Shown one piece after another: positions 1 to 64,000 of a stretch of DNA of 64,000 nucleotides; the first letter of the stretch is position 1, and each line of letters starts with the position of its first letter. Position numbers and translations under genes: made by a program. The notes below the pieces were generated by a model. That model ran no database searches and was not told the DNA's origin. It saw only the letters and a list, made by a program, of their open reading frames with translations. The stretch comes from Alphaproteobacteria bacterium (GTDB lineage: Bacteria > Pseudomonadota > Alphaproteobacteria > Bin95). Location of the stretch: NCBI GenBank assembly GCA_963665325.3, contig OZ224045.1, forward strand, positions 1,472,001 to 1,536,000, in the 5' to 3' direction.

Positions 1-384
1 CGTCAACCTGCCCATATCGTCGCCTCCCTCTCCGTAGCGCATGGACCCGGTTGCTAGCGGCTGCGCCTCGTCTCTCGCGAACGCCAGCGTCTCCGCCTCC
101 AGATCGACGCGCGCCGTCCGCCATCCCGCCGCCTGCCAGGCGAGCGCATGCGAATGGCCACTGCCCTTGCGGGAATTGGCCCACCAGGGCCGGTGCAGGC
201 GCGCCGAATCGGGCAGGCGGAAGCCCAGCACCCGCTCGAGCTCGCCGAAACCGGTCCGCCACTCGGTCATCGACCGGAGCGACAGCAGATGCCGGTAGAG
301 CGGAGCGTATTTGCCGCGCGCCGCCGCTTCCCTCATCAGCCTTTCGCGGTCCGTCGCCACCGGCCGGCTCCCACTGCCATACAT
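1..384 (-). CDS. DUF7662-like small protein running off the window edge, in frame with a possible second start (MGRLT at 15)
   Basis: Manual translation from ATG at 384: MYGSG...GKYAPLYRHLL...FGELERVLGFRLPDSARLHRPWWAN...HALAWQAAGWRTARVDL. No stop before base 1. Not in the ORF track because it is incomplete. Confidence 0.65.
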   Translation of the reverse strand, partial: MYGSGSRPVATDRERLMREAAARGKYAPLYRHLLSLRSMTEWRTGFGELERVLGFRLPDSARLHRPWWANSRKGSGHSHALAWQAAGWRTARVDLEAETLAFARDEAQPLATGSMRYGEGGDDMGRLT

Positions 385-397
385 ACTTACTTACCTG

Positions 398-426
398 AGT
401 GTTGTATTACCGACCGGGTTTGTCAA
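398..426 (-). promoter_or_regulatory. Putative sigma70 promoter
   Basis: Minus strand TTGACA-N17-AACACT just upstream of the ATG at 384. Confidence 0.4.
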
Positions 427-503
427 CACCGTTCCCACGCCCGTCATGGCAAGCCTTCCCATTTTGGTAGTCGCGTAGAAGAATGGCCGCAGGGAGGCAT
501 GCG

Positions 504-2207
504 ATGCAGTACGACTACATCATCGTCGGCGGCGGGTCCGCCGGCTCGGTCATGGCGAACCGGCTTTCGGCCAGGAGCGCCAACAGGGTTCTGCTTCTGG
601 AGGCGGGTATCGACACGCCGCACGGGGCGATTCCGCCGGATGTGCATTCGAGCTATCCCGGCACGGCCTATTTCAACCCGGACTACACTTGGAACAAGCT
701 CCGTGTCCGGCTTCAGCCGGTCAACAAGAACCTGCCCGAAAGCGAAAAGCCCGAGCTGCGCAATTACGAGCAGGCGCGGATCATGGGCGGCGGGTCGTCG
801 ATCAACGGGCAGATGGCGAACCGCGGCTCGCCGAACGACTATGACGACTGGGGCCGCCAGGGCGCCGAGGGCTGGAACTGGGAAGCCTGCCTGCCCTATT
901 TCCGCAAGCTCGAGCGCGACATGGACTTCGACGGTGCGCTTCACGGCAATGAGGGCCGCATCCCGATCCGGCGCATCTACCAGCAGGAATGGACGCCCTA
1001 CGCCAAGGCGGTGGCGGCGGCGATGGCCGACCTCGGCTACCCCTATCTCACCGACCAGAACGGCGCCTTTGAGGACGGGCATTTCCCGGTCACGGTCTCC
1101 AACCTTTACGACCGGCGGGTCTCGACGGCGATCGGCTATCTCGACCCGCCGACGCGGCTGCGCGAGAATCTGGAAATCCGGTCCGAGACGCAGGTGACCG
1201 AGATCCTGTTCGACGGGTTGCGCGCGGTCGGCGTCAAGGCCGAGCGGCGGGGCAAGTCGGAGACCTTCTCGGCGAACGAGGTGGTGCTTTGCAGCGGCTC
1301 GGTGCACTCGCCCGCGCATCTGCTGCGCTCGGGCATCGGCCCGGCCGGCCATCTCGGCGACATGGGCATAGAGGTCCGCCACCACCTGCCCGGCGTCGGG
1401 CAGAACCTCATGGACCATCCCTCGGTCGCCTGCTCGACCTGGCTTCCGGACGAGGCGCGGATGACGCGCAAGGACGCCCGCCACATCCATGTCGGTGCGC
1501 GCTATTCCTCGGGCCTGCACGACGCGCCCCGGGGGGACATGTTCATCGTCCAAGTCTCGAAGTCCGGCTGGCACGCCGTCGGCGAGCGCCTCGGCTCGCT
1601 GCTGGTCTTCGTCAACAAGTCCTATTCGACGGGCGAGGTGCGCCTGGCGACGAAGGACTGGCGCGAGGAACCCGAGGTCGAGTTCAATCTGCTCTCGGAC
1701 GAGCGCGATCTCGACCGGCTCAAGGACGCCTTCCTGCGCGCATCCACCATCAACCTGCATCCCGCCGTGGCGGGCGTCGCCGGCCATACCTTCCCGTCGT
1801 CCTACAGCGAGAAGGTACGCGCCATGGGCCGCGTCACCAGGCGCAACGAGATGATCTCGAAGGCGGTGGGCGGCGTGCTGGACATGGCCGGCGGCCTCCG
1901 CGGCACGCTGATCGACAAGCTGATTACCGGCGGGCTCAGGCTGCGCGACATGCTGGAGGACGACGAGGCGCTGGAGGGCTTTGTGCGCGCCACGGCCGTC
2001 GGGGTCTGGCATGCCTCCTGCACCAACCGCATGGGAAGCGACGACGACCCGATGGCGGTCACGGACGAGCAGGGCAGGGTGCGCGGGCTCGCCGGGCTCA
2101 GGGTGGTGGACGCCTCGATCATGCCGTCCGTGCCCTGCGCCAACACCAATATCCCGACGATCATGATGGCCGAGCGCATCTCTGACGGCATGGTTTCGGG
2201 CGGCTGA
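504..2207 (+). CDS. GMC family oxidoreductase (choline dehydrogenase-like)
   Basis: YDYIIVGGGSAG FAD motif, GGGSSINGQMANRG, VWHASCTNRMG, LRVVDASIMP..NTN; RBS GGAGG. Confidence 0.93.
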   Translation: MQYDYIIVGGGSAGSVMANRLSARSANRVLLLEAGIDTPHGAIPPDVHSSYPGTAYFNPDYTWNKLRVRLQPVNKNLPESEKPELRNYEQARIMGGGSSINGQMANRGSPNDYDDWGRQGAEGWNWEACLPYFRKLERDMDFDGALHGNEGRIPIRRIYQQEWTPYAKAVAAAMADLGYPYLTDQNGAFEDGHFPVTVSNLYDRRVSTAIGYLDPPTRLRENLEIRSETQVTEILFDGLRAVGVKAERRGKSETFSANEVVLCSGSVHSPAHLLRSGIGPAGHLGDMGIEVRHHLPGVGQNLMDHPSVACSTWLPDEARMTRKDARHIHVGARYSSGLHDAPRGDMFIVQVSKSGWHAVGERLGSLLVFVNKSYSTGEVRLATKDWREEPEVEFNLLSDERDLDRLKDAFLRASTINLHPAVAGVAGHTFPSSYSEKVRAMGRVTRRNEMISKAVGGVLDMAGGLRGTLIDKLITGGLRLRDMLEDDEALEGFVRATAVGVWHASCTNRMGSDDDPMAVTDEQGRVRGLAGLRVVDASIMPSVPCANTNIPTIMMAERISDGMVSGG

Positions 2208-2290
2208 CGGGCGTCGATACATACTGTCGCATATTTCGAATCGCTGCATAATCCTAAACAGGATCAACGGCTTGCCAGGCCACTGGGTTT

Positions 2291-2319
2291 CTTGACAGGC
2301 GGGCGCCCGCGGCCATAGG
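2291..2319 (+). promoter_or_regulatory. Putative sigma70 promoter of atp F0 operon
   Basis: CTTGACA-N16-CATAGG about 50 bp upstream of atpI. Confidence 0.45.
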
Positions 2320-2371
2320 GTCCGGACGGTTTCGGGGCGGGCTGCGCGCCGGATCGCGTTTCGTGGCGAAA

Positions 2372-2710
2372 ATGGGCGAAGACGACAAGAACGGCCCCCT
2401 TCACGATTTCTCCGACAGGCTCGACGACGCACGGCGTCGCCGGGACGGTGCTGCGCCGAAGCCGGCCCCGAAAGAAGGGCTGGGCGCGGCGATGCGGATC
2501 GGGGTCGAACTGGTGGCGGCGCTGGGTGTCGGTGCGGCTGTCGGGTGGGGGCTGGACCGCTGGCTCGGCACGGCGCCCTGGTTGATGGTGGTCTTTTTCG
2601 TGCTCGGAGCGGCGGCCGGGGTGATGAACGTTTACCGGTATATGAGCGGCATGGACGCTTCGCCCGGCTGGCGCCGGGGGCGCCCGCCGCAGGACGGACA
2701 GGAAGGCTAG
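2372..2710 (+). CDS. atpI: AtpZ/AtpI family protein
   Basis: GVELVAALGVG..GWGLDRWLGTAPW..GAAAGVMNVYR; first gene of F0 operon. Confidence 0.88.
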   Translation: MGEDDKNGPLHDFSDRLDDARRRRDGAAPKPAPKEGLGAAMRIGVELVAALGVGAAVGWGLDRWLGTAPWLMVVFFVLGAAAGVMNVYRYMSGMDASPGWRRGRPPQDGQEG

Positions 2711-2722
2711 GGGGGGAACCCG

Positions 2723-3457
2723 GTGGCGGGAGACGCGCACGGTCCGCTGGAGCAGTTCCGGATCAAGGAGCTGGTCGATATTCCTGTGGCCGGAGTCCAG
2801 CTCGACATCACCAATTCCACTGTCTGGATGGCGGTCGCGGCTGCCGGCGTGATCGCCGTGATGGTCGGCGGCACGCGCAAGCGTGCCCTGGTACCGGGGC
2901 GGCTGCAGTCGATAGCCGAGCTCTCCTACGAGTTCATAGCCGGGATGGTGCGCGACACGATCGGGGACGAGGGCCGGAAATATTTCCCGCTCATCTTCAC
3001 CGTGTTCATGTTCATCCTGTTCGGCAATCTCGCCGGCATGATCCCCTACAGCTTCACCTTCACCAGCCACATCGCGGTCACCTTTGCGATGGCGGCGGTG
3101 GTCTTCATCGGCGTTACCGTGCTGGGCTTCGTCAAGCACGGGATGCACTTCTTCAGCTTCTTCGTGCCGCCGGGCGTCTCGGTGTTCATGTGGCCGCTGC
3201 TGATCCCGATCGAGATCATCTCATACCTCTCGCGGCCGATCAGCCTGTCGGTGCGTCTGTTCGCCAACATGCTGGCCGGCCACACCCTGCTCAAGGTCTT
3301 CGCCGGCTTCGTGCCTGCGCTCGGGGTGGCCGGCATCCTGCCGCTCGCGTTCGTTTCGGCGCTGACCGGGCTCGAGATCGTGATCGCCTTCCTGCAGGCC
3401 TATGTGTTCGCGATCCTCACCTGCCTCTACATCAACGACGCGCTTCACCTCCACTAA
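2723..3457 (+). CDS. atpB: ATP synthase F0 subunit a
   Basis: SRPISLSVRLFANMLAGH and LQAYVFAILTCLY motifs. Confidence 0.98.
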   Translation: MAGDAHGPLEQFRIKELVDIPVAGVQLDITNSTVWMAVAAAGVIAVMVGGTRKRALVPGRLQSIAELSYEFIAGMVRDTIGDEGRKYFPLIFTVFMFILFGNLAGMIPYSFTFTSHIAVTFAMAAVVFIGVTVLGFVKHGMHFFSFFVPPGVSVFMWPLLIPIEIISYLSRPISLSVRLFANMLAGHTLLKVFAGFVPALGVAGILPLAFVSALTGLEIVIAFLQAYVFAILTCLYINDALHLH

Positions 3458-3493
3458 CCGGCTTTCCGCATACGCGAAGAAGGGACCAATCCC

Positions 3494-3718
3494 ATGGAAA
3501 CAGAGGCCGCCAAAGTCATCGGCGCGGGTCTTGCCGTCATCGGCGTCATCGGCGCCGGTATCGGCATCGGCAACATTTTCGCTTCCTTCATCCAGGCGGT
3601 CGGGCGCAACCCGTCGGCGCGGGGGGAAGTGTTCCCGATGACGATGCTCGGGTTCGCCCTCGTCGAGGCGATCGCGCTCTTCGCGCTCGTCGTGGCGCTC
3701 GTCATCCTGTTCGGCTAA
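3494..3718 (+). CDS. atpE: ATP synthase F0 subunit c
   Basis: GAGIGIG, RNP loop, FALVEA carboxylate; 74 aa. Confidence 0.98.
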   Translation: METEAAKVIGAGLAVIGVIGAGIGIGNIFASFIQAVGRNPSARGEVFPMTMLGFALVEAIALFALVVALVILFG

Positions 3719-3738
3719 GGCCGCGCTCCGCGCCCGCC

Positions 3739-4233
3739 ATGCCACAACTGGAGCAAATCTCCACCTATGCGAGCCAGATCTTCTGGCTTGTGGTGGTGTT
3801 CGCCGTCCTGCTGGGCGTGATGATCAGGGTCGCCCTCCCGCGCGTGCAGGGCATTCTGGAAGAGCGGCAGAACCGGATCGACGACGACTTCGCCCGGGCC
3901 GCAGCGCTGCGCGACGAGGCCGAGGGCGTGCTGCGCGCCTATGAGCAGGCGCAGGCGGATGCGCGGGCCGAGGCGCGCCGCCTCCTGCGCGAGCAGCAGG
4001 AAGCGGCAGCGGCCGAGGCGGCGGCGCGCCACGCGGCGCTCGGCGAACGCCTCGCCGGGGATACCGCCGCGGCCGAGGCCCGGATCGCCGAAGCGCGCCG
4101 CGAGGCGCTCGCCGGGATCGAGGCGGCGGCAGGGGAAGTCGCCCAGGCCATGACGGCAAGGCTGATCGGCGTCGAGGTGGATGCGGCGGAGGCTGCCGCG
4201 GTTGCCGCCGGGACCGGACAGGCGGGCGCGTGA
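3739..4233 (+). CDS. atpF2: ATP synthase F0 subunit b'
   Basis: MPQLEQISTYASQIFWL..LPRVQGILEERQNRI; one TM plus coiled coil. Confidence 0.93.
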   Translation: MPQLEQISTYASQIFWLVVVFAVLLGVMIRVALPRVQGILEERQNRIDDDFARAAALRDEAEGVLRAYEQAQADARAEARRLLREQQEAAAAEAAARHAALGERLAGDTAAAEARIAEARREALAGIEAAAGEVAQAMTARLIGVEVDAAEAAAVAAGTGQAGA

Positions 4234-4715
4234 TGTTCAACGACCCCACATTCTGGACCGCGGTCGGCTTCGTCATCTTCGTTGCCGCCGTCGCGCGCGT
4301 CGTCTGGCGGATGGCGACCAAGGCCCTCGACGACAGGGCAGCCGGAATCAGGGCCTCCATCGACGATGCAGTGGCGCTGCGAGAGGAAGCCCAGGCCATG
4401 CTCGCGGACTACAGGAAGAAGCAGCAGGGCGCGGAAGAGGAAGCAGAAGCAGTGCTGGCGCACGCTCGCGAGGAAGCCGCGCGCATCGCCGGGGAGGCCG
4501 AACGCGCGCTCGAGGACGCTCTCAGGCGCCGCGAGCAGCAGGCGCTCGCCAAGATCGCCCAGGCCGAACAGGAGGCGGTGGCCGAGGTTCGCGCCCATGC
4601 CGTTCGGCTATCGGCCGCGGCCGCGCGCACCCTGATCGAGCGCCATCTGGACAAGCCCCGCGCCGACGCGCTGGTCGCCGAATCCGTAGAGAGCCTGCCC
4701 CGGCACCTGCACTGA
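4230..4715 (+). CDS. atpF: ATP synthase F0 subunit b
   Basis: DPTFWTAVGFVIF..LDDRAAGIRASIDDA; alternative ATG start at 4233. Confidence 0.94.
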   Translation: MMFNDPTFWTAVGFVIFVAAVARVVWRMATKALDDRAAGIRASIDDAVALREEAQAMLADYRKKQQGAEEEAEAVLAHAREEAARIAGEAERALEDALRRREQQALAKIAQAEQEAVAEVRAHAVRLSAAAARTLIERHLDKPRADALVAESVESLPRHLH

Positions 4716-4894
4716 GTCATAGCCGGGAACCGCAGCCAGGTTGCCGCAATTTCGGTCGGGAACGGCGTTGCCCGCTTCGCGGCTGGCCGATTCGAAGACC
4801 GGTTATGCAACTTCCCTATGGATATTCTTGAAAACAAGCATGGGCGCTTACGGCCCTTGCCTGTAGAAGGCGCGTGTCCAAGTCAAGAAATCGA

Positions 4895-5755
4895 ATGGCA
4901 ACATCCGATATCGAGATCAAGCTCCTGCGCGCTTTCCTCAGCGTCGCCACCGAGCAGAGTTTCACGGCCGCCGCACGGTCGGTCGGATGTTCGCAAGGGG
5001 CCCTATCCACGCGGGTCCGTGCGCTTGAGAACCAGCTCGGTGTGCGGCTGTTCCACCGGGCCCGGTTGAATGTGCGGCTGACGCGGGCGGGCGAGGAGCT
5101 GTTTCCGGAAGCGCAGGCCCTGCTGGACCGCCACGACCGCCTCTTCGAGGAGGCGCGCTCGAGGACGGTTGCTGGCCCTGTCCGGGTCGGCGCGGCCGAG
5201 GGTTTCGGTGTGGCTATGCTGGCGCCGCTTCCGGAGCGCGTTCGCGAGCGCTGTCCGGCCGTCGAGCTGGAGGTCGCCTGCGACTCCGATGCTGGGCTGC
5301 ACCGGGCGGTGGAGGCGGGCGGCCTCGATCTCGCCCTTCTGGTCCAGGAGAAGGCAGAGCCGTTGGCGACGATGCTGGGCCAGCCCCGACTTCACTGGGT
5401 AGGCGCGCCGGAATTCGCGTTCGACGGGGACGGGCCTGTCGTTGTTGCCGGCTACCCGGAAGGCTGCCCGGTCCGGGCGGCGGCACTGGCGGCACTGGAG
5501 AGCCGGGGCGTCGCCCATCGCATGGCGTTGAGCACCTGGAGCGACCGGGTCCTCGACCGTGCCTTGCAGTCGGGCTGGGCGCTTGCCGCCATGCCGGAGA
5601 ACCAGGTGCCCAGGGATTTGAAGGTCCTCAACCGGCCGTCTGTCCTGCCGAAACTGGACAGGATATTCGTCCAGCTTCTGGAACGGCCCAGCCTCGACAA
5701 TGAGGCCGCGAGGCTCGTGGGCCGCGAAATCGCGGATATCTACCACGGTCGATAG
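4895..5755 (+). CDS. LysR family transcriptional regulator
   Basis: LLRAFLSVATEQSFTAAARSVGCSQGALSTRVRALE HTH plus substrate-binding domain. Confidence 0.92.
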   Translation: MATSDIEIKLLRAFLSVATEQSFTAAARSVGCSQGALSTRVRALENQLGVRLFHRARLNVRLTRAGEELFPEAQALLDRHDRLFEEARSRTVAGPVRVGAAEGFGVAMLAPLPERVRERCPAVELEVACDSDAGLHRAVEAGGLDLALLVQEKAEPLATMLGQPRLHWVGAPEFAFDGDGPVVVAGYPEGCPVRAAALAALESRGVAHRMALSTWSDRVLDRALQSGWALAAMPENQVPRDLKVLNRPSVLPKLDRIFVQLLERPSLDNEAARLVGREIADIYHGR

Positions 5756-6392
5756 GCAGCAGTCGCCTGCCAGCGTGTCCGCGCCATCGGTAGAAAATTG
5801 ACTGAATAGTGACATTCTTTTTATGGAATATAAACCCACATTTCCCAAGTGACCGCTTTGCCTGATGCCTGATTGGCACGATTCTGCTATAAGAATCACT
5901 GGCTTGAGGGTGTCGGAGGGTGGCTCGGATTCGATATCCGGAGGGTGAATCGGATCATGGTCCACTCCGGCCCCTTTTCGACCGCCGCCAGCCCCGGCAT
6001 GAGCGATGGCATCCTGTTCCTTCGGGTCGCCGCCGACAGGATCGGTGCGCCCGGACCGGACCGGCGCGAAGATGGTCGTCATTCGAAGGCGACTGCACGT
6101 CAAGCGGATTCGAGTCACACTCAATGGGCTGAGAGGGTTCCCTATAGGGAATCCCGGTTAAAACCCTTTTTCTCAAAACTTCCCCACCTCAACCGGACAC
6201 TGGCGGTAATCGATAACTTATGACGCCGATCAGCGTTGAAGCGGTAAGCTGAGTGGCATCCGGGTTCGAAATAATTTTGTCATTACCTCCCATTTGGGAG
6301 GCTCAAATGAGCTTCTGGATGAGATAATGTAATTCTCCGTTGAATATTGCTGCGCCTTTCAGACAACCCCGGTTTTGGAGAATCCGACATAA

Positions 6393-6728
6393 ATGGAAGA
6401 CTTCGACCCTAGGCTGCTGCGCACCTTCCTTCATGTCGCCCGGGAAGGGAGCTTTTCGGCTGCCGCCCGGCGCATGGGCCTGTCGCCGAGCACGGTTTCG
6501 CTTCGGGTGCGGACGCTGGAAGAGCGGCTTGGAACGACACTGTTTCATCGCGGCCGCCGCGGCGTGGCCCTGGCGCCTTCGGGGTCGGGCCTGCTGCCGG
6601 CGGCCCGGGAAATCGTCGCCATGAACGACCGGCTGTTCGAACGCGCGGCTTCGATTTCTGTCCCGGAATCCGCCGCGCCCGGCCTTCCGCGCCGCGCGGA
6701 TGCGCCATCCGCCACCCCGGACCCCTGA
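6393..6728 (+). CDS. LysR HTH-only protein (truncated LysR)
   Basis: DPRLLRTFLHVAREGSFSAAARRMGLSPSTVS; ends after the linker helix. Confidence 0.75.
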   Translation: MEDFDPRLLRTFLHVAREGSFSAAARRMGLSPSTVSLRVRTLEERLGTTLFHRGRRGVALAPSGSGLLPAAREIVAMNDRLFERAASISVPESAAPGLPRRADAPSATPDP

Positions 6729-6780
6729 CGGCGCCGGGTCATACCGGCGGCAGCGGGCCGCGCGCCGCGCTCCGCTCTCT

Positions 6781-6886
6781 CCTCATCCTGAGTAGCGCCC
6801 GCGCGAGCGGGCGCGTATCGAAGGACCGTTCCGGTGCCGGAAACGCCTCCCTCGATACGCGGCTGACGCCGCTACTCGGGATGAGG
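6781..6886. repeat. Palindromic intergenic repeat type A (CCTCATCC...GGATGAGG)
   Basis: Inverted ends; similar copies in opposite orientation at 13105-13210 and 59335-59440. Confidence 0.88.
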
Positions 6887-7241
6887 GAAGTGGAGCGGGC
6901 CAACGGCAGTGGCCGCGTCGCCAGAGCGGAATCCATTTGAATTGAACCGCAACCGGAACCGAACCCAAAACCGTCACCCCGGCCCCCGAGCCGGGGTCCA
7001 GAACCGCCTTCGAAACCTGGTCAGGCCCCGGTAGACTGGACCCCGGATCTCCGCTCCGTCCGGGGTGACAATTGAGGCTCCGCGTTCGACTTCGTTTCAA
7101 CTCGAACGGACCGTGCTCTAATCGCGATGAGGGGGAAGTGCAGCGGACCAACGGCAGTGGCCGCGTCGCCGGAGCGGAGTCCATTCGAATTGAACCGCGA
7201 CTGGAACCGAATCCAAAACCGTCACCCCGGCCCCCGAGCCG

Positions 7242-7508
7242 TGTGTGGACGCCTCCCTGGATGCAAGCAGTTTTTTCGGCTTGGTCGGGCCTATGCGGTC
7301 AGGCGGAGTCGTGTGTCCGGTTTCCCTTGTGCGGCACTTGAGTTGCCGCGGGCCAGTATGGAGATACGCGGATCGGGTCCATATCGGGGTCATGCGCTCG
7401 CGGCGCGCCGGCTCAGCCTGGTTTTCCCGATCCCGTCTCATTGACCGTTTGCCCTTACCCCTTGCCTCGGCCTGCCTGCATCCTCCGACGGCTCGCCGCA
7501 CCGCCTTC
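7242..7508 (-). ncRNA. Putative seekRNA/bridge RNA region downstream of the IS1111-type transposase
   Basis: ~265 bp non-coding end with 7-nt matches to both strands of the target (7385-7391, 7408-7414); exact RNA ends unknown. Confidence 0.65.
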
Positions 7509-8540
7509 TCAGGCGGCTGCGGGAGCCCGGTAGGTCTCCTTCTTCACGGCCAGCGCCCACAGGATGCGCGCCATGCGATTGGCGAGCGCGACGGCGACCA
7601 GCTTGCGCTTCCCTGGCTTGCTCGCCAGCAGGCGCGCCAGCCAGGGATCGTTGCACTTGCCCCGGCGGATGGCGTTCTGGATCACCGACATCGCCCCGAC
7701 CACCAGCAGGCGGCGCAGGTCCTTCTGGCCCATCTTCGAGATCTTGCCGAGCCGCGGTTTGCCGGCTGTACTGTGCTGGCGGGGCGTGAGGCCGAGCCAG
7801 GCAGCGAAGTCGCGCCCCTTGCGGAAGGTTTCGAGCGGCGGGGCCAGGGCCTGGAGCGCCAGCGCCGTGACCGGCCCCACCCCCGGCACGGTCATCGCGC
7901 GGGCCGCCTCCTCGTCCTCGCGCGCGGCGGCCCGCAGCGTCCGGTCCAGCTCTCTGACCTTCCCGTCCAGCTCGGCGATCCGTTCCAGCAGCAGTGCCCC
8001 CATCTCGTGCGTCAGCGCCGGCAGAGACGCCCCCTCTTCGCCCTCAAGTGCCCAGGCCAGACGTGCCACATGCGCCGGCCCCTTGGGAGCTACAAGGCCG
8101 AACTCCGCTAGATGGCCCCGCAGCGCGTTGATCGTCTGCGTGCGCTGGCGCACCAGAAGCATGCGCACCCCCAACTGCATCGCCCCCGCCTGGCTCTCCT
8201 CGCTCTTCACCGTCACGAAGCGCATGGTCGGGCGCTGCGCCGCCTCGCAGATCGCCTCCGCGTCCGCCGCGTCGTTCTTCTGCCGCTTCACATAAGGCTT
8301 CACATAAATCGGCGGGATCAGACGAACCTCATGGCCCAGCTTGCCGATCTCGCGGCCCCAGTAATGCGCACCCCCGCACGCCTCCATCGCAACCGTGCAG
8401 CGAGGTTGAGACAACAGAAACGCCAGAACCCGACCCCGCGACAGCTTGCGACGGAACGCCACCGAGCCGTCCGAATACGCGCCGTGCATCTGAAAGCTGT
8501 TCTTCGACAGGTCCACCCCGATGATGCTAACCTCCTTCAT
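7509..8540 (-). CDS. IS110 family DEDD transposase/recombinase
   Basis: IIGVDLSK, VAMEACG, KNDAADAEAI, FAAWLGLTPRQHSTAG (catalytic Ser). Confidence 0.96.
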   Translation of the reverse strand: MKEVSIIGVDLSKNSFQMHGAYSDGSVAFRRKLSRGRVLAFLLSQPRCTVAMEACGGAHYWGREIGKLGHEVRLIPPIYVKPYVKRQKNDAADAEAICEAAQRPTMRFVTVKSEESQAGAMQLGVRMLLVRQRTQTINALRGHLAEFGLVAPKGPAHVARLAWALEGEEGASLPALTHEMGALLLERIAELDGKVRELDRTLRAAAREDEEAARAMTVPGVGPVTALALQALAPPLETFRKGRDFAAWLGLTPRQHSTAGKPRLGKISKMGQKDLRRLLVVGAMSVIQNAIRRGKCNDPWLARLLASKPGKRKLVAVALANRMARILWALAVKKETYRAPAAA

Positions 8541-9266
8541 TGGATGCCTCCTTCCCATTGGGGGTTTCAACAACACCACCATGGCACATTGCGATGCCGT
8601 CGGATGGAGGCGTCCACCCTATCGGGGTCCAGAACCGCCTTCGAAACCCGGTCGAGCTCCGGTAGTCTGGACCCCGGATCTCCGCGCTCCGCTCCGTCCG
8701 GGGTGACAATTGAGGCTGCGCGTTCGCCTTCATTTCAACTCGAACGGACCGTGTTCTAATCGCGATGAGGGGGAAGTGCAGCGGGCCGACGGCAGAGGCC
8801 GCGTCGCCGGAGCGGAATCCATTTGAATTGAAGCGAAACTGGGACCGAACCCAAAGCCGTCACCCCGGCCCCCGAGCCGGGGTCCAGAACCGCTTTTGGA
8901 ACCTGGTCAAGCCCCGGTAGACTGGACCCCGGATCTCCGCTCCGCTCCGTCCGGGGTGACAATTGAGGCTGCGCGTTCGCCTTCGTTTCAACTCGAACGG
9001 ACCGTGTTTTAGAGCGGAATTCATTCGAAGTGAACCGCAACCGGAACCGAACCCAAAACCGTCACCCCGGCCCCCGAGCCGGGGTCCAGAACCGCTCTCG
9101 AAACCTGGTCAGGCCCCGGTAGACTGGACCCCGGATCTCCGCGCTCCGCTCCGTCCGGGGTGACAATTGAGGCTGCGCGTTCGCCTTCATTTCAACTCGA
9201 ACGGACCGTGTTCTAATCGCGATGAGGGGAAAGGGCGCCAGGCCGATGGCAGGGTTGCCGTCGCTA

Positions 9267-10589
9267 TCAGAACTGGCGTACGAAGCTGAGCTCGGCGCGG
9301 TCGCGTTCATAGTCGAGCGCCTGGGCGTTGGTCTCGCGCTGTTCGTTGATGAGCGAGAGGCGCGGGCTGAAGCCGAGCACGGTGACGGCGCGGTTGTGGA
9401 CCGAGAGCGAGAGGATCCGGGTCTTGTCCTCGCGGGGCTGCCGGTCGCGCGTGCGGTGGCGGAAACCCCGGCCTTCATAGTCCGTCCATACCATCGTCGC
9501 GCGCGCGCCGACGGTGAAACCCAGCGGCAGGGCCAGCGTTGCGCCAAGGCTGGCCGTCGGCCCGTCGGTGCGCCAATCCTCCTCCTCCGCGCGGCTCCAG
9601 TTCCAGCCGGCGTTTCCGCCGACGCGCAGGATCGGCAGCGCCACCCAGTTCGCGCCGAGCGAAACTTCGCCCACCGGGCCGTCCAGCCAGTCGCAGTCCC
9701 GGCAATTTCGTTCGCGAAGCCCGGCGCGACCCTGCACGGAGAGGCGCGGGGTCAGTTGTCGCGCCGCTTCCAGACGAAGGCCGTACTGGTCGGTCTCGGG
9801 TGTGCCGCTGCTCCATTGCCGCTGCACGGTGGCAAGCAGGCTGCCTTCCGTACGGGCGTCGATGAGCCAGCGCGGCCCGAGATAGGCGGACGCGAACTGC
9901 CGGTCGAACAGGCCGCCCTTGTATTCGCGGACCGAGGCGTCCGCCCCGGAGCGCAGGCGCCAGCGGGCCGCCAGTGGATACTGGTATTCGCCGCCGCCCC
10001 ATACGGAGAGGCCGAGCCCGGACTTCGGCGCGGTTTCCGCACCGCGGAGGAAGGGCAGCCGGCCCCAAGGCGTGTCGAGCCAGATTGTCCGGTTGTCTGA
10101 GGCGGTATTGAGATTGCTGTCGGGCGCCACGGCGAAGCCGAACCGCGCTTGCCAGCGCCGCCTTGCGCGCATGATATTCAGGAAACGCTGGATATTGGCT
10201 GCGACCGCAGGTGGCAGGTTCCCGGCCAGCGCGTGTTCGAAGTGCCGACGCGCCAGTGTGTCCTCCTCCTTCATGAAGAAGGCGCGGGCGAGTTCGAGCC
10301 GCACCCGCACAAGCTCCGGGCGGTCGATCAGGATCGACCGGAAGACGGAGATCGCTTCATCCAGCCGGGCGTCCCGCGCCTCCGGCGAGGCGGCTCCATG
10401 GGCGGCCTTGAGAGCGTTCATGCCGATCTTGAACTTGAGAGCGGCGCCGAAATCGGCCGCGGCATCCGGAGGCGTTGCAGGTCTTTCCTTCGCTGGGGCC
10501 GCAGTTTGCGCGAAGCCACCGGCCGGAGCCAGCAGGACAAGCAACAGCGGGAGGAACGAAAGTAGGCGAAGGGACCGGGGCGGCTTCAT
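9267..10589 (-). CDS. Slam-family (surface lipoprotein assembly modifier, type XI secretion) outer-membrane protein
   Basis: Signal peptide, TPR-like VRVRLELARAFF..ARRHFE, APDSNLN barrel start, C-terminal ELSFVRQF beta-signal. Confidence 0.82.
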   Translation of the reverse strand: MKPPRSLRLLSFLPLLLVLLAPAGGFAQTAAPAKERPATPPDAAADFGAALKFKIGMNALKAAHGAASPEARDARLDEAISVFRSILIDRPELVRVRLELARAFFMKEEDTLARRHFEHALAGNLPPAVAANIQRFLNIMRARRRWQARFGFAVAPDSNLNTASDNRTIWLDTPWGRLPFLRGAETAPKSGLGLSVWGGGEYQYPLAARWRLRSGADASVREYKGGLFDRQFASAYLGPRWLIDARTEGSLLATVQRQWSSGTPETDQYGLRLEAARQLTPRLSVQGRAGLRERNCRDCDWLDGPVGEVSLGANWVALPILRVGGNAGWNWSRAEEEDWRTDGPTASLGATLALPLGFTVGARATMVWTDYEGRGFRHRTRDRQPREDKTRILSLSVHNRAVTVLGFSPRLSLINEQRETNAQALDYERDRAELSFVRQF

Positions 10590-10619
10590 TGCGAGCCTCG
10601 AAATGCATCCGAAGACAAG

Positions 10620-10648
10620 AAAAAGAGGGCGGCCCGGAGGCCGCCCCC
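10620..10648 (-). terminator. Rho-independent terminator between lipoprotein and Slam genes
   Basis: Minus strand GGGCGGCC-TCCG-GGCCGCCC-TCTTTTT. Confidence 0.75.
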
Positions 10649-10679
10649 ATAGGTGCTGGTCTTGTCGGTAAGCGGCGTC

Positions 10680-12587
10680 CTATTGCGTCGCTGCCGGCGT
10701 CCACTCGCTCCCGTCTGCACCGAACGCACCGACGACACCCTTGTAGCCGGCGGGGTCACCGTCAGCGTCGGTCAACTGTGCAGTAATGGCGCTGAAGTTG
10801 CCGGCGACGCCTGTCGGCGCTCCGACCGGGGTCGCTCTGCCGCCGGGGCCGTAGAGCTGCGCCATCCAGTTGCCGCTCCAGACCACGCCGTCCGCCGTGC
10901 CGCCGGTCGTGCCGGCATTGTCGAAAGTGCCCGCGGCGTTGATCGCGGTGCCCTGCAACGTGACGCCCCAGTCGTTCTCTCCGCCCTGGTTGGCATCGTT
11001 CGGAGAATCGGGGTTGTCGGTGTCGATATACCGGCCCGCGCTATCCCGGAAGTTCTGGATAGTGCCCGACAGCATGTCGCCGCTATCGGTGAAGGCGGCG
11101 GTCAGGCCCGCATCGGCGGTGAACAGGCCGTGGGCTTCCCCGTTCACATAGTAGCCCGCTGCCTTGCCGGCGAATGTCGCCGTCCCGTCAGCCACAGTGC
11201 TTACGCCGGCGTATGTTTCCATACCGTCGTAGAACACGCCGATATCGTGGTGGCCGTTCAACATGTTGTCCGGCGCCGTCAGCCACACACCGAAGGCCAC
11301 CCAGTCCTGATCCGGGATCGTGACCTCCTCACCCGCATCGGGCATGAAGTGCCATTGGCCAGCGGACAGCGCGAACGGTGTGCCGCCGGTTGTCGCCCTG
11401 CTGATCTGGCAGGCGTCGTTGGTGCATTTGAACGTGCCGCTCGCGCCAAAATACTCGCCCCGGATCTCATCGTTGTCATCGGGATGGGCAACCAGCCCGC
11501 TGAAGGTCTGGCCGGACGGTGAGATCAAAGCATTCGCTACCTGCGGCGCGGAAAGTGCATCTGCCGCGTCCTCGATCACTACGGTGTTGTTGGGATCGTC
11601 GGTGTCGTCGTTGCCGTCCGTTGCGCTGCCCGTACCGTAGTTGACCGTGAGGGCAAACCAGGTCCGCAAGCCGCCCGCACCCGTAGTAGCATCGGCCAGC
11701 ATGGCTGAGACATCCTCGAAAGGCACCGATGTAGCCGGGTCCACGCTGGAGTAGATCAGCGCCGCCGTCTCAATGCCGGCATCGAGGCCGCCTGCGGTGT
11801 CGCCCCAGTCGGCGTGAAGCACCTTGTGCGACCAGTCGGTGAGGCCGAGCGCGCCCGCCTGCACCATCCCGATGTCATTCGACGCGTTGTCGTCGTCGGC
11901 CATGGCTCTCAACGTCGAGGTCGCCACATTGGGGTCGAAGGGACCCATCAGGGTGACGCTGTTGATGTCATCCGCGCCGGCGTTGGCAATCTTCGGGTCG
12001 GAACCCCCGATCGTTCCGGGGCCCTTCAGCCCGCCGAGGACGGCGGTATCGTCCGCACCATCTAGGGTCGGGGGGGTTGCAGTCGAATCGCCCGCTTCAC
12101 CGATAGTGTTCATCATCCGCCCGGCGAGCGTCGCTTCGTTCGGCTCGTTCATGTTCTCCAGCGGATCGATGAACGTGGCGGTGACTTCGCCGCCGGTCGA
12201 GGTGGCGGAAACGCCGTTGACATTTCCGTCCGCGTCCTTCGTCACGGTGATGTTGACCGTGCAGGTCCCGGCGTCCTCGTCGGCATCACAGACGAACCTG
12301 ACACCGCCGGGCGACCACATGTAACCGTCGGCCGCGGTGATGTCATGCGTCTTCGTCGTCCCGTCCGGAAGCGCGTCGGTAAGCGCCGCGTGGAAACCGG
12401 TCGTCTGCGGAATATTCGCAATCGCGACGTGTGCCGGCGTAGGATCCACGCTCGGGGCCGGGGGCGGATCATCGCTCCCCAGCCCACTACTACTACTGCT
12501 ACTGCCGCCACCGCCGCAGCCGGCAAGCGCCAGCGACAGGGCGAGGGCGCCTGCAGAAAGCGCCCAGAGTTTCGTTCTCGATGTCAT
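10680..12587 (-). CDS. Surface lipoprotein with C-terminal TbpB/HpuA-like beta-barrel
   Basis: Lipobox LAGC, G4S7 linker, D/G/T rich, GTATFAGKAAGYY..LSGTIQNF..PTGVAGNFSA..VVGAFGA. Confidence 0.8.
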   Translation of the reverse strand: MTSRTKLWALSAGALALSLALAGCGGGGSSSSSSGLGSDDPPPAPSVDPTPAHVAIANIPQTTGFHAALTDALPDGTTKTHDITAADGYMWSPGGVRFVCDADEDAGTCTVNITVTKDADGNVNGVSATSTGGEVTATFIDPLENMNEPNEATLAGRMMNTIGEAGDSTATPPTLDGADDTAVLGGLKGPGTIGGSDPKIANAGADDINSVTLMGPFDPNVATSTLRAMADDDNASNDIGMVQAGALGLTDWSHKVLHADWGDTAGGLDAGIETAALIYSSVDPATSVPFEDVSAMLADATTGAGGLRTWFALTVNYGTGSATDGNDDTDDPNNTVVIEDAADALSAPQVANALISPSGQTFSGLVAHPDDNDEIRGEYFGASGTFKCTNDACQISRATTGGTPFALSAGQWHFMPDAGEEVTIPDQDWVAFGVWLTAPDNMLNGHHDIGVFYDGMETYAGVSTVADGTATFAGKAAGYYVNGEAHGLFTADAGLTAAFTDSGDMLSGTIQNFRDSAGRYIDTDNPDSPNDANQGGENDWGVTLQGTAINAAGTFDNAGTTGGTADGVVWSGNWMAQLYGPGGRATPVGAPTGVAGNFSAITAQLTDADGDPAGYKGVVGAFGADGSEWTPAATQ

Positions 12588-12844
12588 TTCTACGAGGCTC
12601 CCCTCTTTTCTCAATCGTGGAGAGGCCCCCTTGGAGAGGCCTCGTGGCGAAGCGGAATCATACCGGCTTCAATTTCCGAAGCAAGATAAAAACACAATGT
12701 AGAATTTTATATCAAGATATTTGTTGCACAAAGGCCACAGCGCGCGGCCGGCAACGGAATTCCGGCCCTCTTCCCGTCATACCCGGACTCGTTCCATTGC
12801 TGTCCGGTTTGGACTTGGCGAACGGGGCGCCTTGCCCCCCTCTT

Positions 12845-13470
12845 GTCGCCCCGGCCCTCCAATCGTCGTCCCGGACTTGATCCGGGACCCAGCACTGCCG
12901 GCGCAGCCCGCAGGGGCCTCGACAGGCTGGACCCCGGCTCGTTGGCCGGGGTGACAAGTAGTAGTTTGCCGGAGTGACAAGTAGCGGGTGGCCGGGGTGA
13001 CAGGTAATACCGGCAGCGGTCGATCGGAACCGATAGCGAGGGGCCCCTGCCGTCGGCCCCGTCCTCTTTCCCCTTATCCCGAGTACCGGCGTCAGCCGTT
13101 TCCCCCTCATCCCGAGTAGCGGCGTCAGCCGCGTATCGAGGGAGGCGTTTCCACCGGTGGTACGGTCCTTCGATACGCACCCGCTGGCGCGGGCGCTACT
13201 CAGGATGAGGAGAGGACCGGGACGCCGAGCCAGGCGGACGCCCGCGCTCTCCGCCTTGCCGCCCCCCACGCCCCCCTTTAGTCGCCCCGGCCCTCCAATC
13301 GTCGTCCCGGTCCTCCAATTGTCGTCCCGGACTTGATCCGGGACCCAGCACTGCCGGCGCAGCCCGTCGGGGCCTCGACAGGCTGGACCCCGGCTCGTTG
13401 GCCGGGGTGACAAGTAGTAGTTGGCCGGGGTGACAAGTCCGGGGTGACAAGTAGTAGTTGGCCGGGGTGG
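12845..13470. repeat. Composite REP-like cluster: two copies of GTCGTCCCGGACTTGATCCGGGAC...GGACCCCGGCTC, 23-bp tandem units TTGGCCGGGGTGACAAGTAGTAG and one type A palindrome
   Basis: Direct repeats ~12850-12960 and ~13300-13420; block 13006-13230 recurs at 59267-59460. Confidence 0.88.
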
Positions 13471-13574
13471 CGAAGGGGTCGTCTGCGGCGCGGCGATCAG
13501 GGGGAGAGGGCGCGCGCGGGGGCCGGGGTCCGGGCCTGCCGGGCGGTCCGCTGCCGCGCCGAACGCGGCGAATG

Positions 13575-14024
13575 TTACGAATGGCGGCGTTGGCGCCGCC
13601 GCGTCCCCCGCCCGCTCTGCCCGGCGCGGCGGTTTTCGCGCTCCAGGCCGTGGCGCTTCAGGAAGCGCTGCACCGTGGACTCGTGAACCGCCACCCCCTC
13701 GGCGGCGAGCGCGTCGCGCAGCCCGGCTATGGAAAGCTCCGGGCGCGTCGCCAGAATGTGCAGGACGCGCTCGCGCTCCGCCTCGATTCGCGAGGCCCTG
13801 CCGCCCTGCTTGCCGGGCCGCAGATGGCCGTGTTCGCGAAACTGCGCCACCCAGCGGCAGACCGTCGTCCTGCCCAGCCCGAGGCGCCGGGCTGCGGCGG
13901 CGGGGCTGACGCCCTCATGCAGCACGGCCGCCACCGCCACGCCCCGCAATTCCACGTTCACCGCCCGGCCCTTCTTCGGCCCCGGCAGGGTCGCCGCCGG
14001 CCCGTCGGTCGATTCGTTCGTCAT
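13575..14024 (-). CDS. IS630-type HTH protein (OrfA only, no DDE domain)
   Basis: ELRGVAVAAV..AAARRLGLGRTTVCRWV..GHLRPGKQGG..VHESTVQRFLKRHGL; RBS GGAGAAG. Confidence 0.72.
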   Translation of the reverse strand: MTNESTDGPAATLPGPKKGRAVNVELRGVAVAAVLHEGVSPAAAARRLGLGRTTVCRWVAQFREHGHLRPGKQGGRASRIEAERERVLHILATRPELSIAGLRDALAAEGVAVHESTVQRFLKRHGLERENRRAGQSGRGTRRRQRRHS

Positions 14025-14337
14025 CGCGTCTTCTCCTCCGGCTCCGCCGCCGGTCTTCGCCCAGGTTGACTGCAAAAAGCAGCCCGTTTCCGCCCAGGTT
14101 GAGTGCAAACAGGCGCATCCCGGACACACCTCTCCTTGTCAATCGGCTTTCAATAATGACCCCCTATCGGCGTGCAAAATTGACCCCCTGAGAGGCACGG
14201 TGGAGGTTGTCCCGGTAGTCAATAGGGGGGACCCGCGCGGCTTCGTGTAGCGTCTCACGCTACGCGGAGCGAAGCCGCGTGGGGGGTCCCTGTTGACCCA
14301 CCGGGGCAACCGGGCCGCAGGGGAGGCCGGCGGCGGG

Positions 14338-15066
14338 TCAGGAGCGGTTCTTGAAGCGCCAGCTCTCGTTGCCGGTCTCGATGATCTCGCAATGGTGGGT
14401 GAGACGATCGAGCAACGCCGTGGTCATCTTGGGATCGCCGAAGACGGACGGCCACTCGCCGAAGGCGAGGTTGGTGGTGATGACGATCGAGGTTCGCTCG
14501 TAGAGCCGGCTCATGAGGTGGAAGAGGAGCTGTCCGCCGGCTTGGGCGAAGGGCAGGTAGCCGAGTTCGTCGAGGATGACGAAGTCGCGTCGGACGAGCT
14601 GGTCTGCGGTGCGGCCCTGGCGCCCGGCACGGAGTTCGGCCTCGAGGTGGTTCACCAGGTCGACGACGTTGTAGCAGCGGCCACGGGCGCCCTTGCGGAT
14701 GCAGGAGCGCGCGACGGCGACGGCGAGATGGGTCTTGCCGGTGCCGGTGCCGCCGACCAGGACGATGTTGCGCTGGCCCTCGAGGAAGCCGCCGCCGGCG
14801 AGCTCCTGGATCAGGGGCTCGTTGACCGGCGAGCCGGCGAAGTCGAAGTCGGCCAGTTCCTTGGCCGTGGGCAGCTTGGCGGACGCCATCTGGTACTTGA
14901 TCGAGCGTGCCCTCTTGTCGGCGATCTCGACCTGCAGCAGCGTACCGATGATCTGCTGCACCGGATGACGGCGCTTGAGCCCGTCGGCGAGGATGTCGTC
15001 ATAGGCGGCTCGCATGCCTGCGAGCTTCAGCTGGGTCATCATCTCCAGCACATCATGACGCTCCAT
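14338..15066 (-). CDS. istB: IS21 helper ATPase
   Basis: [31 protein letters not shown]. Confidence 0.97.
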
Positions 15067-16567
15067 GACCGGCCTCCCTCAGGCTGTCGTAGCGCTGACA
15101 GTCGGCCACCGGCTGGTGGCGGAGCTTCAGGCCCTCGGGCGTCGGGATGATTGCCGGCGGTGCCGGCTGGCGCTGCCGGGCGAGGATGTTGAGCACGACG
15201 TCGGCGCTGCAGGCGCCGCAGGCGAGCGCCTCGGCGCAGGCCGCCTCGACCGCCTCCAGCCCGTCCTCCAGCACCGCCGCGAGGATCTTGACGAACTGCC
15301 GGTCGCCGTCGTCGTGGCCGGCGAGCCGGGTTCGCAGGCGGCCCAGCGCGTTGGGCAACTGCCAGTCCTTGAAGGGTGCGCCGTTCCTCAGTGCGCCGGG
15401 CTTCCTCGTCAGGATCGGCACGTAATGCCACGGATCGTAGACGAACCGACCGCGCCCGAAGCTCCGGGGATGCTCGGCGACGATCTCGCCGTCCTGGCGG
15501 ATGACGATCCGCTCGGCATAGGCCCGCACGTCCACCGGCCGTCCCACCGCGCGGGCAGAGACGCTGTACTGGTTGTTGTCGAAGCGCACCAGGCAGGTCT
15601 TCGAGACTGACACCTCGCTGGCATGGAAGCCGTCGAAGGGACCGCGGTATGCCATCAGGAAGGGCCGCTCCTCCTCGAATACCTGCCACACCGTCTTGCC
15701 CTCGATCGTCGGATGCGGCTGCTTCCTGGCCTCCTCGATGCACCGATCCATCAGCCACTCGTTGATCTCGGTGTAGGAGCGGCCCCGCGGGCTGCGCGCG
15801 AACAGACGCCCGCGAAGGTCTCCCACCTGCTTCTCAACCTGCCCCTTCTCCCAGCCCGCCCCTGGCGTGCACGCCACTGGCTCCACCAGATGGTGCGAGC
15901 ACATCTCCTGGAAGCGGCGGTTGTAGGCACGCTCCTTGCCGACGAAGATCGTGTTCACCGCCGTCTTCATGTTGTCGTAGATGCCCCGTCGGCAGACCCC
16001 GCCGAAGAAGCGGAAGGCACGCTCGTGCGCCTCAAAGACCATCTCCTGGCTCTCGCGGGGAAAGATCTGCACCAGATACATGCGGCTGTGGCACAGCCGC
16101 ATGTGCGCCGCCTTCACCTTGGTCGTCGCTCCCGCCAGACGCGCATACTCGTGGCTCCAGTCGAACTGGTAGGCCTCGCCCGGATCGAAGATCAGCGGCA
16201 CATAGGCCTGCGACGGCGATAACAGACGGCGTCGGCGCCGCCACGCCCTGGCGTAGCGCCGGACCGCGTCATAGCCGCCCTTGTAGCCCAGCTCGCCAAG
16301 GTCCTCATGGATCTGCAGCAGGGACAGGCGATCCCGGCGCTTCTTCTTCTCGTTGGCCTCCAGCTGGCGCTCAAGCTCTGCCACCCAAGGCCCAAGCTTC
16401 GGCATCGGCTGGATCTTGCGCTCATAGCTGTGCGAGGTCGTATCGCCCCGAACCACCTTGCGTATCGTGTTCTTCGAAACCCTCAAATCCCGCGCCAGCT
16501 TCTTGATCGGAACGCCCTTCACCAGATGATCCCGACGGATCCGCGCTATCGTCTCCACAACCAGCAT
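15053..16567 (-). CDS. istA: IS21 transposase
   Basis: [24 protein letters not shown]. Confidence 0.97.
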
Positions 16568-16832
16568 CTCCCCCACCCCGTCCGTCCAACGACAGGGCGT
16601 GTTCATGGACACAATCCATGGGGGGTCAATTTTGGACGCCGATAACCCCCAACAGGGGGTCAATCTTCCACGCTTAACAACACTCTCCTGTCGACCGGCC
16701 ACCGGCCGACCGTCGGGACTGCGCACCAGTTTCGTCAAATGAGTAGCGGCGCGCGGCGCCTATGCAGCCGCCCGCTCCTCCCGCTGTCTCGTCAGGTCAT
16801 GTCTTTCCTCGGTTTGTTTTCATAACAATATC

Positions 16833-16864
16833 GCACATATAAAGAACAAACAGGCTGAAGTCAA
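16833..16864 (-). promoter_or_regulatory. Putative sigma70 promoter overlapped by a LexA-like box
   Basis: Minus strand TTGACT-N17-TATATG; GTTC-N7-GTGC versus the alphaproteobacterial GTTC-N7-GTTC. Confidence 0.45.
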
Positions 16865-16946
16865 GCCCTACGCGGGGCCCTGCCACGCTGTCGAGCTTGC
16901 CACCGCATTCATTGCGGTGGAGGCCCTCGCCGAGCGGAGCCCCCCT

Positions 16947-17097
16947 TGTCACCCCGGCCAACTACTACTTGTCACCCCGGACTTGCCTGCCCTCGCGAAG
17001 GCGGGGGAGCCGGGGTCCAGCCTGTCGAGGCCCGTGCGGGCTGGGCCGGCAGTGCTGGGTCCCGGATCAAGTCCGGGACGACAATTGGAGGGCCGGA
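16947..17097. repeat. Inverted copy of the 13300-13470 REP-like cluster
   Basis: GTCACCCCGGCCAACTACTACTTGTCACCCCGGACTTG...CTGGGTCCCGGATCAAGTCCGGGACGACAATTGGAG. Confidence 0.88.
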
Positions 17098-17200
17098 CGG
17101 GAGGGAGAAGAAGCGGCGGGCGACATCGCTGCCTCCAGGGATTCCGGACGGGAAATAAGGGCGGGACGGATGCCGGGGGCCGGAGTATTCTGGGCGCGCC

Positions 17201-18523
17201 GTGAATCCGCGCGACGCAGAGATCGTTCCCGCCGAGGGCGGGGCGCTGACCGAAGCGACCGGCCCGAAGCCGCGCCGGAGGCTCCGGCGCTTGCGGCGGG
17301 CGGTCCTGCCGCTGCTCGTGCTCGGGGCGGCCGTAGCGGCTTTCGGGGCGATGATGGCGACGCGCACGGCGATCCTGCCGGCAATGCCGGGCGAGCGCGT
17401 CTGGGCGGTCGGCGCGGCGACCGTGGCGCTGGAGACGACCCGCCCGCGGATTCCGCTTTTCGGCCAGGTGGTCGCCGGACGCTCGGTGGATCTGCGCCCG
17501 CTGGTGGCCGGGAGAATCGCGGCGGTCGGGCCGGGCTTCCGGGAGGGGGGCTATGTCGCCGAGGGCGAGTTACTTGTCGCAATCGACCGCTTCGACTTCG
17601 AAACGACCCGGGCGCTGCGCGCCGCGGAGCTTGCCGAAACAGGGGCCGCACTGCGCGAGGTCGAGGCCGACCTTGCCGGCGCCCGCGACCAGCTGAAGGA
17701 AGACGGGCGCCAGCTCGACCTGCTGCGGAGGGAAGCGGACCGAAGACGCCAGCTCCGTGAGCGCGGCGCCATCTCGCAGAAGGCCGTCGATGACGGGGAA
17801 CTGGCTCTGAGCCGCCAGCAGCAGGCGGCCAGCCAGCGGCAGAACGCCGTCGAGCGCTTCACCGCGCGGGTCGAGCGCCAGAAGGCAGCGATCCGGCGCG
17901 CCGAAGCCGGGCTCGCCCGCGCGGAACGCGACCTTGCCGAAACGCGGTTGACCAGCCCGTTCGGCGGCTGGTTGGTCGACATCGGCGCCGAAATTGGCAA
18001 GCAGGTCGGCACCGGAGAGCGCGTCGCCCGGCTGGTCGATTCGTCCCGGCTGGAGATCGGCCTGTCGATTCCCAACGGGATTTTCGGCGACCTCGATGCC
18101 GGGGAGGGGATCGTCGGGCGACGGCTGACGGCAGTCTGGCGCACGGGCGAGACCGTCCGCAGTTTCCCGGCCCGCATCGCCCGGCTGGAGGGCGAGATCG
18201 ACGCGGCCAGCGGCGGGATCGCCGCGTTTGCGAGCCTGGAGGCCTTGCCGGAGGACACGCGCCTGCGCGCCGGAGCCTTCGTCGAACTGCTGCTGGAAGG
18301 CCCGGAATTGCAGGACGCCGTGCGCCTGCCCGCCTCGGCGGTGTTCGACGGCGGGAGGGTCTATCGGGTCGGCGCCGACGACCGGCTGGAGGCCGTCGAG
18401 GTCGCTGTCCGCGCCAGGGAAGGCGAGAGCCTGCTGGTGCAGGGGCCGCTCGAGAACGGCGAGCGCATCGTGCTGACGCGCTTCCCGGAAATCGCCCCCG
18501 GCGTCAAGGTCACCGTCCCTTGA
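17201..18523 (+). CDS. RND efflux periplasmic adaptor (MFP)
   Basis: N-terminal TM, LRPLVAGRI..GGYVAEGELL, alpha-hairpin, RLTSPFGG; overlaps the RND gene. Confidence 0.9.
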   Translation: MNPRDAEIVPAEGGALTEATGPKPRRRLRRLRRAVLPLLVLGAAVAAFGAMMATRTAILPAMPGERVWAVGAATVALETTRPRIPLFGQVVAGRSVDLRPLVAGRIAAVGPGFREGGYVAEGELLVAIDRFDFETTRALRAAELAETGAALREVEADLAGARDQLKEDGRQLDLLRREADRRRQLRERGAISQKAVDDGELALSRQQQAASQRQNAVERFTARVERQKAAIRRAEAGLARAERDLAETRLTSPFGGWLVDIGAEIGKQVGTGERVARLVDSSRLEIGLSIPNGIFGDLDAGEGIVGRRLTAVWRTGETVRSFPARIARLEGEIDAASGGIAAFASLEALPEDTRLRAGAFVELLLEGPELQDAVRLPASAVFDGGRVYRVGADDRLEAVEVAVRAREGESLLVQGPLENGERIVLTRFPEIAPGVKVTVP

Positions 18524-21500
18524 TTGCGCTGTTCGCGCGTCACCCGACGGCGGCGAACCTGCTGATGGCGGCGATGCTGGTTATCGGCCTGCTCGCGCTC
18601 TCGCGGATGAACAAGCAGTTCTTCCCGGATTTCGGCATCGACGTGGTTCTCGTTACGGTAACCTGGCCTGGCGCTGGCGCAGAGGATGTGGACAACGCCA
18701 TCGTCCAGGCGATCGAGCCCGAAGTCCGGTTCCTCGACCGGGTGAAGCGGGTTGTTTCCAACTCCCAGGAAGGCCGCGCCAGTATCAGCGTGGAGTTCGA
18801 AGCCGGCAGCGACATGCAGGCGGCGCTGGCGGATGTGGATGCGGCCGTATCCCGGATCGCCACCCTGCCCGAGGACAGCGAGGCGCCCTGGATCCGGCGC
18901 GTCGTGCGATACGAGAACCTGCTGCGCATCGTCCTTTCGGGGAACCTGCCGGAGCGGACCCTCAAGACATGGGCGACCCAGATGCGCGACGGACTGATCC
19001 GCGCCGGGGTCGATGAAGTGGAGATGGTCGGCGCCCGCGACGAGTGGATCCTGGTCGAGGCCGACCAGCGGGACCTGCTGGCGCTCGACCTGCCCGTGTC
19101 GGAAATCTCCAGCCGCATCGCGGGCGCTTCGCGCGACATACCGGGCGGCGACACCGGCGGACATTCGGTTTCCCGCGTCCGCTCGCTGGGTCTTGCGCGC
19201 ACCGCCGAGGAGGTCGCCGCCGTGGAGGTCCGGGCCTTCCCGGACGGGCGCAGGCTGACCCTGGGCGAAGTTGCGGAGGTCTCGGAGGCCTGGGACGAGA
19301 ACCAGCCGCGGATCTACTTCGAGGGCCGCCCGGCGGTCGAGCTCATCGTCAAGCGTGCGACGACGGCCGATGCGCTGGAGACCGCCGAAGCGGCCGCGCG
19401 ATTTCTCGACGACTTCCTGCCGACGCTGCCTCCGGGCGTCACGGTCAGGCAGTACGACGCGGCGGCGGAACTGATCGACCAGCGCATCGACCTTCTGGTC
19501 CGCAACGGCCTCGGCGGCATGGTCATCGTGTTGATCGTCCTGTTCGTGTTCCTGAATGCCCGCACGGCGCTCTGGGTAGCCGCCGGCATTCCTGCCGCCC
19601 TGCTGGCCGCTATGGCCCTCGCATGGGCGCTCGGGCACGCCATCAATATGGTAATCCTTTTCGGGACCATCCTCGCCATCGGTCTCGTCGTGGACGACGC
19701 CATCGTGGTGGCCGAACACGCCGAAACCCGCGCTCGCAGGGGCGACGACCCATTGCAGGCGGCCATGGAGGGCGCCCGGCGCATGGCGGGCCCGGTATTC
19801 AGTTCGAGCCTCACCACCATCGCCGCCTTCCTGCCGTTGATCCTGATCGGCGGCGTTATCGGGCAGATCATCCGGGAAATCCCGATCATTGTCGTGCTGG
19901 CGCTGGTGGCGAGCCTGGTGGAGTGCTTCCTGGTGCTGCCCGGCCATCTGCGCCATTCACTCGCCGCGACGGCGGCCGCGGCAGAGGGCCGGACGTCGCG
20001 CTTCCGCAGGGGATTCGACGGAGGCTTCCGCCGGTTCCGGGAGGGGCTCTTCCGGCGCATGGTCGCCCGCGCCCTCGTCCACCGCTACCTGGTGCTGGCG
20101 CTCGTTGTCGGCTTGTTCCTTGTCAGCGTCGGGATTGCCGCAAGCGGGCGCATCGCCTTCACCTTCTTTCCTTCGGTCGAGCCGAACAACATATTCGCGA
20201 ACCTGCGCATGGTTCCGGGCACGGCCCGGGAGGAGACGCGCGAACGCCTGTTTCGGATAGAGCGAGGCGCCCGCGCCGCCGCCGAGGCTTTCGGCGAACC
20301 CGGCCTGATCCACACGTCGCTCGTCGTGGAGGGCACCGAGCGCACCCAGAGCCCCGGGGGGCCCCGCCAGCGCGACGACACGGTGGGCGCCGTAGTCGTG
20401 CAGCTCGTCGACTCAGACAAGCGCGATGTGCGAACCGAAGCGTTTGTGCAAATGTGGCGGGACAGTATCGGGCCGATCGTCGGAGCCGACGCCCTTACCG
20501 TCCGCGCCGCGACGGCCGGGCCTCCGGGCCGCGAGATCGATGTGCGCCTCTCCGGCGACGACCTGGACGACCTCAAGGCGGCCGCCGGGCGCGTGAGGGC
20601 CCTTCTGGCATCCTATCCGGGCGTGAGCGCCATCGGAGACAATCTGGCGTATGGCAGCCGCGAAATGCAGTTGAGGATAACGCCGGCGGGCCGCGCGATG
20701 GGCTTCGACATCGCACGGGCGGGAAACCAGATTCGCAGCGCGCTTCAGGGCGACATCGCGCTGCGTTTCGCCAGGGGCGACGAAGAGGTGGAGGTAAGGG
20801 TTAGGCAAAAAGAGAATCCCGGCGGGCTCGGCGCGCTCTATCTCTTCGGTCCGAATGGCAGCGAGGTGCCGTTGAGCGCCGTCGTCACCGTGACCCCCTC
20901 CAGCGGCTATGACGTCATTCGCCGCGAACGGGGCCGGCGCGAGGTCTCCGTTACGGCAGAGGCGGACGAGACTGTCACCACCAACAATGTCGTGCTCGCG
21001 GCACTCCGGCGTGACGGTGTTGCGAAGATCGCCGCGGACGCCGGCCTCGAATGGCGCTTCGCCGGCAAGGCGGAGGAGCAGGCGGAGACTTTCGCCGACA
21101 TGGGCGTGGGCGCCGGCATCGGGCTTGCGGGCATGTTCCTCGTGCTGGCATGGATCTTCGGCAGCTACAGCCGGCCGGTAGCGGTGCTGGCGGTGGTGCC
21201 GCTCGGCTTCATCGGGGTCGCGCTCGGCCACTACTTCACCGGCTTCGACCTCACCATCCTTTCGATGATCGGCATGATCGGGCTGTCCGGCATCGTCATC
21301 AACGATTCGATCGTGCTCATCGTGGCGATCGCAGACCACGAGCAGGAGGGCAAGCCCGTCCACCGGGCCATAGAGGACGGGGCGTGCGACCGCCTGCGCG
21401 CGGTGATCCTCACCTCGCTTACCACCATCAGCGGCCTGCTGCCGCTCTGTTTTGAGACCAGCCTGCAGGCCCAATTTCTGATTCCCGTGGCGCTAACCAT

Positions 21501-21663
21501 CGTGGCGGGGTTGGCCATGGCGACCTTGCTCGTGCTGTTCGTCGTTCCCGCGATGCTGGCCGTCGGGTATGATCTGCGGCGCCTCGCCGGTGGCACGGGG
21601 GGGCGCGAGCGGCAGGTTGTGGTAAGTGGACGGGAAACCGGAACGGAAGCCATAACCCGATGA
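18520..21663 (+). CDS. RND efflux transporter permease (AcrB-like)
   Basis: GLVVDDAIVVAE, GIVINDSIVL, RLRAVILTSLTT; 1047 aa. Confidence 0.95.
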   Translation: MIALFARHPTAANLLMAAMLVIGLLALSRMNKQFFPDFGIDVVLVTVTWPGAGAEDVDNAIVQAIEPEVRFLDRVKRVVSNSQEGRASISVEFEAGSDMQAALADVDAAVSRIATLPEDSEAPWIRRVVRYENLLRIVLSGNLPERTLKTWATQMRDGLIRAGVDEVEMVGARDEWILVEADQRDLLALDLPVSEISSRIAGASRDIPGGDTGGHSVSRVRSLGLARTAEEVAAVEVRAFPDGRRLTLGEVAEVSEAWDENQPRIYFEGRPAVELIVKRATTADALETAEAAARFLDDFLPTLPPGVTVRQYDAAAELIDQRIDLLVRNGLGGMVIVLIVLFVFLNARTALWVAAGIPAALLAAMALAWALGHAINMVILFGTILAIGLVVDDAIVVAEHAETRARRGDDPLQAAMEGARRMAGPVFSSSLTTIAAFLPLILIGGVIGQIIREIPIIVVLALVASLVECFLVLPGHLRHSLAATAAAAEGRTSRFRRGFDGGFRRFREGLFRRMVARALVHRYLVLALVVGLFLVSVGIAASGRIAFTFFPSVEPNNIFANLRMVPGTAREETRERLFRIERGARAAAEAFGEPGLIHTSLVVEGTERTQSPGGPRQRDDTVGAVVVQLVDSDKRDVRTEAFVQMWRDSIGPIVGADALTVRAATAGPPGREIDVRLSGDDLDDLKAAAGRVRALLASYPGVSAIGDNLAYGSREMQLRITPAGRAMGFDIARAGNQIRSALQGDIALRFARGDEEVEVRVRQKENPGGLGALYLFGPNGSEVPLSAVVTVTPSSGYDVIRRERGRREVSVTAEADETVTTNNVVLAALRRDGVAKIAADAGLEWRFAGKAEEQAETFADMGVGAGIGLAGMFLVLAWIFGSYSRPVAVLAVVPLGFIGVALGHYFTGFDLTILSMIGMIGLSGIVINDSIVLIVAIADHEQEGKPVHRAIEDGACDRLRAVILTSLTTISGLLPLCFETSLQAQFLIPVALTIVAGLAMATLLVLFVVPAMLAVGYDLRRLAGGTGGRERQVVVSGRETGTEAITR

Positions 21664-23201
21664 ACTTGCCGCGCATCGCCCTTCTGGGCATCATGCTTGA
21701 AAGCAATGCGTTCGCCCCGCCGGCGACGGAAGCCGATTTCCGCCGGCACTACTACCGGGAGGGCGACGATTTACTGAAAGACGCACGAGCCGAGGTCTCG
21801 GCGATGCCGGCCGAGATGGCCGCCTTCGTGCAGGCGATGGATGCGACGGGCCCGTGGGAGCCGGTGCCGCTGCTGTTCGCCAACAACCCGCCCTGGGGCC
21901 CGGCGGAATGGAGCTTCATTTCGGGCTGTCTGGACCGCATCGAGGCGATGCTGGCCGAGGCGGGATCGGTGGACGGCGTCTTCATCGCCAATCACGGCGC
22001 CATGACCACGACGGAGACGCTCGATCCCGATGGCGAGATCGTGGCGCGGTTGCGCGCGCTTGCCGGGGCGGAGGTCCCCGTGATCGTGACGCACGACCTG
22101 CATGCCAACCTCTCCGAGCGTCTGGTCGAGGCGGCCGACATTCTGATTGGTTACACCACCAACCCCCATGTCGATATGCGCCAGCGCGGGGACGAGGCGG
22201 CCTTCGCCATGCGCAAGATGCTGGCCGGGATGCGGCCGAAATCGGCCTTCATCCGCCTGCCGCTGACGCCGCCGAGCGTGACCCTGCTGACTGCGGAGGG
22301 GCCCTATGCGGACATGATCCAATACGGTCAGCGGCGGATGCGCGAGTCGGGCGGCGAAATTGTCAACGTCACGATTCTCGGCGGCTTCGTCTTCTCGGAC
22401 ACGCCGAAGAACGGTGTCGCCATCGTGGTGACGGCGCGCGAGGATGAGGCGCTGGCGCGATCGTTGGCGCGCGAAATCGCGGATTACGGCTGGTCGATGC
22501 GGCAGCGCTTCCGGCGCGACCTCATGTCCGTCGATGCGGCGGCGGCGCTGGCGCTCGAAACGGCGGGCGAACCCTCCCGCCCCGCGATTATCTTCTCCGA
22601 CGCCGGCGATAATCCGGGCGGCGGCGGGGAAGGGCGCACCACCTGGCTCCTGCGTGCGCTCGTCGAGGCGGAAGCGAAGCGCGTCTATTACGGCTCCTTC
22701 TTCGATCCCGAGTTGGCGCTGGAGGCGCACCGGCTCGGCGAAGGCGCGGAATTCGAAGCGGCGTTCAACCGCGAAGGCGACACGGAGTTCTCCAAGGGGT
22801 TCCGGGCGCCGGCGCGGGTCCTGAAGCTGACGGACGGGCGCTTCGTTGGCCGGCTTGGCATCTACCGGGGCCGGCTGGTGGATTTGGGGCCGTCGGCCGC
22901 GCTGCAGATCGGCGGGCCGGACGGCATCACCGTCATCGTAATCGGCGCGCGCCACCAGACCGCCGACCCGATGTTCTTCGAGAGCTTCGGACTGGATATC
23001 GCCGAGGCGCGGGTCGTCTGCGTCAAGTCGCGGGGCCATTTCCGCGCGGGCTTCATGCCCTGGTTCCCGCCCACGCAGGTCTTCGAGGTCGATACGGCCG
23101 GGCTCACCTCCCCGGTGCTGGACCGCTTCCGATGGCAAAGGCTGCCGCGTCCGGTCTTCCCGCTGGACGAAGGCGCCGAGTGGACCCCGCCACCCTGGTG
23201 A
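21660..23201 (+). CDS. M81 family metallopeptidase (MlrC-like)
   Basis: LESNAF, HGAM, DLHAN, PHVD, DAGDNPGGG, VKSRGHFRAGF. Confidence 0.92.
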   Translation: MNLPRIALLGIMLESNAFAPPATEADFRRHYYREGDDLLKDARAEVSAMPAEMAAFVQAMDATGPWEPVPLLFANNPPWGPAEWSFISGCLDRIEAMLAEAGSVDGVFIANHGAMTTTETLDPDGEIVARLRALAGAEVPVIVTHDLHANLSERLVEAADILIGYTTNPHVDMRQRGDEAAFAMRKMLAGMRPKSAFIRLPLTPPSVTLLTAEGPYADMIQYGQRRMRESGGEIVNVTILGGFVFSDTPKNGVAIVVTAREDEALARSLAREIADYGWSMRQRFRRDLMSVDAAAALALETAGEPSRPAIIFSDAGDNPGGGGEGRTTWLLRALVEAEAKRVYYGSFFDPELALEAHRLGEGAEFEAAFNREGDTEFSKGFRAPARVLKLTDGRFVGRLGIYRGRLVDLGPSAALQIGGPDGITVIVIGARHQTADPMFFESFGLDIAEARVVCVKSRGHFRAGFMPWFPPTQVFEVDTAGLTSPVLDRFRWQRLPRPVFPLDEGAEWTPPPW

Positions 23202-23317
23202 GGGGCCGCCCGCCGCGATTGCGGCGGGGCGTCCGACGCCCTATCGTGCAAGCCATGCGGGGCTTGGCGGTCTACGCCCGCCCGCCCGGCCATCCATTGC
23301 AGGAGAAGGAAGCACCC

Positions 23318-24907
23318 ATGCAGTTCCGAAAACTTCTGATCGGCTGCGCGTTCGCCAGCTTGGCCGCAGTTCCTGCTTGGGGGCAAGGCGGGATGCTTAC
23401 CGTCGGCCTCAAGGCGGAGCCGTCCTCCATCGATCCGCACTACCACAATCTCGGCCCGAACAACTCTATGGCGGCGCACTATTTCAGCCGCTTGGTGGAG
23501 CAGGACGAGAAGCTTCGGTTGCTGCCAGGCCTTGCCGTGTCGTGGAAGCCGGTCGGCGACACCACCTGGGAATTCAAGCTGCGCGAGGGCGTGAAGTTCC
23601 ATGACGGCTCGGACTTCAATGCGGACGATGTGCTGTTCACTATCGAGCGCGCGCCCAATGTGCCCAACTCTCCGTCCAGCTTCGGCACCTACCTCAAGGG
23701 CAAGACATTCACCAAGGTCGACGACTACACCCTCCATATCAGCACCGAGCGCCCGTATCCGCTGATGCCGGTCGATATGGCGGCGGTGCCGATTATCTCT
23801 TCCGATGTGGGCGCCGAAGTCACCACGGCGGACTTTAACTCCGGCAAGGCCGCCATCGGGACCGGACCCTACCGCTTCGTCGAATGGGTGCCCGGCGACC
23901 GGCTGGTGATCGAGCGCAACGAGGACTATTTCGATGCGAAGCCGGAATGGGAAAAGATCGTCTTCAAGCCGATCAAGTCCGGCCCGGCGCGCGTCGCCGC
24001 GCTGCTCGCGGGCGATGTGGACTTCATCGACAATGTGCCGCCCATCGATATTCCGCGCCTGAAAGGCGACGAGAACGTGCAGGTCAGCCAGGGCGTTTCC
24101 AGCCGGGTGATCTACCTGCACATGGACCAGTACCGGGAGAATTCGCCCTTCGTGAAGGCGAATGGCGGCGGCGACATCAAGAACCCGCTTCTGGACGTGC
24201 GCGTCCGCAAGGCGATCTCCAAGGCTCTCAACCGCGACGCCATCGTGGACCGTGTCATGGAAGGCGTGGCCATCAAGGCCGGACAATTGCTGCCGGAGGG
24301 CTTCTTCGGCGTCACGCCCAACCTGAAACCCGAGCCCTACGACCCCGAAGGCGCCAAGGCGCTGCTGGCCGAGGCCGGCTATCCGGACGGCTTCGAGCTC
24401 ACAATCCACGGGCCCAACGACCGCTATATCAACGATGCCAAGATCTGCGAGGCGGTCGCCCAAATGCTGACCCGCATCGGCATCAAGACGGCGGTCGAGA
24501 CCATGCCCAAGGCGGTCTATTTCCGGCGTGCGAGCCGCGGCGGACCGGACAACTCGCCGGAGTTCAGCTTCATCCTCGTCGGCTGGGGCTCGGGCACGGG
24601 CGAGTCGTCATCGCCGCTCCGTTCCCTGATTCACACCTATGACAAGGACCGCGGCTTCGGCGCATCCAACCGGGGCCGGCATTCCGACGCCGAGGTGGAC
24701 ACGCTGATCGAGGACGCGCTCGCCACGGTGGACGACGATGCGCGCCTCAAGCTGCTGCAGGAGGCCACGGAGCTCGCCATCGGGCGCAACCAGGGCATCA
24801 TTCCGACCCACTACCAGGTCAACACCTGGGCCGGGAAGAAGGGCCTGTCCTACACTGCGCGGGCGGATGAGCGGACCATCGCCATGGGCGTGACCTCCGA
24901 CAAGTAA
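23318..24907 (+). CDS. Peptide/nickel ABC transporter substrate-binding protein (family 5)
   Basis: Signal peptide, SIDPH, FKLREGVKFHDG, IGTGPY. Confidence 0.95.
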   Translation: MQFRKLLIGCAFASLAAVPAWGQGGMLTVGLKAEPSSIDPHYHNLGPNNSMAAHYFSRLVEQDEKLRLLPGLAVSWKPVGDTTWEFKLREGVKFHDGSDFNADDVLFTIERAPNVPNSPSSFGTYLKGKTFTKVDDYTLHISTERPYPLMPVDMAAVPIISSDVGAEVTTADFNSGKAAIGTGPYRFVEWVPGDRLVIERNEDYFDAKPEWEKIVFKPIKSGPARVAALLAGDVDFIDNVPPIDIPRLKGDENVQVSQGVSSRVIYLHMDQYRENSPFVKANGGGDIKNPLLDVRVRKAISKALNRDAIVDRVMEGVAIKAGQLLPEGFFGVTPNLKPEPYDPEGAKALLAEAGYPDGFELTIHGPNDRYINDAKICEAVAQMLTRIGIKTAVETMPKAVYFRRASRGGPDNSPEFSFILVGWGSGTGESSSPLRSLIHTYDKDRGFGASNRGRHSDAEVDTLIEDALATVDDDARLKLLQEATELAIGRNQGIIPTHYQVNTWAGKKGLSYTARADERTIAMGVTSDK

Positions 24908-24968
24908 CGCGGGAAATGCGGGCGGCAGCGCTGCTGCCGTCCGCGCCCTGCGGGAGCGCCGAGGCCCC

Positions 24969-25946
24969 ATGACCGTCTTCATTATCCGGCGGCTGATGCA
25001 GAGTTCAGTCGTCGTTGCGGTGATGTCGCTGCTGGTGTTCGTTGGCGTCAACATCGTCGGCGACCCGGTGGACATGCTCATCAACCCGGAGGCCGACCAG
25101 GCCGAGATCGAGCGCGTGATGCGCGACCTGGGCCTAGACCGCCCGGTGCATGAGCAATACGGTTATTTCGTCGTCAACGCGCTCCAGGGCGACCTCGGCA
25201 AGTCCTTCATCTTCGGCGAGCCGGCGCTGCAGCTGATCGTGCAGCGCATGCCGGCTACCTTCGAGCTCGCGATAGCGGCGCTCCTGATCGCTGTAGTGCT
25301 CGGTATTCCGCTCGGGGTCCTCGCAGGGCTGAGACCCGAGGCGAAGTCGTCCAAGGCGATCATGGCCGGCTCGATCCTCGGCTTCAGCCTGCCCAGCTTC
25401 TGGGTGGGCATCATGATGATCATGCTGTTCGCCGTGATGCTGGGCTGGCTGCCCTCGACAGGACGGGGGGACACCGTGCCCTTCCTCGGCATGCAGGTCA
25501 GCTTCCTTACCTGGGACGGCCTTCAGCATCTGCTGCTGCCGGCTATCAACCTGTCGCTCTTCAAACTCTCGCTCGTTATCCGGCTGGCGCGCGCTGGCAC
25601 GCGCGAAGTCGTCCACCAGGACTACATCAAGTTTGCGCGCGCCAAGGGCCTGCGTGAGAGCCGGGTGGTGCTGGTCCACCTGCTCAAGAACATCATGATC
25701 CCGGTCGTGACCGTGCTCGGCCTCGAGTTCGGTGGGCTGGTGGCCTTCTCGGTGGTGACCGAGACGGTGTTCGCCTGGCCCGGCATGGGCAAGCTCATCA
25801 TCGACTCCCTGCACGAGCTCGACCGGCCCGTGGTGGTCGCATATCTGATGATCGTGGTGCTGATGTTCGTCATCATCAACCTGCTGGTCGATATCGTCTA
25901 TTCGGTCCTCGACCCCCGGGTCCGCCTACAGGACGCCCGCGCATGA
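24969..25946 (+). CDS. ABC transporter permease (DppB-like)
   Basis: GDLGKS, YIKFARAKG EAA motif, ETVFAWPGMG. Confidence 0.95.
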   Translation: MTVFIIRRLMQSSVVVAVMSLLVFVGVNIVGDPVDMLINPEADQAEIERVMRDLGLDRPVHEQYGYFVVNALQGDLGKSFIFGEPALQLIVQRMPATFELAIAALLIAVVLGIPLGVLAGLRPEAKSSKAIMAGSILGFSLPSFWVGIMMIMLFAVMLGWLPSTGRGDTVPFLGMQVSFLTWDGLQHLLLPAINLSLFKLSLVIRLARAGTREVVHQDYIKFARAKGLRESRVVLVHLLKNIMIPVVTVLGLEFGGLVAFSVVTETVFAWPGMGKLIIDSLHELDRPVVVAYLMIVVLMFVIINLLVDIVYSVLDPRVRLQDARA

Positions 25947-26854
25947 CCGTCAGAACCGACAGGCAGGTAGAGGCCGTCGCCGTCGAGACGCCGTTCCGCC
26001 GGTTCGCTTCTGACTTTTTCGAGAGCCGCATCGCAACGGTCGCGCTGGCGGTGTTCGCGGCGATCGCCTTTATCGCGCTCTTCGCGCCCTGGATCGCGCC
26101 GACCGACCCTTACGACCTCGCCCAGGTGAGCGTGCTCGACTCGCACATGCCGCCCGGCACCGAGGCCTTCGACGGGCGCGTCTTCTGGCTCGGCACAGAC
26201 GGCGCCGGGCGCGACCTGGTGAGCGCGATCTGCTACGGGTTGCGCATTAGTCTCGGCGTCGGCGTGATGAGCGGCGTCATCGCCATGGCTATCGGCTGCG
26301 CCGTCGGCCTCGCAGCGGCCTATTTCGGCGGGCGCGTCGATACGCTCATCATGCGTATCGTCGATATCCAGCTGAGTTTTCCGTCGATCCTGGTGGCGCT
26401 CGTGCTGCTGGCGGTGCTCGGCAAGGGGGTGGACAAGATCCTGATCGCACTCGTGACCGTCCAGTGGGCCTATTATGCGCGCACGGTGCGCGCCAGCGCG
26501 CTCGTCGAGCGTTCGAAGGAATATATCGATGCGGCGACCTGCCTGGCGCTCAGCCATCGGCGCATCCTGTTCCGCCACCTGCTGCCGAACTGTATGCCGC
26601 CCCTGATCGTGGTGGTCACGGTCCAGACGGCCCATGCCATCTCGCTGGAGGCAACGCTCAGCTTCCTCGGCATTGGCCTGCCGATCACCGAGCCCTCCCT
26701 CGGCCTGCTGATCGCCAACGGCTTCGAATACATGCTGAGCATGAAATACTGGATCAGCGTCTATCCCGGCGTCGCACTGCTCGTCACCATCGTGTCGATC
26801 AACCTGGTAGGCGACCAGTTGAGGGATATCCTGAACCCGCGATTGCAGAAATAG
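25943..26854 (+). CDS. ABC transporter permease (DppC-like)
   Basis: LGTDGAGRD, HLLPN, EATLSFLGIG. Confidence 0.95.
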   Translation: MTVRTDRQVEAVAVETPFRRFASDFFESRIATVALAVFAAIAFIALFAPWIAPTDPYDLAQVSVLDSHMPPGTEAFDGRVFWLGTDGAGRDLVSAICYGLRISLGVGVMSGVIAMAIGCAVGLAAAYFGGRVDTLIMRIVDIQLSFPSILVALVLLAVLGKGVDKILIALVTVQWAYYARTVRASALVERSKEYIDAATCLALSHRRILFRHLLPNCMPPLIVVVTVQTAHAISLEATLSFLGIGLPITEPSLGLLIANGFEYMLSMKYWISVYPGVALLVTIVSINLVGDQLRDILNPRLQK

Positions 26855-26858
26855 CCCG

Positions 26859-27842
26859 GTGGCGTCGGCGCACGCGACCTTGGCCGTAGAGGGCCTGAAG
26901 ACGCATTTCTTCACCAAGGCCGGCATCGTCAAAGCCGTGGACGGGGTGAGTTTCGAGGTCGGGCGCGGCGAGATCATGGGGTTGGTCGGAGAATCCGGGT
27001 CCGGCAAGTCGGTCACCGGCTTCTCGATTATCGGCCTGGTGGACCCACCGGGCCGGGTGGTGGAGGGAAGCATCCTCCACAATGGCGAGAACCTTGTCGG
27101 GCTGGACGACGAGCGGATGCGCAACCTGCGCGGCAACCGCATCGCGATGATCTTCCAGGATCCGATGATGACCCTGAACCCGGTGCTGCGCATCGAGACG
27201 CAGATGGTCGAGGCGGTGCTCGCCCATAGCGCAGTCTCGAAGGGGGAAGCGCGGGGCATGGCGCGCGACACGCTCGGTCAGGTGGGCATCCCCTCGCCGG
27301 ACGAGCGCCTCCGGGCCTATCCGCACCAGTTTTCCGGCGGCATGCGTCAGCGCGTTGCCATCGCCATCGCACTGCTGAACAAGCCGGACCTCATCATTGC
27401 CGACGAGCCGACGACGGCGCTCGACGTCACCATCCAGGGGCAGATCCTTTACGAGGCGCAAAAGCTCTGTCGCGAGACGGGTACGGCGATGATTTGGATC
27501 ACCCACGACCTCGCGGTGGTCGCCGGCATCGCGGACCGCATCTCGGTCATGTATGCCGGGCGCGTCGTCGAGCAGGGCGAGACCGGCGATATCATCGACC
27601 GGCCGGCGCATCCCTATACCCGCGGATTGATCGGCTCCGTGCCCAGCCGCAACACGCGCGGCGGCAGGCTGTTCCAGATTCCCGGCATGACGCCCTCGCT
27701 GCTGAACCTGGCACCCGGCTGCGCCTTCCGGGAGCGCTGCCCGGCGGCCGATGGCGCCTGCATCGTCGAACCCGAGACCTCGCACCCGCTGCCCGGTCGC
27801 GAACTGCGCTGCCACCACCCGCAATTGGAGGCGATCCCTTGA
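26859..27842 (+). CDS. ABC transporter ATPase (DppD-like)
   Basis: [24 protein letters not shown]. Confidence 0.95.
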
Positions 27843-28822
27843 TCGAGGCGCGCGGCATCAGCAAGCGTTTCGTGAAGGCGCCGGACCTGGCGGCGCGGCT
27901 CGCCGGCCGGCTCGGCGCCGAGGTGCACGAGGAAACCGTGCACGCGCTGGACGGCGTGACGATCTCGGTCGAGCGCGGTGAGGTCGTCGGGCTGGTCGGC
28001 GAGTCCGGCTGCGGAAAGTCCACCTTCGGGCGGATCGTCGCCGGCATCATGGAGCCGACCGAGGGCACTGTCTTCTACCGGGGCCGGGACCTGACGACGC
28101 TGCAGGGACGCGAAGCGCGCGAGGCCGCGCTCCAGGTGCAGATGATCTTCCAGGACCCGTTCGCTTCCTTGAACCCCCGGATGCGGGTCGAGGACATCGT
28201 GGGCGAGGCGCCTTTGCTACACGGCATCGTCTCGAAGGGCGAGCGCAGCGACTATATCGACGTCACCATGCGCCGCGTCGGCCTCGATCCGTCCTTCAAG
28301 CGGCGCTATCCGCACCAGTTCTCGGGCGGCCAGCGCCAGCGTATCGGCATTGCCCGAGCGCTGGCGGTGAATCCGGAATTCCTGGTCTGCGACGAGGCCG
28401 TGGCCGCGCTCGACGTCTCGATACAGGCGCAGGTGCTCAACCTCTTCATGGACCTGCGCCGGGACCTGGATCTGACCTACCTGTTCATCAGCCACGATCT
28501 GAGCGTGGTGGAGCATATCTCCGACCGGGTGGTCATCATGTATCTCGGCCGCGTGGTCGAGTCGGCGCCGGCCGGGCCGCTGTTCGACGAGCCCAACCAC
28601 CCCTATACGAAGGCGCTGCTGGCCGGCGCGCCGACGCTGGATGCCCGCCGGCGCATCTACGAGCCGGTCAAGGGCGAGATTCCCTCGCCGCTCGACCCGC
28701 CGTCGGGCTGCCATTTCCATCCGCGTTGTCCCCATGCCGCGAAGCGCTGCCGCGAGGAGACACCGGCGCTGCGGGAGATTGCACCCGGCCGGCATTCGGC
28801 CTGCCATCTGAACGACGGCTGA
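27839..28822 (+). CDS. ABC transporter ATPase (DppF-like)
   Basis: GESGCGKST, FSGGQRQR, GCHFHPRCP; TTG start overlapping the previous stop. Confidence 0.93.
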   Translation: MIEARGISKRFVKAPDLAARLAGRLGAEVHEETVHALDGVTISVERGEVVGLVGESGCGKSTFGRIVAGIMEPTEGTVFYRGRDLTTLQGREAREAALQVQMIFQDPFASLNPRMRVEDIVGEAPLLHGIVSKGERSDYIDVTMRRVGLDPSFKRRYPHQFSGGQRQRIGIARALAVNPEFLVCDEAVAALDVSIQAQVLNLFMDLRRDLDLTYLFISHDLSVVEHISDRVVIMYLGRVVESAPAGPLFDEPNHPYTKALLAGAPTLDARRRIYEPVKGEIPSPLDPPSGCHFHPRCPHAAKRCREETPALREIAPGRHSACHLNDG

Positions 28823-28867
28823 GGCGTCAGACGGCGGGGCGGCGCGGGCTGCGGAGAGGGAACGGAG

Positions 28868-29347
28868 ATGAGCACGCGCAAGACGCTTTACCTGGCAAAC
28901 CCTTACGGCTTCTCGGCCCAGCAGAAGCAGGGGCCGCTTCGGGCGCTGGAAGCGGCGCTGGCGGCCGCCGGGGCGGAGGTGTGGGAGCCCTTCTCGCGCA
29001 ACAACCAGATCGACCGCGCGGCGCCCGGCTGGGCGTGGCGCATCGCGCAGGCGGACATGCGCGACGTCCGCGAGGCGGACGGGCTGTTCGCGGTTGTCAA
29101 CGGCTGCCCGCCGGACGAGGGCGTGATGGTGGAACTCGGCATGGCGTTCGCCTGGGACAAGCCCGTCTTCCTCTTCCGCGACGATTTCCGCCGCTGCACC
29201 GACAGCGAGCAATACCCCCTCAATCTCATGGTCTTCGCCGGCCTGCCTGCCAACGGTTGGGAGGACTACTGGTACACGTCGGTTGAGGAAATCGCCAATC
29301 CCGGCAAGGCGTTGATGCGGTGGCTGGCCGAACGCGAGCCGGCATAG
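28868..29347 (+). CDS. Nucleoside 2-deoxyribosyltransferase family protein
   Basis: LYLANPYGF, DEGVMVELGMA, NLMV. Confidence 0.88.
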   Translation: MSTRKTLYLANPYGFSAQQKQGPLRALEAALAAAGAEVWEPFSRNNQIDRAAPGWAWRIAQADMRDVREADGLFAVVNGCPPDEGVMVELGMAFAWDKPVFLFRDDFRRCTDSEQYPLNLMVFAGLPANGWEDYWYTSVEEIANPGKALMRWLAEREPA

Positions 29348-29506
29348 ACAACAGCGTAAACAGGACGGTTGTTTTGGTCAGGCGGCCAAGTTCGCTACCG
29401 TCGTCGGTATATCGCAGACTTCCTTTCAACTATTCACATGGGATTGTCACGAAACTGTTGTATGTTCTCTTTCCCTCTATAGGACATCTCTGGAGTGACC
29501 GTGCAA

Positions 29507-30421
29507 ATGAGACTGATTCATCCAATCTACCTTGATATACCCATGCTAGTGTCGTTTCCGGCGGCCTTTGAAGGAGGACTGTCATTCGGCACCGAAGTGA
29601 CTAGAGAGGAATCCAGTTCTTCGGCGGTTGCATTGGATGGTGGAGCGAAGTTTGGCTTGAGTCGATTGTTTGGCCAGTTTCTCGATGCGTCGGCCTCTTT
29701 GGATGTTCATGATACACAAGAGGGTATTGAACGGTCTGTGGAACGCACTTCGAGAGCTCATACAGAGTCTTCGGTTGCGATTCTACTATATGATAAATTG
29801 AGAAACGGTTCTGGTTATATTATCGATTTAGAAACGCTCGACGCTGCGAGGGAAATTGAGCCTGGTGCTTTAGTGGAAATTGCAGGAACTGTGGAGAAAA
29901 ATGCCATAGATGCAATAATTGACTGTATCGACGCGGTAAATATTCTTAGCAAGTTAGGGTCGGAAGACCAGCCTGAAGATTTCGAAAGAACATCTGGAAA
30001 GCGGAGAAATAATTCAGGCAGTTCTAGAAGTAAAAGAAGTAGTAACAATCCTTTGGCCGCTATACGCGATGCGCTTGATCAAGATCGTAAGCGGACACCA
30101 ATATCCAATATCCTTTTGCGTTGCAGTACCCCGAATGAAGTTACAGCTGTCGTTACACTCCGCACAGAGAATCTTCGAGATCTAACCCTTAGCGAGTTGC
30201 ACAAGAATAGCGTTCGTGTTCTTGGAAAGGTAACAAGAGTCATTGATCATGGAGAAAGTATGAGCCCATTTGAGAATTATGGAATGGCACTATTGCACCC
30301 GAGCACGTTGCAGGAAGCTTTTCGCGAACTTGGAAATAATGATGCAGTAGCTTTCGAGTTAAGCGAAGTGCAAGTCCAAGGACCGGCGCTGCAAATATTG
30401 CCACTGATGGTTTTTGTATGA
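29507..30421 (+). CDS. Low-GC hypothetical protein (DUF6414-like)
   Basis: HPIYLDIPMLVSF..EGG, VRVLGKVTR; AT-rich relative to flanks. Confidence 0.7.
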   Translation: MRLIHPIYLDIPMLVSFPAAFEGGLSFGTEVTREESSSSAVALDGGAKFGLSRLFGQFLDASASLDVHDTQEGIERSVERTSRAHTESSVAILLYDKLRNGSGYIIDLETLDAAREIEPGALVEIAGTVEKNAIDAIIDCIDAVNILSKLGSEDQPEDFERTSGKRRNNSGSSRSKRSSNNPLAAIRDALDQDRKRTPISNILLRCSTPNEVTAVVTLRTENLRDLTLSELHKNSVRVLGKVTRVIDHGESMSPFENYGMALLHPSTLQEAFRELGNNDAVAFELSEVQVQGPALQILPLMVFV

Positions 30422-30526
30422 AGGAGCTATAGGGGCATATTGAATGCGTTTCGACATAGTTTCCTAGAGTCCCGTTGACGATAGTAGAAAATGTTATGAA
30501 GTTGGGGTTAATCTGCTGGCGGGCCC

Positions 30527-31006
30527 TCACCCCTCCAGGTCGCCGTGGATGGCGAATTGTTCGAGGCCGGCGTCCTGGGGTTTGATGGAGCGGAAGCTTT
30601 CGCGCACTCCGGACTCGGTGAGTTCTCGGGCGACCGTCAGCAGCGTGTTGGTGTCGTGGTCCTCGCAGAGCTCGGACATCTGCGTCAGTTCCTCCTGCGC
30701 GACGGGCAACGCCGCCTCGACCGAGGGCGCCCCGTAAATCTGGACGAAATGCTCGGAGAGCCGCGCGGCCAGCGCCTCGAACTCCTCTTCCCGGATCGGG
30801 GTGACGGCGACGAAGGTGACGCGCCCGAAGGTCTCGACGCCGAGCCAGCCGTTGGCGAAGGCCTGGCGCGCCTTGCCCGCGAGGTCCGCCTCGGTCCAGT
30901 TGGAGAACTCGAAGCCGCCCGGAATGCACCACTCGCCCGTGCGCGCCGGGCTGTGGAAGATTCGCATGTCGCTCTCGTCGAAATGAATGGCGCGCGCGAG
31001 GTTCAT
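30527..31006 (-). CDS. DUF6505-like protein (FDH accessory cluster)
   Basis: LARAIHFDESD..GEWCIPGGFEF..QAFANGWLG. Confidence 0.8.
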   Translation of the reverse strand: MNLARAIHFDESDMRIFHSPARTGEWCIPGGFEFSNWTEADLAGKARQAFANGWLGVETFGRVTFVAVTPIREEEFEALAARLSEHFVQIYGAPSVEAALPVAQEELTQMSELCEDHDTNTLLTVARELTESGVRESFRSIKPQDAGLEQFAIHGDLEG

Positions 31007-31719
31007 TGCGGTCCCCCTCGTTCCAGCAGGCCGGAGAGCGGCAGCAGGCTCGTCGTGTTCCCTTCGCGCAGCAGCATGCCGAAGCGCTCGTCTATGCCGA
31101 CGAAGAGGCCCGCCCGCCCGCCGACGGTGGCTTCCTCTCCGATGCCGTGGGCGAGGCCGCGCCATTCCCCGTGCAGCGGCGCGGCTCCGTCGTCGGACCA
31201 GCGATTGATCCAGACCAGCGTGTGGCGCGACCAGCTTTCGAGCAGCGCGTCGGGCGCCACCTCGACGCAGCCCTCCTCATAGAGCGAGGTCCGGTCCGGC
31301 GCGGCGCCGGGCGCATCTGCGTCCTCGGCGATAAGCGGCACTTCGAGGCCGACGACCAGCCAGTCCGGCACCTCCTCCGGCCCGCAGTCGGCGGCGGCGG
31401 CGCGGAGCCGCCCGCAGGATGCGCCATTCACAAGGATGCCGCCCTCCCAGGTGAGATGCACGGCCACCTCCGGCGGCGCCAGCGCGCCGAGCGCATTCTG
31501 GAACCCGACCCCGCAGGCGGGCAGCATCGCCATCGCGTCCTCCAGCACCACTTCCGGCGCGAACACGATGGCGGCCGCCAGCCCGTCGGCGCGGATATTG
31601 TAGATGACGGTCCCGCCGTCGCAGCCTAGCGCCGCGAGCGCGCAGGCCTTGGCGAAGGGGTCCGTGCGGCCCTCGACCGCCTGGCCCCTGAACAGCGGCG
31701 GGAAGACCGGATCGCTCAT
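31003..31719 (-). CDS. Biotin/lipoate-protein ligase-like protein (DUF4444-like)
   Basis: PVFPPLF, AIVFAPEV, ILVNGASCG, TSLYEEG. Confidence 0.8.
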   Translation of the reverse strand: MSDPVFPPLFRGQAVEGRTDPFAKACALAALGCDGGTVIYNIRADGLAAAIVFAPEVVLEDAMAMLPACGVGFQNALGALAPPEVAVHLTWEGGILVNGASCGRLRAAAADCGPEEVPDWLVVGLEVPLIAEDADAPGAAPDRTSLYEEGCVEVAPDALLESWSRHTLVWINRWSDDGAAPLHGEWRGLAHGIGEEATVGGRAGLFVGIDERFGMLLREGNTTSLLPLSGLLERGGPQ

Positions 31720-32783
31720 CCCGCCCCGGTCTCGATCAGATGCCGTGCTATGCCGCGGAAGGCCATCGCCTCGGGCGAGGTGGGCCGCGATACCACGATG
31801 GGTGCGCCGCCGTCGGAGGCGAGCCGGATGCTGAGCGCCAGCGGAATGTCCGCAAGCAGCGGGATGCCGAGCTTCTCCGCCTCGGCGCGCACCCCGCCAT
31901 GGCCGAACAGGTGCTCCTCGTGCCCGCAATTGGAGCAGATATGCGTGGACATGTTCTCGATCATGCCGAGGATCGGTACCGACATCTTGCGGAACATGTC
32001 CACGCCCTTGCGGGCGTCGAGCAGCGCCACGTCCTGCGGGGTGGAGACGACGATGGCGCCCGTGACCTCGGCGTTTTGCGAGAGCGTCATCGGCACATCG
32101 CCCGTGCCCGGCGGCAGGTCCACCAGCAGCACGTCGAGCGCGCCCCACTGCACCTGGTTCATCATCTGCTGGAGCGCGCCCATCAGCATCGGCCCGCGCC
32201 AGACGACCGCCTCGTCCTCGCGTGTCATCAGGCCGATGGACATCATGGTGACGCCGTGGTTGCGCAACGGCAGGATGGTCTTGCCGTCGGGCGAAGCCGG
32301 GCGGCCGGAGACGCCGAGCATTCGCGGCTGCGAGGGCCCGTAGACATCGGCATCGAGCAGGCCGACGCGGCGTCCCTCGGCGGCCAGCGCCGCGGCGAGA
32401 TTGGCGGTCACGGTGGACTTGCCGACACCGCCCTTGCCCGACGCGATGGCGACAATGCGGTCCACGCCCGGAATCTGCTGAGGTCCGGCGGGCTCGGACC
32501 GGCGGCCGATATTGAGTTCCGGCCCCGGCGGGGCGTCGCGGTGGGCGGTCAGCACGGCAGACACCTGCTCGACGCCGGGCACCGCGCGCACGGCGGCCTC
32601 GGCCTCGGCGCGCACGCCCTCCATGAGCTCGGCGCGGGCCGGGTCGATCTCCAGCACGAAACGCACCGTGCCGCTATCCACCGTCAGCGCCCGCACCGGG
32701 CCGGCCGAGACGAGGTCCTGCCCGCTGACAGGGTCGGTAACTCCCTTCAGCGCGTCCAGAACGTCCTCGCGCGTTGCGGTCAT
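31716..32783 (-). CDS. apbC: Mrp/ApbC Fe-S cluster carrier ATPase
   Basis: SGKGGVGKST, WRGPM, DLPPGTGD, ENMS..CSNCG. Confidence 0.95.
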   Translation of the reverse strand: MTATREDVLDALKGVTDPVSGQDLVSAGPVRALTVDSGTVRFVLEIDPARAELMEGVRAEAEAAVRAVPGVEQVSAVLTAHRDAPPGPELNIGRRSEPAGPQQIPGVDRIVAIASGKGGVGKSTVTANLAAALAAEGRRVGLLDADVYGPSQPRMLGVSGRPASPDGKTILPLRNHGVTMMSIGLMTREDEAVVWRGPMLMGALQQMMNQVQWGALDVLLVDLPPGTGDVPMTLSQNAEVTGAIVVSTPQDVALLDARKGVDMFRKMSVPILGMIENMSTHICSNCGHEEHLFGHGGVRAEAEKLGIPLLADIPLALSIRLASDGGAPIVVSRPTSPEAMAFRGIARHLIETGAG

Positions 32784-32983
32784 CCCGCCTTCCCGTCGAT
32801 GCGCCCCTCGACGCTGTGGGTGAGGTCGAGCTCGTCAACGGTCAACACTATTCGCGCGGTGAAGCTCTTGCCTTCCGTCTGCGCCGGCCCGGCATTGCGC
32901 ATCGCCTCTTCGATCGCCTGCTGCGAGGTGACCCCGACCTGTTTCAGGAACTTGCGCATCGACATGTTGAAATCGCCGCTCAT
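32780..32983 (-). CDS. DUF6494-like small protein
   Basis: FNMSMRKFLKQVGVTSQQAIE. Confidence 0.8.
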   Translation of the reverse strand: MSGDFNMSMRKFLKQVGVTSQQAIEEAMRNAGPAQTEGKSFTARIVLTVDELDLTHSVEGRIDGKAG

Positions 32984-33094
32984 CGGAACCTCCTCCAGCA
33001 TCTTCGTCCGAGTTTAGCGGAGTTTAGCGGAGACTCCCCGTAAAGTCCGCGCGCCTGCTAGGCTGCAACTGTCCTCAGCGCGGGAGGGACGGCG

Positions 33095-33862
33095 ATGTCG
33101 ATTCGGCAGGCACTCGGACTGGCCGCATTGCTGATGCTTGCGGCCGCCGGCGCAGAGGCGCAGGAGCGCCGGATCACGGTGGCGGCGAGCGCCGAGCTGA
33201 TCGAGAGCGGGCTGCTGAAACACATGCTGCCGCGCTTCTCGCTGAAGACGAGCATCCGGACGACCCCGGTGCCGCTCGAACCGGGCATCGAGGCGGACGT
33301 ATCGATCGGTCCGGCGGTGGAGGGGGGCCAACCGGTCTTCCGGCGCGGAGAGACCATTTATCTTGCCGGCCCCGGCGGAGGCCCGCGCACGGAACTGGCG
33401 AAACGCTTCCTCGACTGGCTCGCTTCCGATATCGGCCAGCGCACCGTGGCGTCCTTTGCGCCGGACGGGAAGCCGCTCTACGAGCCGGCGGCGGGCCCGA
33501 AGGCGGTGGTGCAGGCCCCGGCGGTGACGGGCGACGCGATGGCCGGCGAGCGCCTGGCGCTGGTTCATTGCGGGCGCTGCCATGTGGTCGGGCCGAAGAA
33601 CCGCATGGCGGGCATCGGCTCGACGCCCTCCTTCGGCATGCTGCGCACGCTCGGCGACTGGCAGCGGCGCTTCCGGGCGTTCTTCACGCTGAACCCGCAT
33701 CCGTCCTTCACGCAGGTCGCCGGCGTCACGCCGCCCTTCGACGAGGCGCGCCCATCGCCCATCGCGCCGCTGGAGATCACGGTCTCCGACATCGACGCGA
33801 TCCTGGCCTATGTCGCCACCATCGCCCCGGCCGACCTCGCCGAGCCGCTCAAATACGAGTAA
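33095..33862 (+). CDS. Periplasmic mono-haem cytochrome c with N-terminal binding-protein-like domain
   Basis: Signal peptide, ESGLLKHMLPRF, CGRCH haem motif. Confidence 0.75.
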   Translation: MSIRQALGLAALLMLAAAGAEAQERRITVAASAELIESGLLKHMLPRFSLKTSIRTTPVPLEPGIEADVSIGPAVEGGQPVFRRGETIYLAGPGGGPRTELAKRFLDWLASDIGQRTVASFAPDGKPLYEPAAGPKAVVQAPAVTGDAMAGERLALVHCGRCHVVGPKNRMAGIGSTPSFGMLRTLGDWQRRFRAFFTLNPHPSFTQVAGVTPPFDEARPSPIAPLEITVSDIDAILAYVATIAPADLAEPLKYE

Positions 33863-35003
33863 TCCCGCCACCTGCGCCTCGATAATGCGCGGCCAGCCGG
33901 CCAGAGAGCGCCAGCACCGCGTCGAGCTCCCGCCTCCCGGACCAACCGGCGAACTCATGCAGCCCTATCGCCGCCTCGCCGTCCCGGCCGAGCAGCAGCA
34001 CGGCATCGCCGACTGCGGCATCCTCGACATCGGAGAGGTCCAGGGTCAGATGCTCCAGCGACACGGCCAGGACCGGCGCCCGCCGGCCGCGGATGAGCGC
34101 CTCCGGCCGGCTGCCCGGCGCGGGCCGGGCCAGGCCCTGGGCGGCGCCGACGGGTGCGACGCCGGTGCGGCGGCCGCGGCGAATCCCGTAGCTGCCGGCG
34201 ATCGCGATATCGCTGCCCTGCGGATGGTCGGAGACCTGCACCAGCCGGCTGCCGACCTCCGCCAGAACGGGCCGGAACGCCGACAGGTCAGCGACCGAGG
34301 CATCGGCGAAAGGCGACAGGCCGTAGAGCAGGTGGCCGACGCAGACCGCATTGCCCCGGTCGGCCAAACCGGCGGCGACGGAGGCGCTGGCGCCGGCCTG
34401 CGTGACCGGCGGCGCCAGCCCGCGCTCTTTGAGGCGCGCAAGGAAAGAGTCGAAAGCGGCGAACCTCTGCCCCGCCCAGTCGCGTCCGCGCGCGTCGCCG
34501 AAAGGCAGGTGCGTATAGAGCCCCTGCACCTCGAGGCCCGGCATGGCGGCGAGGTCCACAAGAAAGCCTTCGGCCTCCTCGAGCGGCACGCCGAGCCGCC
34601 CCAGCCCGGCATCGACCTTGACATAGACCGGGACGGTTTCGCCCGCTGCCGCCGCGCGCGCCGCGGCCTCCGCGCCCGCCCGGTCCACGATTGTCGGGAC
34701 CAGCCCGGCGCGAATCAGGTCGGCCATGCCCTCCGGCAACGCGCCCGCGAACATGACGACCGGCGTGCGAAGCCCTTCCGAACGCAGCCGGCAGGCTTCG
34801 TCGTAGGAGCCGGTCATGAACGCCGCCAGCCCCTCGCCCTCGAGCGCCCGCGCCACGGGAACCGCGCCATGGCCGTAGGCGTTGCCCTTGAGCGCCGCGA
34901 TGAAGGACTGGCCGGGTGCGCACCGGCGGCGAATCGCGGCGAGATTGGCCAGCAGCCGGTCCAGGTCGTAAACGGCCCAGCCGGGATGCACGGAGTCAGA
35001 CAT
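33849..35003 (-). CDS. Alanine racemase family PLP enzyme (divergent)
   Basis: AALKGNAYGHG, KVDAGLGRLG, YTHL, GSYG. Confidence 0.88.
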   Translation of the reverse strand: MSDSVHPGWAVYDLDRLLANLAAIRRRCAPGQSFIAALKGNAYGHGAVPVARALEGEGLAAFMTGSYDEACRLRSEGLRTPVVMFAGALPEGMADLIRAGLVPTIVDRAGAEAAARAAAAGETVPVYVKVDAGLGRLGVPLEEAEGFLVDLAAMPGLEVQGLYTHLPFGDARGRDWAGQRFAAFDSFLARLKERGLAPPVTQAGASASVAAGLADRGNAVCVGHLLYGLSPFADASVADLSAFRPVLAEVGSRLVQVSDHPQGSDIAIAGSYGIRRGRRTGVAPVGAAQGLARPAPGSRPEALIRGRRAPVLAVSLEHLTLDLSDVEDAAVGDAVLLLGRDGEAAIGLHEFAGWSGRRELDAVLALSGRLAAHYRGAGGGITRI

Positions 35004-35156
35004 TCGGCAATCCTCCCCGGTACGCCGCCGGCATGCCGTCCCGGCCGGCGCGCATCGCGACCGCCTTATACCGCCATACGGCCCGGAGCCGATGAGCCAA
35101 TGGCCGGATTTCGACAAACGCGGCACGGCACGGTTGCAGGGCCCACTCCATCTGGA

Positions 35157-35185
35157 TGTCATGAAATGTCATGAAATGTCATGAG
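35157..35185. repeat. 10-bp tandem repeat (ATGTCATGAA) x3
   Basis: ATGTCATGAAATGTCATGAAATGTCATGA. Confidence 0.85.
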
Positions 35186-35679
35186 GCGCGTCGCGCCGCA
35201 CCCCTCTCGGCCTGCCTCGCCGAAGCTCCGCCCGCCGCCATCCTGCATGCCGTTCCTCCATCGCGTTTCGTTCTACTCCGTTCCGTTTCCCCCGCCGCCG
35301 GCTTTCCCGGGCGGTGGGACCCTTTTTCGCGCGTATCGCGTGCGGGTGCGGGCGCCCGTTGGCGCCGGCGCGGTTCGCGCGCCTGATTGCGCCTGCGCGC
35401 GCAAGGCAAACGCAAGGCATACGTCTCCCGTTACTTTCTCAGGGCTCTTTTTTCGCGCCGGCGCGAACGGTAGGAACCCGGCCCCGCGCGGATACCGGTC
35501 CCTTCCTCCCGCCCCATATTGGCACGGTTGGTTCCGGTGTCAAGATCATGAATAAGAATTATTTCATATAACATGAACAAACGGCTGGTCGCAGTCGCGG
35601 GTCCGGCGGAGCAGGCCCCTTGTCTTGAGAGCCGGCGTCGTCATGCTTGCCTCGACAGTGGCGAGAGAGGGGCCCGACA

Positions 35680-36076
35680 GTGGAACCGATTGCGGAAACG
35701 GCCTATGCCAATCTGGACCGGCTCTCATGTCTCGAGATCCAGGGAGCGGCGCTGCCGCACGGCGTAAAGACGGGCCTCTACGAGGCGGCGCGGGAAGCCG
35801 AGGGCCGGCCGCTCACCCTTGCCGCGGCCGAACTGCTCGACCGGCCGCCGGCCCGTATCGGCATCGTCACGGGGGCCGCCGTTCCCGACCACATGCCCGC
35901 AGGCGAGAATGACGGACCGCTGGGCTCGGTTGTGCTGGCGCAGGCCCTCGTCCGCATGGGGCATCGGGTGAGTTTCTATACCGACCCGCCGGCGGCGCCG
36001 GCGATAGAGGCCCTGGCGGCGCGTTACGGCCTCGACGCGCCGACGGTGCATCTCGGCCTGCACGACACCGCGCAGC
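35680..36076 (+). pseudogene. DUF4392/D-glutamate cyclase-like gene, 5' part, interrupted by the integrative element
   Basis: IGIVTGAAVP..GENDGPLGSVVLAQAL; frame continues at 58681. Confidence 0.85.
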
Positions 36077-36195
36077 GCACCGGTGGGTGCTAACTATCTG
36101 ACTTAGTGTCGTTTTTTCTCCCGAAAATATAGCGGTCGGGGAAGCGGTTTGCAACTGCCTGTTCCCCGGCTGCCACCGGAGCCGGGAGAAAAGGC

Positions 36196-37320
36196 ATGCC
36201 TGCAACCATCCTCACCGACGCCCGCGTAAGGGCGCTCAAATCGCGCAAGACAGTCCGCGACTTCCGTGACGGCAAGCTCAGGGGCTTCGGCGTGCGCGTG
36301 TCGCCGTCGGGCCGCAAGCAGTTCTTCATCCAGTGCCAGCATGGGGGCGAACGGACCTGGAGGATCGTCGGCGACGCCGGGAGCATGAACGTCACGGAGG
36401 CGCGGGCTTCGGCTGATGAAATGCTTGCCGCCGTCCGGCGCGGCGAGGACATGGTCCACGCGCCCGGCGAGACTGTCTTCGAAGCCGTCGCCGAGGCGAC
36501 GTTCGGGCATTACGAGCGGCTCTGGAAGCCGGGGACGCTGTCCGTCAATCGCTACTATCTTCGCAACCAGCTGTTGCCGTATTTCGCGGGGCGGACGATC
36601 GCCGACATCGACCGGCAGGAGGTGAGGAACTGGTTCGCCCGCCTGCACGCGACACCGGTCGCCGCGGACAGGTCCATGCCGATCCTGTCCGTCATCATGA
36701 CGGAGGCGGAGCGGCTGGGCCTGCGGCCCGAGGGCTCCAATCCCTGCCGGGGCATCAGGCGCTACCGCCGCAAGGGCCGGGAGCGTTTCCTGTCCGACGA
36801 CGAAATCCGCCGCCTGTCGGAAAGGTTGACTGCGCATGAGGCACGTTGGCCCGGACAGGCTGCGCTCATCCGCCTGCTGCTGCTCACCGGGTGCCGCAAG
36901 AGCGAAATCCTGACGCTCAGGTGGTCTGACTACCGGGACGCCCATCTGTTCTTGCGCGACAGCAAGACGGGGCCGAGGACCGTGTGGCTCTCCGGACCGG
37001 CGTGCGCCGTTCTCGACGGCATCGAGCGGAAGGGACGCTGGGTGTTCCCGGCGTCGCGGAGTGACCGCCCCCGGAGCATCAACTGGCTGGAACGTTTCTG
37101 GAAGCGGGTCCGCGCCGAGGCGGAGCTTGAGGACGTGCATCTTCACGACCTTCGCCATACCGTAGCCAGCCTGGCCCTCAGGCAGGGCGAGACCGTGCTG
37201 GCGATCGGGAGGCTGCTCGGCCACAACAGGCCCGAGACCACGCTGAAATACATCCACCTTGCCGACGCCATGGTGCGCGATGCCGCCGAGACGGTCGGCA
37301 CCGCGCTGGCAGGAGAATAA
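36196..37320 (+). CDS. Tyrosine integrase 1 (arm-binding N-domain)
   Basis: LTDARVRALK..GFGVRV; TGCR, KTG, HDLRH, LLGH, TLKY. Confidence 0.95.
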   Translation: MPATILTDARVRALKSRKTVRDFRDGKLRGFGVRVSPSGRKQFFIQCQHGGERTWRIVGDAGSMNVTEARASADEMLAAVRRGEDMVHAPGETVFEAVAEATFGHYERLWKPGTLSVNRYYLRNQLLPYFAGRTIADIDRQEVRNWFARLHATPVAADRSMPILSVIMTEAERLGLRPEGSNPCRGIRRYRRKGRERFLSDDEIRRLSERLTAHEARWPGQAALIRLLLLTGCRKSEILTLRWSDYRDAHLFLRDSKTGPRTVWLSGPACAVLDGIERKGRWVFPASRSDRPRSINWLERFWKRVRAEAELEDVHLHDLRHTVASLALRQGETVLAIGRLLGHNRPETTLKYIHLADAMVRDAAETVGTALAGE

Positions 37321-37323
37321 GCC

Positions 37324-38493
37324 ATGGCGGCAAGAGAGAAGATGAAGCTCACCAACGCCGCCATTGCCCGGCTCCGGCCCCGCGAGCGGGAATACACGGT
37401 CTGGGACAGCGGCATTGCCGGCCTCGGCGTCCGGGTGCGGCCCACCGGCGGGCGCAGCTATGTGTTGCTTCTGGACATCGGCGGGCGTACGAAGCGCATC
37501 TCGCTCGGCCCGGTCGGCGTGAAGAGCCTTGAGGAGATCCGCAGGGAATGCCACGGCCGCCGCGCGAACCCGGAGCCCGGGACAAGGGTCGAGGCGGCCT
37601 GTCCGGTCCCGCTGTTCCGGGACTTCGTCGCGGGGCCGTGGAAGGCGGCGCATTACGACCGCTACAAGCCTTCGACGAAGAAGACCGCCCGATATACGCT
37701 GGCGAGCCAGCTTCTGCCCGTCTTCGGGTCGAAGCCGCTGGACCGCATAAGCGAGGCGCGGATCGGGCGCTGGTTCGACCGCTTCAGCCGCACCGCGCCC
37801 GGCAACGCCAATCACATACTCGGCCGCCTCCGGCAGATCCTGAACTTCGCCATCGCCTGCGGCCATATCGAACGCAATCCCGCCGACGGCATCGCGCTCA
37901 ACCGGCGGGCGAAGCTCATGCGCTTCCTGTCCACGGAGGAGCTCGGACGCCTGCATGCCGCGCTGGATGCGCAGACCCGCAAGGACAGACGGCCGCAGGC
38001 AGACATCATCCGGCTGCTGCTGCTCACCGGATGCCGCAAGGGCGAGATCGTCAATCTGCGCCGGTCGGAAATCCGCGACGGCATGCTGGCGCTCGCCGAT
38101 GCCAAGACGGGGCCGAGGACGGTTCCGCTTAACAACCAGGCCCGCGCCATTCTCGACCGGCAGCCGCGCGGCGGAAGCCCTTTCGTGTTCCCCTCTCCGC
38201 TCGACCCTGCCCGCCCGCGCACTGAACTCACCCTCTGGTATCGCGTCCGCCGCGAGGCCGGAATCGAGGACTGCCGTCTTCATGATCTCCGGCATACGAT
38301 GGCGAGTCACGCTGTCATGAACGGCGTGCCGGTACCGGTGGTCTCCAGGTTGCTGGGCCACAGCAACGTGCAGATGACGCTGCGCTACGCCCATCTCGCC
38401 GACCGCGACATCAAGGCGGCGGCAGAGCGGGTGGGGGAAGCCATGGCGAAGACCATGGCGGGTGACCCGTCCGAGGCACATGATCAGAACTGA
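37324..38493 (+). CDS. Tyrosine integrase 2 (paralogue)
   Basis: LTNAAIARL..GLGVRV; TGCR, KTG, HDLRH, LLGH, TLRY. Confidence 0.95.
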   Translation: MAAREKMKLTNAAIARLRPREREYTVWDSGIAGLGVRVRPTGGRSYVLLLDIGGRTKRISLGPVGVKSLEEIRRECHGRRANPEPGTRVEAACPVPLFRDFVAGPWKAAHYDRYKPSTKKTARYTLASQLLPVFGSKPLDRISEARIGRWFDRFSRTAPGNANHILGRLRQILNFAIACGHIERNPADGIALNRRAKLMRFLSTEELGRLHAALDAQTRKDRRPQADIIRLLLLTGCRKGEIVNLRRSEIRDGMLALADAKTGPRTVPLNNQARAILDRQPRGGSPFVFPSPLDPARPRTELTLWYRVRREAGIEDCRLHDLRHTMASHAVMNGVPVPVVSRLLGHSNVQMTLRYAHLADRDIKAAAERVGEAMAKTMAGDPSEAHDQN

Positions 38494-38579
38494 CCATGCC
38501 GGCACGATAACAGGCATGCACGATTACGTATGGCGCGACAAACAGGATGATACGAATCTCACCTTGATCGCTGCGCCAT

Positions 38580-39110
38580 ACTCGCGGCGCTCAAGTCCGA
38601 CTTCGCCGCCGGGATGATGCCGTCGGGGCGGTTCGGGGCGAGCGCCGCCTGGCTGTGGCTGGCGGCGATGGCGCTGCTGCGCCGCGCCGCCTACGGCCCC
38701 GAGTGGCGCTGGATACGAATGAAGTGCATCCGCGCGGTATGGCTCCACCTCGTCGCTCGCGGCGTGCGTCACGGGCGAGGGGTCAAGGTCGTGCCTGGCG
38801 CCGGCGGCGCCCATCTCATGGCCTCGCGCCAGCGGATGAATCTGGCCATGCCGCCGCTGGCATCCGCGCCCGGCTGACCCCACCTCGAACGGATCTGCAC
38901 CGATAAAACAATCCGGCACGACGCCGGACGGAGCCGCGCGCGCCCAAGACGTCGGTGAAGACCCAACCATCCCGAAAATGCCGACCTTCCCGCTCCGCAA
39001 AAGCCTCTTGCAAGCGACAACAGCCTGATCGACGACCCGGCAGAACCCGACAGCCCTGCTCAAGGCCGAAATCCAGTCGCAGCAAAAGAAATCAGTTCGC
39101 CGATCGGGGG
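38580..39110 (+). pseudogene. IS1380-like transposase C-terminal remnant with probable right end
   Basis: ALKSDFAAGMMPSGRFGASAAW..RMKCIR..ARGVRHGR; no N-terminus; ends near CCGATCGGGG. Confidence 0.55.
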
Positions 39111-39330
39111 CTCGTGCCACGGCTTGACTCCCGCGCCCATGCGCCGGACATTTTCTCTCGCAGACATTCCGCGCGTCCCGCTCTGTCGGGTCGCCCGCCG
39201 AATAGAACAGCCTGATACCCGGCGAGGGGTAGCTCCCCGCGCTTGGCGAATAGGCGGGGTCATCTCACGTGCGCGTGGAGTGTCTGCAACGGCCTGACGC
39301 CAGCCGGCCGGGCCTTGCAGAGGGTCCGTC

Positions 39331-40074
39331 ATGCAGAGCGCCTTTCCGCCGATTTTCGTCATCTCCCTCGAACGGGAGCCCGAGCGCCGCGCCCGCATGC
39401 GGCAGGAGCTCGCCGGCTTCGACTTCGAATTTTTCGACGCCGTGGACGGGAAGGCGCTGGATGCCGCCGACTACGCCCACCGCATGGATGCCGAGTGGTT
39501 TCGCATCATGCGGGGCCGTGAGCTGGCGCCGGGAGAAATCGGCTGCTTCCTCTCGCACTACGGCCTGTGGGAACGCCTGGTCGAGACCGGGATACCTTGC
39601 GCTCTCGTGCTCGAAGACGATGCCCGGCTTGAAGACGGGTTTCGGGAGGTCGTCGCGGAGGCCGTGAAGATTCAGGACGAGTGGGATGTTGTCTATCTCG
39701 CCGCGATGAAGAAGCCGCTGCGCACAGTCCGCATGATCGCCGCCCTGGACGGCTGCCGATGGCTCATCCAGTGCCGCCGGCGCACAGGGGGCGTCGGCTA
39801 TCTCATCCGGCTGGATGCTGCGAAGGTGCTGCTACACTACTGCTGGCGTATCCGCTCCCCTATCGACTACCTCTATACGGGTTGGTGGGACAACGGGCTC
39901 CGGGTCTATGCCATCGATCCGGCAATCGTCCGCCATGCCGGAATGCCGTCCACCATCATGACGTGGGAGGGTGGCAAATGGCCGAAGCTGAAGCGGACGC
40001 TTCTCGAACACGCGGCCGGTTATTTCTGGCGCAAGGCCGACAAGCTGCTCTCTCGTGCCCGGTCGAAGGGATAA
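39331..40074 (+). CDS. Glycosyltransferase family 25
   Basis: IFVISLEREPERR, FDAVDG, GEIGCFLSH, LVLEDD. Confidence 0.92.
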   Translation: MQSAFPPIFVISLEREPERRARMRQELAGFDFEFFDAVDGKALDAADYAHRMDAEWFRIMRGRELAPGEIGCFLSHYGLWERLVETGIPCALVLEDDARLEDGFREVVAEAVKIQDEWDVVYLAAMKKPLRTVRMIAALDGCRWLIQCRRRTGGVGYLIRLDAAKVLLHYCWRIRSPIDYLYTGWWDNGLRVYAIDPAIVRHAGMPSTIMTWEGGKWPKLKRTLLEHAAGYFWRKADKLLSRARSKG

Positions 40075-40079
40075 GCGGG

Positions 40080-40904
40080 ATGCTGCCTGTCTTTATCATC
40101 AACCTCGACCGTCGCCCAGACCGTTGGGCGGCCATGACCGCGCAACTCGAACGGCTTGGCATCGAGGCGGCGCGCGTTCGAGCCCTCGACGCCAAGCTAC
40201 TCATGCTGCAAGAGGAGTTCGATCCATCCGAGCCAGGGCGGATGGTCTCTATTGGTGAAGAAGCCTGCACTCTCTCGCATATGAAGGCGCTGGCCGCTTT
40301 TCTGCGCACGACGCACCCGGCCGCCCTCATCCTTGAAGACGATGTTGATATGGCGAACAGCCTGCCAAGCATTCTGGATTCGATGGAATGGTGGCCAAGA
40401 GGGGCGGGCCTCATCAAGCTGGAAACCCACTTCGAGAAACGCCGGCATTTGGGTCCTTCCATTGGCACCGCGCCTGGCTGTCATTCGCTCCACCGGATTG
40501 CATGGGTCCATCCAGGCGCGGCCGGCTATCTCATCAACCGGGAGACCGCAGAGATCGTGTTGGCGGAGGCCGGAACGCACACGATGCAGATCGACCTTTT
40601 GCTGTTCTCTCTGCGGGACTCACCATTGGCACGGCGGTTGGAGCCCGTGCAGATGTTGCCTGCCCTCACCCGCCAGATTGAAGACGAGTTATTCGAGACC
40701 TCCGACATTGCACCGTTCCGACCCAGGACGATGTACAAGCTGTTCAAGAAGCGACAGCGAGCGCAACAAGGTCGGTGGATGCGCTGGCGGCAGAAGCTGC
40801 GGATCGTGCTGCTTCAAGTGACCGGGCGCGTTCGCCGTCGGCCCACGCCGTTCGCACAGCGGAAATGCTGCTCTCCCGCGCCCGGTCGCAGGGATAAGCC
40901 ATGA
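40080..40904 (+). CDS. Glycosyltransferase family 25
   Basis: FIINLDRRPDR, EEACTLSH, LILEDD, GAAGYLI. Confidence 0.9.
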   Translation: MLPVFIINLDRRPDRWAAMTAQLERLGIEAARVRALDAKLLMLQEEFDPSEPGRMVSIGEEACTLSHMKALAAFLRTTHPAALILEDDVDMANSLPSILDSMEWWPRGAGLIKLETHFEKRRHLGPSIGTAPGCHSLHRIAWVHPGAAGYLINRETAEIVLAEAGTHTMQIDLLLFSLRDSPLARRLEPVQMLPALTRQIEDELFETSDIAPFRPRTMYKLFKKRQRAQQGRWMRWRQKLRIVLLQVTGRVRRRPTPFAQRKCCSPAPGRRDKP

Positions 40905-41752
40905 AGAAACTTCTGGCCCGGCTGATCGTGGCCTTGGCCGCACTTCTGACCATCAACATGAGCCCGGTGAGGAAAGCCGGTGTCTATGGCCGCGTTAGGG
41001 ACTGGCTAGGCCGTGGGATTCCCGTCGCAATTTCCGGCGGCAGGAAGATAGCGTTTTGCGACAACTCCCGTACAGCCACCGCACAGATTCGCGGTTTGCC
41101 GAAGAACGAACCGGACACCATCGCTTGGATTGAGGCCATGCCAGAAGACGGCGTGCTATGGGACATCGGGGCGAATATCGGCTTTTTCAGCCTCTATGCC
41201 TGCGCCGTCCTGGGCGGGAACGGCGTGCGTGTCGTAGCATTTGAACCCGGCGCCGCAAGCTACAGTGTCCTCAACCGGAACATCGAAGGCAACGGGATGG
41301 ACGCCCGCGTTGTCGCCTATTGCGTGGCCCTGGCCGGCGCAACCCGGACAGGAACACTCAATATGGGCGCAATCGGCGAAGGCACCGAGGCCGGCGGCTG
41401 GGGTAATGGGTTTGACTCCGAAATCGAGAGCCTCGAACGAAATATCGGCACGGTTTTCCGGCAGGGAGCGGTCGGATTTTCCGTTGACGACTTTGTGCAG
41501 ATGTTCGGGCCGCCTCTGCCGACGCATGTCAAAATGGATGTTGACGGTATCGAGGCAGAAATTCTGCGCGGAGGCAGGCGCACGCTGTCCGCAGGCACGG
41601 TGCGCTCCATGATTGTCGAGATGGAAGGCGACCTGGACTCGCCGCGCAACCGGGAGTTGTTCGCGGTGATGGCCGAACTCGGTTTCGCGCCCCTGCCGAA
41701 GCTGGCGCCGGAACTGCGGAACGTGATATTCGAGCGCCCTGGAGGGGCATGA
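40901..41752 (+). CDS. FkbM family methyltransferase
   Basis: WDIGANIG, VAFEP, HVKMDVDGIE. Confidence 0.92.
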   Translation: MKKLLARLIVALAALLTINMSPVRKAGVYGRVRDWLGRGIPVAISGGRKIAFCDNSRTATAQIRGLPKNEPDTIAWIEAMPEDGVLWDIGANIGFFSLYACAVLGGNGVRVVAFEPGAASYSVLNRNIEGNGMDARVVAYCVALAGATRTGTLNMGAIGEGTEAGGWGNGFDSEIESLERNIGTVFRQGAVGFSVDDFVQMFGPPLPTHVKMDVDGIEAEILRGGRRTLSAGTVRSMIVEMEGDLDSPRNRELFAVMAELGFAPLPKLAPELRNVIFERPGGA

Positions 41753-41882
41753 CATGACGTCCACCTTTCGCCGCATGAGCTACCCGCACAAGGCGGACGC
41801 GCGCGACTTGATTGTCCAGCTGACGACAGTGGGAAACAGCATCATTGCACCCAGCGCAAACCGAAGGGGCTTATATACCAGT

Positions 41883-42089
41883 TTACCCGAGGTGACTGAC
41901 CGCCGCCCCGAGGAGGCTGGTCGTCGCCATTATCGCGACCACGACCAGGATGACGACGATGAGCGTCATCGCCGACGCCATTGCCTCTCTTCCGAGTTCT
42001 CCCCGGAGCCCGCCAGCCAGCCATAGAAAGAGCGTCAGCCACGGGGTGGCAATCCAGAGACACACGACTAGAAAACCGCGTAGCGTCAT
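41883..42089 (-). CDS. Small hypothetical two-TM membrane protein
   Basis: 68 aa, two hydrophobic segments, RBS GGGGAG. Confidence 0.45.
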   Translation of the reverse strand: MTLRGFLVVCLWIATPWLTLFLWLAGGLRGELGREAMASAMTLIVVILVVVAIMATTSLLGAAVSHLG

Positions 42090-42363
42090 GCTCCCCTTCC
42101 GAGCACGTCACAGAATGGCCGGTATGGCCTTTCTTCCCTTCGTCGCCCCGGCTCGGCTTGCACGTGTCGCGACAGTCGGCCACCAGGGTAGACTAGCGGG
42201 TGCGGACGGTAAGCTCAAGGCGGAGAGGCCATACTGCGGGCCGGCCGAGACATGTCTATGGTGCTCCTCGGCCCGCAACCACCGAGACCGACACGGGCTT
42301 GTCGTGGACATCTAAGTCTCGAATATTTCGAGCAATCGTAGCTTATGTGTCCGGCGAGGTATG

Positions 42364-44301
42364 TCAGCCGGTCGAATTCGCCCGCTTGCGCATGAACCGG
42401 CCGGCGGCGAATACCCCGGCCAGGATGACGAAGCCGGCGGCGTCGCTCTCGAAGCCCGGTAAGAGGAAGGCCGCGGCGGCGCCGAGCAGCGGCAGGCGCA
42501 GCGGCCACTCGATGCGGCCGACGCCGTAGAGCCAGCCCTCGAACCCTGCGGCCATCAGCCAGACGGCGACGATCGCCGTGCCGGTGTCGTGCAGGATATC
42601 GAAGAAATTGCCCTCCAGAATGAGCGTCGGCGTCAGCACGAACAGGAAGGGCAGGATGAAATTGATGATGCCCATGCGCATGGCCATGAAGCCGGTGCGC
42701 AGCGCATTGGAGCCGGAGATCGTCGAGGCCGCCACCGCCGCCAGAGCCACGGGCGGGGTGATGTAGGACAACATGCCCCAATAGAGGATGAACAGGTGGC
42801 TCGCGATAACATTCAGGCCCGCTTCCTGCAGTGCAGGGCCGAGCACGATGGCGAGGAAGATGTAGCAGGCGCTGACCGTCATCCCCATGCCGAGCACGAA
42901 GCTCGTGACCGCGCCCATGGCGAGCAGGAACAGCACATCGTCGCCGGCCAGCAGAACGAGCTCGCTCGAAAAGGCGGGGCCGACGCCCGTGAAGGATAGC
43001 GCGCCGACGATCATGCCGATGCCGACCAGTATGCCGACGATATTGGCGATATTGCGCGCCGCGTCGTCGAGCAGGTCCAGCAGCCGGGCAGGGCGGAACG
43101 GAATGCGCCCCGGCGCGAGCTTGGACATGGTCGCCGAGGACAGCAGCAACACCAGGGTGGCGTAATAGGGCGCCTGACTCTCCACGCCGACCCAGATCAG
43201 CAGGTAGATCAGCACGGCGAGGCTGAAGAGGAAATGCCAGCCGTCCGCGAGCACCGCGCCGAGTTTCGGTATTTCCGAGCGGTCCTGCCCGACAAGGCCG
43301 TTGCGAGCCGCGAAATTATCCGCCTGCAGGAGCAGCGCCAGATAGAACAGTACGGCCGGCACGAGTGCGGCGATGACCACGGTCGCGTAGGAAATGTTGA
43401 GGATCTCGGCCATAATGAAGGCGACCACGCCCATGACCGGCGGCATGAGCGCGCCGCCGGTGGAGGCGCAGGCCTCGACGGAGGCCGCATAGGTCGGCGG
43501 ATAGCCGGTGCGCCGCATGGTCGGGATGGTGAGCTTGCCGGTCGTCACGACATTGGAGATGACGCTGCCGGAGAGCGAGCCGAAGAAGCCGCTGGAAAGC
43601 ACCGCGACCTTGGCCGGCCCGCCCCGCGTCGTGCCCATAAGCGCAGTGGCGAAGGACATGAAGAACTCGCCGCCGCCGGTGATCGCCAGCGCCGAGCCGA
43701 AGACGAGGAAGCCGATCAGGATCGAGGACACGGCGCGCATCGGCACGCCGATAATGCTCTCCGTGCCCATGGCATGGACCCGCACGACCTCCTCGAACGG
43801 GCTCTGCGGCCCCCACATGAAGCCCGGCATCTGCTCGGCGAACAGCGGGTAGAGGAAGAAGAAGCCGCAGATCGCGAACAGCACCCAGCCGCCTATGCGG
43901 CGCACCGCCTCCAGCGCCATCAGGCAGACCAGGCCGGCGATGACCGTGGCGCCGGCCGGGGCCAGTATGTCCCACCCCTCCTGGATGATGCGTTCCCCGT
44001 TCCAGGCGAGATACAGCCCCGCGGCGATCGCCGCGGCGAACAGGGCCCAGTCGTAAAGCGGTATCCGGTGGGAGGCCTTTTTGTGGGCCGGATAGATCAC
44101 GAAAACCAGCGAGAGGAACAGCGCGACGAGTATGTAGTAATAGGATGTATCGATCATCAGGTGACCGACGAAAAACTGCAAATTGTAGATCTGGTTTATA
44201 TGCAGAAAGATACCCGTGAACCCGAAGACCAGAATTAGCGGGCGGGCGATTGCTCCCTCGCCGCGAACCGGCAGTCGCGAGAGTTGCGTGGCTTCGGTCA
44301 T
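42364..44301 (-). CDS. TRAP transporter fused permease (4TM/12TM, TAXI type)
   Basis: GGPAKVAV, EACASTGG..MPPVMG, SYITPPVALAA. Confidence 0.94.
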   Translation of the reverse strand: MTEATQLSRLPVRGEGAIARPLILVFGFTGIFLHINQIYNLQFFVGHLMIDTSYYYILVALFLSLVFVIYPAHKKASHRIPLYDWALFAAAIAAGLYLAWNGERIIQEGWDILAPAGATVIAGLVCLMALEAVRRIGGWVLFAICGFFFLYPLFAEQMPGFMWGPQSPFEEVVRVHAMGTESIIGVPMRAVSSILIGFLVFGSALAITGGGEFFMSFATALMGTTRGGPAKVAVLSSGFFGSLSGSVISNVVTTGKLTIPTMRRTGYPPTYAASVEACASTGGALMPPVMGVVAFIMAEILNISYATVVIAALVPAVLFYLALLLQADNFAARNGLVGQDRSEIPKLGAVLADGWHFLFSLAVLIYLLIWVGVESQAPYYATLVLLLSSATMSKLAPGRIPFRPARLLDLLDDAARNIANIVGILVGIGMIVGALSFTGVGPAFSSELVLLAGDDVLFLLAMGAVTSFVLGMGMTVSACYIFLAIVLGPALQEAGLNVIASHLFILYWGMLSYITPPVALAAVAASTISGSNALRTGFMAMRMGIINFILPFLFVLTPTLILEGNFFDILHDTGTAIVAVWLMAAGFEGWLYGVGRIEWPLRLPLLGAAAAFLLPGFESDAAGFVILAGVFAAGRFMRKRANSTG

Positions 44302-44329
44302 ATCGGTTTTCTCGCCCTGTCGGGAGGCT

Positions 44330-44366
44330 CACAAGAAACTCCCCCGCCCGCATGGGGCGGGGGAGC
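44330..44366 (-). terminator. Stem-loop/terminator between TAXI and permease genes
   Basis: CTCCCCCGCCC-loop-GGGCGGGGGAG followed by TTTCTT on the minus strand. Confidence 0.55.
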
Positions 44367-44387
44367 GCCGTTACGAATGAGGAGCGT

Positions 44388-45554
44388 CTAGAGGTTCTCG
44401 TCGCGGTAGCGCTGCCACCAGGCAGGCCATTCCGCGGCAACATCGACCTTTTCGCCTTTTTCTTTCTTCTCCAGGCGCATGGCGTCGAAATCGCCATTGG
44501 CCATGTCCCAGACCTCGATGACCTTCTCCAGCCGCGCGAGCCGCTCGTCATGCCAGGCCTGGTCTTCGGCCGTCCAGTAGCCTTTTTCCTTGGCGTAGCG
44601 GATCGAGCCTTCGTGCCAAGGCGCGTCCGCCGGCGGCCGACCCGCCTTGTCGAGGGCCCAGTTGAAGGAGCTCGCCGTGGTGTTCCTGTAGTCGTCGAAG
44701 CTCATATCGAGAGCCTTCACGAGGTTATAGACCTCATCCGCGCTCTGGCGGGCATAGGTGGTAATCATCGGATAGCGGTAGCCGACCAGCCAGGTCGGGT
44801 TCTCTTCCGATAGGCCCGCGCCGCGCGTTTCCTCCACCGGCTTGACGAAGCTGATAATGCTCTTCATCGCATCCCAGCCGGCCTTGTTGTCCGGCCGGAA
44901 TGGTGGCCAGTAGAGACCGCGCGGGCTCGCCTCGATCTGGCGCATGTTCGCCGAGGTCGTGACGCTGCCAAAGGCGTCGAGCTGGTTGGCGAGCAGCGCG
45001 TCCTTCATAGCCCGGTAGCTGCCGAACCACACCTGCTGCACATCGTCCCTGGTCAGGCCGCCGAAGGCAAGATAGCCGTCATTCTTCACATTGACGGAGG
45101 GGTTCGCCTTGACGAAGCCGATCCGCTTGCCTTTCAGGTCCGACAATTCCTTGACGCCGATATCGCCGGCGGTGGCGAGCCCAACCGCGGCGACGCGGCC
45201 CACGGCGATCCGGAGGTCCTGCGGTCCCCATTCGCGCACCGCGAAGTCGTAAGTGCCTTCCGCGGCGAAGAACGCCTCATTGGCGAGGAAGCCGTAGGAC
45301 ACCTTGCCGGTCGACATCGGCAACAGGCGCCCGATGGAAGTGCCGGCAGGCACGATACGGATGCGGGTGCCGTAATTCTTCCTGAATGCATTGGCGATGC
45401 CGGCGGCTTCAGCATAGCCGGAGGAGCCGAGATCGTAGGCGCTCCAGACCATGGATTTCGGAAGTTTCGGCGCTTGGCCGTCGGCGGCGGCAGCGCCGAC
45501 GAAAGCGAGCGCCGCGGCGCCGGCGACGAGGCCGGTCAGAATACGCGAAGTCAT
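44388..45554 (-). CDS. TAXI family TRAP solute-binding protein
   Basis: Signal peptide, WSAYDLGSSGY, PWHEGSIRY. Confidence 0.88.
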   Translation of the reverse strand: MTSRILTGLVAGAAALAFVGAAAADGQAPKLPKSMVWSAYDLGSSGYAEAAGIANAFRKNYGTRIRIVPAGTSIGRLLPMSTGKVSYGFLANEAFFAAEGTYDFAVREWGPQDLRIAVGRVAAVGLATAGDIGVKELSDLKGKRIGFVKANPSVNVKNDGYLAFGGLTRDDVQQVWFGSYRAMKDALLANQLDAFGSVTTSANMRQIEASPRGLYWPPFRPDNKAGWDAMKSIISFVKPVEETRGAGLSEENPTWLVGYRYPMITTYARQSADEVYNLVKALDMSFDDYRNTTASSFNWALDKAGRPPADAPWHEGSIRYAKEKGYWTAEDQAWHDERLARLEKVIEVWDMANGDFDAMRLEKKEKGEKVDVAAEWPAWWQRYRDENL

Positions 45555-45643
45555 GCTGGGTTCATTCTCCCGGTTGCGAAACGGCGGCCGCCATTGCTGG
45601 GCGGCCGCCAGGCCGAGTCCGTCAGGGACGCGGCAAGGGTCAG

Positions 45644-45920
45644 TTATACCCCGTCTCGGCAAGATTGAGCAGCGGGTAGGCGCTGAACACGGAGGGCGGG
45701 TTGGTGGGCTCGGCGGGAACGACGAATTCCGGGCCGAGATCCCGCAGTCCGCGCAGCCCATAAGGCCGAGCGCCATCATCGTCTCGTCCTCCAGCAGCTC
45801 CAGCATGGCGATGACGCCAGATTCGCCGTTTGCGGCGAGCGCCGCTGCCAGTCGACCGATGACGACCGCGCTGCCGCCGAGCGCGAGCGCCTTCACGACA
45901 TCCGTGCCGCCGCCGTCCAC
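45644..45920 (-). pseudogene. FMN-dependent alpha-hydroxy-acid dehydrogenase C-terminal remnant
   Basis: VDGG-GTDVVKALALGGSAVVIGRL..GESGVIAMLELL, with small deletions and a frameshift. Confidence 0.7.
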
Positions 45921-45979
45921 TCAGACTTCGGCCCTCATGCTTGGTTTCCGCATAATAGGAGGCGGTCCAATGCGAGATC

Positions 45980-46495
45980 GTGCGAGGCTTCTCCCACCTT
46001 GAACCAAGACAGGATGGCCCCCGACGCCCGGTTGAGCGGAAACATCAGCAGGTAGAATCCGTAGAGCGGGTAGGCACAGCAACGAGACCGGCTCGGGCTT
46101 TCGTATCGCGAAGGTCTTCGGAACCTGTTCGCCCACTACGATGTGCAGGGAAGAGAATGTGACGAACCCGATGATAAAGGCGACCGTGTGCAGGGCCTCT
46201 TCCGGCAGGCCCAGCTCCGCGGAACATGAGTTCGAAATGCGCCGCCACGGTAGGCTCACCGATCCATCCCAGGCCCAGCGACGCCATGGTGATCCCCAAC
46301 TGGCAGGCAGCGAGATAAGCCTCGAGGTTTCCGAGGATGCGTCGGGTCATGCGAGCCGAACGACTGCCGTCGTCGGCGAGCGCCTCGACCCGAAACCCCT
46401 TCGCCTTGACCAGCGCGAACTCGGCCGCGACGAAAAAGCCGTTGGCGACCAGCAGCGCCGCCGCCGTGACGAGGGCGATTGCCGAATTCTCCGTC
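45980..46495 (-). pseudogene. Hemolysin/CNNM (DUF21) family remnant
   Basis: NGFFVAAEFALVK, CQLGITMASLGLGWIGEP, HIVVGEQVPK, spread over different frames. Confidence 0.8.
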
Positions 46496-46736
46496 TTGGG
46501 TCACCCCGTCCTTAGTCGGAAGTGCGACAGTCTGATGCCAAGGATGGCTATGAAATCGCCGTCTGGCTTCGATTCCCGCGATGGGCGTCGCAGTCGCCGT
46601 AGGTTGCGGACTCTGGCCTAGTTGGGATTGGCTAAGAACGAGCGGTGAGTCGAACAGGGTGACGCTTCGCAACATCGCACTCGTCGCCGGCGCTGTTTTC
46701 GCCGCGCTGCCATCCTGGCGTCGAGATTGCGGGACG

Positions 46737-47498
46737 TTACTCAAACTCCAAGGCTATATCCGAAGTCCAATTGTCCAGCTCCCGCTCGAAACCCTTCTCG
46801 ACCGCCTCGTGAAGACGCTGGCCGGCTTCTTTTGCTGCGGCGACAAATTTGCTGCGCCGGGGGTCTTCATTGAGACGGTCTCTGTGCCAAACGTTATTTT
46901 TCCACTCGCTTGTCTCCAGTGGAAAGCCGAAATGTTCGGGATCGGACAAATACATCGCCACGATAAAATGGCACCTGCTCGACTTGAAGAACTCGTTCCT
47001 GAGATATGTGGCCCTTCCCATTCCTCTTTCTTTTATTGCATGGTTTATCTTTCTCTGAAAATCGGACTTGGGATCCTTATATGGCAACACTATGTAATGA
47101 TTAAGATTCCAGCAACTTGCATCCTTGGGATTGTAATTCCGATCCGATGAATTATGGTGTGTGCCTTTCCGGTCGCATAACGTATTCCGACGTTTCCACC
47201 CTGTGCAATTGGACGATTCGACATTTCCTCGAATGAAGATAGCTTGAAACCCGGATTCACCCGAACCCTGACCCAAGACAGCCTCTCCAAGCTTTCCGAG
47301 ACCACCTTTCCGCCAATTGTGTGCCGCCAACACTTCCCACTCGCCCTTGGGTAGAGGGATTTGGCTCTTTCCTATGGTTACGACATTCTCAACCTTACTG
47401 CCTATCGGCATATCGGTCAGCTCCCCGGAATATGCCGGGGATACGAAGAGACAAAGGAGAGCCACTGGGATTGAATGGAAACCGAATTTCATTCTCAC
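46737..47498 (-). CDS. Hypothetical exported protein (low GC)
   Basis: Signal peptide ..LLCLFVSPAYS, several Cys, 253 aa ORF. Confidence 0.65.
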   Translation of the reverse strand: MRMKFGFHSIPVALLCLFVSPAYSGELTDMPIGSKVENVVTIGKSQIPLPKGEWEVLAAHNWRKGGLGKLGEAVLGQGSGESGFQAIFIRGNVESSNCTGWKRRNTLCDRKGTHHNSSDRNYNPKDASCWNLNHYIVLPYKDPKSDFQRKINHAIKERGMGRATYLRNEFFKSSRCHFIVAMYLSDPEHFGFPLETSEWKNNVWHRDRLNEDPRRSKFVAAAKEAGQRLHEAVEKGFERELDNWTSDIALEFE

Positions 47499-47776
47499 TA
47501 CCCCCGATTGGAAAGCTGAAGAACAATACGGATGATGCTGGAATCCTGAGTATTGTCAATAGGAGCTCTTGTCCGGACAGGCGTGAGTTTGGCATGGCGA
47601 TGACGGGAGCGCTGGTCTGACCTGGTTCATGCGGCGCGTTTAGCGGCGTTGCGGGTGCAATTGTTGTCGTTGGCCGGGGTATCGGCATCGCCCATGACGC
47701 CGGCCCAGGCGTGGTCGAAGCGTCCGGATTTGATGAGGCCGCGGACTGTGAGCACGGCCTGCGTCCGGACACCGCC

Positions 47777-50700
47777 TTAACGGGGAATGAAATAGCGGTT
47801 TTCGCCGTCCGGGCCGTCCGCTGTTCGTTGCGCCGCGCCGGCAGCGGCGAGGGTTTCGAGGGTCTTTTCCACGGCCTTGCACCGGCGGGGCGAATCCTTG
47901 CCCTTGAAGGCTTCGCTCAACGCTGCCGCACCGGCGGGAGCGGCGGCGCGGTCCAGCATGTCGCGGAGCGCGCGGATGCGGGCCAGCTCCTCCCTCGGCC
48001 ATGCCGGCTTGCCCTTGGCGGCCTTCGGCGCGGCAAGGTCCGCCTCCTCCTGGTGGCCCTTCGCCTTGTGGCCGAGCTTCGGTATCTGGTAGTCGGGCCG
48101 CAGCCAGCGGACCGTGCCGACTTGCTCCTCTTCCGCCCGCTCCCGGTTCAGCGCGACGAGGCGGGCGAGCAATTCCTCCTCCGCTTCCTCCTGTTCCGGC
48201 GTCTTGTGCGGCGAGGGCATCGTGGCGCCCGGCCTGCCGATCAGCGCAGGCGCGAGGTCAGCCCAGCCGTAAGCCTCGAAGACGCCGCGGTCTATATCGT
48301 CGTGGATTTCCTTCAGGACCGAGACCAGCCCGGTCTCGTGAGCCTCCCGCTCCTTCGGCGTGAGTGCCGGAACCTCACAACCGTTATCCAGTTCCCGCAC
48401 CCGCTCCAGCACATTGTAGAGCGCCGTCATGGTTAGAAAGTTGCGCTCGGCGAGACGTTCCTTGCGGAAGCTGTCGAGGCGTTCGCCAAGATCGGCAAGC
48501 ACGGGGGCCAAGTTGTTCTGCCCGTCAAGAGCAGGAAACGGCATAGGGTCGAAGGTACGGGACTTGCTGTAGCGCGGATCATTGCCCATTCCGAGCCAAC
48601 CGCCAGCCTCAATCGACCAATGAACATGAACCCGAGAAGACAGCACTGCAAGCAAACTTGCCGCATCGGAACCAATACAAACAAGCATATTGTCAGGCCT
48701 TATATTTGCATCGAGAAATTGGAAGAATCGGTGCTTCGATGTTTCCGACGTAGCAATGTAGCGATCCAGAGGCTCGAGAACCGGCCTCAAATCGGAACGT
48801 GGTTCGCCGAAAATCCACCAGTTATCGCGATAGGTCCGGCGGTTGTTCTGGTCCCGATCCGGTTTCACATGGTCGAGGACATGCTGATAAACTCTTGGAA
48901 ATTGCTCGCGCACCTGTTTCGCTGATAGCGGCCAGAGGTCGACAACCATAACACCGCGTGGATGCCGAGCGAGGTCCTGGCCGTTGCGGTAGGGCAGGAT
49001 ATGCTTTTCCAGTCCCGGCACAGACCCGAGGCCGAGCGCCTCGGCCTGTCGCGGCGTAACTTTGAAGCCGGCGCCGTGCAGCTTGACGCCGGGGCTGGAA
49101 ATCATGTCGTTCGCCAGCAGCGGCCGGACCGCTGTAATGTCCGCGCCGACTTTCAGATTGCCGGCGATCCTTCCGTTCCGTTCCCTCAATTCGACAAGCG
49201 GCGTATCGGTATTGAGGCCGTCTTCCCGCACAACCGCCGCGAGCCTGCCTTCGCTTCCGCCGCGCACCGCAACGGTCATGGCGATGCGCACCGCCGCCTT
49301 GTCCACCGCCTTCAGCCACGGATGGTCCGGCACGGCATAAGCCAGCGCCAATGGCTCCTTCGCCTCCATATGCCGTTCGATCACGCGCCGGGAAAAGGTC
49401 TGCGTCACCGAATTGGTGGTGATGAAGCCGAAGCGGCGCAGCGGGTTGATTCCGCCCTTCCTCGGCTTTCCCAGCAGGCGCGCGGCGGCCTCGTCCCAGA
49501 AGTGCATGACGAAATCCGCGCCGCCGGGAACCTTCTTGCGCGCCTTCCAGCAGGCTTCGGCGTAGCCGTCGCCGAGCTTCAAGCGCATGTCCTTCCCGCC
49601 GATGAAGGGCGGGTTGCCCACGACGAATTCCGCCTCCGGCCACTCGGCCGGGCGGGGGTTCTCGTAGCGGTACAACTCCACCTGCGCGTCGGGATCGGGA
49701 ATCTCCTCGCCGGTAATCGGATGCAGCTTCATCGTGACGCCGTCCCAGCGGGAAAGCGGCTTGCCGTCCTCGCCGCGAAGGACCTCCTGTCTGTCCCAGG
49801 CCAGAACCGCATCCTGCTCCCGGATCGTGCCGTAGGCGTGCAGCACGGGCTCGGCGATCCGGTCCAGCGGGAAGGTGCGAAGCTGCCATTTCAGGTAGCC
49901 GAGCCACAGCACCAGATCTGCAATAGCGACGGCGCGCGGGTTGAGTTCCAGCCCGTAAAACTGGCGCGGGCCGACCGTCTCTCCCTCCATGACGAAGCGC
50001 GGTGCGTTCTCGCCCAGCCCCTCCAGCGCGTCCAGCGCCTCGCCTTCGAGCCGCTTCATCAGTTCCAGCGAGACATAGAGGAAATTGCCGGTGCCGCAGG
50101 CCGGGTCCAGCACGCGGGTCGTGCAGAGCTTGTGGTGGAAGTCCTTGACCCTGTTGAGCGCGGCGTCGCGGTCCCCCGCCTCGTCCAGCGCATGGGCCTC
50201 CGCCAGCGCCGCTTCCCAGTCGGCGCGCAGCGGCTCGATAATCGTAGGCACGACCAGCCGTTCCACATAGGCGCGCGGCGTGTAATGAGCGCCGAGTTCC
50301 CCGCGCTCCCGCTTGTCCAGCGCGCGTTCCAGAAGCGCGCCGAAAATGGCCGGCTCCACATCGCGCCAGTCGCGCCCGGCGGCGATACGGAGTTCGCGGA
50401 TTTCGTTCGCCTCCAGCGGAATCGCCGTGCGTTTCCGGAACAGCGAGCCGTTGAAGCGCCTGACCGTCGCGTTCAGGTGCGGGGCGTAGCCGCCCTCGTC
50501 CATGACCTGCCACAGGCTCTCCAGCGCCGGGGCGAAATGCTGCGGCGTATCGACCATCCGGCCCAGCAGCGTCTCGAAGCCCTTCTCCGGCAGCAGGCCG
50601 ACATCCTCGGCGAACATGGTGAACAGGCAGCGCATGAGGAATTCGGCGACTTCCTCGGGGTGGTGGCCCCTGTCTTCCAGGCTGCGGGCGATGCGGGCGA

Positions 50701-51409
50701 GGCGCTCGGCGATGTCGCGGGTGACCTCGGCGCTCCGCCGGGCGGGGTCGAGCGACTGCGGGTCGGTCCAGACTGCCCGCAACCGGGCGCGGATAGCCGG
50801 ATCGCGCAGGCTCGCCAGCGGAATGGAATAGCCCTCGCGATCCGGAAATTGGGCATAATTCTTCCCCTGGCCGGAGAAGTCGGCATAGACCTCGAAGACG
50901 TGTCCGACATCGACGACGAGGATGAAAGGCGGCCAACCGTGCTCCGCCGGCAGGGCGCGGGCATAGCCCTCCGCCTGTTGTTTGGCGGCGCTCATCGTCC
51001 GGTCCCAGCCGCGTGTGCCGCGCGTCGCCGCGCCTGCCTTCGCCTGCATGGCATCCTCGGAAAGCATGTCCGTCTGGCGTGGGTCTGCGGTGTTCTTCGC
51101 CTTCCGCTTGGCGGACTGCTTCGCCTCCATGACGAAGCTGCCGCGCCGGTAAAGGTCGATCCTTCCCGGCGTCGTGCTGCCGTCGTCATGCTTGAAGTCG
51201 ATGCGCCGCTCGAACACATAATTGTTGTATGCGTTCTGCGTTAGTGACGGTTCGGGTTCCGGCAGGCGGAGCAGACGGCAGAGTTCGCCGGCGAATGTCT
51301 GGAAGTTGGCCAATTCCGAGCCGCCGGATTCCCGCCAGCGGTCGATGAGGGCGTCGATATCGGCGGCGGCGACGCCGTCCTCGGGCATTTCGGTTTCCGA
51401 GCCTGTCAC
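47777..51409 (-). CDS. MmeI-like type IIG/IIL restriction-modification enzyme (nuclease, N6-adenine MTase, TRD)
   Basis: IDLYRRGSFVMEAK nuclease motif, GAHYTP, LDPACGTGNF, GNPPF, KHRFF, DPRYSK; start GTG 51409 or ATG 51388. Confidence 0.9.
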   Translation of the reverse strand: MTGSETEMPEDGVAAADIDALIDRWRESGGSELANFQTFAGELCRLLRLPEPEPSLTQNAYNNYVFERRIDFKHDDGSTTPGRIDLYRRGSFVMEAKQSAKRKAKNTADPRQTDMLSEDAMQAKAGAATRGTRGWDRTMSAAKQQAEGYARALPAEHGWPPFILVVDVGHVFEVYADFSGQGKNYAQFPDREGYSIPLASLRDPAIRARLRAVWTDPQSLDPARRSAEVTRDIAERLARIARSLEDRGHHPEEVAEFLMRCLFTMFAEDVGLLPEKGFETLLGRMVDTPQHFAPALESLWQVMDEGGYAPHLNATVRRFNGSLFRKRTAIPLEANEIRELRIAAGRDWRDVEPAIFGALLERALDKRERGELGAHYTPRAYVERLVVPTIIEPLRADWEAALAEAHALDEAGDRDAALNRVKDFHHKLCTTRVLDPACGTGNFLYVSLELMKRLEGEALDALEGLGENAPRFVMEGETVGPRQFYGLELNPRAVAIADLVLWLGYLKWQLRTFPLDRIAEPVLHAYGTIREQDAVLAWDRQEVLRGEDGKPLSRWDGVTMKLHPITGEEIPDPDAQVELYRYENPRPAEWPEAEFVVGNPPFIGGKDMRLKLGDGYAEACWKARKKVPGGADFVMHFWDEAAARLLGKPRKGGINPLRRFGFITTNSVTQTFSRRVIERHMEAKEPLALAYAVPDHPWLKAVDKAAVRIAMTVAVRGGSEGRLAAVVREDGLNTDTPLVELRERNGRIAGNLKVGADITAVRPLLANDMISSPGVKLHGAGFKVTPRQAEALGLGSVPGLEKHILPYRNGQDLARHPRGVMVVDLWPLSAKQVREQFPRVYQHVLDHVKPDRDQNNRRTYRDNWWIFGEPRSDLRPVLEPLDRYIATSETSKHRFFQFLDANIRPDNMLVCIGSDAASLLAVLSSRVHVHWSIEAGGWLGMGNDPRYSKSRTFDPMPFPALDGQNNLAPVLADLGERLDSFRKERLAERNFLTMTALYNVLERVRELDNGCEVPALTPKEREAHETGLVSVLKEIHDDIDRGVFEAYGWADLAPALIGRPGATMPSPHKTPEQEEAEEELLARLVALNRERAEEEQVGTVRWLRPDYQIPKLGHKAKGHQEEADLAAPKAAKGKPAWPREELARIRALRDMLDRAAAPAGAAALSEAFKGKDSPRRCKAVEKTLETLAAAGAAQRTADGPDGENRYFIPR

Positions 51410-51622
51410 TCTACCAAGAACCTGGGATATCGGGTTCCGGCATTAACGACCGTCAGGTGATCGGGACCGGCGATTGTCATGCAGCAGGCCGCTGAAGCGC
51501 GATTGACGGAGGCCACGTCAGACGAGGATAGCACATCGTGCGTACTCCGGGACGCACCGTGGACAAATCCTCGGAGAACACCGAATGTCAGCTGACCAAT
51601 TCAGCCGGAATTTGCCGGCTTG

Positions 51623-51886
51623 TCAGTTTGCGCGAGGCTCCACGATCACCCGTCCACGACCCCGGCGAACGATATAGCCGCCGCGCCGGATCATGAGCTT
51701 GCCGTCCTGAATGAGGCCCCATAACGCATCGCGGATAACCTCCGCGTTCGTGTCGGTCTCCGGCGCTTCAACCGATTGGGCGAGCCACTTGGCGAATGCC
51801 TCGTCGGCAATGGCGGGGCCCACTGACTTGCGAAGGGCATTGAGCTTTCGGAGTTGGCCCTTCTTCAGGGCGGTTTCGTCGATCAT
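51623..51886 (-). CDS. Small basic hypothetical protein
   Basis: 87 aa, KKGQLRKLNALRKSVG..RRGRGRVIV; divergent from the relaxase. Confidence 0.65.
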   Translation of the reverse strand: MIDETALKKGQLRKLNALRKSVGPAIADEAFAKWLAQSVEAPETDTNAEVIRDALWGLIQDGKLMIRRGGYIVRRGRGRVIVEPRAN

Positions 51887-52135
51887 GAGGCGTTGCCAAT
51901 TGTCCGGTCATGGGGTTGCTGTAGACAGACGGCTCAAGGTCTGAGCCGTGGCGAATATATCCGATTCCTCCGCCCGACATGACAGCTTTTTCTCATGGCC
52001 GGAATCGAGGCAACTGTTGCTCCGAAAGAGGTTGCCCGTGCGACTCGGAACGGCCGCCGTACACCCTGTCGCGACGCATGGCCGGTCGCTGCCAACAACT
52101 ATGAGCGCACGGTCTTTCCCGTCTAGAATGGTGTC

Positions 52136-55100
52136 ATGGTCGCGACGGTGACGAATATCGGCTCGGCGAGTTCGACGGTCCACTATTTCGAGCAGGACGG
52201 CTACTACGCGAAGGGGGACCCGGAGCACCGCAAGGCGAGCTTCTGGCACGGGGAGGCGGCGCAGGCGCTGGGCCTGGGGCGGCACGTGTCGCCGAAGCGC
52301 TTCAATGCGATCCTTGAGGGCCATGTGCCGGGGACGGGGCTGCGCCTCGGCCGCATGCGCGACGGCGGGCACCAGCACCGTCCGGGATTGGACGTCACGC
52401 TGTCGGCACCGAAGTCGGTGTCGCTGGCGGCTCTGCTGCACGGCGACAAGCGAGTGATCCGCGCGCATGACAAGGCGGTGCGGGCGGCGCTGGACCGGGT
52501 GGAGGCGGAGCTGTTGAAGACGCGGGGCTGGGACCCCGCAACGCGGCGCCGCCCGCGCGTGAAGGCGCACGGCATGGTGGCGGCGACCTTCCGGCATCTG
52601 GCGAGCCGCAACCTGGACCCGCAGCTGCACACGCATTGCGTGGTGGCGAACATGACCCGGAACGGCGCCGGGGAGTGGCGGAGCATCGAGGCGACGGCGA
52701 TCCGGCGCAACAGGAAGCTGATCGGGGCGCATTACCGCAACGAGCTGGCGCGGCGGCTTCAGGAGATGGGCTACGAGACCGTGCCGACGATGATCGGGCC
52801 GGTGCCGGGCTTCGAGCTTGCGGGCTATGACCGGGAAATGCGCGACGCGTTCTCGACCCGGCGCCGCGACATCCTTGAGGACATAAAGAAACGGGGCGGC
52901 CCCTACAGCGCGGCCAGGGCGCAGCAGGCGGCGCTCTTCACGCGGCGGCGCAAGGCGGAGCCGGCCATGCATCTGCTGCGGCGGATATGGCGGCGGCGTG
53001 CCCGCGAGGCCGGCCTGCTGCCCCGCGAGGCGGCAGCACGGGCAAGGCGCGAGCGGCGGGACAGGCGGCAGGCAGACGCGCGCCCCGTTCTGCCGGTGCT
53101 TGAAGCGGTCTGGCGGGCGGTGGAACATCTGGAGGAGCGGTCGTCGGTATTCGCGGCGGGCGACATTGCGGCGCATGCGCTCGGCCAGGCGCCCGGGCGG
53201 TATTCGGTCGAGGAGGCGGAAGCGGCGATCGAAGCATTGCGCCGTGACGGTCATCTGGTTGAAGCGGTACTGCGCGGGGCGGACCGGGCCTTCGTCACCG
53301 ACCGGGCGCTCAGGGCCGAGCGCGGCAATATCGGCTGGATGCGCGACGGCGCCGGCGCCGGGCAGGCGGCGGCGGACGGGGCGGCGGTGGAGACGGAACT
53401 GGCGGCCGGCCTGCTGACGGAAGGCCAGCGCGAGGCGGTGCGCACGATCCTGCTGTCGTGCGACCGTGTGGTGGGCGTGCAGGGCCATGCGGGCACGGGC
53501 AAGACGACCATGCTGCGCGAAATGGCGCGACTCGCGGGCGAGCGAAAGGTGGTGGGTCTCGCGCCGTCGAAGGCGGCGGTGCGGGCGCTGGAGCGGGAGG
53601 CGGGCATTCCGGCGCGGACGCTGCAATGGTTCCTGGCGCGCCACCGGGATATCGGCGACCGGATGGCGAGCCCGGAGCGGCTGGCCGAGGCGCGGCTCGC
53701 GTTCGGCGGTGCGGTGCTGGTGGTGGACGAGGCGTCCATGGTGAGCGCGGCGCAGATGCGCCAGACGATGCGCATTGCCGAGCGGATCGGGATCGCGCGC
53801 CTGGCACTTGTCGGCGACAGCGGGCAGCTGCGTTCGGTCGAGGCCGGTCAGCCCTTCCGGCAACTTCAGCAGGCGGGCATGGCGACGGCGCGCATGGACG
53901 AGATCCTGCGCCAGCGCGACCCGGACCTGCACGAAGCGGTCGTGGCCATACGGGAGGGGGAGCCTGCCGAGGCCATGGGCCGCCTCGGCGACAATGTCCA
54001 CGAGGCGGAAGCGGACGAGCTCGGCGAGGCGGCGGCCCGGCTCTGGCTCTCGCTCCATCCCGAGGCGCGCGCCCGGACGGCGATCCTGGCGCCGACCCAT
54101 GCGCTCAGGGAGGACATCAACGAGGCGGTGCGCGAGGGGCTTCGCGACGAGGGCGTGCTGCACGGGCGGGTTCTGGAGATCGAGCGGCTGGTCGGCCTAG
54201 GGCTCACGCGCGCGCAGAAGGCCGATATCGCCAGCTACCGCCCCGGCGACGTGCTGGTCTTCCACAACGACATTTATCAGTTCCGGGTGAAGACGGACGA
54301 TGCCTGCACGGTGACGGAAACCGATCGTGGACAGGTATCGCTGCATCATCCCGACGGGCGGCCGCGCCGGATCGATCCCTCGGACCCGATCCGCTACCGC
54401 TACGAAGTCTACGAGACGCGCCCGATCCGCCTTCAGGCGGGCGACCGCATCCGGTGGACGCGCAATGACGGGAAGCGCGGCCTGGTCAATGGCGACGAGG
54501 CGGAGATCCTCTCCATTGGCTACCGGTTCGTGAAGCTGGAGACGGATGACGGCCTCACCCTGTCACTGCGCCGGGACGATCCGCAGCTGCGCCATGTCGA
54601 CCATGCCTGGAGCGCGACCCTGCATGCGGCGCAGGGCACGACCCGCGACAATGTCATCGCAGTGCTGGACTCGGGCCATGACGCGCCTGTGGACCGGGCG
54701 GCGTTCTATGTCGGGATCAGCCGGGCGCGCGACAATGCGGTGGTGCTGACCGACAACCGCGAGGACCTTGTCGAGGCGCTGGAGGAACATGCGGGCCTGC
54801 CGATGACGGCGCTGGAGGCGGTGGGCGAGGAGATCGCCCCGCCTGTGCCCTTGCCTATCCCGGAGCACGAGGCGGTGTGGCCGGAGCTTTCCGCCTGGCG
54901 CGCGCTGGAGGAGGAGGCGCGGCAGCAGGGCACGATCCCGTATTATATGGAGGGATGCGCGGAGGCGGTCGAACGGCTTGCCGAGCTTGGCCGCGCCCCC
55001 GGCATATCGGCAGGTATCGCCGCCGAGGCGAAACGCGCGGCCGAGACGCACGAAGCGGCAGCCGCGGCCCGCGCCGCCCTCGACCGGCTGCATGAGAAAC

Positions 55101-56464
55101 TCGAGGCCGAAATCGCCGGGCGGACCGGCCTTACCGACAGGACCGGCGACCGCGGGCGCGACTACGAGCTCTGGTGCGCGGGGGAGCTGAAGCTCCGGGC
55201 CGAGGCGGACGGGATCGCCGGAGAGGAGGAACGCTACCGGCCGCATCTCAACGCCTTGCCGGCGATTCGCGACGGCATCGCAGAAGCTTGCGAGAAGCTG
55301 AAGGGCATCCTCGAAGCGGACAAGGCCGTGCTCCCCATCCTGGATGACTGGAGGGCGCTGGACGGGCGCGCGAGGGAGGCCGGAACGCACTGGTTCCACG
55401 AAGACGGCCGCGAGGACGTGCTCAGCCGCATTGAAACGGTGCCGGAACTGCCGCACATGGACGCCGCCCTGCGCACGGGCCTTGCCGCCATTGTCGCGGA
55501 GGGACGCGGCATCGCCGCCGCGGAAGACAGGTTCAGGCCGCTCGCAAAGAGGCTCCGCGACTGCGTGGAGAAGCGCCAGCGCCTGATCGAGAGGACCGGG
55601 GAACTCAGGGCGACATATTCGCTCGATTCGCGACTTGAGACCTGGCGTGAGGAGGCGGGCCGCCTCCTGGACGAGGCGCGGGACCTGCTGGATGCAGGCG
55701 GCTCGTTCGCGCATGCCGGCGCCCTGCCGGACCTGCGCGACGGCATTGCGGCGGACCGCAGGTTGCTGACGGACGCGGTCTGGCTTGACCGGCGCCTTGC
55801 GGCATGCCTGCTGGAGAGGCGGGAGATCGCGAGGCGGGAGAGCGAGGGGCCGCTCTTCTACCGCGAGGGCAATGAGGAGGTCGTGCTGCGCATGCGGCTG
55901 ATGGCGATGGAGCCGGAGCTGAACGGGGACACGCGCGCGCTCCTCGACCGGCTGGTCGCGGAGCATGACAGGGAGGCGGCGGCACGCTCGGAGGTGGAGG
56001 GCCTCGTCCGGGACCTCGGCTCCGCCCTGGAGGCGCGTGAGCAGCTGTCGGACGTCACCGCGCCGCGCGGCAGGAGCCTGACGGAGGACGGGGCGAGCTA
56101 CCGGATCTGGTCGGAGGTGGCGCGGCAGCTCTGCAGGACGGCAGAGCGGATTCTCGGAGAGGAGCGGTATGCCGTTCACCTGGACCGTATCGAGGGCGCG
56201 CGCGAGGCCATCGGACGGGACGGGAAGAGGCTCTCGCAGGCGCTGGAGACCGATGCGGCTTACGGCAGGATCGCCCCGAAGCTCGGCCGCTACGACCTGG
56301 GCGGTCCCGAACGGAGAAGGGTCGCCGGGGAGGCCCGGCGGCTGCTGACGCGCCCGGAACTGGACCCCGGCGCCCGCAAGAGGCTCGAACGGCAGGTCGG
56401 CATCCACGATGCGGCCCGGCGGCAGGACCGCAGCCGCGATATCGGCGGCGGCATGACGCCCTGA
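52136..56464 (+). CDS. MobF (TrwC/TraI-like) relaxase-helicase
   Basis: HYFEQDGYY, DVTLSAPKSVS, HLASRNLDPQLHTH, GHAGTGKT, DEASM, HAAQG. Confidence 0.95.
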   Translation: MVATVTNIGSASSTVHYFEQDGYYAKGDPEHRKASFWHGEAAQALGLGRHVSPKRFNAILEGHVPGTGLRLGRMRDGGHQHRPGLDVTLSAPKSVSLAALLHGDKRVIRAHDKAVRAALDRVEAELLKTRGWDPATRRRPRVKAHGMVAATFRHLASRNLDPQLHTHCVVANMTRNGAGEWRSIEATAIRRNRKLIGAHYRNELARRLQEMGYETVPTMIGPVPGFELAGYDREMRDAFSTRRRDILEDIKKRGGPYSAARAQQAALFTRRRKAEPAMHLLRRIWRRRAREAGLLPREAAARARRERRDRRQADARPVLPVLEAVWRAVEHLEERSSVFAAGDIAAHALGQAPGRYSVEEAEAAIEALRRDGHLVEAVLRGADRAFVTDRALRAERGNIGWMRDGAGAGQAAADGAAVETELAAGLLTEGQREAVRTILLSCDRVVGVQGHAGTGKTTMLREMARLAGERKVVGLAPSKAAVRALEREAGIPARTLQWFLARHRDIGDRMASPERLAEARLAFGGAVLVVDEASMVSAAQMRQTMRIAERIGIARLALVGDSGQLRSVEAGQPFRQLQQAGMATARMDEILRQRDPDLHEAVVAIREGEPAEAMGRLGDNVHEAEADELGEAAARLWLSLHPEARARTAILAPTHALREDINEAVREGLRDEGVLHGRVLEIERLVGLGLTRAQKADIASYRPGDVLVFHNDIYQFRVKTDDACTVTETDRGQVSLHHPDGRPRRIDPSDPIRYRYEVYETRPIRLQAGDRIRWTRNDGKRGLVNGDEAEILSIGYRFVKLETDDGLTLSLRRDDPQLRHVDHAWSATLHAAQGTTRDNVIAVLDSGHDAPVDRAAFYVGISRARDNAVVLTDNREDLVEALEEHAGLPMTALEAVGEEIAPPVPLPIPEHEAVWPELSAWRALEEEARQQGTIPYYMEGCAEAVERLAELGRAPGISAGIAAEAKRAAETHEAAAAARAALDRLHEKLEAEIAGRTGLTDRTGDRGRDYELWCAGELKLRAEADGIAGEEERYRPHLNALPAIRDGIAEACEKLKGILEADKAVLPILDDWRALDGRAREAGTHWFHEDGREDVLSRIETVPELPHMDAALRTGLAAIVAEGRGIAAAEDRFRPLAKRLRDCVEKRQRLIERTGELRATYSLDSRLETWREEAGRLLDEARDLLDAGGSFAHAGALPDLRDGIAADRRLLTDAVWLDRRLAACLLERREIARRESEGPLFYREGNEEVVLRMRLMAMEPELNGDTRALLDRLVAEHDREAAARSEVEGLVRDLGSALEAREQLSDVTAPRGRSLTEDGASYRIWSEVARQLCRTAERILGEERYAVHLDRIEGAREAIGRDGKRLSQALETDAAYGRIAPKLGRYDLGGPERRRVAGEARRLLTRPELDPGARKRLERQVGIHDAARRQDRSRDIGGGMTP

Positions 56465-56467
56465 GGG

Positions 56468-56920
56468 TCAGCTGTCCGGCCGGCGGGCCTTTGCGGCGTA
56501 TTGCCGGGCGAGCTCCGAACCCCGGGCCTCGCCGAAGGCGTCCCGGAGCAGGCCGCGCATCCGCTCTTCCTGGCCCATCTCGATCATGTCGGTCATGAGC
56601 CGTTCGAGCAGCACGCCGAGCACCGCCGGCAGTTCCGCCATGCCCGCCGGATCGGGCGGGGCCGGACCCAGCCACCGCTCGGCGATGCCCGCAACGCGGT
56701 CGTGCAGTTGCCGCTGTTCTTCCTGTCCGAGGATGAGGGAGGGCGGCGAGGCAGCCTCGTCTTCGGCAGCATCGAGGTCGACCGTCAGGCCGCGCTCGAT
56801 GACGAAGGGCGAGAGGTTCATGCCGGCTTCCGCCGCGCGCTTGCCGATTTCCTCCCTCTGCCAGTCGGTGCAGGAGAAGGAGCGCACGATCTTCTTCGGC
56901 CCGGAGCGCGGACGCCTCAT
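56468..56920 (-). CDS. Ribbon-helix-helix (MobC/NikA-like) protein 3
   Basis: RSFSCTDWQREEIGKRAAEAGMNLSPFV. Confidence 0.65.
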   Translation of the reverse strand: MRRPRSGPKKIVRSFSCTDWQREEIGKRAAEAGMNLSPFVIERGLTVDLDAAEDEAASPPSLILGQEEQRQLHDRVAGIAERWLGPAPPDPAGMAELPAVLGVLLERLMTDMIEMGQEERMRGLLRDAFGEARGSELARQYAAKARRPDS

Positions 56921-57237
56921 GCCGCCTCTCCCGGTTCTTCGGACGCCAGCAGTCGGCAGAGGAGCGCGACCGCCTCGAAGGCGGACATGTCCATGCCCGG
57001 CAGCGGCGCCAGCATGGTCCGGCTGCAAAGGTCGAGCCGCGCTACCCGGTCGTGGAGTTCCCGCTGTTCCTCCCCCGTCAGCACGAGAGCCTGTCCCGTA
57101 CGGGGCTCCGCATCGCTCTTCAGCGCGCAGGCGACCAGGAACGGCGAGACCTTCATGCCCGCCGTCTTCGCCCGCGCCTGGATGCGCGACCACTCCGCCG
57201 GCGTCGGATAGAGGCAGCGCGACTTCGCCTGCTTCAT
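56917..57237 (-). CDS. Ribbon-helix-helix (MobC/NikA-like) protein 2
   Basis: RCLYPTPAEWSRIQARAKTAGMKVSPFL; ATGA overlap. Confidence 0.65.
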   Translation of the reverse strand: MKQAKSRCLYPTPAEWSRIQARAKTAGMKVSPFLVACALKSDAEPRTGQALVLTGEEQRELHDRVARLDLCSRTMLAPLPGMDMSAFEAVALLCRLLASEEPGEAA

Positions 57238-57563
57238 GCCAGTTCCTCCTGCCGGTCCAGCCAGGCGTCCACTTCGGCCGCCAGCGCCGCGCGCTCCTCC
57301 GACACATGCTGGCCGGCCATACGCTGTTCTTCGATGCGGCCGAGCAGCAGCACCTCACGCGCCACCTGCCGCCAGATCTGCGCCGGCAGCCCGCCCGGCC
57401 CCCGGTCCGGCGGCGGGCCCGGGTCCGCCTCCACCAGCCGGTGGACGATGAAGCGCGAGACCGGCATGCCCGCCTCCTTCGCCCGCGTCTTCAGCCGGAG
57501 CCACTCGCTGTCGGTCACTGTAATGGCGTGCTGGCGCCGCCGGTCCTCCCTGTCCCTCGTCAT
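57234..57563 (-). CDS. Ribbon-helix-helix (MobC/NikA-like) protein 1
   Basis: HAITVTDSEWLRLKTRAKEAGMPVSRFI; ATGA overlap. Confidence 0.65.
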   Translation of the reverse strand: MTRDREDRRRQHAITVTDSEWLRLKTRAKEAGMPVSRFIVHRLVEADPGPPPDRGPGGLPAQIWRQVAREVLLLGRIEEQRMAGQHVSEERAALAAEVDAWLDRQEELA

Positions 57564-57626
57564 GACCTTCGTCCTTTCCCGTCATCGCCTGTATTTTGTC
57601 AACGGTGCCGCCGCTGGGGGAATGCC

Positions 57627-58310
57627 ATGACCGACAAACCGCCCGAAACCGCTCTCGACCGCCTGAGGGCGGGGCTGAACCGCCGGAACGATCCGCCGTC
57701 CCCCACGCCGGTTCCTGAATCCTCCCCGGGCCCCTCGAAACCGGTCGCCGCCGCACCGCCGCCGGTCGAGCCGGCCCCCATCGACGAGCCGGCGCCACGG
57801 ATGCCGGAGACGCCGTTGATCGCCCGCGACGAACAACCCCAAACCGGACCGGAGCCGCAGACCGTGAACGCCGCCCGGCTGCGCGCCATGCAGGAAACCC
57901 TCGACCGCCAGAAAGTCAGCCACCGCAAGGAACTCCTCGGAACCCGCCTCCGGACCAACCTGGTGTGGGCAACGATCGTCGCACTCATGTCCGCTGTTAT
58001 CGCCGCCGCCACATACCTCCCGGCCTTCCCCATGCAGGACGACTGGTTTCGGGGCACCTGGCCCTGGCGCGCCCATGTCTGGAACCGGTACGGCGGCGCC
58101 GCCATCTGGTGCATCAACGAGGCCCGCAAGACGAAAGGGCCGCAGCCCTTTGTCTGCCAGATCAATTTCACAACAGACGGCCCCGATTGTCCCCGGCCCA
58201 AGACAAGGGACGTCACCGCCGCGTATCTCTGCCCGCCTTGGGAGACGACCTGGCCGACCGACCCCGCGCCGCGCTGGAGCGCCGATGGCCCGCCGCAGTG
58301 GAGCCGGTGA
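57627..58310 (+). CDS. Hypothetical single-pass membrane protein (Pro-rich N-terminus, Cys-containing C-terminus)
   Basis: MTDKPPET.., TM LVWATIVALMSAVIAAA, several Cys. Confidence 0.55.
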   Translation: MTDKPPETALDRLRAGLNRRNDPPSPTPVPESSPGPSKPVAAAPPPVEPAPIDEPAPRMPETPLIARDEQPQTGPEPQTVNAARLRAMQETLDRQKVSHRKELLGTRLRTNLVWATIVALMSAVIAAATYLPAFPMQDDWFRGTWPWRAHVWNRYGGAAIWCINEARKTKGPQPFVCQINFTTDGPDCPRPKTRDVTAAYLCPPWETTWPTDPAPRWSADGPPQWSR

Positions 58311-58580
58311 GCCGCGGGCGGCAGCATATTGCTCCAGTGGCGCCCGCCACAGCACAACAATTGGCCCATATTTCCAACGAAATTACCCATAGTAAGCCAT
58401 AGGCAAAATTATCGACATATATTCCATACATGGCAGATTTCGGTCCAAATCCCCTATGAGCCAATGTAGATCCATTCACTTGAACTGTTGCCTCCGGAAT
58501 ACACATCCAGTTCCCCGAATGCAACAGAATGGCTCTCGGAAATGCTGCTGATTAGTTCGCAAGATAACTCGGATTGTATC

Positions 58581-58609
58581 TTGACATGCATTTTAAGACA
58601 CTGTATTCA
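58581..58609 (+). promoter_or_regulatory. Outward-facing sigma70-like promoter at the island right end
   Basis: TTGACA-N17-TATTCA with an extended -10 TG. Confidence 0.5.
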
Positions 58610-58680
58610 TGATCGAAATGGGAGAACGATGACGCTGTGGCCAAACATGAAGCAATCCTGAAAAATAGTTGTTTTGTGTT

Positions 58681-59261
58681 ACACCGAGCAACAGGACGCC
58701 ATCGCCGCAGAACTGGATGTCGCGGTGGCCGTGGAGCGCCACGGCGGCAACCCGCACGGCAATCTATACGGCGTCACCGGAACGCCCCGGCATACCTTCC
58801 GGGCGAACGTGGACCACCTGTTCGGGACGGTGGCCGCGTCCGGCAAGCCGACCCTCGGGGTCGGGGACGGCGGCAATGAGGTCGGCTTCGGCAGGATCTA
58901 CGACACGCTTTGCGCCCGCATGCCGGAATACAACCTGAAGGAGAAGACCGCGTGCGGCGGCGGCATCTTCACGGTGATGCCGACCGACGTGCTGGTCGTC
59001 GGAACGTCGTCCAATATCGGATGCTACGGCGTTGTCGCGGCGCTCGCGCTCAGGCGAGGCGAACTGGAGCTTTGCCACACGCCGGACGAAGAGCGCGCCA
59101 TCACCGCCTACGGCGTCGAGCTCGGGCTGACCGACGGGGGCAGCGGGACGGTGATCGCCGCCGTGGATGGCGTGCCCGTGGACGACAATGCGGCTGTCGT
59201 CCACCTCATGCGGGCGGTGGTCCGCCGCGCGCTTTCCCGGCCCGGCGACCGGGGTTTCTAG
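58681..59261 (+). pseudogene. DUF4392/D-glutamate cyclase-like gene, 3' part
   Basis: AVAVERHG, TLGVGDGGNEVGFG, SSNIGCYG, VDGVP. Confidence 0.85.
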
Positions 59262-59266
59262 GGCGC

Positions 59267-59460
59267 AATACCGGCAGCGGTTGATCGGAACCGATAGCGA
59301 GGGCGCCTCTGCCGTCGGCCCGGTCCTCTATCCTCCTCATCCCGAGTAGCGGCGTCAGCCGCGTATCGAGGGAGGCGTTTCCACCGGTGCTACGGTCCTT
59401 CGATACGCACCCGCTGGTGCGGGCGCTACTCAGGATGAGGAGAGGGCCGGGACGCCGAGC
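59267..59460. repeat. Copy of block 13006-13230, including a type A palindrome
   Basis: AATACCGGCAGCGGT..CCTCATCCCGAGTAGC..CTACTCAGGATGAGG..GACGCCGAGC; between convergent genes. Confidence 0.88.
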
Positions 59461-59559
59461 GGGGCGGCGCCAACGCCGCCATCCGAAATGTTCGCCGCGT
59501 TCGGCGCGGCGGCGCCAACTCATGAGTCTTAACCCGGCACCGCTGGAAAAAGCGGGGCC

Positions 59560-60582
59560 CTACACCCCGAAGGTGAAGCGGCTGCCGAGATTGGAGGCGA
59601 CGAGTCGCTCCGGCATCCGCCGGCGCATGGCCTCGATGAAGGCCGTGCCGGTGCAGTGCATCGGCACCACCACGTCGGGGGCCAGTCGCTCCAACTCGTC
59701 GATGGTGTGCTCGATATAGTCGGGCTTGGCGGTCGTCAGGTGGAAGCCGCCGATGACGGCGTGGAGTTTGTCGATGCCGGAGACCGCCATCGCCGTCTTC
59801 ACGGAGTTCACGATGCCGGCATGGCCGCAGGACGAGATCACCACCAGGCCGCGGCCCCTGACGACGTAGCAGGCGGCGTGCTCCTCCGGGTGGCTGTCGC
59901 GCACGAGCTCGCCGCGCCGCTCCGCCTCGGAGAAATGGTCGTAGGGCGCCAGCATCGAGCCGCCGGTGACCTCCTCGAACGTGTCGCGGGTTATGTAGCC
60001 GGTGGTGAACGGGCCGGGCAGCGCGTGTGGGTGCGGGCAGCAGACGGGAACCACGTTCTGCGCCACCAGGCTCGTGCGGTCGGGCGCGCCCCAGCAGACA
60101 TATTCCCGCTTCCCGCCCGGCGCGGGCGGCGGGCCGGTCGGTACCCAGCGCACCGAGAATGCCTCCTCCGCGCCGACGAAGAGGGAGAGGTCGCCCTTCA
60201 TCGCCTTGCGGTGCTGCGTCACGAAGCCGTCGAGGCCGCCATAGTGGTCGCGGTGGCCGTGGCTCAGGATCAGCCCGTCGAGCCGCGCCGGGTCGATGTC
60301 CAGCAGCGAGGTGTTGCGGTTGATGATTTCGGGCGTGAAGCCGAAATCCAGCATGTATTGCGCGTTCGCGCCCTCGGCGCGCGATTCGAGATGGAGCGCC
60401 AAGCCCCATTCGCCCGCGAGCGTCGTCATCGGCCGTCCGGGGATGTGGCCCACATGCTCGATCGTCACATGCTCGTGCTCGGCGCGCGGCAGGAAGCGCT
60501 CGTAATGCGAGTCGACGACCACCCGCACCGAGAGGCGCTCCACCACGGGCGCCGTGAACGGGGTCTGCGCGGCGATGCTCAT
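59560..60582 (-). CDS. MBL-fold metallo-hydrolase (DHPS-like subgroup)
   Basis: GEWGL, SHGHRDHYGG, SCGHAG, GGFHL, PMHCTG. Confidence 0.88.
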   Translation of the reverse strand: MSIAAQTPFTAPVVERLSVRVVVDSHYERFLPRAEHEHVTIEHVGHIPGRPMTTLAGEWGLALHLESRAEGANAQYMLDFGFTPEIINRNTSLLDIDPARLDGLILSHGHRDHYGGLDGFVTQHRKAMKGDLSLFVGAEEAFSVRWVPTGPPPAPGGKREYVCWGAPDRTSLVAQNVVPVCCPHPHALPGPFTTGYITRDTFEEVTGGSMLAPYDHFSEAERRGELVRDSHPEEHAACYVVRGRGLVVISSCGHAGIVNSVKTAMAVSGIDKLHAVIGGFHLTTAKPDYIEHTIDELERLAPDVVVPMHCTGTAFIEAMRRRMPERLVASNLGSRFTFGV

Positions 60583-60601
60583 CGGGTGCTCCCTCGGGAA
60601 A

Positions 60602-62563
60602 TCAATGGTCCTTGCTGCGGTCGCGGAGATAGTCCTCGGTCGTGCGCACGCGCGGGCGCTCGCCCATGGCGAAGGGGTTGTCGGTGGAATGGTACTGGGC
60701 GTTGATGCGGCAGTCGTCGCACATGCGGATCAGGCGCGAGGCGTCGGAGCTGGCGAACATGGAATGCTTGCCGGCGAGTTGCGCGACGATACGCTCCACC
60801 GTCGATTTCACGCCGAAGGGCTTGCCGCATTCGATACATTCGTAAGGCTCTTCCTCGTTGAGCACGCGCTGCTCCAGCGCGGCGTCGGAGAGGTCGAGGC
60901 GCGGCTCCAGCGCAACCGCATCCTCCGGGCAGACCTGCACGCAGAGCCCGCATTGCAGACAAGCGTCCTCCTGGAAGCGGAGCTGCGGCAGATCGGGATT
61001 GTCGCCGAGCGCACCCGACGGGCAGAGTGAGGCGCAGGCGAGGCAGAGCGTGCAGGCGTCCGTATCGACCTGAACCGAGCCGTAGGGCGCGCCTTCGGGC
61101 AGCGGCAGCATCGCGCCGGCGGGGTTGAGCGCCTGGGCCGCCAGCCGCGCGATCTGGCGGCGGGAGCCGAGCGCGAGAACGGGCTCGGCAGCGGGCTCTG
61201 CCGCCTCGCGTCCGTAGAGCGCGTCCGAGAGTGCATCGGGGTCGCCGACCTCCAGCAGGCGAAGCCGGCCCTCGCCGCCCATCGCTTCCGCCAGGGCGAG
61301 TTCCCGGCGCAGCGCGTCGTCCTCGCCGCGCGGCGGCAACAGCAGATCGACGGTGGAGAACCCGCCTGCGAGCGCGGCCAGCATTTCGGCGTGGCCGAAG
61401 CCCGCCAGCGCCTCGACCTCGAAGGGGACGGTATCGGCCGGCAGGCCGCGCCCGAAACGCGCCGAGAGAGCCACCATCTCCGCGCCAAAGCTGCGATCCG
61501 TAACCAGCAGGCGCGGCGCCTTGCCCCCGGCCTTGCGATAGGCCCCGGAAAGCGCCTCCATGCGGCGGAAGAGAGAGGCCACAGGCGGCGCATCGAAGCT
61601 GATCGCCCCGGACGGGCAGACGGCCGAGCAGGACCCGCAGCCCGCGCAGACCATGGGATCGACGGCCACATGGTCGCCCGCCGGCGAGATGGCGCCGGTC
61701 GGGCAGATGTCCAGACACTTGTTGCAGCCGCGCTGTTCGGCGCGGGAATGGGCGCAGAGGCTCTCCTCCAGCCGGACGTAGAGCGGCTTCTCGAAGGTGC
61801 CGACCGTCTGCCCGGCCTCGAACAGGGCTGCGGCGACGGCATTCGGGTCGCCGGGGTCGGCGCGGAAATAGCCCTCGCGCTTCTCGTGAGCGGGGAAGAG
61901 GGGTGTGCCGCCCGAAAGGTCGAGGATCGAGTCGCACTCGCTCTCCGCGCCGTCGCGGGGCTCGGAGAAGGCGAAGACGCCGCGCCCGCCGGGCTCCATC
62001 TGCCGGAGTCCGTCCATGCGCAGCCGGAAGCCGCCGAGCGCGCCCGTCGCTCCGCGCAGCCTGCCGACGACAACCTCGAACCGGCGGTCCACCGGCAGGT
62101 CTTCCGGCGGCTCCGAAAGCAGCACGGTGACGGACATCGGTTCGGCCAGACGCTCCGCGGCCGGCAATGCGACGGAGTCCCTGCCGACCACAAGGCAGCG
62201 CCCCTCGGATACCACGTCCACGGTCCGGGTCCCGGGCGCGGCGAGCAGCGCCTGGGCCACGAGCGCCGCCTGTTTCGGGCCGGCCTCTGCCGCTTCGTCC
62301 GACCATCCCGCACGGTCCCGGATATCGACCAGCATCGGGGCCGGCGCTTCCAGCTCCTCCGCGATCTCCTCGAACCGCGCCCACTCCTGCTGGCAGGCGA
62401 TGACTGCGTCCCCTGCCTCTATCGCCTTCGCAGCCACAGCCGCCTCCGTTGTGCAGAGCGCGCTGTGGATGCGTGAGCAGGCAATCCCGGCGCCCGCCTC
62501 GATGCTGTCCGCATCGATCGTCTGGCTGTGGGCGCAGTCGCACAAAAGCAAGGTCGCGGCCAT
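60602..62563 (-). CDS. 4Fe-4S multicluster protein of the FDH accessory cluster
   Basis: CNKCLDICP, CAGCGSCSAVCP, CTLCLACASLCP, CLQCGLCVQVCP, CIECG, CDDC. Confidence 0.93.
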   Translation of the reverse strand: MAATLLLCDCAHSQTIDADSIEAGAGIACSRIHSALCTTEAAVAAKAIEAGDAVIACQQEWARFEEIAEELEAPAPMLVDIRDRAGWSDEAAEAGPKQAALVAQALLAAPGTRTVDVVSEGRCLVVGRDSVALPAAERLAEPMSVTVLLSEPPEDLPVDRRFEVVVGRLRGATGALGGFRLRMDGLRQMEPGGRGVFAFSEPRDGAESECDSILDLSGGTPLFPAHEKREGYFRADPGDPNAVAAALFEAGQTVGTFEKPLYVRLEESLCAHSRAEQRGCNKCLDICPTGAISPAGDHVAVDPMVCAGCGSCSAVCPSGAISFDAPPVASLFRRMEALSGAYRKAGGKAPRLLVTDRSFGAEMVALSARFGRGLPADTVPFEVEALAGFGHAEMLAALAGGFSTVDLLLPPRGEDDALRRELALAEAMGGEGRLRLLEVGDPDALSDALYGREAAEPAAEPVLALGSRRQIARLAAQALNPAGAMLPLPEGAPYGSVQVDTDACTLCLACASLCPSGALGDNPDLPQLRFQEDACLQCGLCVQVCPEDAVALEPRLDLSDAALEQRVLNEEEPYECIECGKPFGVKSTVERIVAQLAGKHSMFASSDASRLIRMCDDCRINAQYHSTDNPFAMGERPRVRTTEDYLRDRSKDH

Positions 62564-62873
62564 GTCCCTGTCCTCCGCACAAGCCGCTGCGGGCCGGCTG
62601 CTGGCTTGTCGTGTTCCCGCCGTATCCGGCCGGGCGGAGAGAAATTTCGCTGGGGCCGGACGGCGGTTCCCGGGAGCATTGCCCCCGCCGCACAGCGGTT
62701 AGTATGGACCGTTTGGACCACCTGTCCAGAGCGCCGGAAATACAGGCGACAGCGATACTCCGAATACCGTTTTTTGTGTTGGCAGGGGGCCGAAAGGGGT
62801 GCATTATCCCTCTTAGGGAGCGTGCTGCTTTGCGCGGAAATTGCGGGGCGTCTTCCTGGAGGAGATCGGCACC

Positions 62874-63440
62874 ATGCCGGCGAGCGCGTTGTCATTACCG
62901 CTCGGAATTGTGCTCCGCCGGAGTCCGGCGTCGAGCCGGTGGGTAAGCTGGACCTGGACAGTAGCGGGTGTATTGCCGGGGGCAGGGCCGGCGGACTGGC
63001 GCGAGCTCAGGCGCGAGGGCGAGGCCGTCGAATACCACGCCGCCACGGTGCCGCTCGAATTCTGGGCCTCCGATGTCGAGGCCTACATGACCGGCCTCGC
63101 GGCGCGCGTGCCCGCGATCTATGTGGTCATGCGCCGGACGACCGAAGCGGATGCGCCCCATGATCTGGAAGTCGTGCTGGCCACGGCGTCCCCATACGAG
63201 GCGCAGGACTACCTGGACAGCGGCGAGGAGATCGTCGAACAGGCGCCGATGCCGGAGGGCCTGGTCGCGGTGGTGCGCGATTTCGTCGAGCGCCACCACG
63301 AGGAGGAGCCCTTCGTCAAACGCCGGCGCGACAAGCGACGGGTCGATCTCGCGGAGGACGGCAAGGGCGATGCGCGTATCCGCCAGATGTCGGATGTCTA
63401 TCGTGCGCCGAGGCGTGCAGGCGCGGAGACGGTCCAATGA
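62874..63440 (+). CDS. DUF3305-like protein
   Basis: LGIVLRR..SRW, TASPYEAQ, FVKRRRD. Confidence 0.85.
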   Translation: MPASALSLPLGIVLRRSPASSRWVSWTWTVAGVLPGAGPADWRELRREGEAVEYHAATVPLEFWASDVEAYMTGLAARVPAIYVVMRRTTEADAPHDLEVVLATASPYEAQDYLDSGEEIVEQAPMPEGLVAVVRDFVERHHEEEPFVKRRRDKRRVDLAEDGKGDARIRQMSDVYRAPRRAGAETVQ

Positions 63441-64000
63441 GTGCGCAGGCGGATTTCTGGGCCCGCCGCAAGGCAGCCGTGGCGGAGGAGGAGCGCGCCG
63501 CGGAAGAGGCCGGGCGCGAGGCCGCGGCCGCCGAGGAACGCAGGGCGCTGGAAGAACGCCCGGACGAGGAAGTGCTGGCTGAGTTGGAGCTGCCCGATCC
63601 CGACACCATGAAGCAGGGCGACGACTTCTCGGCATTCATGTCCGACGCGGTGCCGGAGAGGTTGCGGAAGCGGGCGCTCAGGCAGTTGTGGCGGTCCAAC
63701 CCGGTGCTCGCCAATCTCGACAATCTGGTCGATTACGGCGAGGACTACACCGACGCTGCCCTGGTCGTGGAGAACCTCCAGACCGCCTACCAGGTCGGCA
63801 AGGGGATGCTCAAGCATCTGGAGGCGATGGCCGAAGCGGCGGAGCGGGCCGCCGAAGCGGCGACCTCCGGGACCGCAGAGGACGAAGCGCGCGAGGAAAT
63901 GCAGGAGGCGGACGCGGAAGAGCCGGCGCTGGAAGCGGACGCCGGGCCGATCGCCGCGATTCACGAAGTGCCGGCACCAGAGGAGCCGCCGGTGGCGCGG
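63437..64000 (+). CDS. DUF3306-like protein (runs off window)
   Basis: FWARRK..LELPDPD..DDFSAFM..ALRQLW..LDNLVDY. Confidence 0.85.
   Translation, partial: MSAQADFWARRKAAVAEEERAAEEAGREAAAAEERRALEERPDEEVLAELELPDPDTMKQGDDFSAFMSDAVPERLRKRALRQLWRSNPVLANLDNLVDYGEDYTDAALVVENLQTAYQVGKGMLKHLEAMAEAAERAAEAATSGTAEDEAREEMQEADAEEPALEADAGPIAAIHEVPAPEEPPVAR

Follow-up and report, generated by a model that had tools for sequence, protein, structure and literature searches.

An IS1111-group insertion sequence in a REP-like repeat, with predicted target and donor guides in its 3' non-coding end

The insertion sequence (IS) at 7242-8624 is very probably an intact and recently active member of the IS1111 group, in which an RNA from the 3' non-coding end guides the transposase to both the target and the donor DNA. 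All positions refer to the window, that is, the whole stretch of 64,000 nucleotides that was analyzed, and the features of the element are collected in Table 1. Here, we describe the boundaries of the IS, its target repeat and its predicted RNA module, and then weigh other explanations for the observed matches between the element and its target.

The boundaries can be read directly from the + strand, which runs ...GAGC CG, TGT GTGGACGCCTCC ... GGAGGCGTCCAC CCTAT CG, GGGTCC across the IS. The target GAGC-CG-GGGTCC is therefore split by the IS with CG at both junctions, just as the original prediction had it. The sequence leaves it ambiguous which of the two CGs is part of the IS. There is no target duplication: the flanks of the IS rebuild the empty 12-mer, and only the CG is shared. 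A 7-nt extension, CG ATAGG (8624-8618), precedes the left subterminal inverted repeat. The right extension is 3 nt long, in agreement with the 3-bp right extension that Partridge and Hall reportedly described in 2003. Non-coding DNA within the IS amounts to 267 nt downstream of the transposase gene (7508-7242) versus 84 nt upstream (8624-8541). The conserved TTGCAT in the downstream part lies 17 nt 5' of CACGAT, a hexamer predicted to arise at the circle junction; the principle of a junction promoter is taken from published work.

Table 1. Features of the IS, its predicted RNA module and its target sites, in window positions
Feature	Position	Strand	Basis or remark
Whole IS, 1383 bp	7242..8624	-	Three 100%-identical genome copies; core CG (8624-8623) counted as the first two IS bases, by published convention
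Target half GAGC + core CG (right flank in transposase orientation)	7236..7241	+	Junction reading, genome copies
Target half GGGTCC (left flank in transposase orientation)	8625..8630	+	Junction reading, empty sites, genome copies
Left subterminal inverted repeat, 12 bp, GTGGACGCCTCC on the minus strand	8606..8617	-	
Right subterminal inverted repeat, 12 bp	7245..7256	-	Followed by the 3-nt extension ACA (7244-7242)
Transposase gene, 343 aa + stop, DEDD	7509..8540	-	Pfam, NCBIfam, alignment to relatives
3' non-coding end (267 nt), following the transposase gene	7242..7508	-	
Target-binding stem-loop, predicted short seekRNA core	7367..7435	-	Consensus structure
Guide 1 (predicted), CUGAGCCGG	7408..7416	-	Complementary to right flank, core and one left-flank base of the target top strand
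Inner hairpin (GCGC...GCGC) separating the two guides	7394..7406	-	Consensus structure, compensatory changes
Guide 2 (predicted), GACCCCG + AU	7383..7391	-	Identical to target top strand (left flank + core)
Weak candidate second donor guide, UCCAU	7358..7362	-	Complementary to left end ATxGG; position map
Second conserved stem-loop, directly 5' of the donor guide	7319..7354	-	Consensus structure
Donor guide (predicted), ACACACGA (TCGTGTGT on the + strand)	7309..7316	-	Identical to circle junction
Conserved TTGCAT, candidate -35 box of a junction promoter	7261..7266	-	CTTGC nearly invariant in alignment
Empty target copy	6988..6999	+	Exact 12-mer match
Empty target copy	8874..8885	+	Exact 12-mer match
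Empty target copy	9076..9087	+	Exact 12-mer match
Empty target copy	12929..12940	-	Exact 12-mer match
Empty target copy	13385..13396	-	Exact 12-mer match
Empty target copy	17007..17018	+	Exact 12-mer match

The assignment to the IS1111 type of the IS110 family is supported, and it rests on structural features. Published criteria for the IS1111 group include subterminal inverted repeats of 7-17 bp, a 7-bp left extension and a long non-coding region 3' of the gene. The transposase matches the Pfam families PF01548 (DEDD_Tnp_IS110, the N-terminal DEDD/RuvC-like domain; E 4.2e-13) and PF02371 (Transposase_20, the C-terminal domain; E 3.9e-21), both beyond the curated cut-offs, and the NCBIfam model NF033542, 'IS110 family RNA-guided transposase', scoring 303.6 bits where the cut-off is 140. 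Its 343 aa fit the 330-350 aa published for IS1111 transposases, and the start at 8540 is preferred because relatives start at the same MKEV/MGQV residues. The IS1111-type assignment made from the sequence at the outset thus agrees with the protein matches, the 12-bp subterminal inverted repeats and the downstream non-coding end.

How new is the element? The nearest relative found shares 90% protein identity, and a protein-mode search of the plasmid collection returned no named ISfinder element, the best match, at 63.6% identity, being annotated simply as 'IS110 family transposase'. The element is an unnamed member of an already published kind, not a new kind. Of the earlier proposal of a new RNA-guided recombinase with a CG core, then, the part that survives is that this member has no name; the kind has been published, and a CG core is common in the clade (18 of 58 relatives).

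The genome contains three full copies of the IS, on three contigs and 100% identical over 1387 bp. All three sit in the same site, GAGC-CG-GGGTCC, in the same orientation; copies at unrelated sites, which the original prediction had named as a finding that would count against it, are not seen. The genome holds 22 empty target sites versus the 3 that are occupied. The six unoccupied 12-mers listed for the window are all present where they had been placed (Table 1), empty sites reading GAGCCGGGGTCC, and the sequence is enriched: with at most one mismatch it occurs 13 times in the window versus 1.25 expected, and none of 100 shuffles reached 13. The target forms one arm of a REP-like palindromic repeat; a near-cognate arm, GATCCGGGGTCC, is relevant to right-flank position +2. 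The location of the sites in intergenic-looking repeats suggests that such repeats may act as safe harbours for the element.

The RNA module predicted in the 3' non-coding end has been analyzed mainly by comparison with relatives. On the minus strand, GAGCCGG (7414-7408, the exactly matching part of guide 1), GACCCCG (7391-7385) and ACACACGA (7316-7309) all lie exactly where the original prediction had put them. The consensus RNA structure comprises 22 pairs, 15 of which show compensatory changes, and 95.0% of its cells are paired versus 83.1% after shuffling (0 of 500 shuffles as high), with slid controls at 26-45%. In the predicted target stem-loop, 7435-7426 pair with 7377-7367 as an outer stem and 7421-7419 with 7381-7379 as a CCA:UGG helix, and both target guides lie unpaired in its internal loop. 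The order of the guides is as published for IS1111 seekRNAs: the segment complementary to the top strand comes first (5'), the one complementary to the bottom strand follows, and both span the CG. Guide 2 matches position by position in 32-40 of 42 sequences, and the AU at its end equals the two bases with which the left IS end begins.

It is the comparative structure on which the predicted internal-loop placement of the guides depends. Folded as single sequences, 7508-7242, 7438-7364 and 7438-7296 reach energies no better than those of shuffles (z -1.56, -1.43 and 0.04), and these folds served solely for comparison with the consensus. In the single-sequence minimum-energy fold, guide 1 lies partly in a weak local hairpin. 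The expectation of guides in an internal loop is borne out by the consensus structure.

Further downstream, the donor guide reads like the circle junction, running from the right IS end through the core to the first left-end base. The stem-loop directly 5' of it forms only 2 of 4 basal pairs in the window copy, and the consensus structure predicts no closing helix around the donor segments. The candidate second donor guide (7362-7358) matches in 29 of 42 sequences versus 21.9 after shuffling; in the window copy it makes 3 Watson-Crick and 1 wobble of 5 pairs, with the core unpaired. An Rfam scan of 6800-9300 with E values up to 1 gave no match, and Rfam appears to hold no model able to detect the predicted RNA. 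Six RNA-library runs cover small shares of the stretch, and four were compared as contigs. One contig of 163 nt (7324-7486) is without differences from the window, and others lie across 8126-8588, the 5' part of the transposase; such contigs do not show transcription, ends or strand. Other RNA-library contigs match only 7417-7461 and then diverge, and therefore come from relatives.

Evidence for guiding comes from covariation between the guide segments and the flanks across relatives. The input consisted of 82 records, namely 80 loci (out of 465 relatives), the window copy and the C5 copy. Anchoring by the inverted-repeat motif succeeded for 61 of the 82, the 21 without an anchor being left out, and 12 more were excluded for incomplete flanks, a repeat score below 11 or an N. 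The remaining 49 elements with full flanks gave 47 distinct guide/target combinations in 34 target classes, and positions were mapped on 42 sequences. Between the guide 1 region and the target, the longest exact match has a mean length of 6.85 nt in own pairs versus 3.71 nt in 2076 cross pairs, and a match of at least 7 nt is found in 27 of 47 own pairs versus 23 of 2076 cross pairs. The corresponding values for guide 2 are 6.87 versus 3.90 nt, and 28 of 47 versus 23 of 2076. Position by position, the bases at 7391-7387 agree with those at -5 to -1 of the left flank in 32-39 of 42 sequences (about 13 after shuffling), 7386 agrees with the first base of the core in 40-41, and 7411 is complementary to right-flank position +1 in 26. 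In 43 of 47 combinations, the donor guide and the junction of the same element match over 7 nt or more; 7313 tracks the second of the three right-extension bases in all 42 sequences and 7311 the core in 40-41, and the segment also follows the rare end variants AGA-TG, ATA-CG, AAA-TG and ACG-CG.

The guide-target covariation that the original prediction called for is thus present for both target segments, and its circle-junction match likewise changes with the right end and core of each element. With the guides unpaired and covarying with their targets, and with the copies at one site, none of the outcomes that it had listed as contradicting it was found.

The matches are not always tight. Exact flank matches of 4 nt or less occur for guide 1 in 12 of 47 elements and for guide 2 in 7 of 47. 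In the multicopy family G003, exact pairing at right-flank position +2 occurs in only 4 of 9 copies, and in the multicopy family G024 a guide 1 match of at least 7 nt is found in only 3 of 10 anchored copies. Judging by these related families, the elements tolerate single mismatches as well as looser matches to the right flank.

A mechanism can be proposed in which the 3' non-coding end yields a seekRNA or bridge RNA that would work with the DEDD transposase. A stem closed by the conserved CCA:UGG helix would open into an internal loop carrying the target guides. Both strands of the target would be read across the CG core, the top strand through pairing with the 5' side of the loop (7416-7408) and the bottom strand through pairing with its 3' side (7391-7385). 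The downstream module, a stem-loop followed by ACACACGA, would serve the circular donor: since this segment matches the junction of the IS ends, it would hold the circle. Recombination at the CG core would then insert the IS into GAGC-CG-GGGTCC in one orientation and without duplication. From published relatives we infer that the element produces this RNA, that the transposase binds it and needs it for circle formation and insertion, and that the IS passes through a circular intermediate carrying a junction promoter.

Could the guide matches instead be by-products, arising by chance or carried along from the target, with the transposase protein alone recognizing the site and the inverted repeats? 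Perhaps the 7-mers of a GC-rich 267-nt stretch would match a GC-rich repeat by chance, and both the poor guide 1 matches in several relatives and the lack of significance in single-sequence folding lean the same way. However, the same aligned positions vary with the flanks across 34 target classes, only about 1% of cross pairs match over 7 nt or more, and the helices flanking the guide segments carry compensatory changes. Moreover, the RNA was required and programmable in published experiments on family members, and we regard a by-product origin as highly improbable. A different reading accepts the target guides but denies a guiding function to the donor segment 7316-7309, so that the protein would read the ends through the inverted repeats and a short seekRNA would suffice. 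According to the published work, ISEc11 could make do with a short seekRNA, while the part played by the long form was left open, so the need for the donor segment is uncertain; the weak signal of a partner donor guide for the left end and the donor segments without a predicted closing helix also favor this reading. Considering that the donor segment nevertheless tracks the right extension and the core of its own element, in 40-42 of 42 sequences and with rare variants included, we think it rather unlikely that the segment is not a functional guide.

The IS might also be an immobile relic, for example through the variant at its nucleophile motif in the C-terminal domain, which reads GLTPRQHS-TA (that is, T-A) where the family motif is G(L)-P----S/T-G. 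Only 2 of 82 relatives have T-A at this position (the window copy and L010), while 40 have TG and 40 SG. An identical copy was absent from the 30 other genomes searched, and the small number of occupied relative to empty sites could also point to immobility. On the other side stand the complete identity of the three copies on their three contigs, the open reading frame and the published description of T-A as occasional among IS1111 transposases, and we judge a relic to be improbable. An active IS guided by its 3' non-coding RNA thus remains the preferred reading.

A close parallel to this element is ISPa11 of Pseudomonas aeruginosa, described as a REP-targeting IS1111 element with a seekRNA (Siddiquee et al. 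2024, PMC11187229). Both have a fixed position in a REP or REP-like sequence, a seekRNA (predicted in the present case) from the region 3' of the transposase gene and a top-strand-complementary segment 5' of the bottom-strand-complementary one, while the target sequence and the host differ. The RNA and activity of ISPa11 come from experiment, whereas we infer both for the present element. The same source describes 'natural reprogramming' between the IS1111-family elements ISEc11 and ISXne4, in which the stems are kept and two loop segments change with the targets. A similar pattern is seen among the window copy, L010, L018, L091, L116 and others; unlike the unrelated site in the published case, retargeting here stays within one palindromic repeat family (GAGC, GATC, GGACCC, GGGCCC).

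Other systems share parts of the proposed scheme. The bridge RNA of IS621 (Durrant et al. 2024, PMC11208160; Hiraizumi et al. 2024, PMC11208158) has in common with it a DEDD transposase, two-strand recognition of target and donor, a 2-nt core and REP targets, and the AU after guide 2 is similar in spirit to the handshake-type extra bases reported there. As described, however, IS621 has its RNA upstream of the gene, a reversed guide order, a CT core and no long subterminal inverted repeats, and sequence similarity to the IS621 structure is confined to the C-terminal part of the transposase (E 1.5e-7). ISPpu9 and ISPpu10 of Pseudomonas putida (PMC12288879) are likewise IS110-family elements in REP sequences with an invariant recombination dinucleotide. 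According to that account, ISPpu9 differs in belonging to the IS110 group, in being without inverted repeats, in its AG dinucleotide and in the extra small RNAs Asr9 and Ssr9.

The known mechanism is unchanged by this IS. What it offers is a well-annotated natural example, with guides, donor segment, core and ends mapped, from a family of interest for genome engineering, together with a modest body of data on how guides relate to targets in the IS1111 group, which has been studied less (47 elements, 34 target classes, two multicopy families and tolerated mismatches). For annotation, the 267-nt tail becomes a predicted functional RNA module rather than a spacer, and the nearby repeats become landing sites of the IS. 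Beyond this, we tentatively suggest that the element may belong to a one-genus IS1111 radiation (74-82% DNA identity to the window IS), in which the two guide segments diversified with variants of a single REP-like palindrome family (left GGACCC/GGGCCC, right GCTC/GATC), one-base guide variants coexist in one genome, in either arm variant, and the Thr-Ala nucleophile variant is active. If this is true, the radiation would be a natural record of the mismatch tolerance of the recombinase and of retargeting by point mutation.

The transposase encoded by the 1383-bp element matches Pfam DEDD_Tnp_IS110 and Transposase_20 and scores 303.6 bits against the NCBIfam model NF033542 ("IS110 family RNA-guided transposase", cut-off 140). 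Sequence matches to the solved structures ISCro4 (E 2.7e-9) and IS621 (E 1.5e-7) are confined to the C-terminal part. Subterminal inverted repeats of 12 bp lie at the ends, with extensions of 7 nt on the left (CG ATAGG) and 3 nt on the right (ACA), and 267 nt of non-coding DNA follow the gene, with 84 nt upstream. Inverted repeats with extensions and a long downstream non-coding end define the IS1111 group, and the element is indeed of IS1111 type, as originally predicted. A longer reading frame opens at 8582, but relatives start at the MKEV/MGQV position.

Features of the window element (window coordinates)
Feature	Coordinates	Strand	Basis or remark
Element	7242-8624	minus	IS1111-type, 1383 bp
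Transposase ORF, 343 aa	8540-7512; stop codon 7511-7509	minus	start set by relatives' MKEV/MGQV position
Outer stem	7435-7426 with 7377-7367	minus	RNAalifold consensus
CCA:UGG helix	7421-7419 with 7381-7379	minus	RNAalifold consensus
Guide 1	7416-7408 (GAGCCGG 7414-7408)	minus	target segment
Inner hairpin	7406-7394	minus	RNAalifold consensus
Guide 2	7391-7385 (GACCCCG)	minus	target segment
Second stem-loop	7354-7319	minus	RNAalifold consensus
Donor segment	7316-7309	minus	ACACACGA

On the plus strand, one junction (7236-7256) reads GAGC-CG-TGT-GTGGACGCCTCC and the other (8606-8630) GGAGGCGTCCAC-CCTAT-CG-GGGTCC, and unoccupied paralogues of the site read GAGCCGGGGTCC. Since CG is present on both sides and intact empty copies of the 12-mer GAGC-CG-GGGTCC exist, the element interrupts the 12-mer at CG, just as the original prediction held. 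The six exact empty copies that it counted in the window are all there (6988, 8874, 9076, 12929 and 13385 on the minus strand, and 17007); with up to one mismatch there are 13 matches versus 1.25 expected, a number reached in none of 100 shuffles. The element lies in an array (6900-9200) made up of four or more units, each about 200-250 bp long and containing one REP-like palindrome. The right arm of each palindrome (GATCCGGGGTCC, minus strand; for example 7038, 8669, 8924 and 9126) differs from the target by one mismatch and is the exact target of the relatives L010 and L018. The other three empty targets, at 12870-13400 and 16950-17020, belong to a different repeat subfamily; ahead of them, a motif that ends in TTGTCACCCCGG is repeated in short tandem copies.

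In the genome (5.58 Mb in 5 contigs), contigs C1, C3 and C4 each carry a full copy; the three are 100% identical over 1387 bp and all lie in identical orientation within ...CACCCCGGCCCCCGAGC-CG-GGGTCCA...; one differs in sequence past GGGTCCA, so the full copies are separate insertions. Genome-wide, 22 exact 12-mers are empty, whereas the reversed pattern, used as a control, gives 2. Judged by eye, 20 of the 22 fall within REP-like palindromes built as GTCACCCCGG...GAGCCGGGGTCCA...CTGGrCCCCGGmTC...CCGGGGTGAC, and two are in unrelated sequence; a REP-like repeat is the target, as had been proposed. The same genome carries a 73%-identical relative on C5 (L004, 113347-114745), with core TG on the left and TC on the right, in which the inner hairpin and guide 2 are tandemly duplicated in the target loop and the guides match its own flanks (AATAA-TG / CTCCACGA), unlike those of the window element. 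A 180-bp left-end fragment, 91% identical, adjoins CTGGCCCC (C1, 1733445-1733622), and a lone right-end repeat at C2:66405 precedes TCA-CG-GCTCGGGG; both appear to be what is left of related elements within the same repeat family. An identical copy of the window element was sought in 30 other genomes and none was found, the best having 82% DNA identity. The closest protein found, that of L010, is 90% identical, and the best in the plasmid collection 63.6%.

Do the guides vary with the targets? Relatives were encoded in 465 of 573 candidate stretches, and 80 loci were taken; with the window and C5 copies these make 82 records. Both inverted repeats could be used as anchors in 61 of them and not in the remaining 21. 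Forty-nine of the 61 were kept (repeat score at least 11, full flanks, no N), giving 47 distinct guide/target combinations; 50 elements with flanks fall into 34 target classes. In the aligned non-coding ends, guide 1 columns are the reverse complement of the element's own right flank plus core, and guide 2 columns its own left flank plus core, element by element. In L019, the core has switched to TG in the target and both guides alike.

Guides and targets of the window element and three relatives
Element	Guide 1	Guide 2	Target
Window element	GAGCCGG	GACCCCG	GGACCC-CG-GCTC
L010	GAUCCGG	GGCCCCG	GGCCC-CG-GATC
L021	GACCAGCCG	CUUGAGCG	CTTGAG-CG-GCTGGTC
L019	GAGGCUCCA	GAGUUG	GGAGT-TG-GAGCCTC

The covariation suggested as a check was observed: the mean longest exact match to the own target was 6.85 nt for guide 1 and 6.87 nt for guide 2, versus 3.71 and 3.90 nt in 2076 cross pairs, and matches of at least 7 nt occurred in 27/47 and 28/47 own pairs, versus 23/2076 cross pairs for either guide. 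By column, 7391-7387 correspond to left-flank -5 to -1 in 32-39 of 42 sequences (about 13 when shuffled) and 7386 to the first core base in 40-41, while 7411 is complementary to right-flank +1 in 26/42, guide 1 aligning more poorly because its register shifts between subfamilies. L116 (G004:C693), with guides AGAGCCGGGGU and GACCCCGAU, has only 74% DNA identity; its site, CTGGACCC-CG-GCTC, is the target that the window element also occupies.

Several observations cut against strictness. Exact matches are 4 nt or shorter for guide 1 in 12/47 elements and for guide 2 in 7/47. Nine copies of a relative in genome G003 (L120-L128, 78-79% identical) all lie in CTGGGCCC-CG-G(C/A)TCAAGG; their two guide-1 variants, one base apart (GAGC, GAUC), do not pair strictly with the target variants GCTC and GATC, and pairing at right-flank +2 is exact in only 4/9. 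In genome G024 (11 copies fetched, 10 anchored, some with the flanks of L013 and L014 and so not independent of the 80-locus set), matches of at least 7 nt occur in 8/10 for guide 2 and only 3/10 for guide 1. The mismatched core of the C5 copy counts the same way, as does the nucleophile motif of the window transposase, which reads T-A and is shared only with L010 (2/82).

The donor segment is identical to the right end plus the core plus the left end's first base, and it changes along with these from element to element: AGA-TG in the C5 copy, ATA-CG in L021, AAA-TG in L069-L071 and ACG-CG in L073. Matches of at least 7 nt in 43/47 bear out the claimed correspondence to the circle junction; position 7313 tracks the middle base of the right extension in 42/42, and 7311 the core in 40-41/42. 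All three RNA segments lie on the minus strand where the original prediction placed them. UCCAU (7362-7358), complementary to the left end, is a weak candidate partner (29/42 versus 21.9 when shuffled).

RNAalifold was applied to 42 of 43 distinct non-coding ends, truncated L060 being omitted. Consensus pairs are formed in 95.0% of cells versus 83.1% when shuffled, 15 of 22 show compensatory changes, and the CCA:UGG helix alternates A-U (21 sequences) with C-G (18). None of 500 shuffles reached any observed structure measure, and slid controls pair at 26-45%. The predicted internal loop, between this helix and the inner hairpin, holds guide 1 on its 5' side and guide 2 on its 3' side, and the donor segment comes after the second stem-loop. 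The proposed loop placement therefore holds in the comparative consensus but less well in the single-sequence fold, which recovers the outer stem and inner hairpin but ties up part of guide 1 in a non-conserved 5-bp local hairpin; its folding energy was not significant. An RNA-library run from a sponge metagenome includes one 163-nt contig that agrees at every base with 7324-7486 of the non-coding end; other RNA-library contigs match 7417-7461 only and then diverge.

This arrangement is that of published IS1111 elements. Siddiquee et al. (PMC11187229) describe a seekRNA of 70-100 nt and a long form of 145-170 nt, both made from the non-coding region downstream of the gene. The RNA co-purifies with the transposase, is needed for its action and can be reprogrammed; its top-strand-complementary segment lies 5' of the bottom-strand-complementary one. 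The target of ISPa11 is a REP. According to the predictions of Durrant et al. (PMC11208160), 93% of IS1111 elements have a bridge RNA in their right end, and its donor-binding bases often sit within a multi-loop. In nearly all relatives the AU after guide 2 equals the left end's first two bases; it resembles the handshake bases of IS621 and may act likewise. A conserved CTTGCA, 17 nt ahead of the hexamer that would arise at a circle junction, would fit the junction promoters described for the IS110 family.

The original observation and mechanism both stand, and the RNA is probably expressed and the element probably mobile. The claim of a new RNA-guided recombinase with a CG core stands only in that the element is unnamed; the kind is already published and annotated, and the CG core is common (18 of 58 relatives, with TG in 36 and AG in 3). 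The window element is an unnamed member of that kind.
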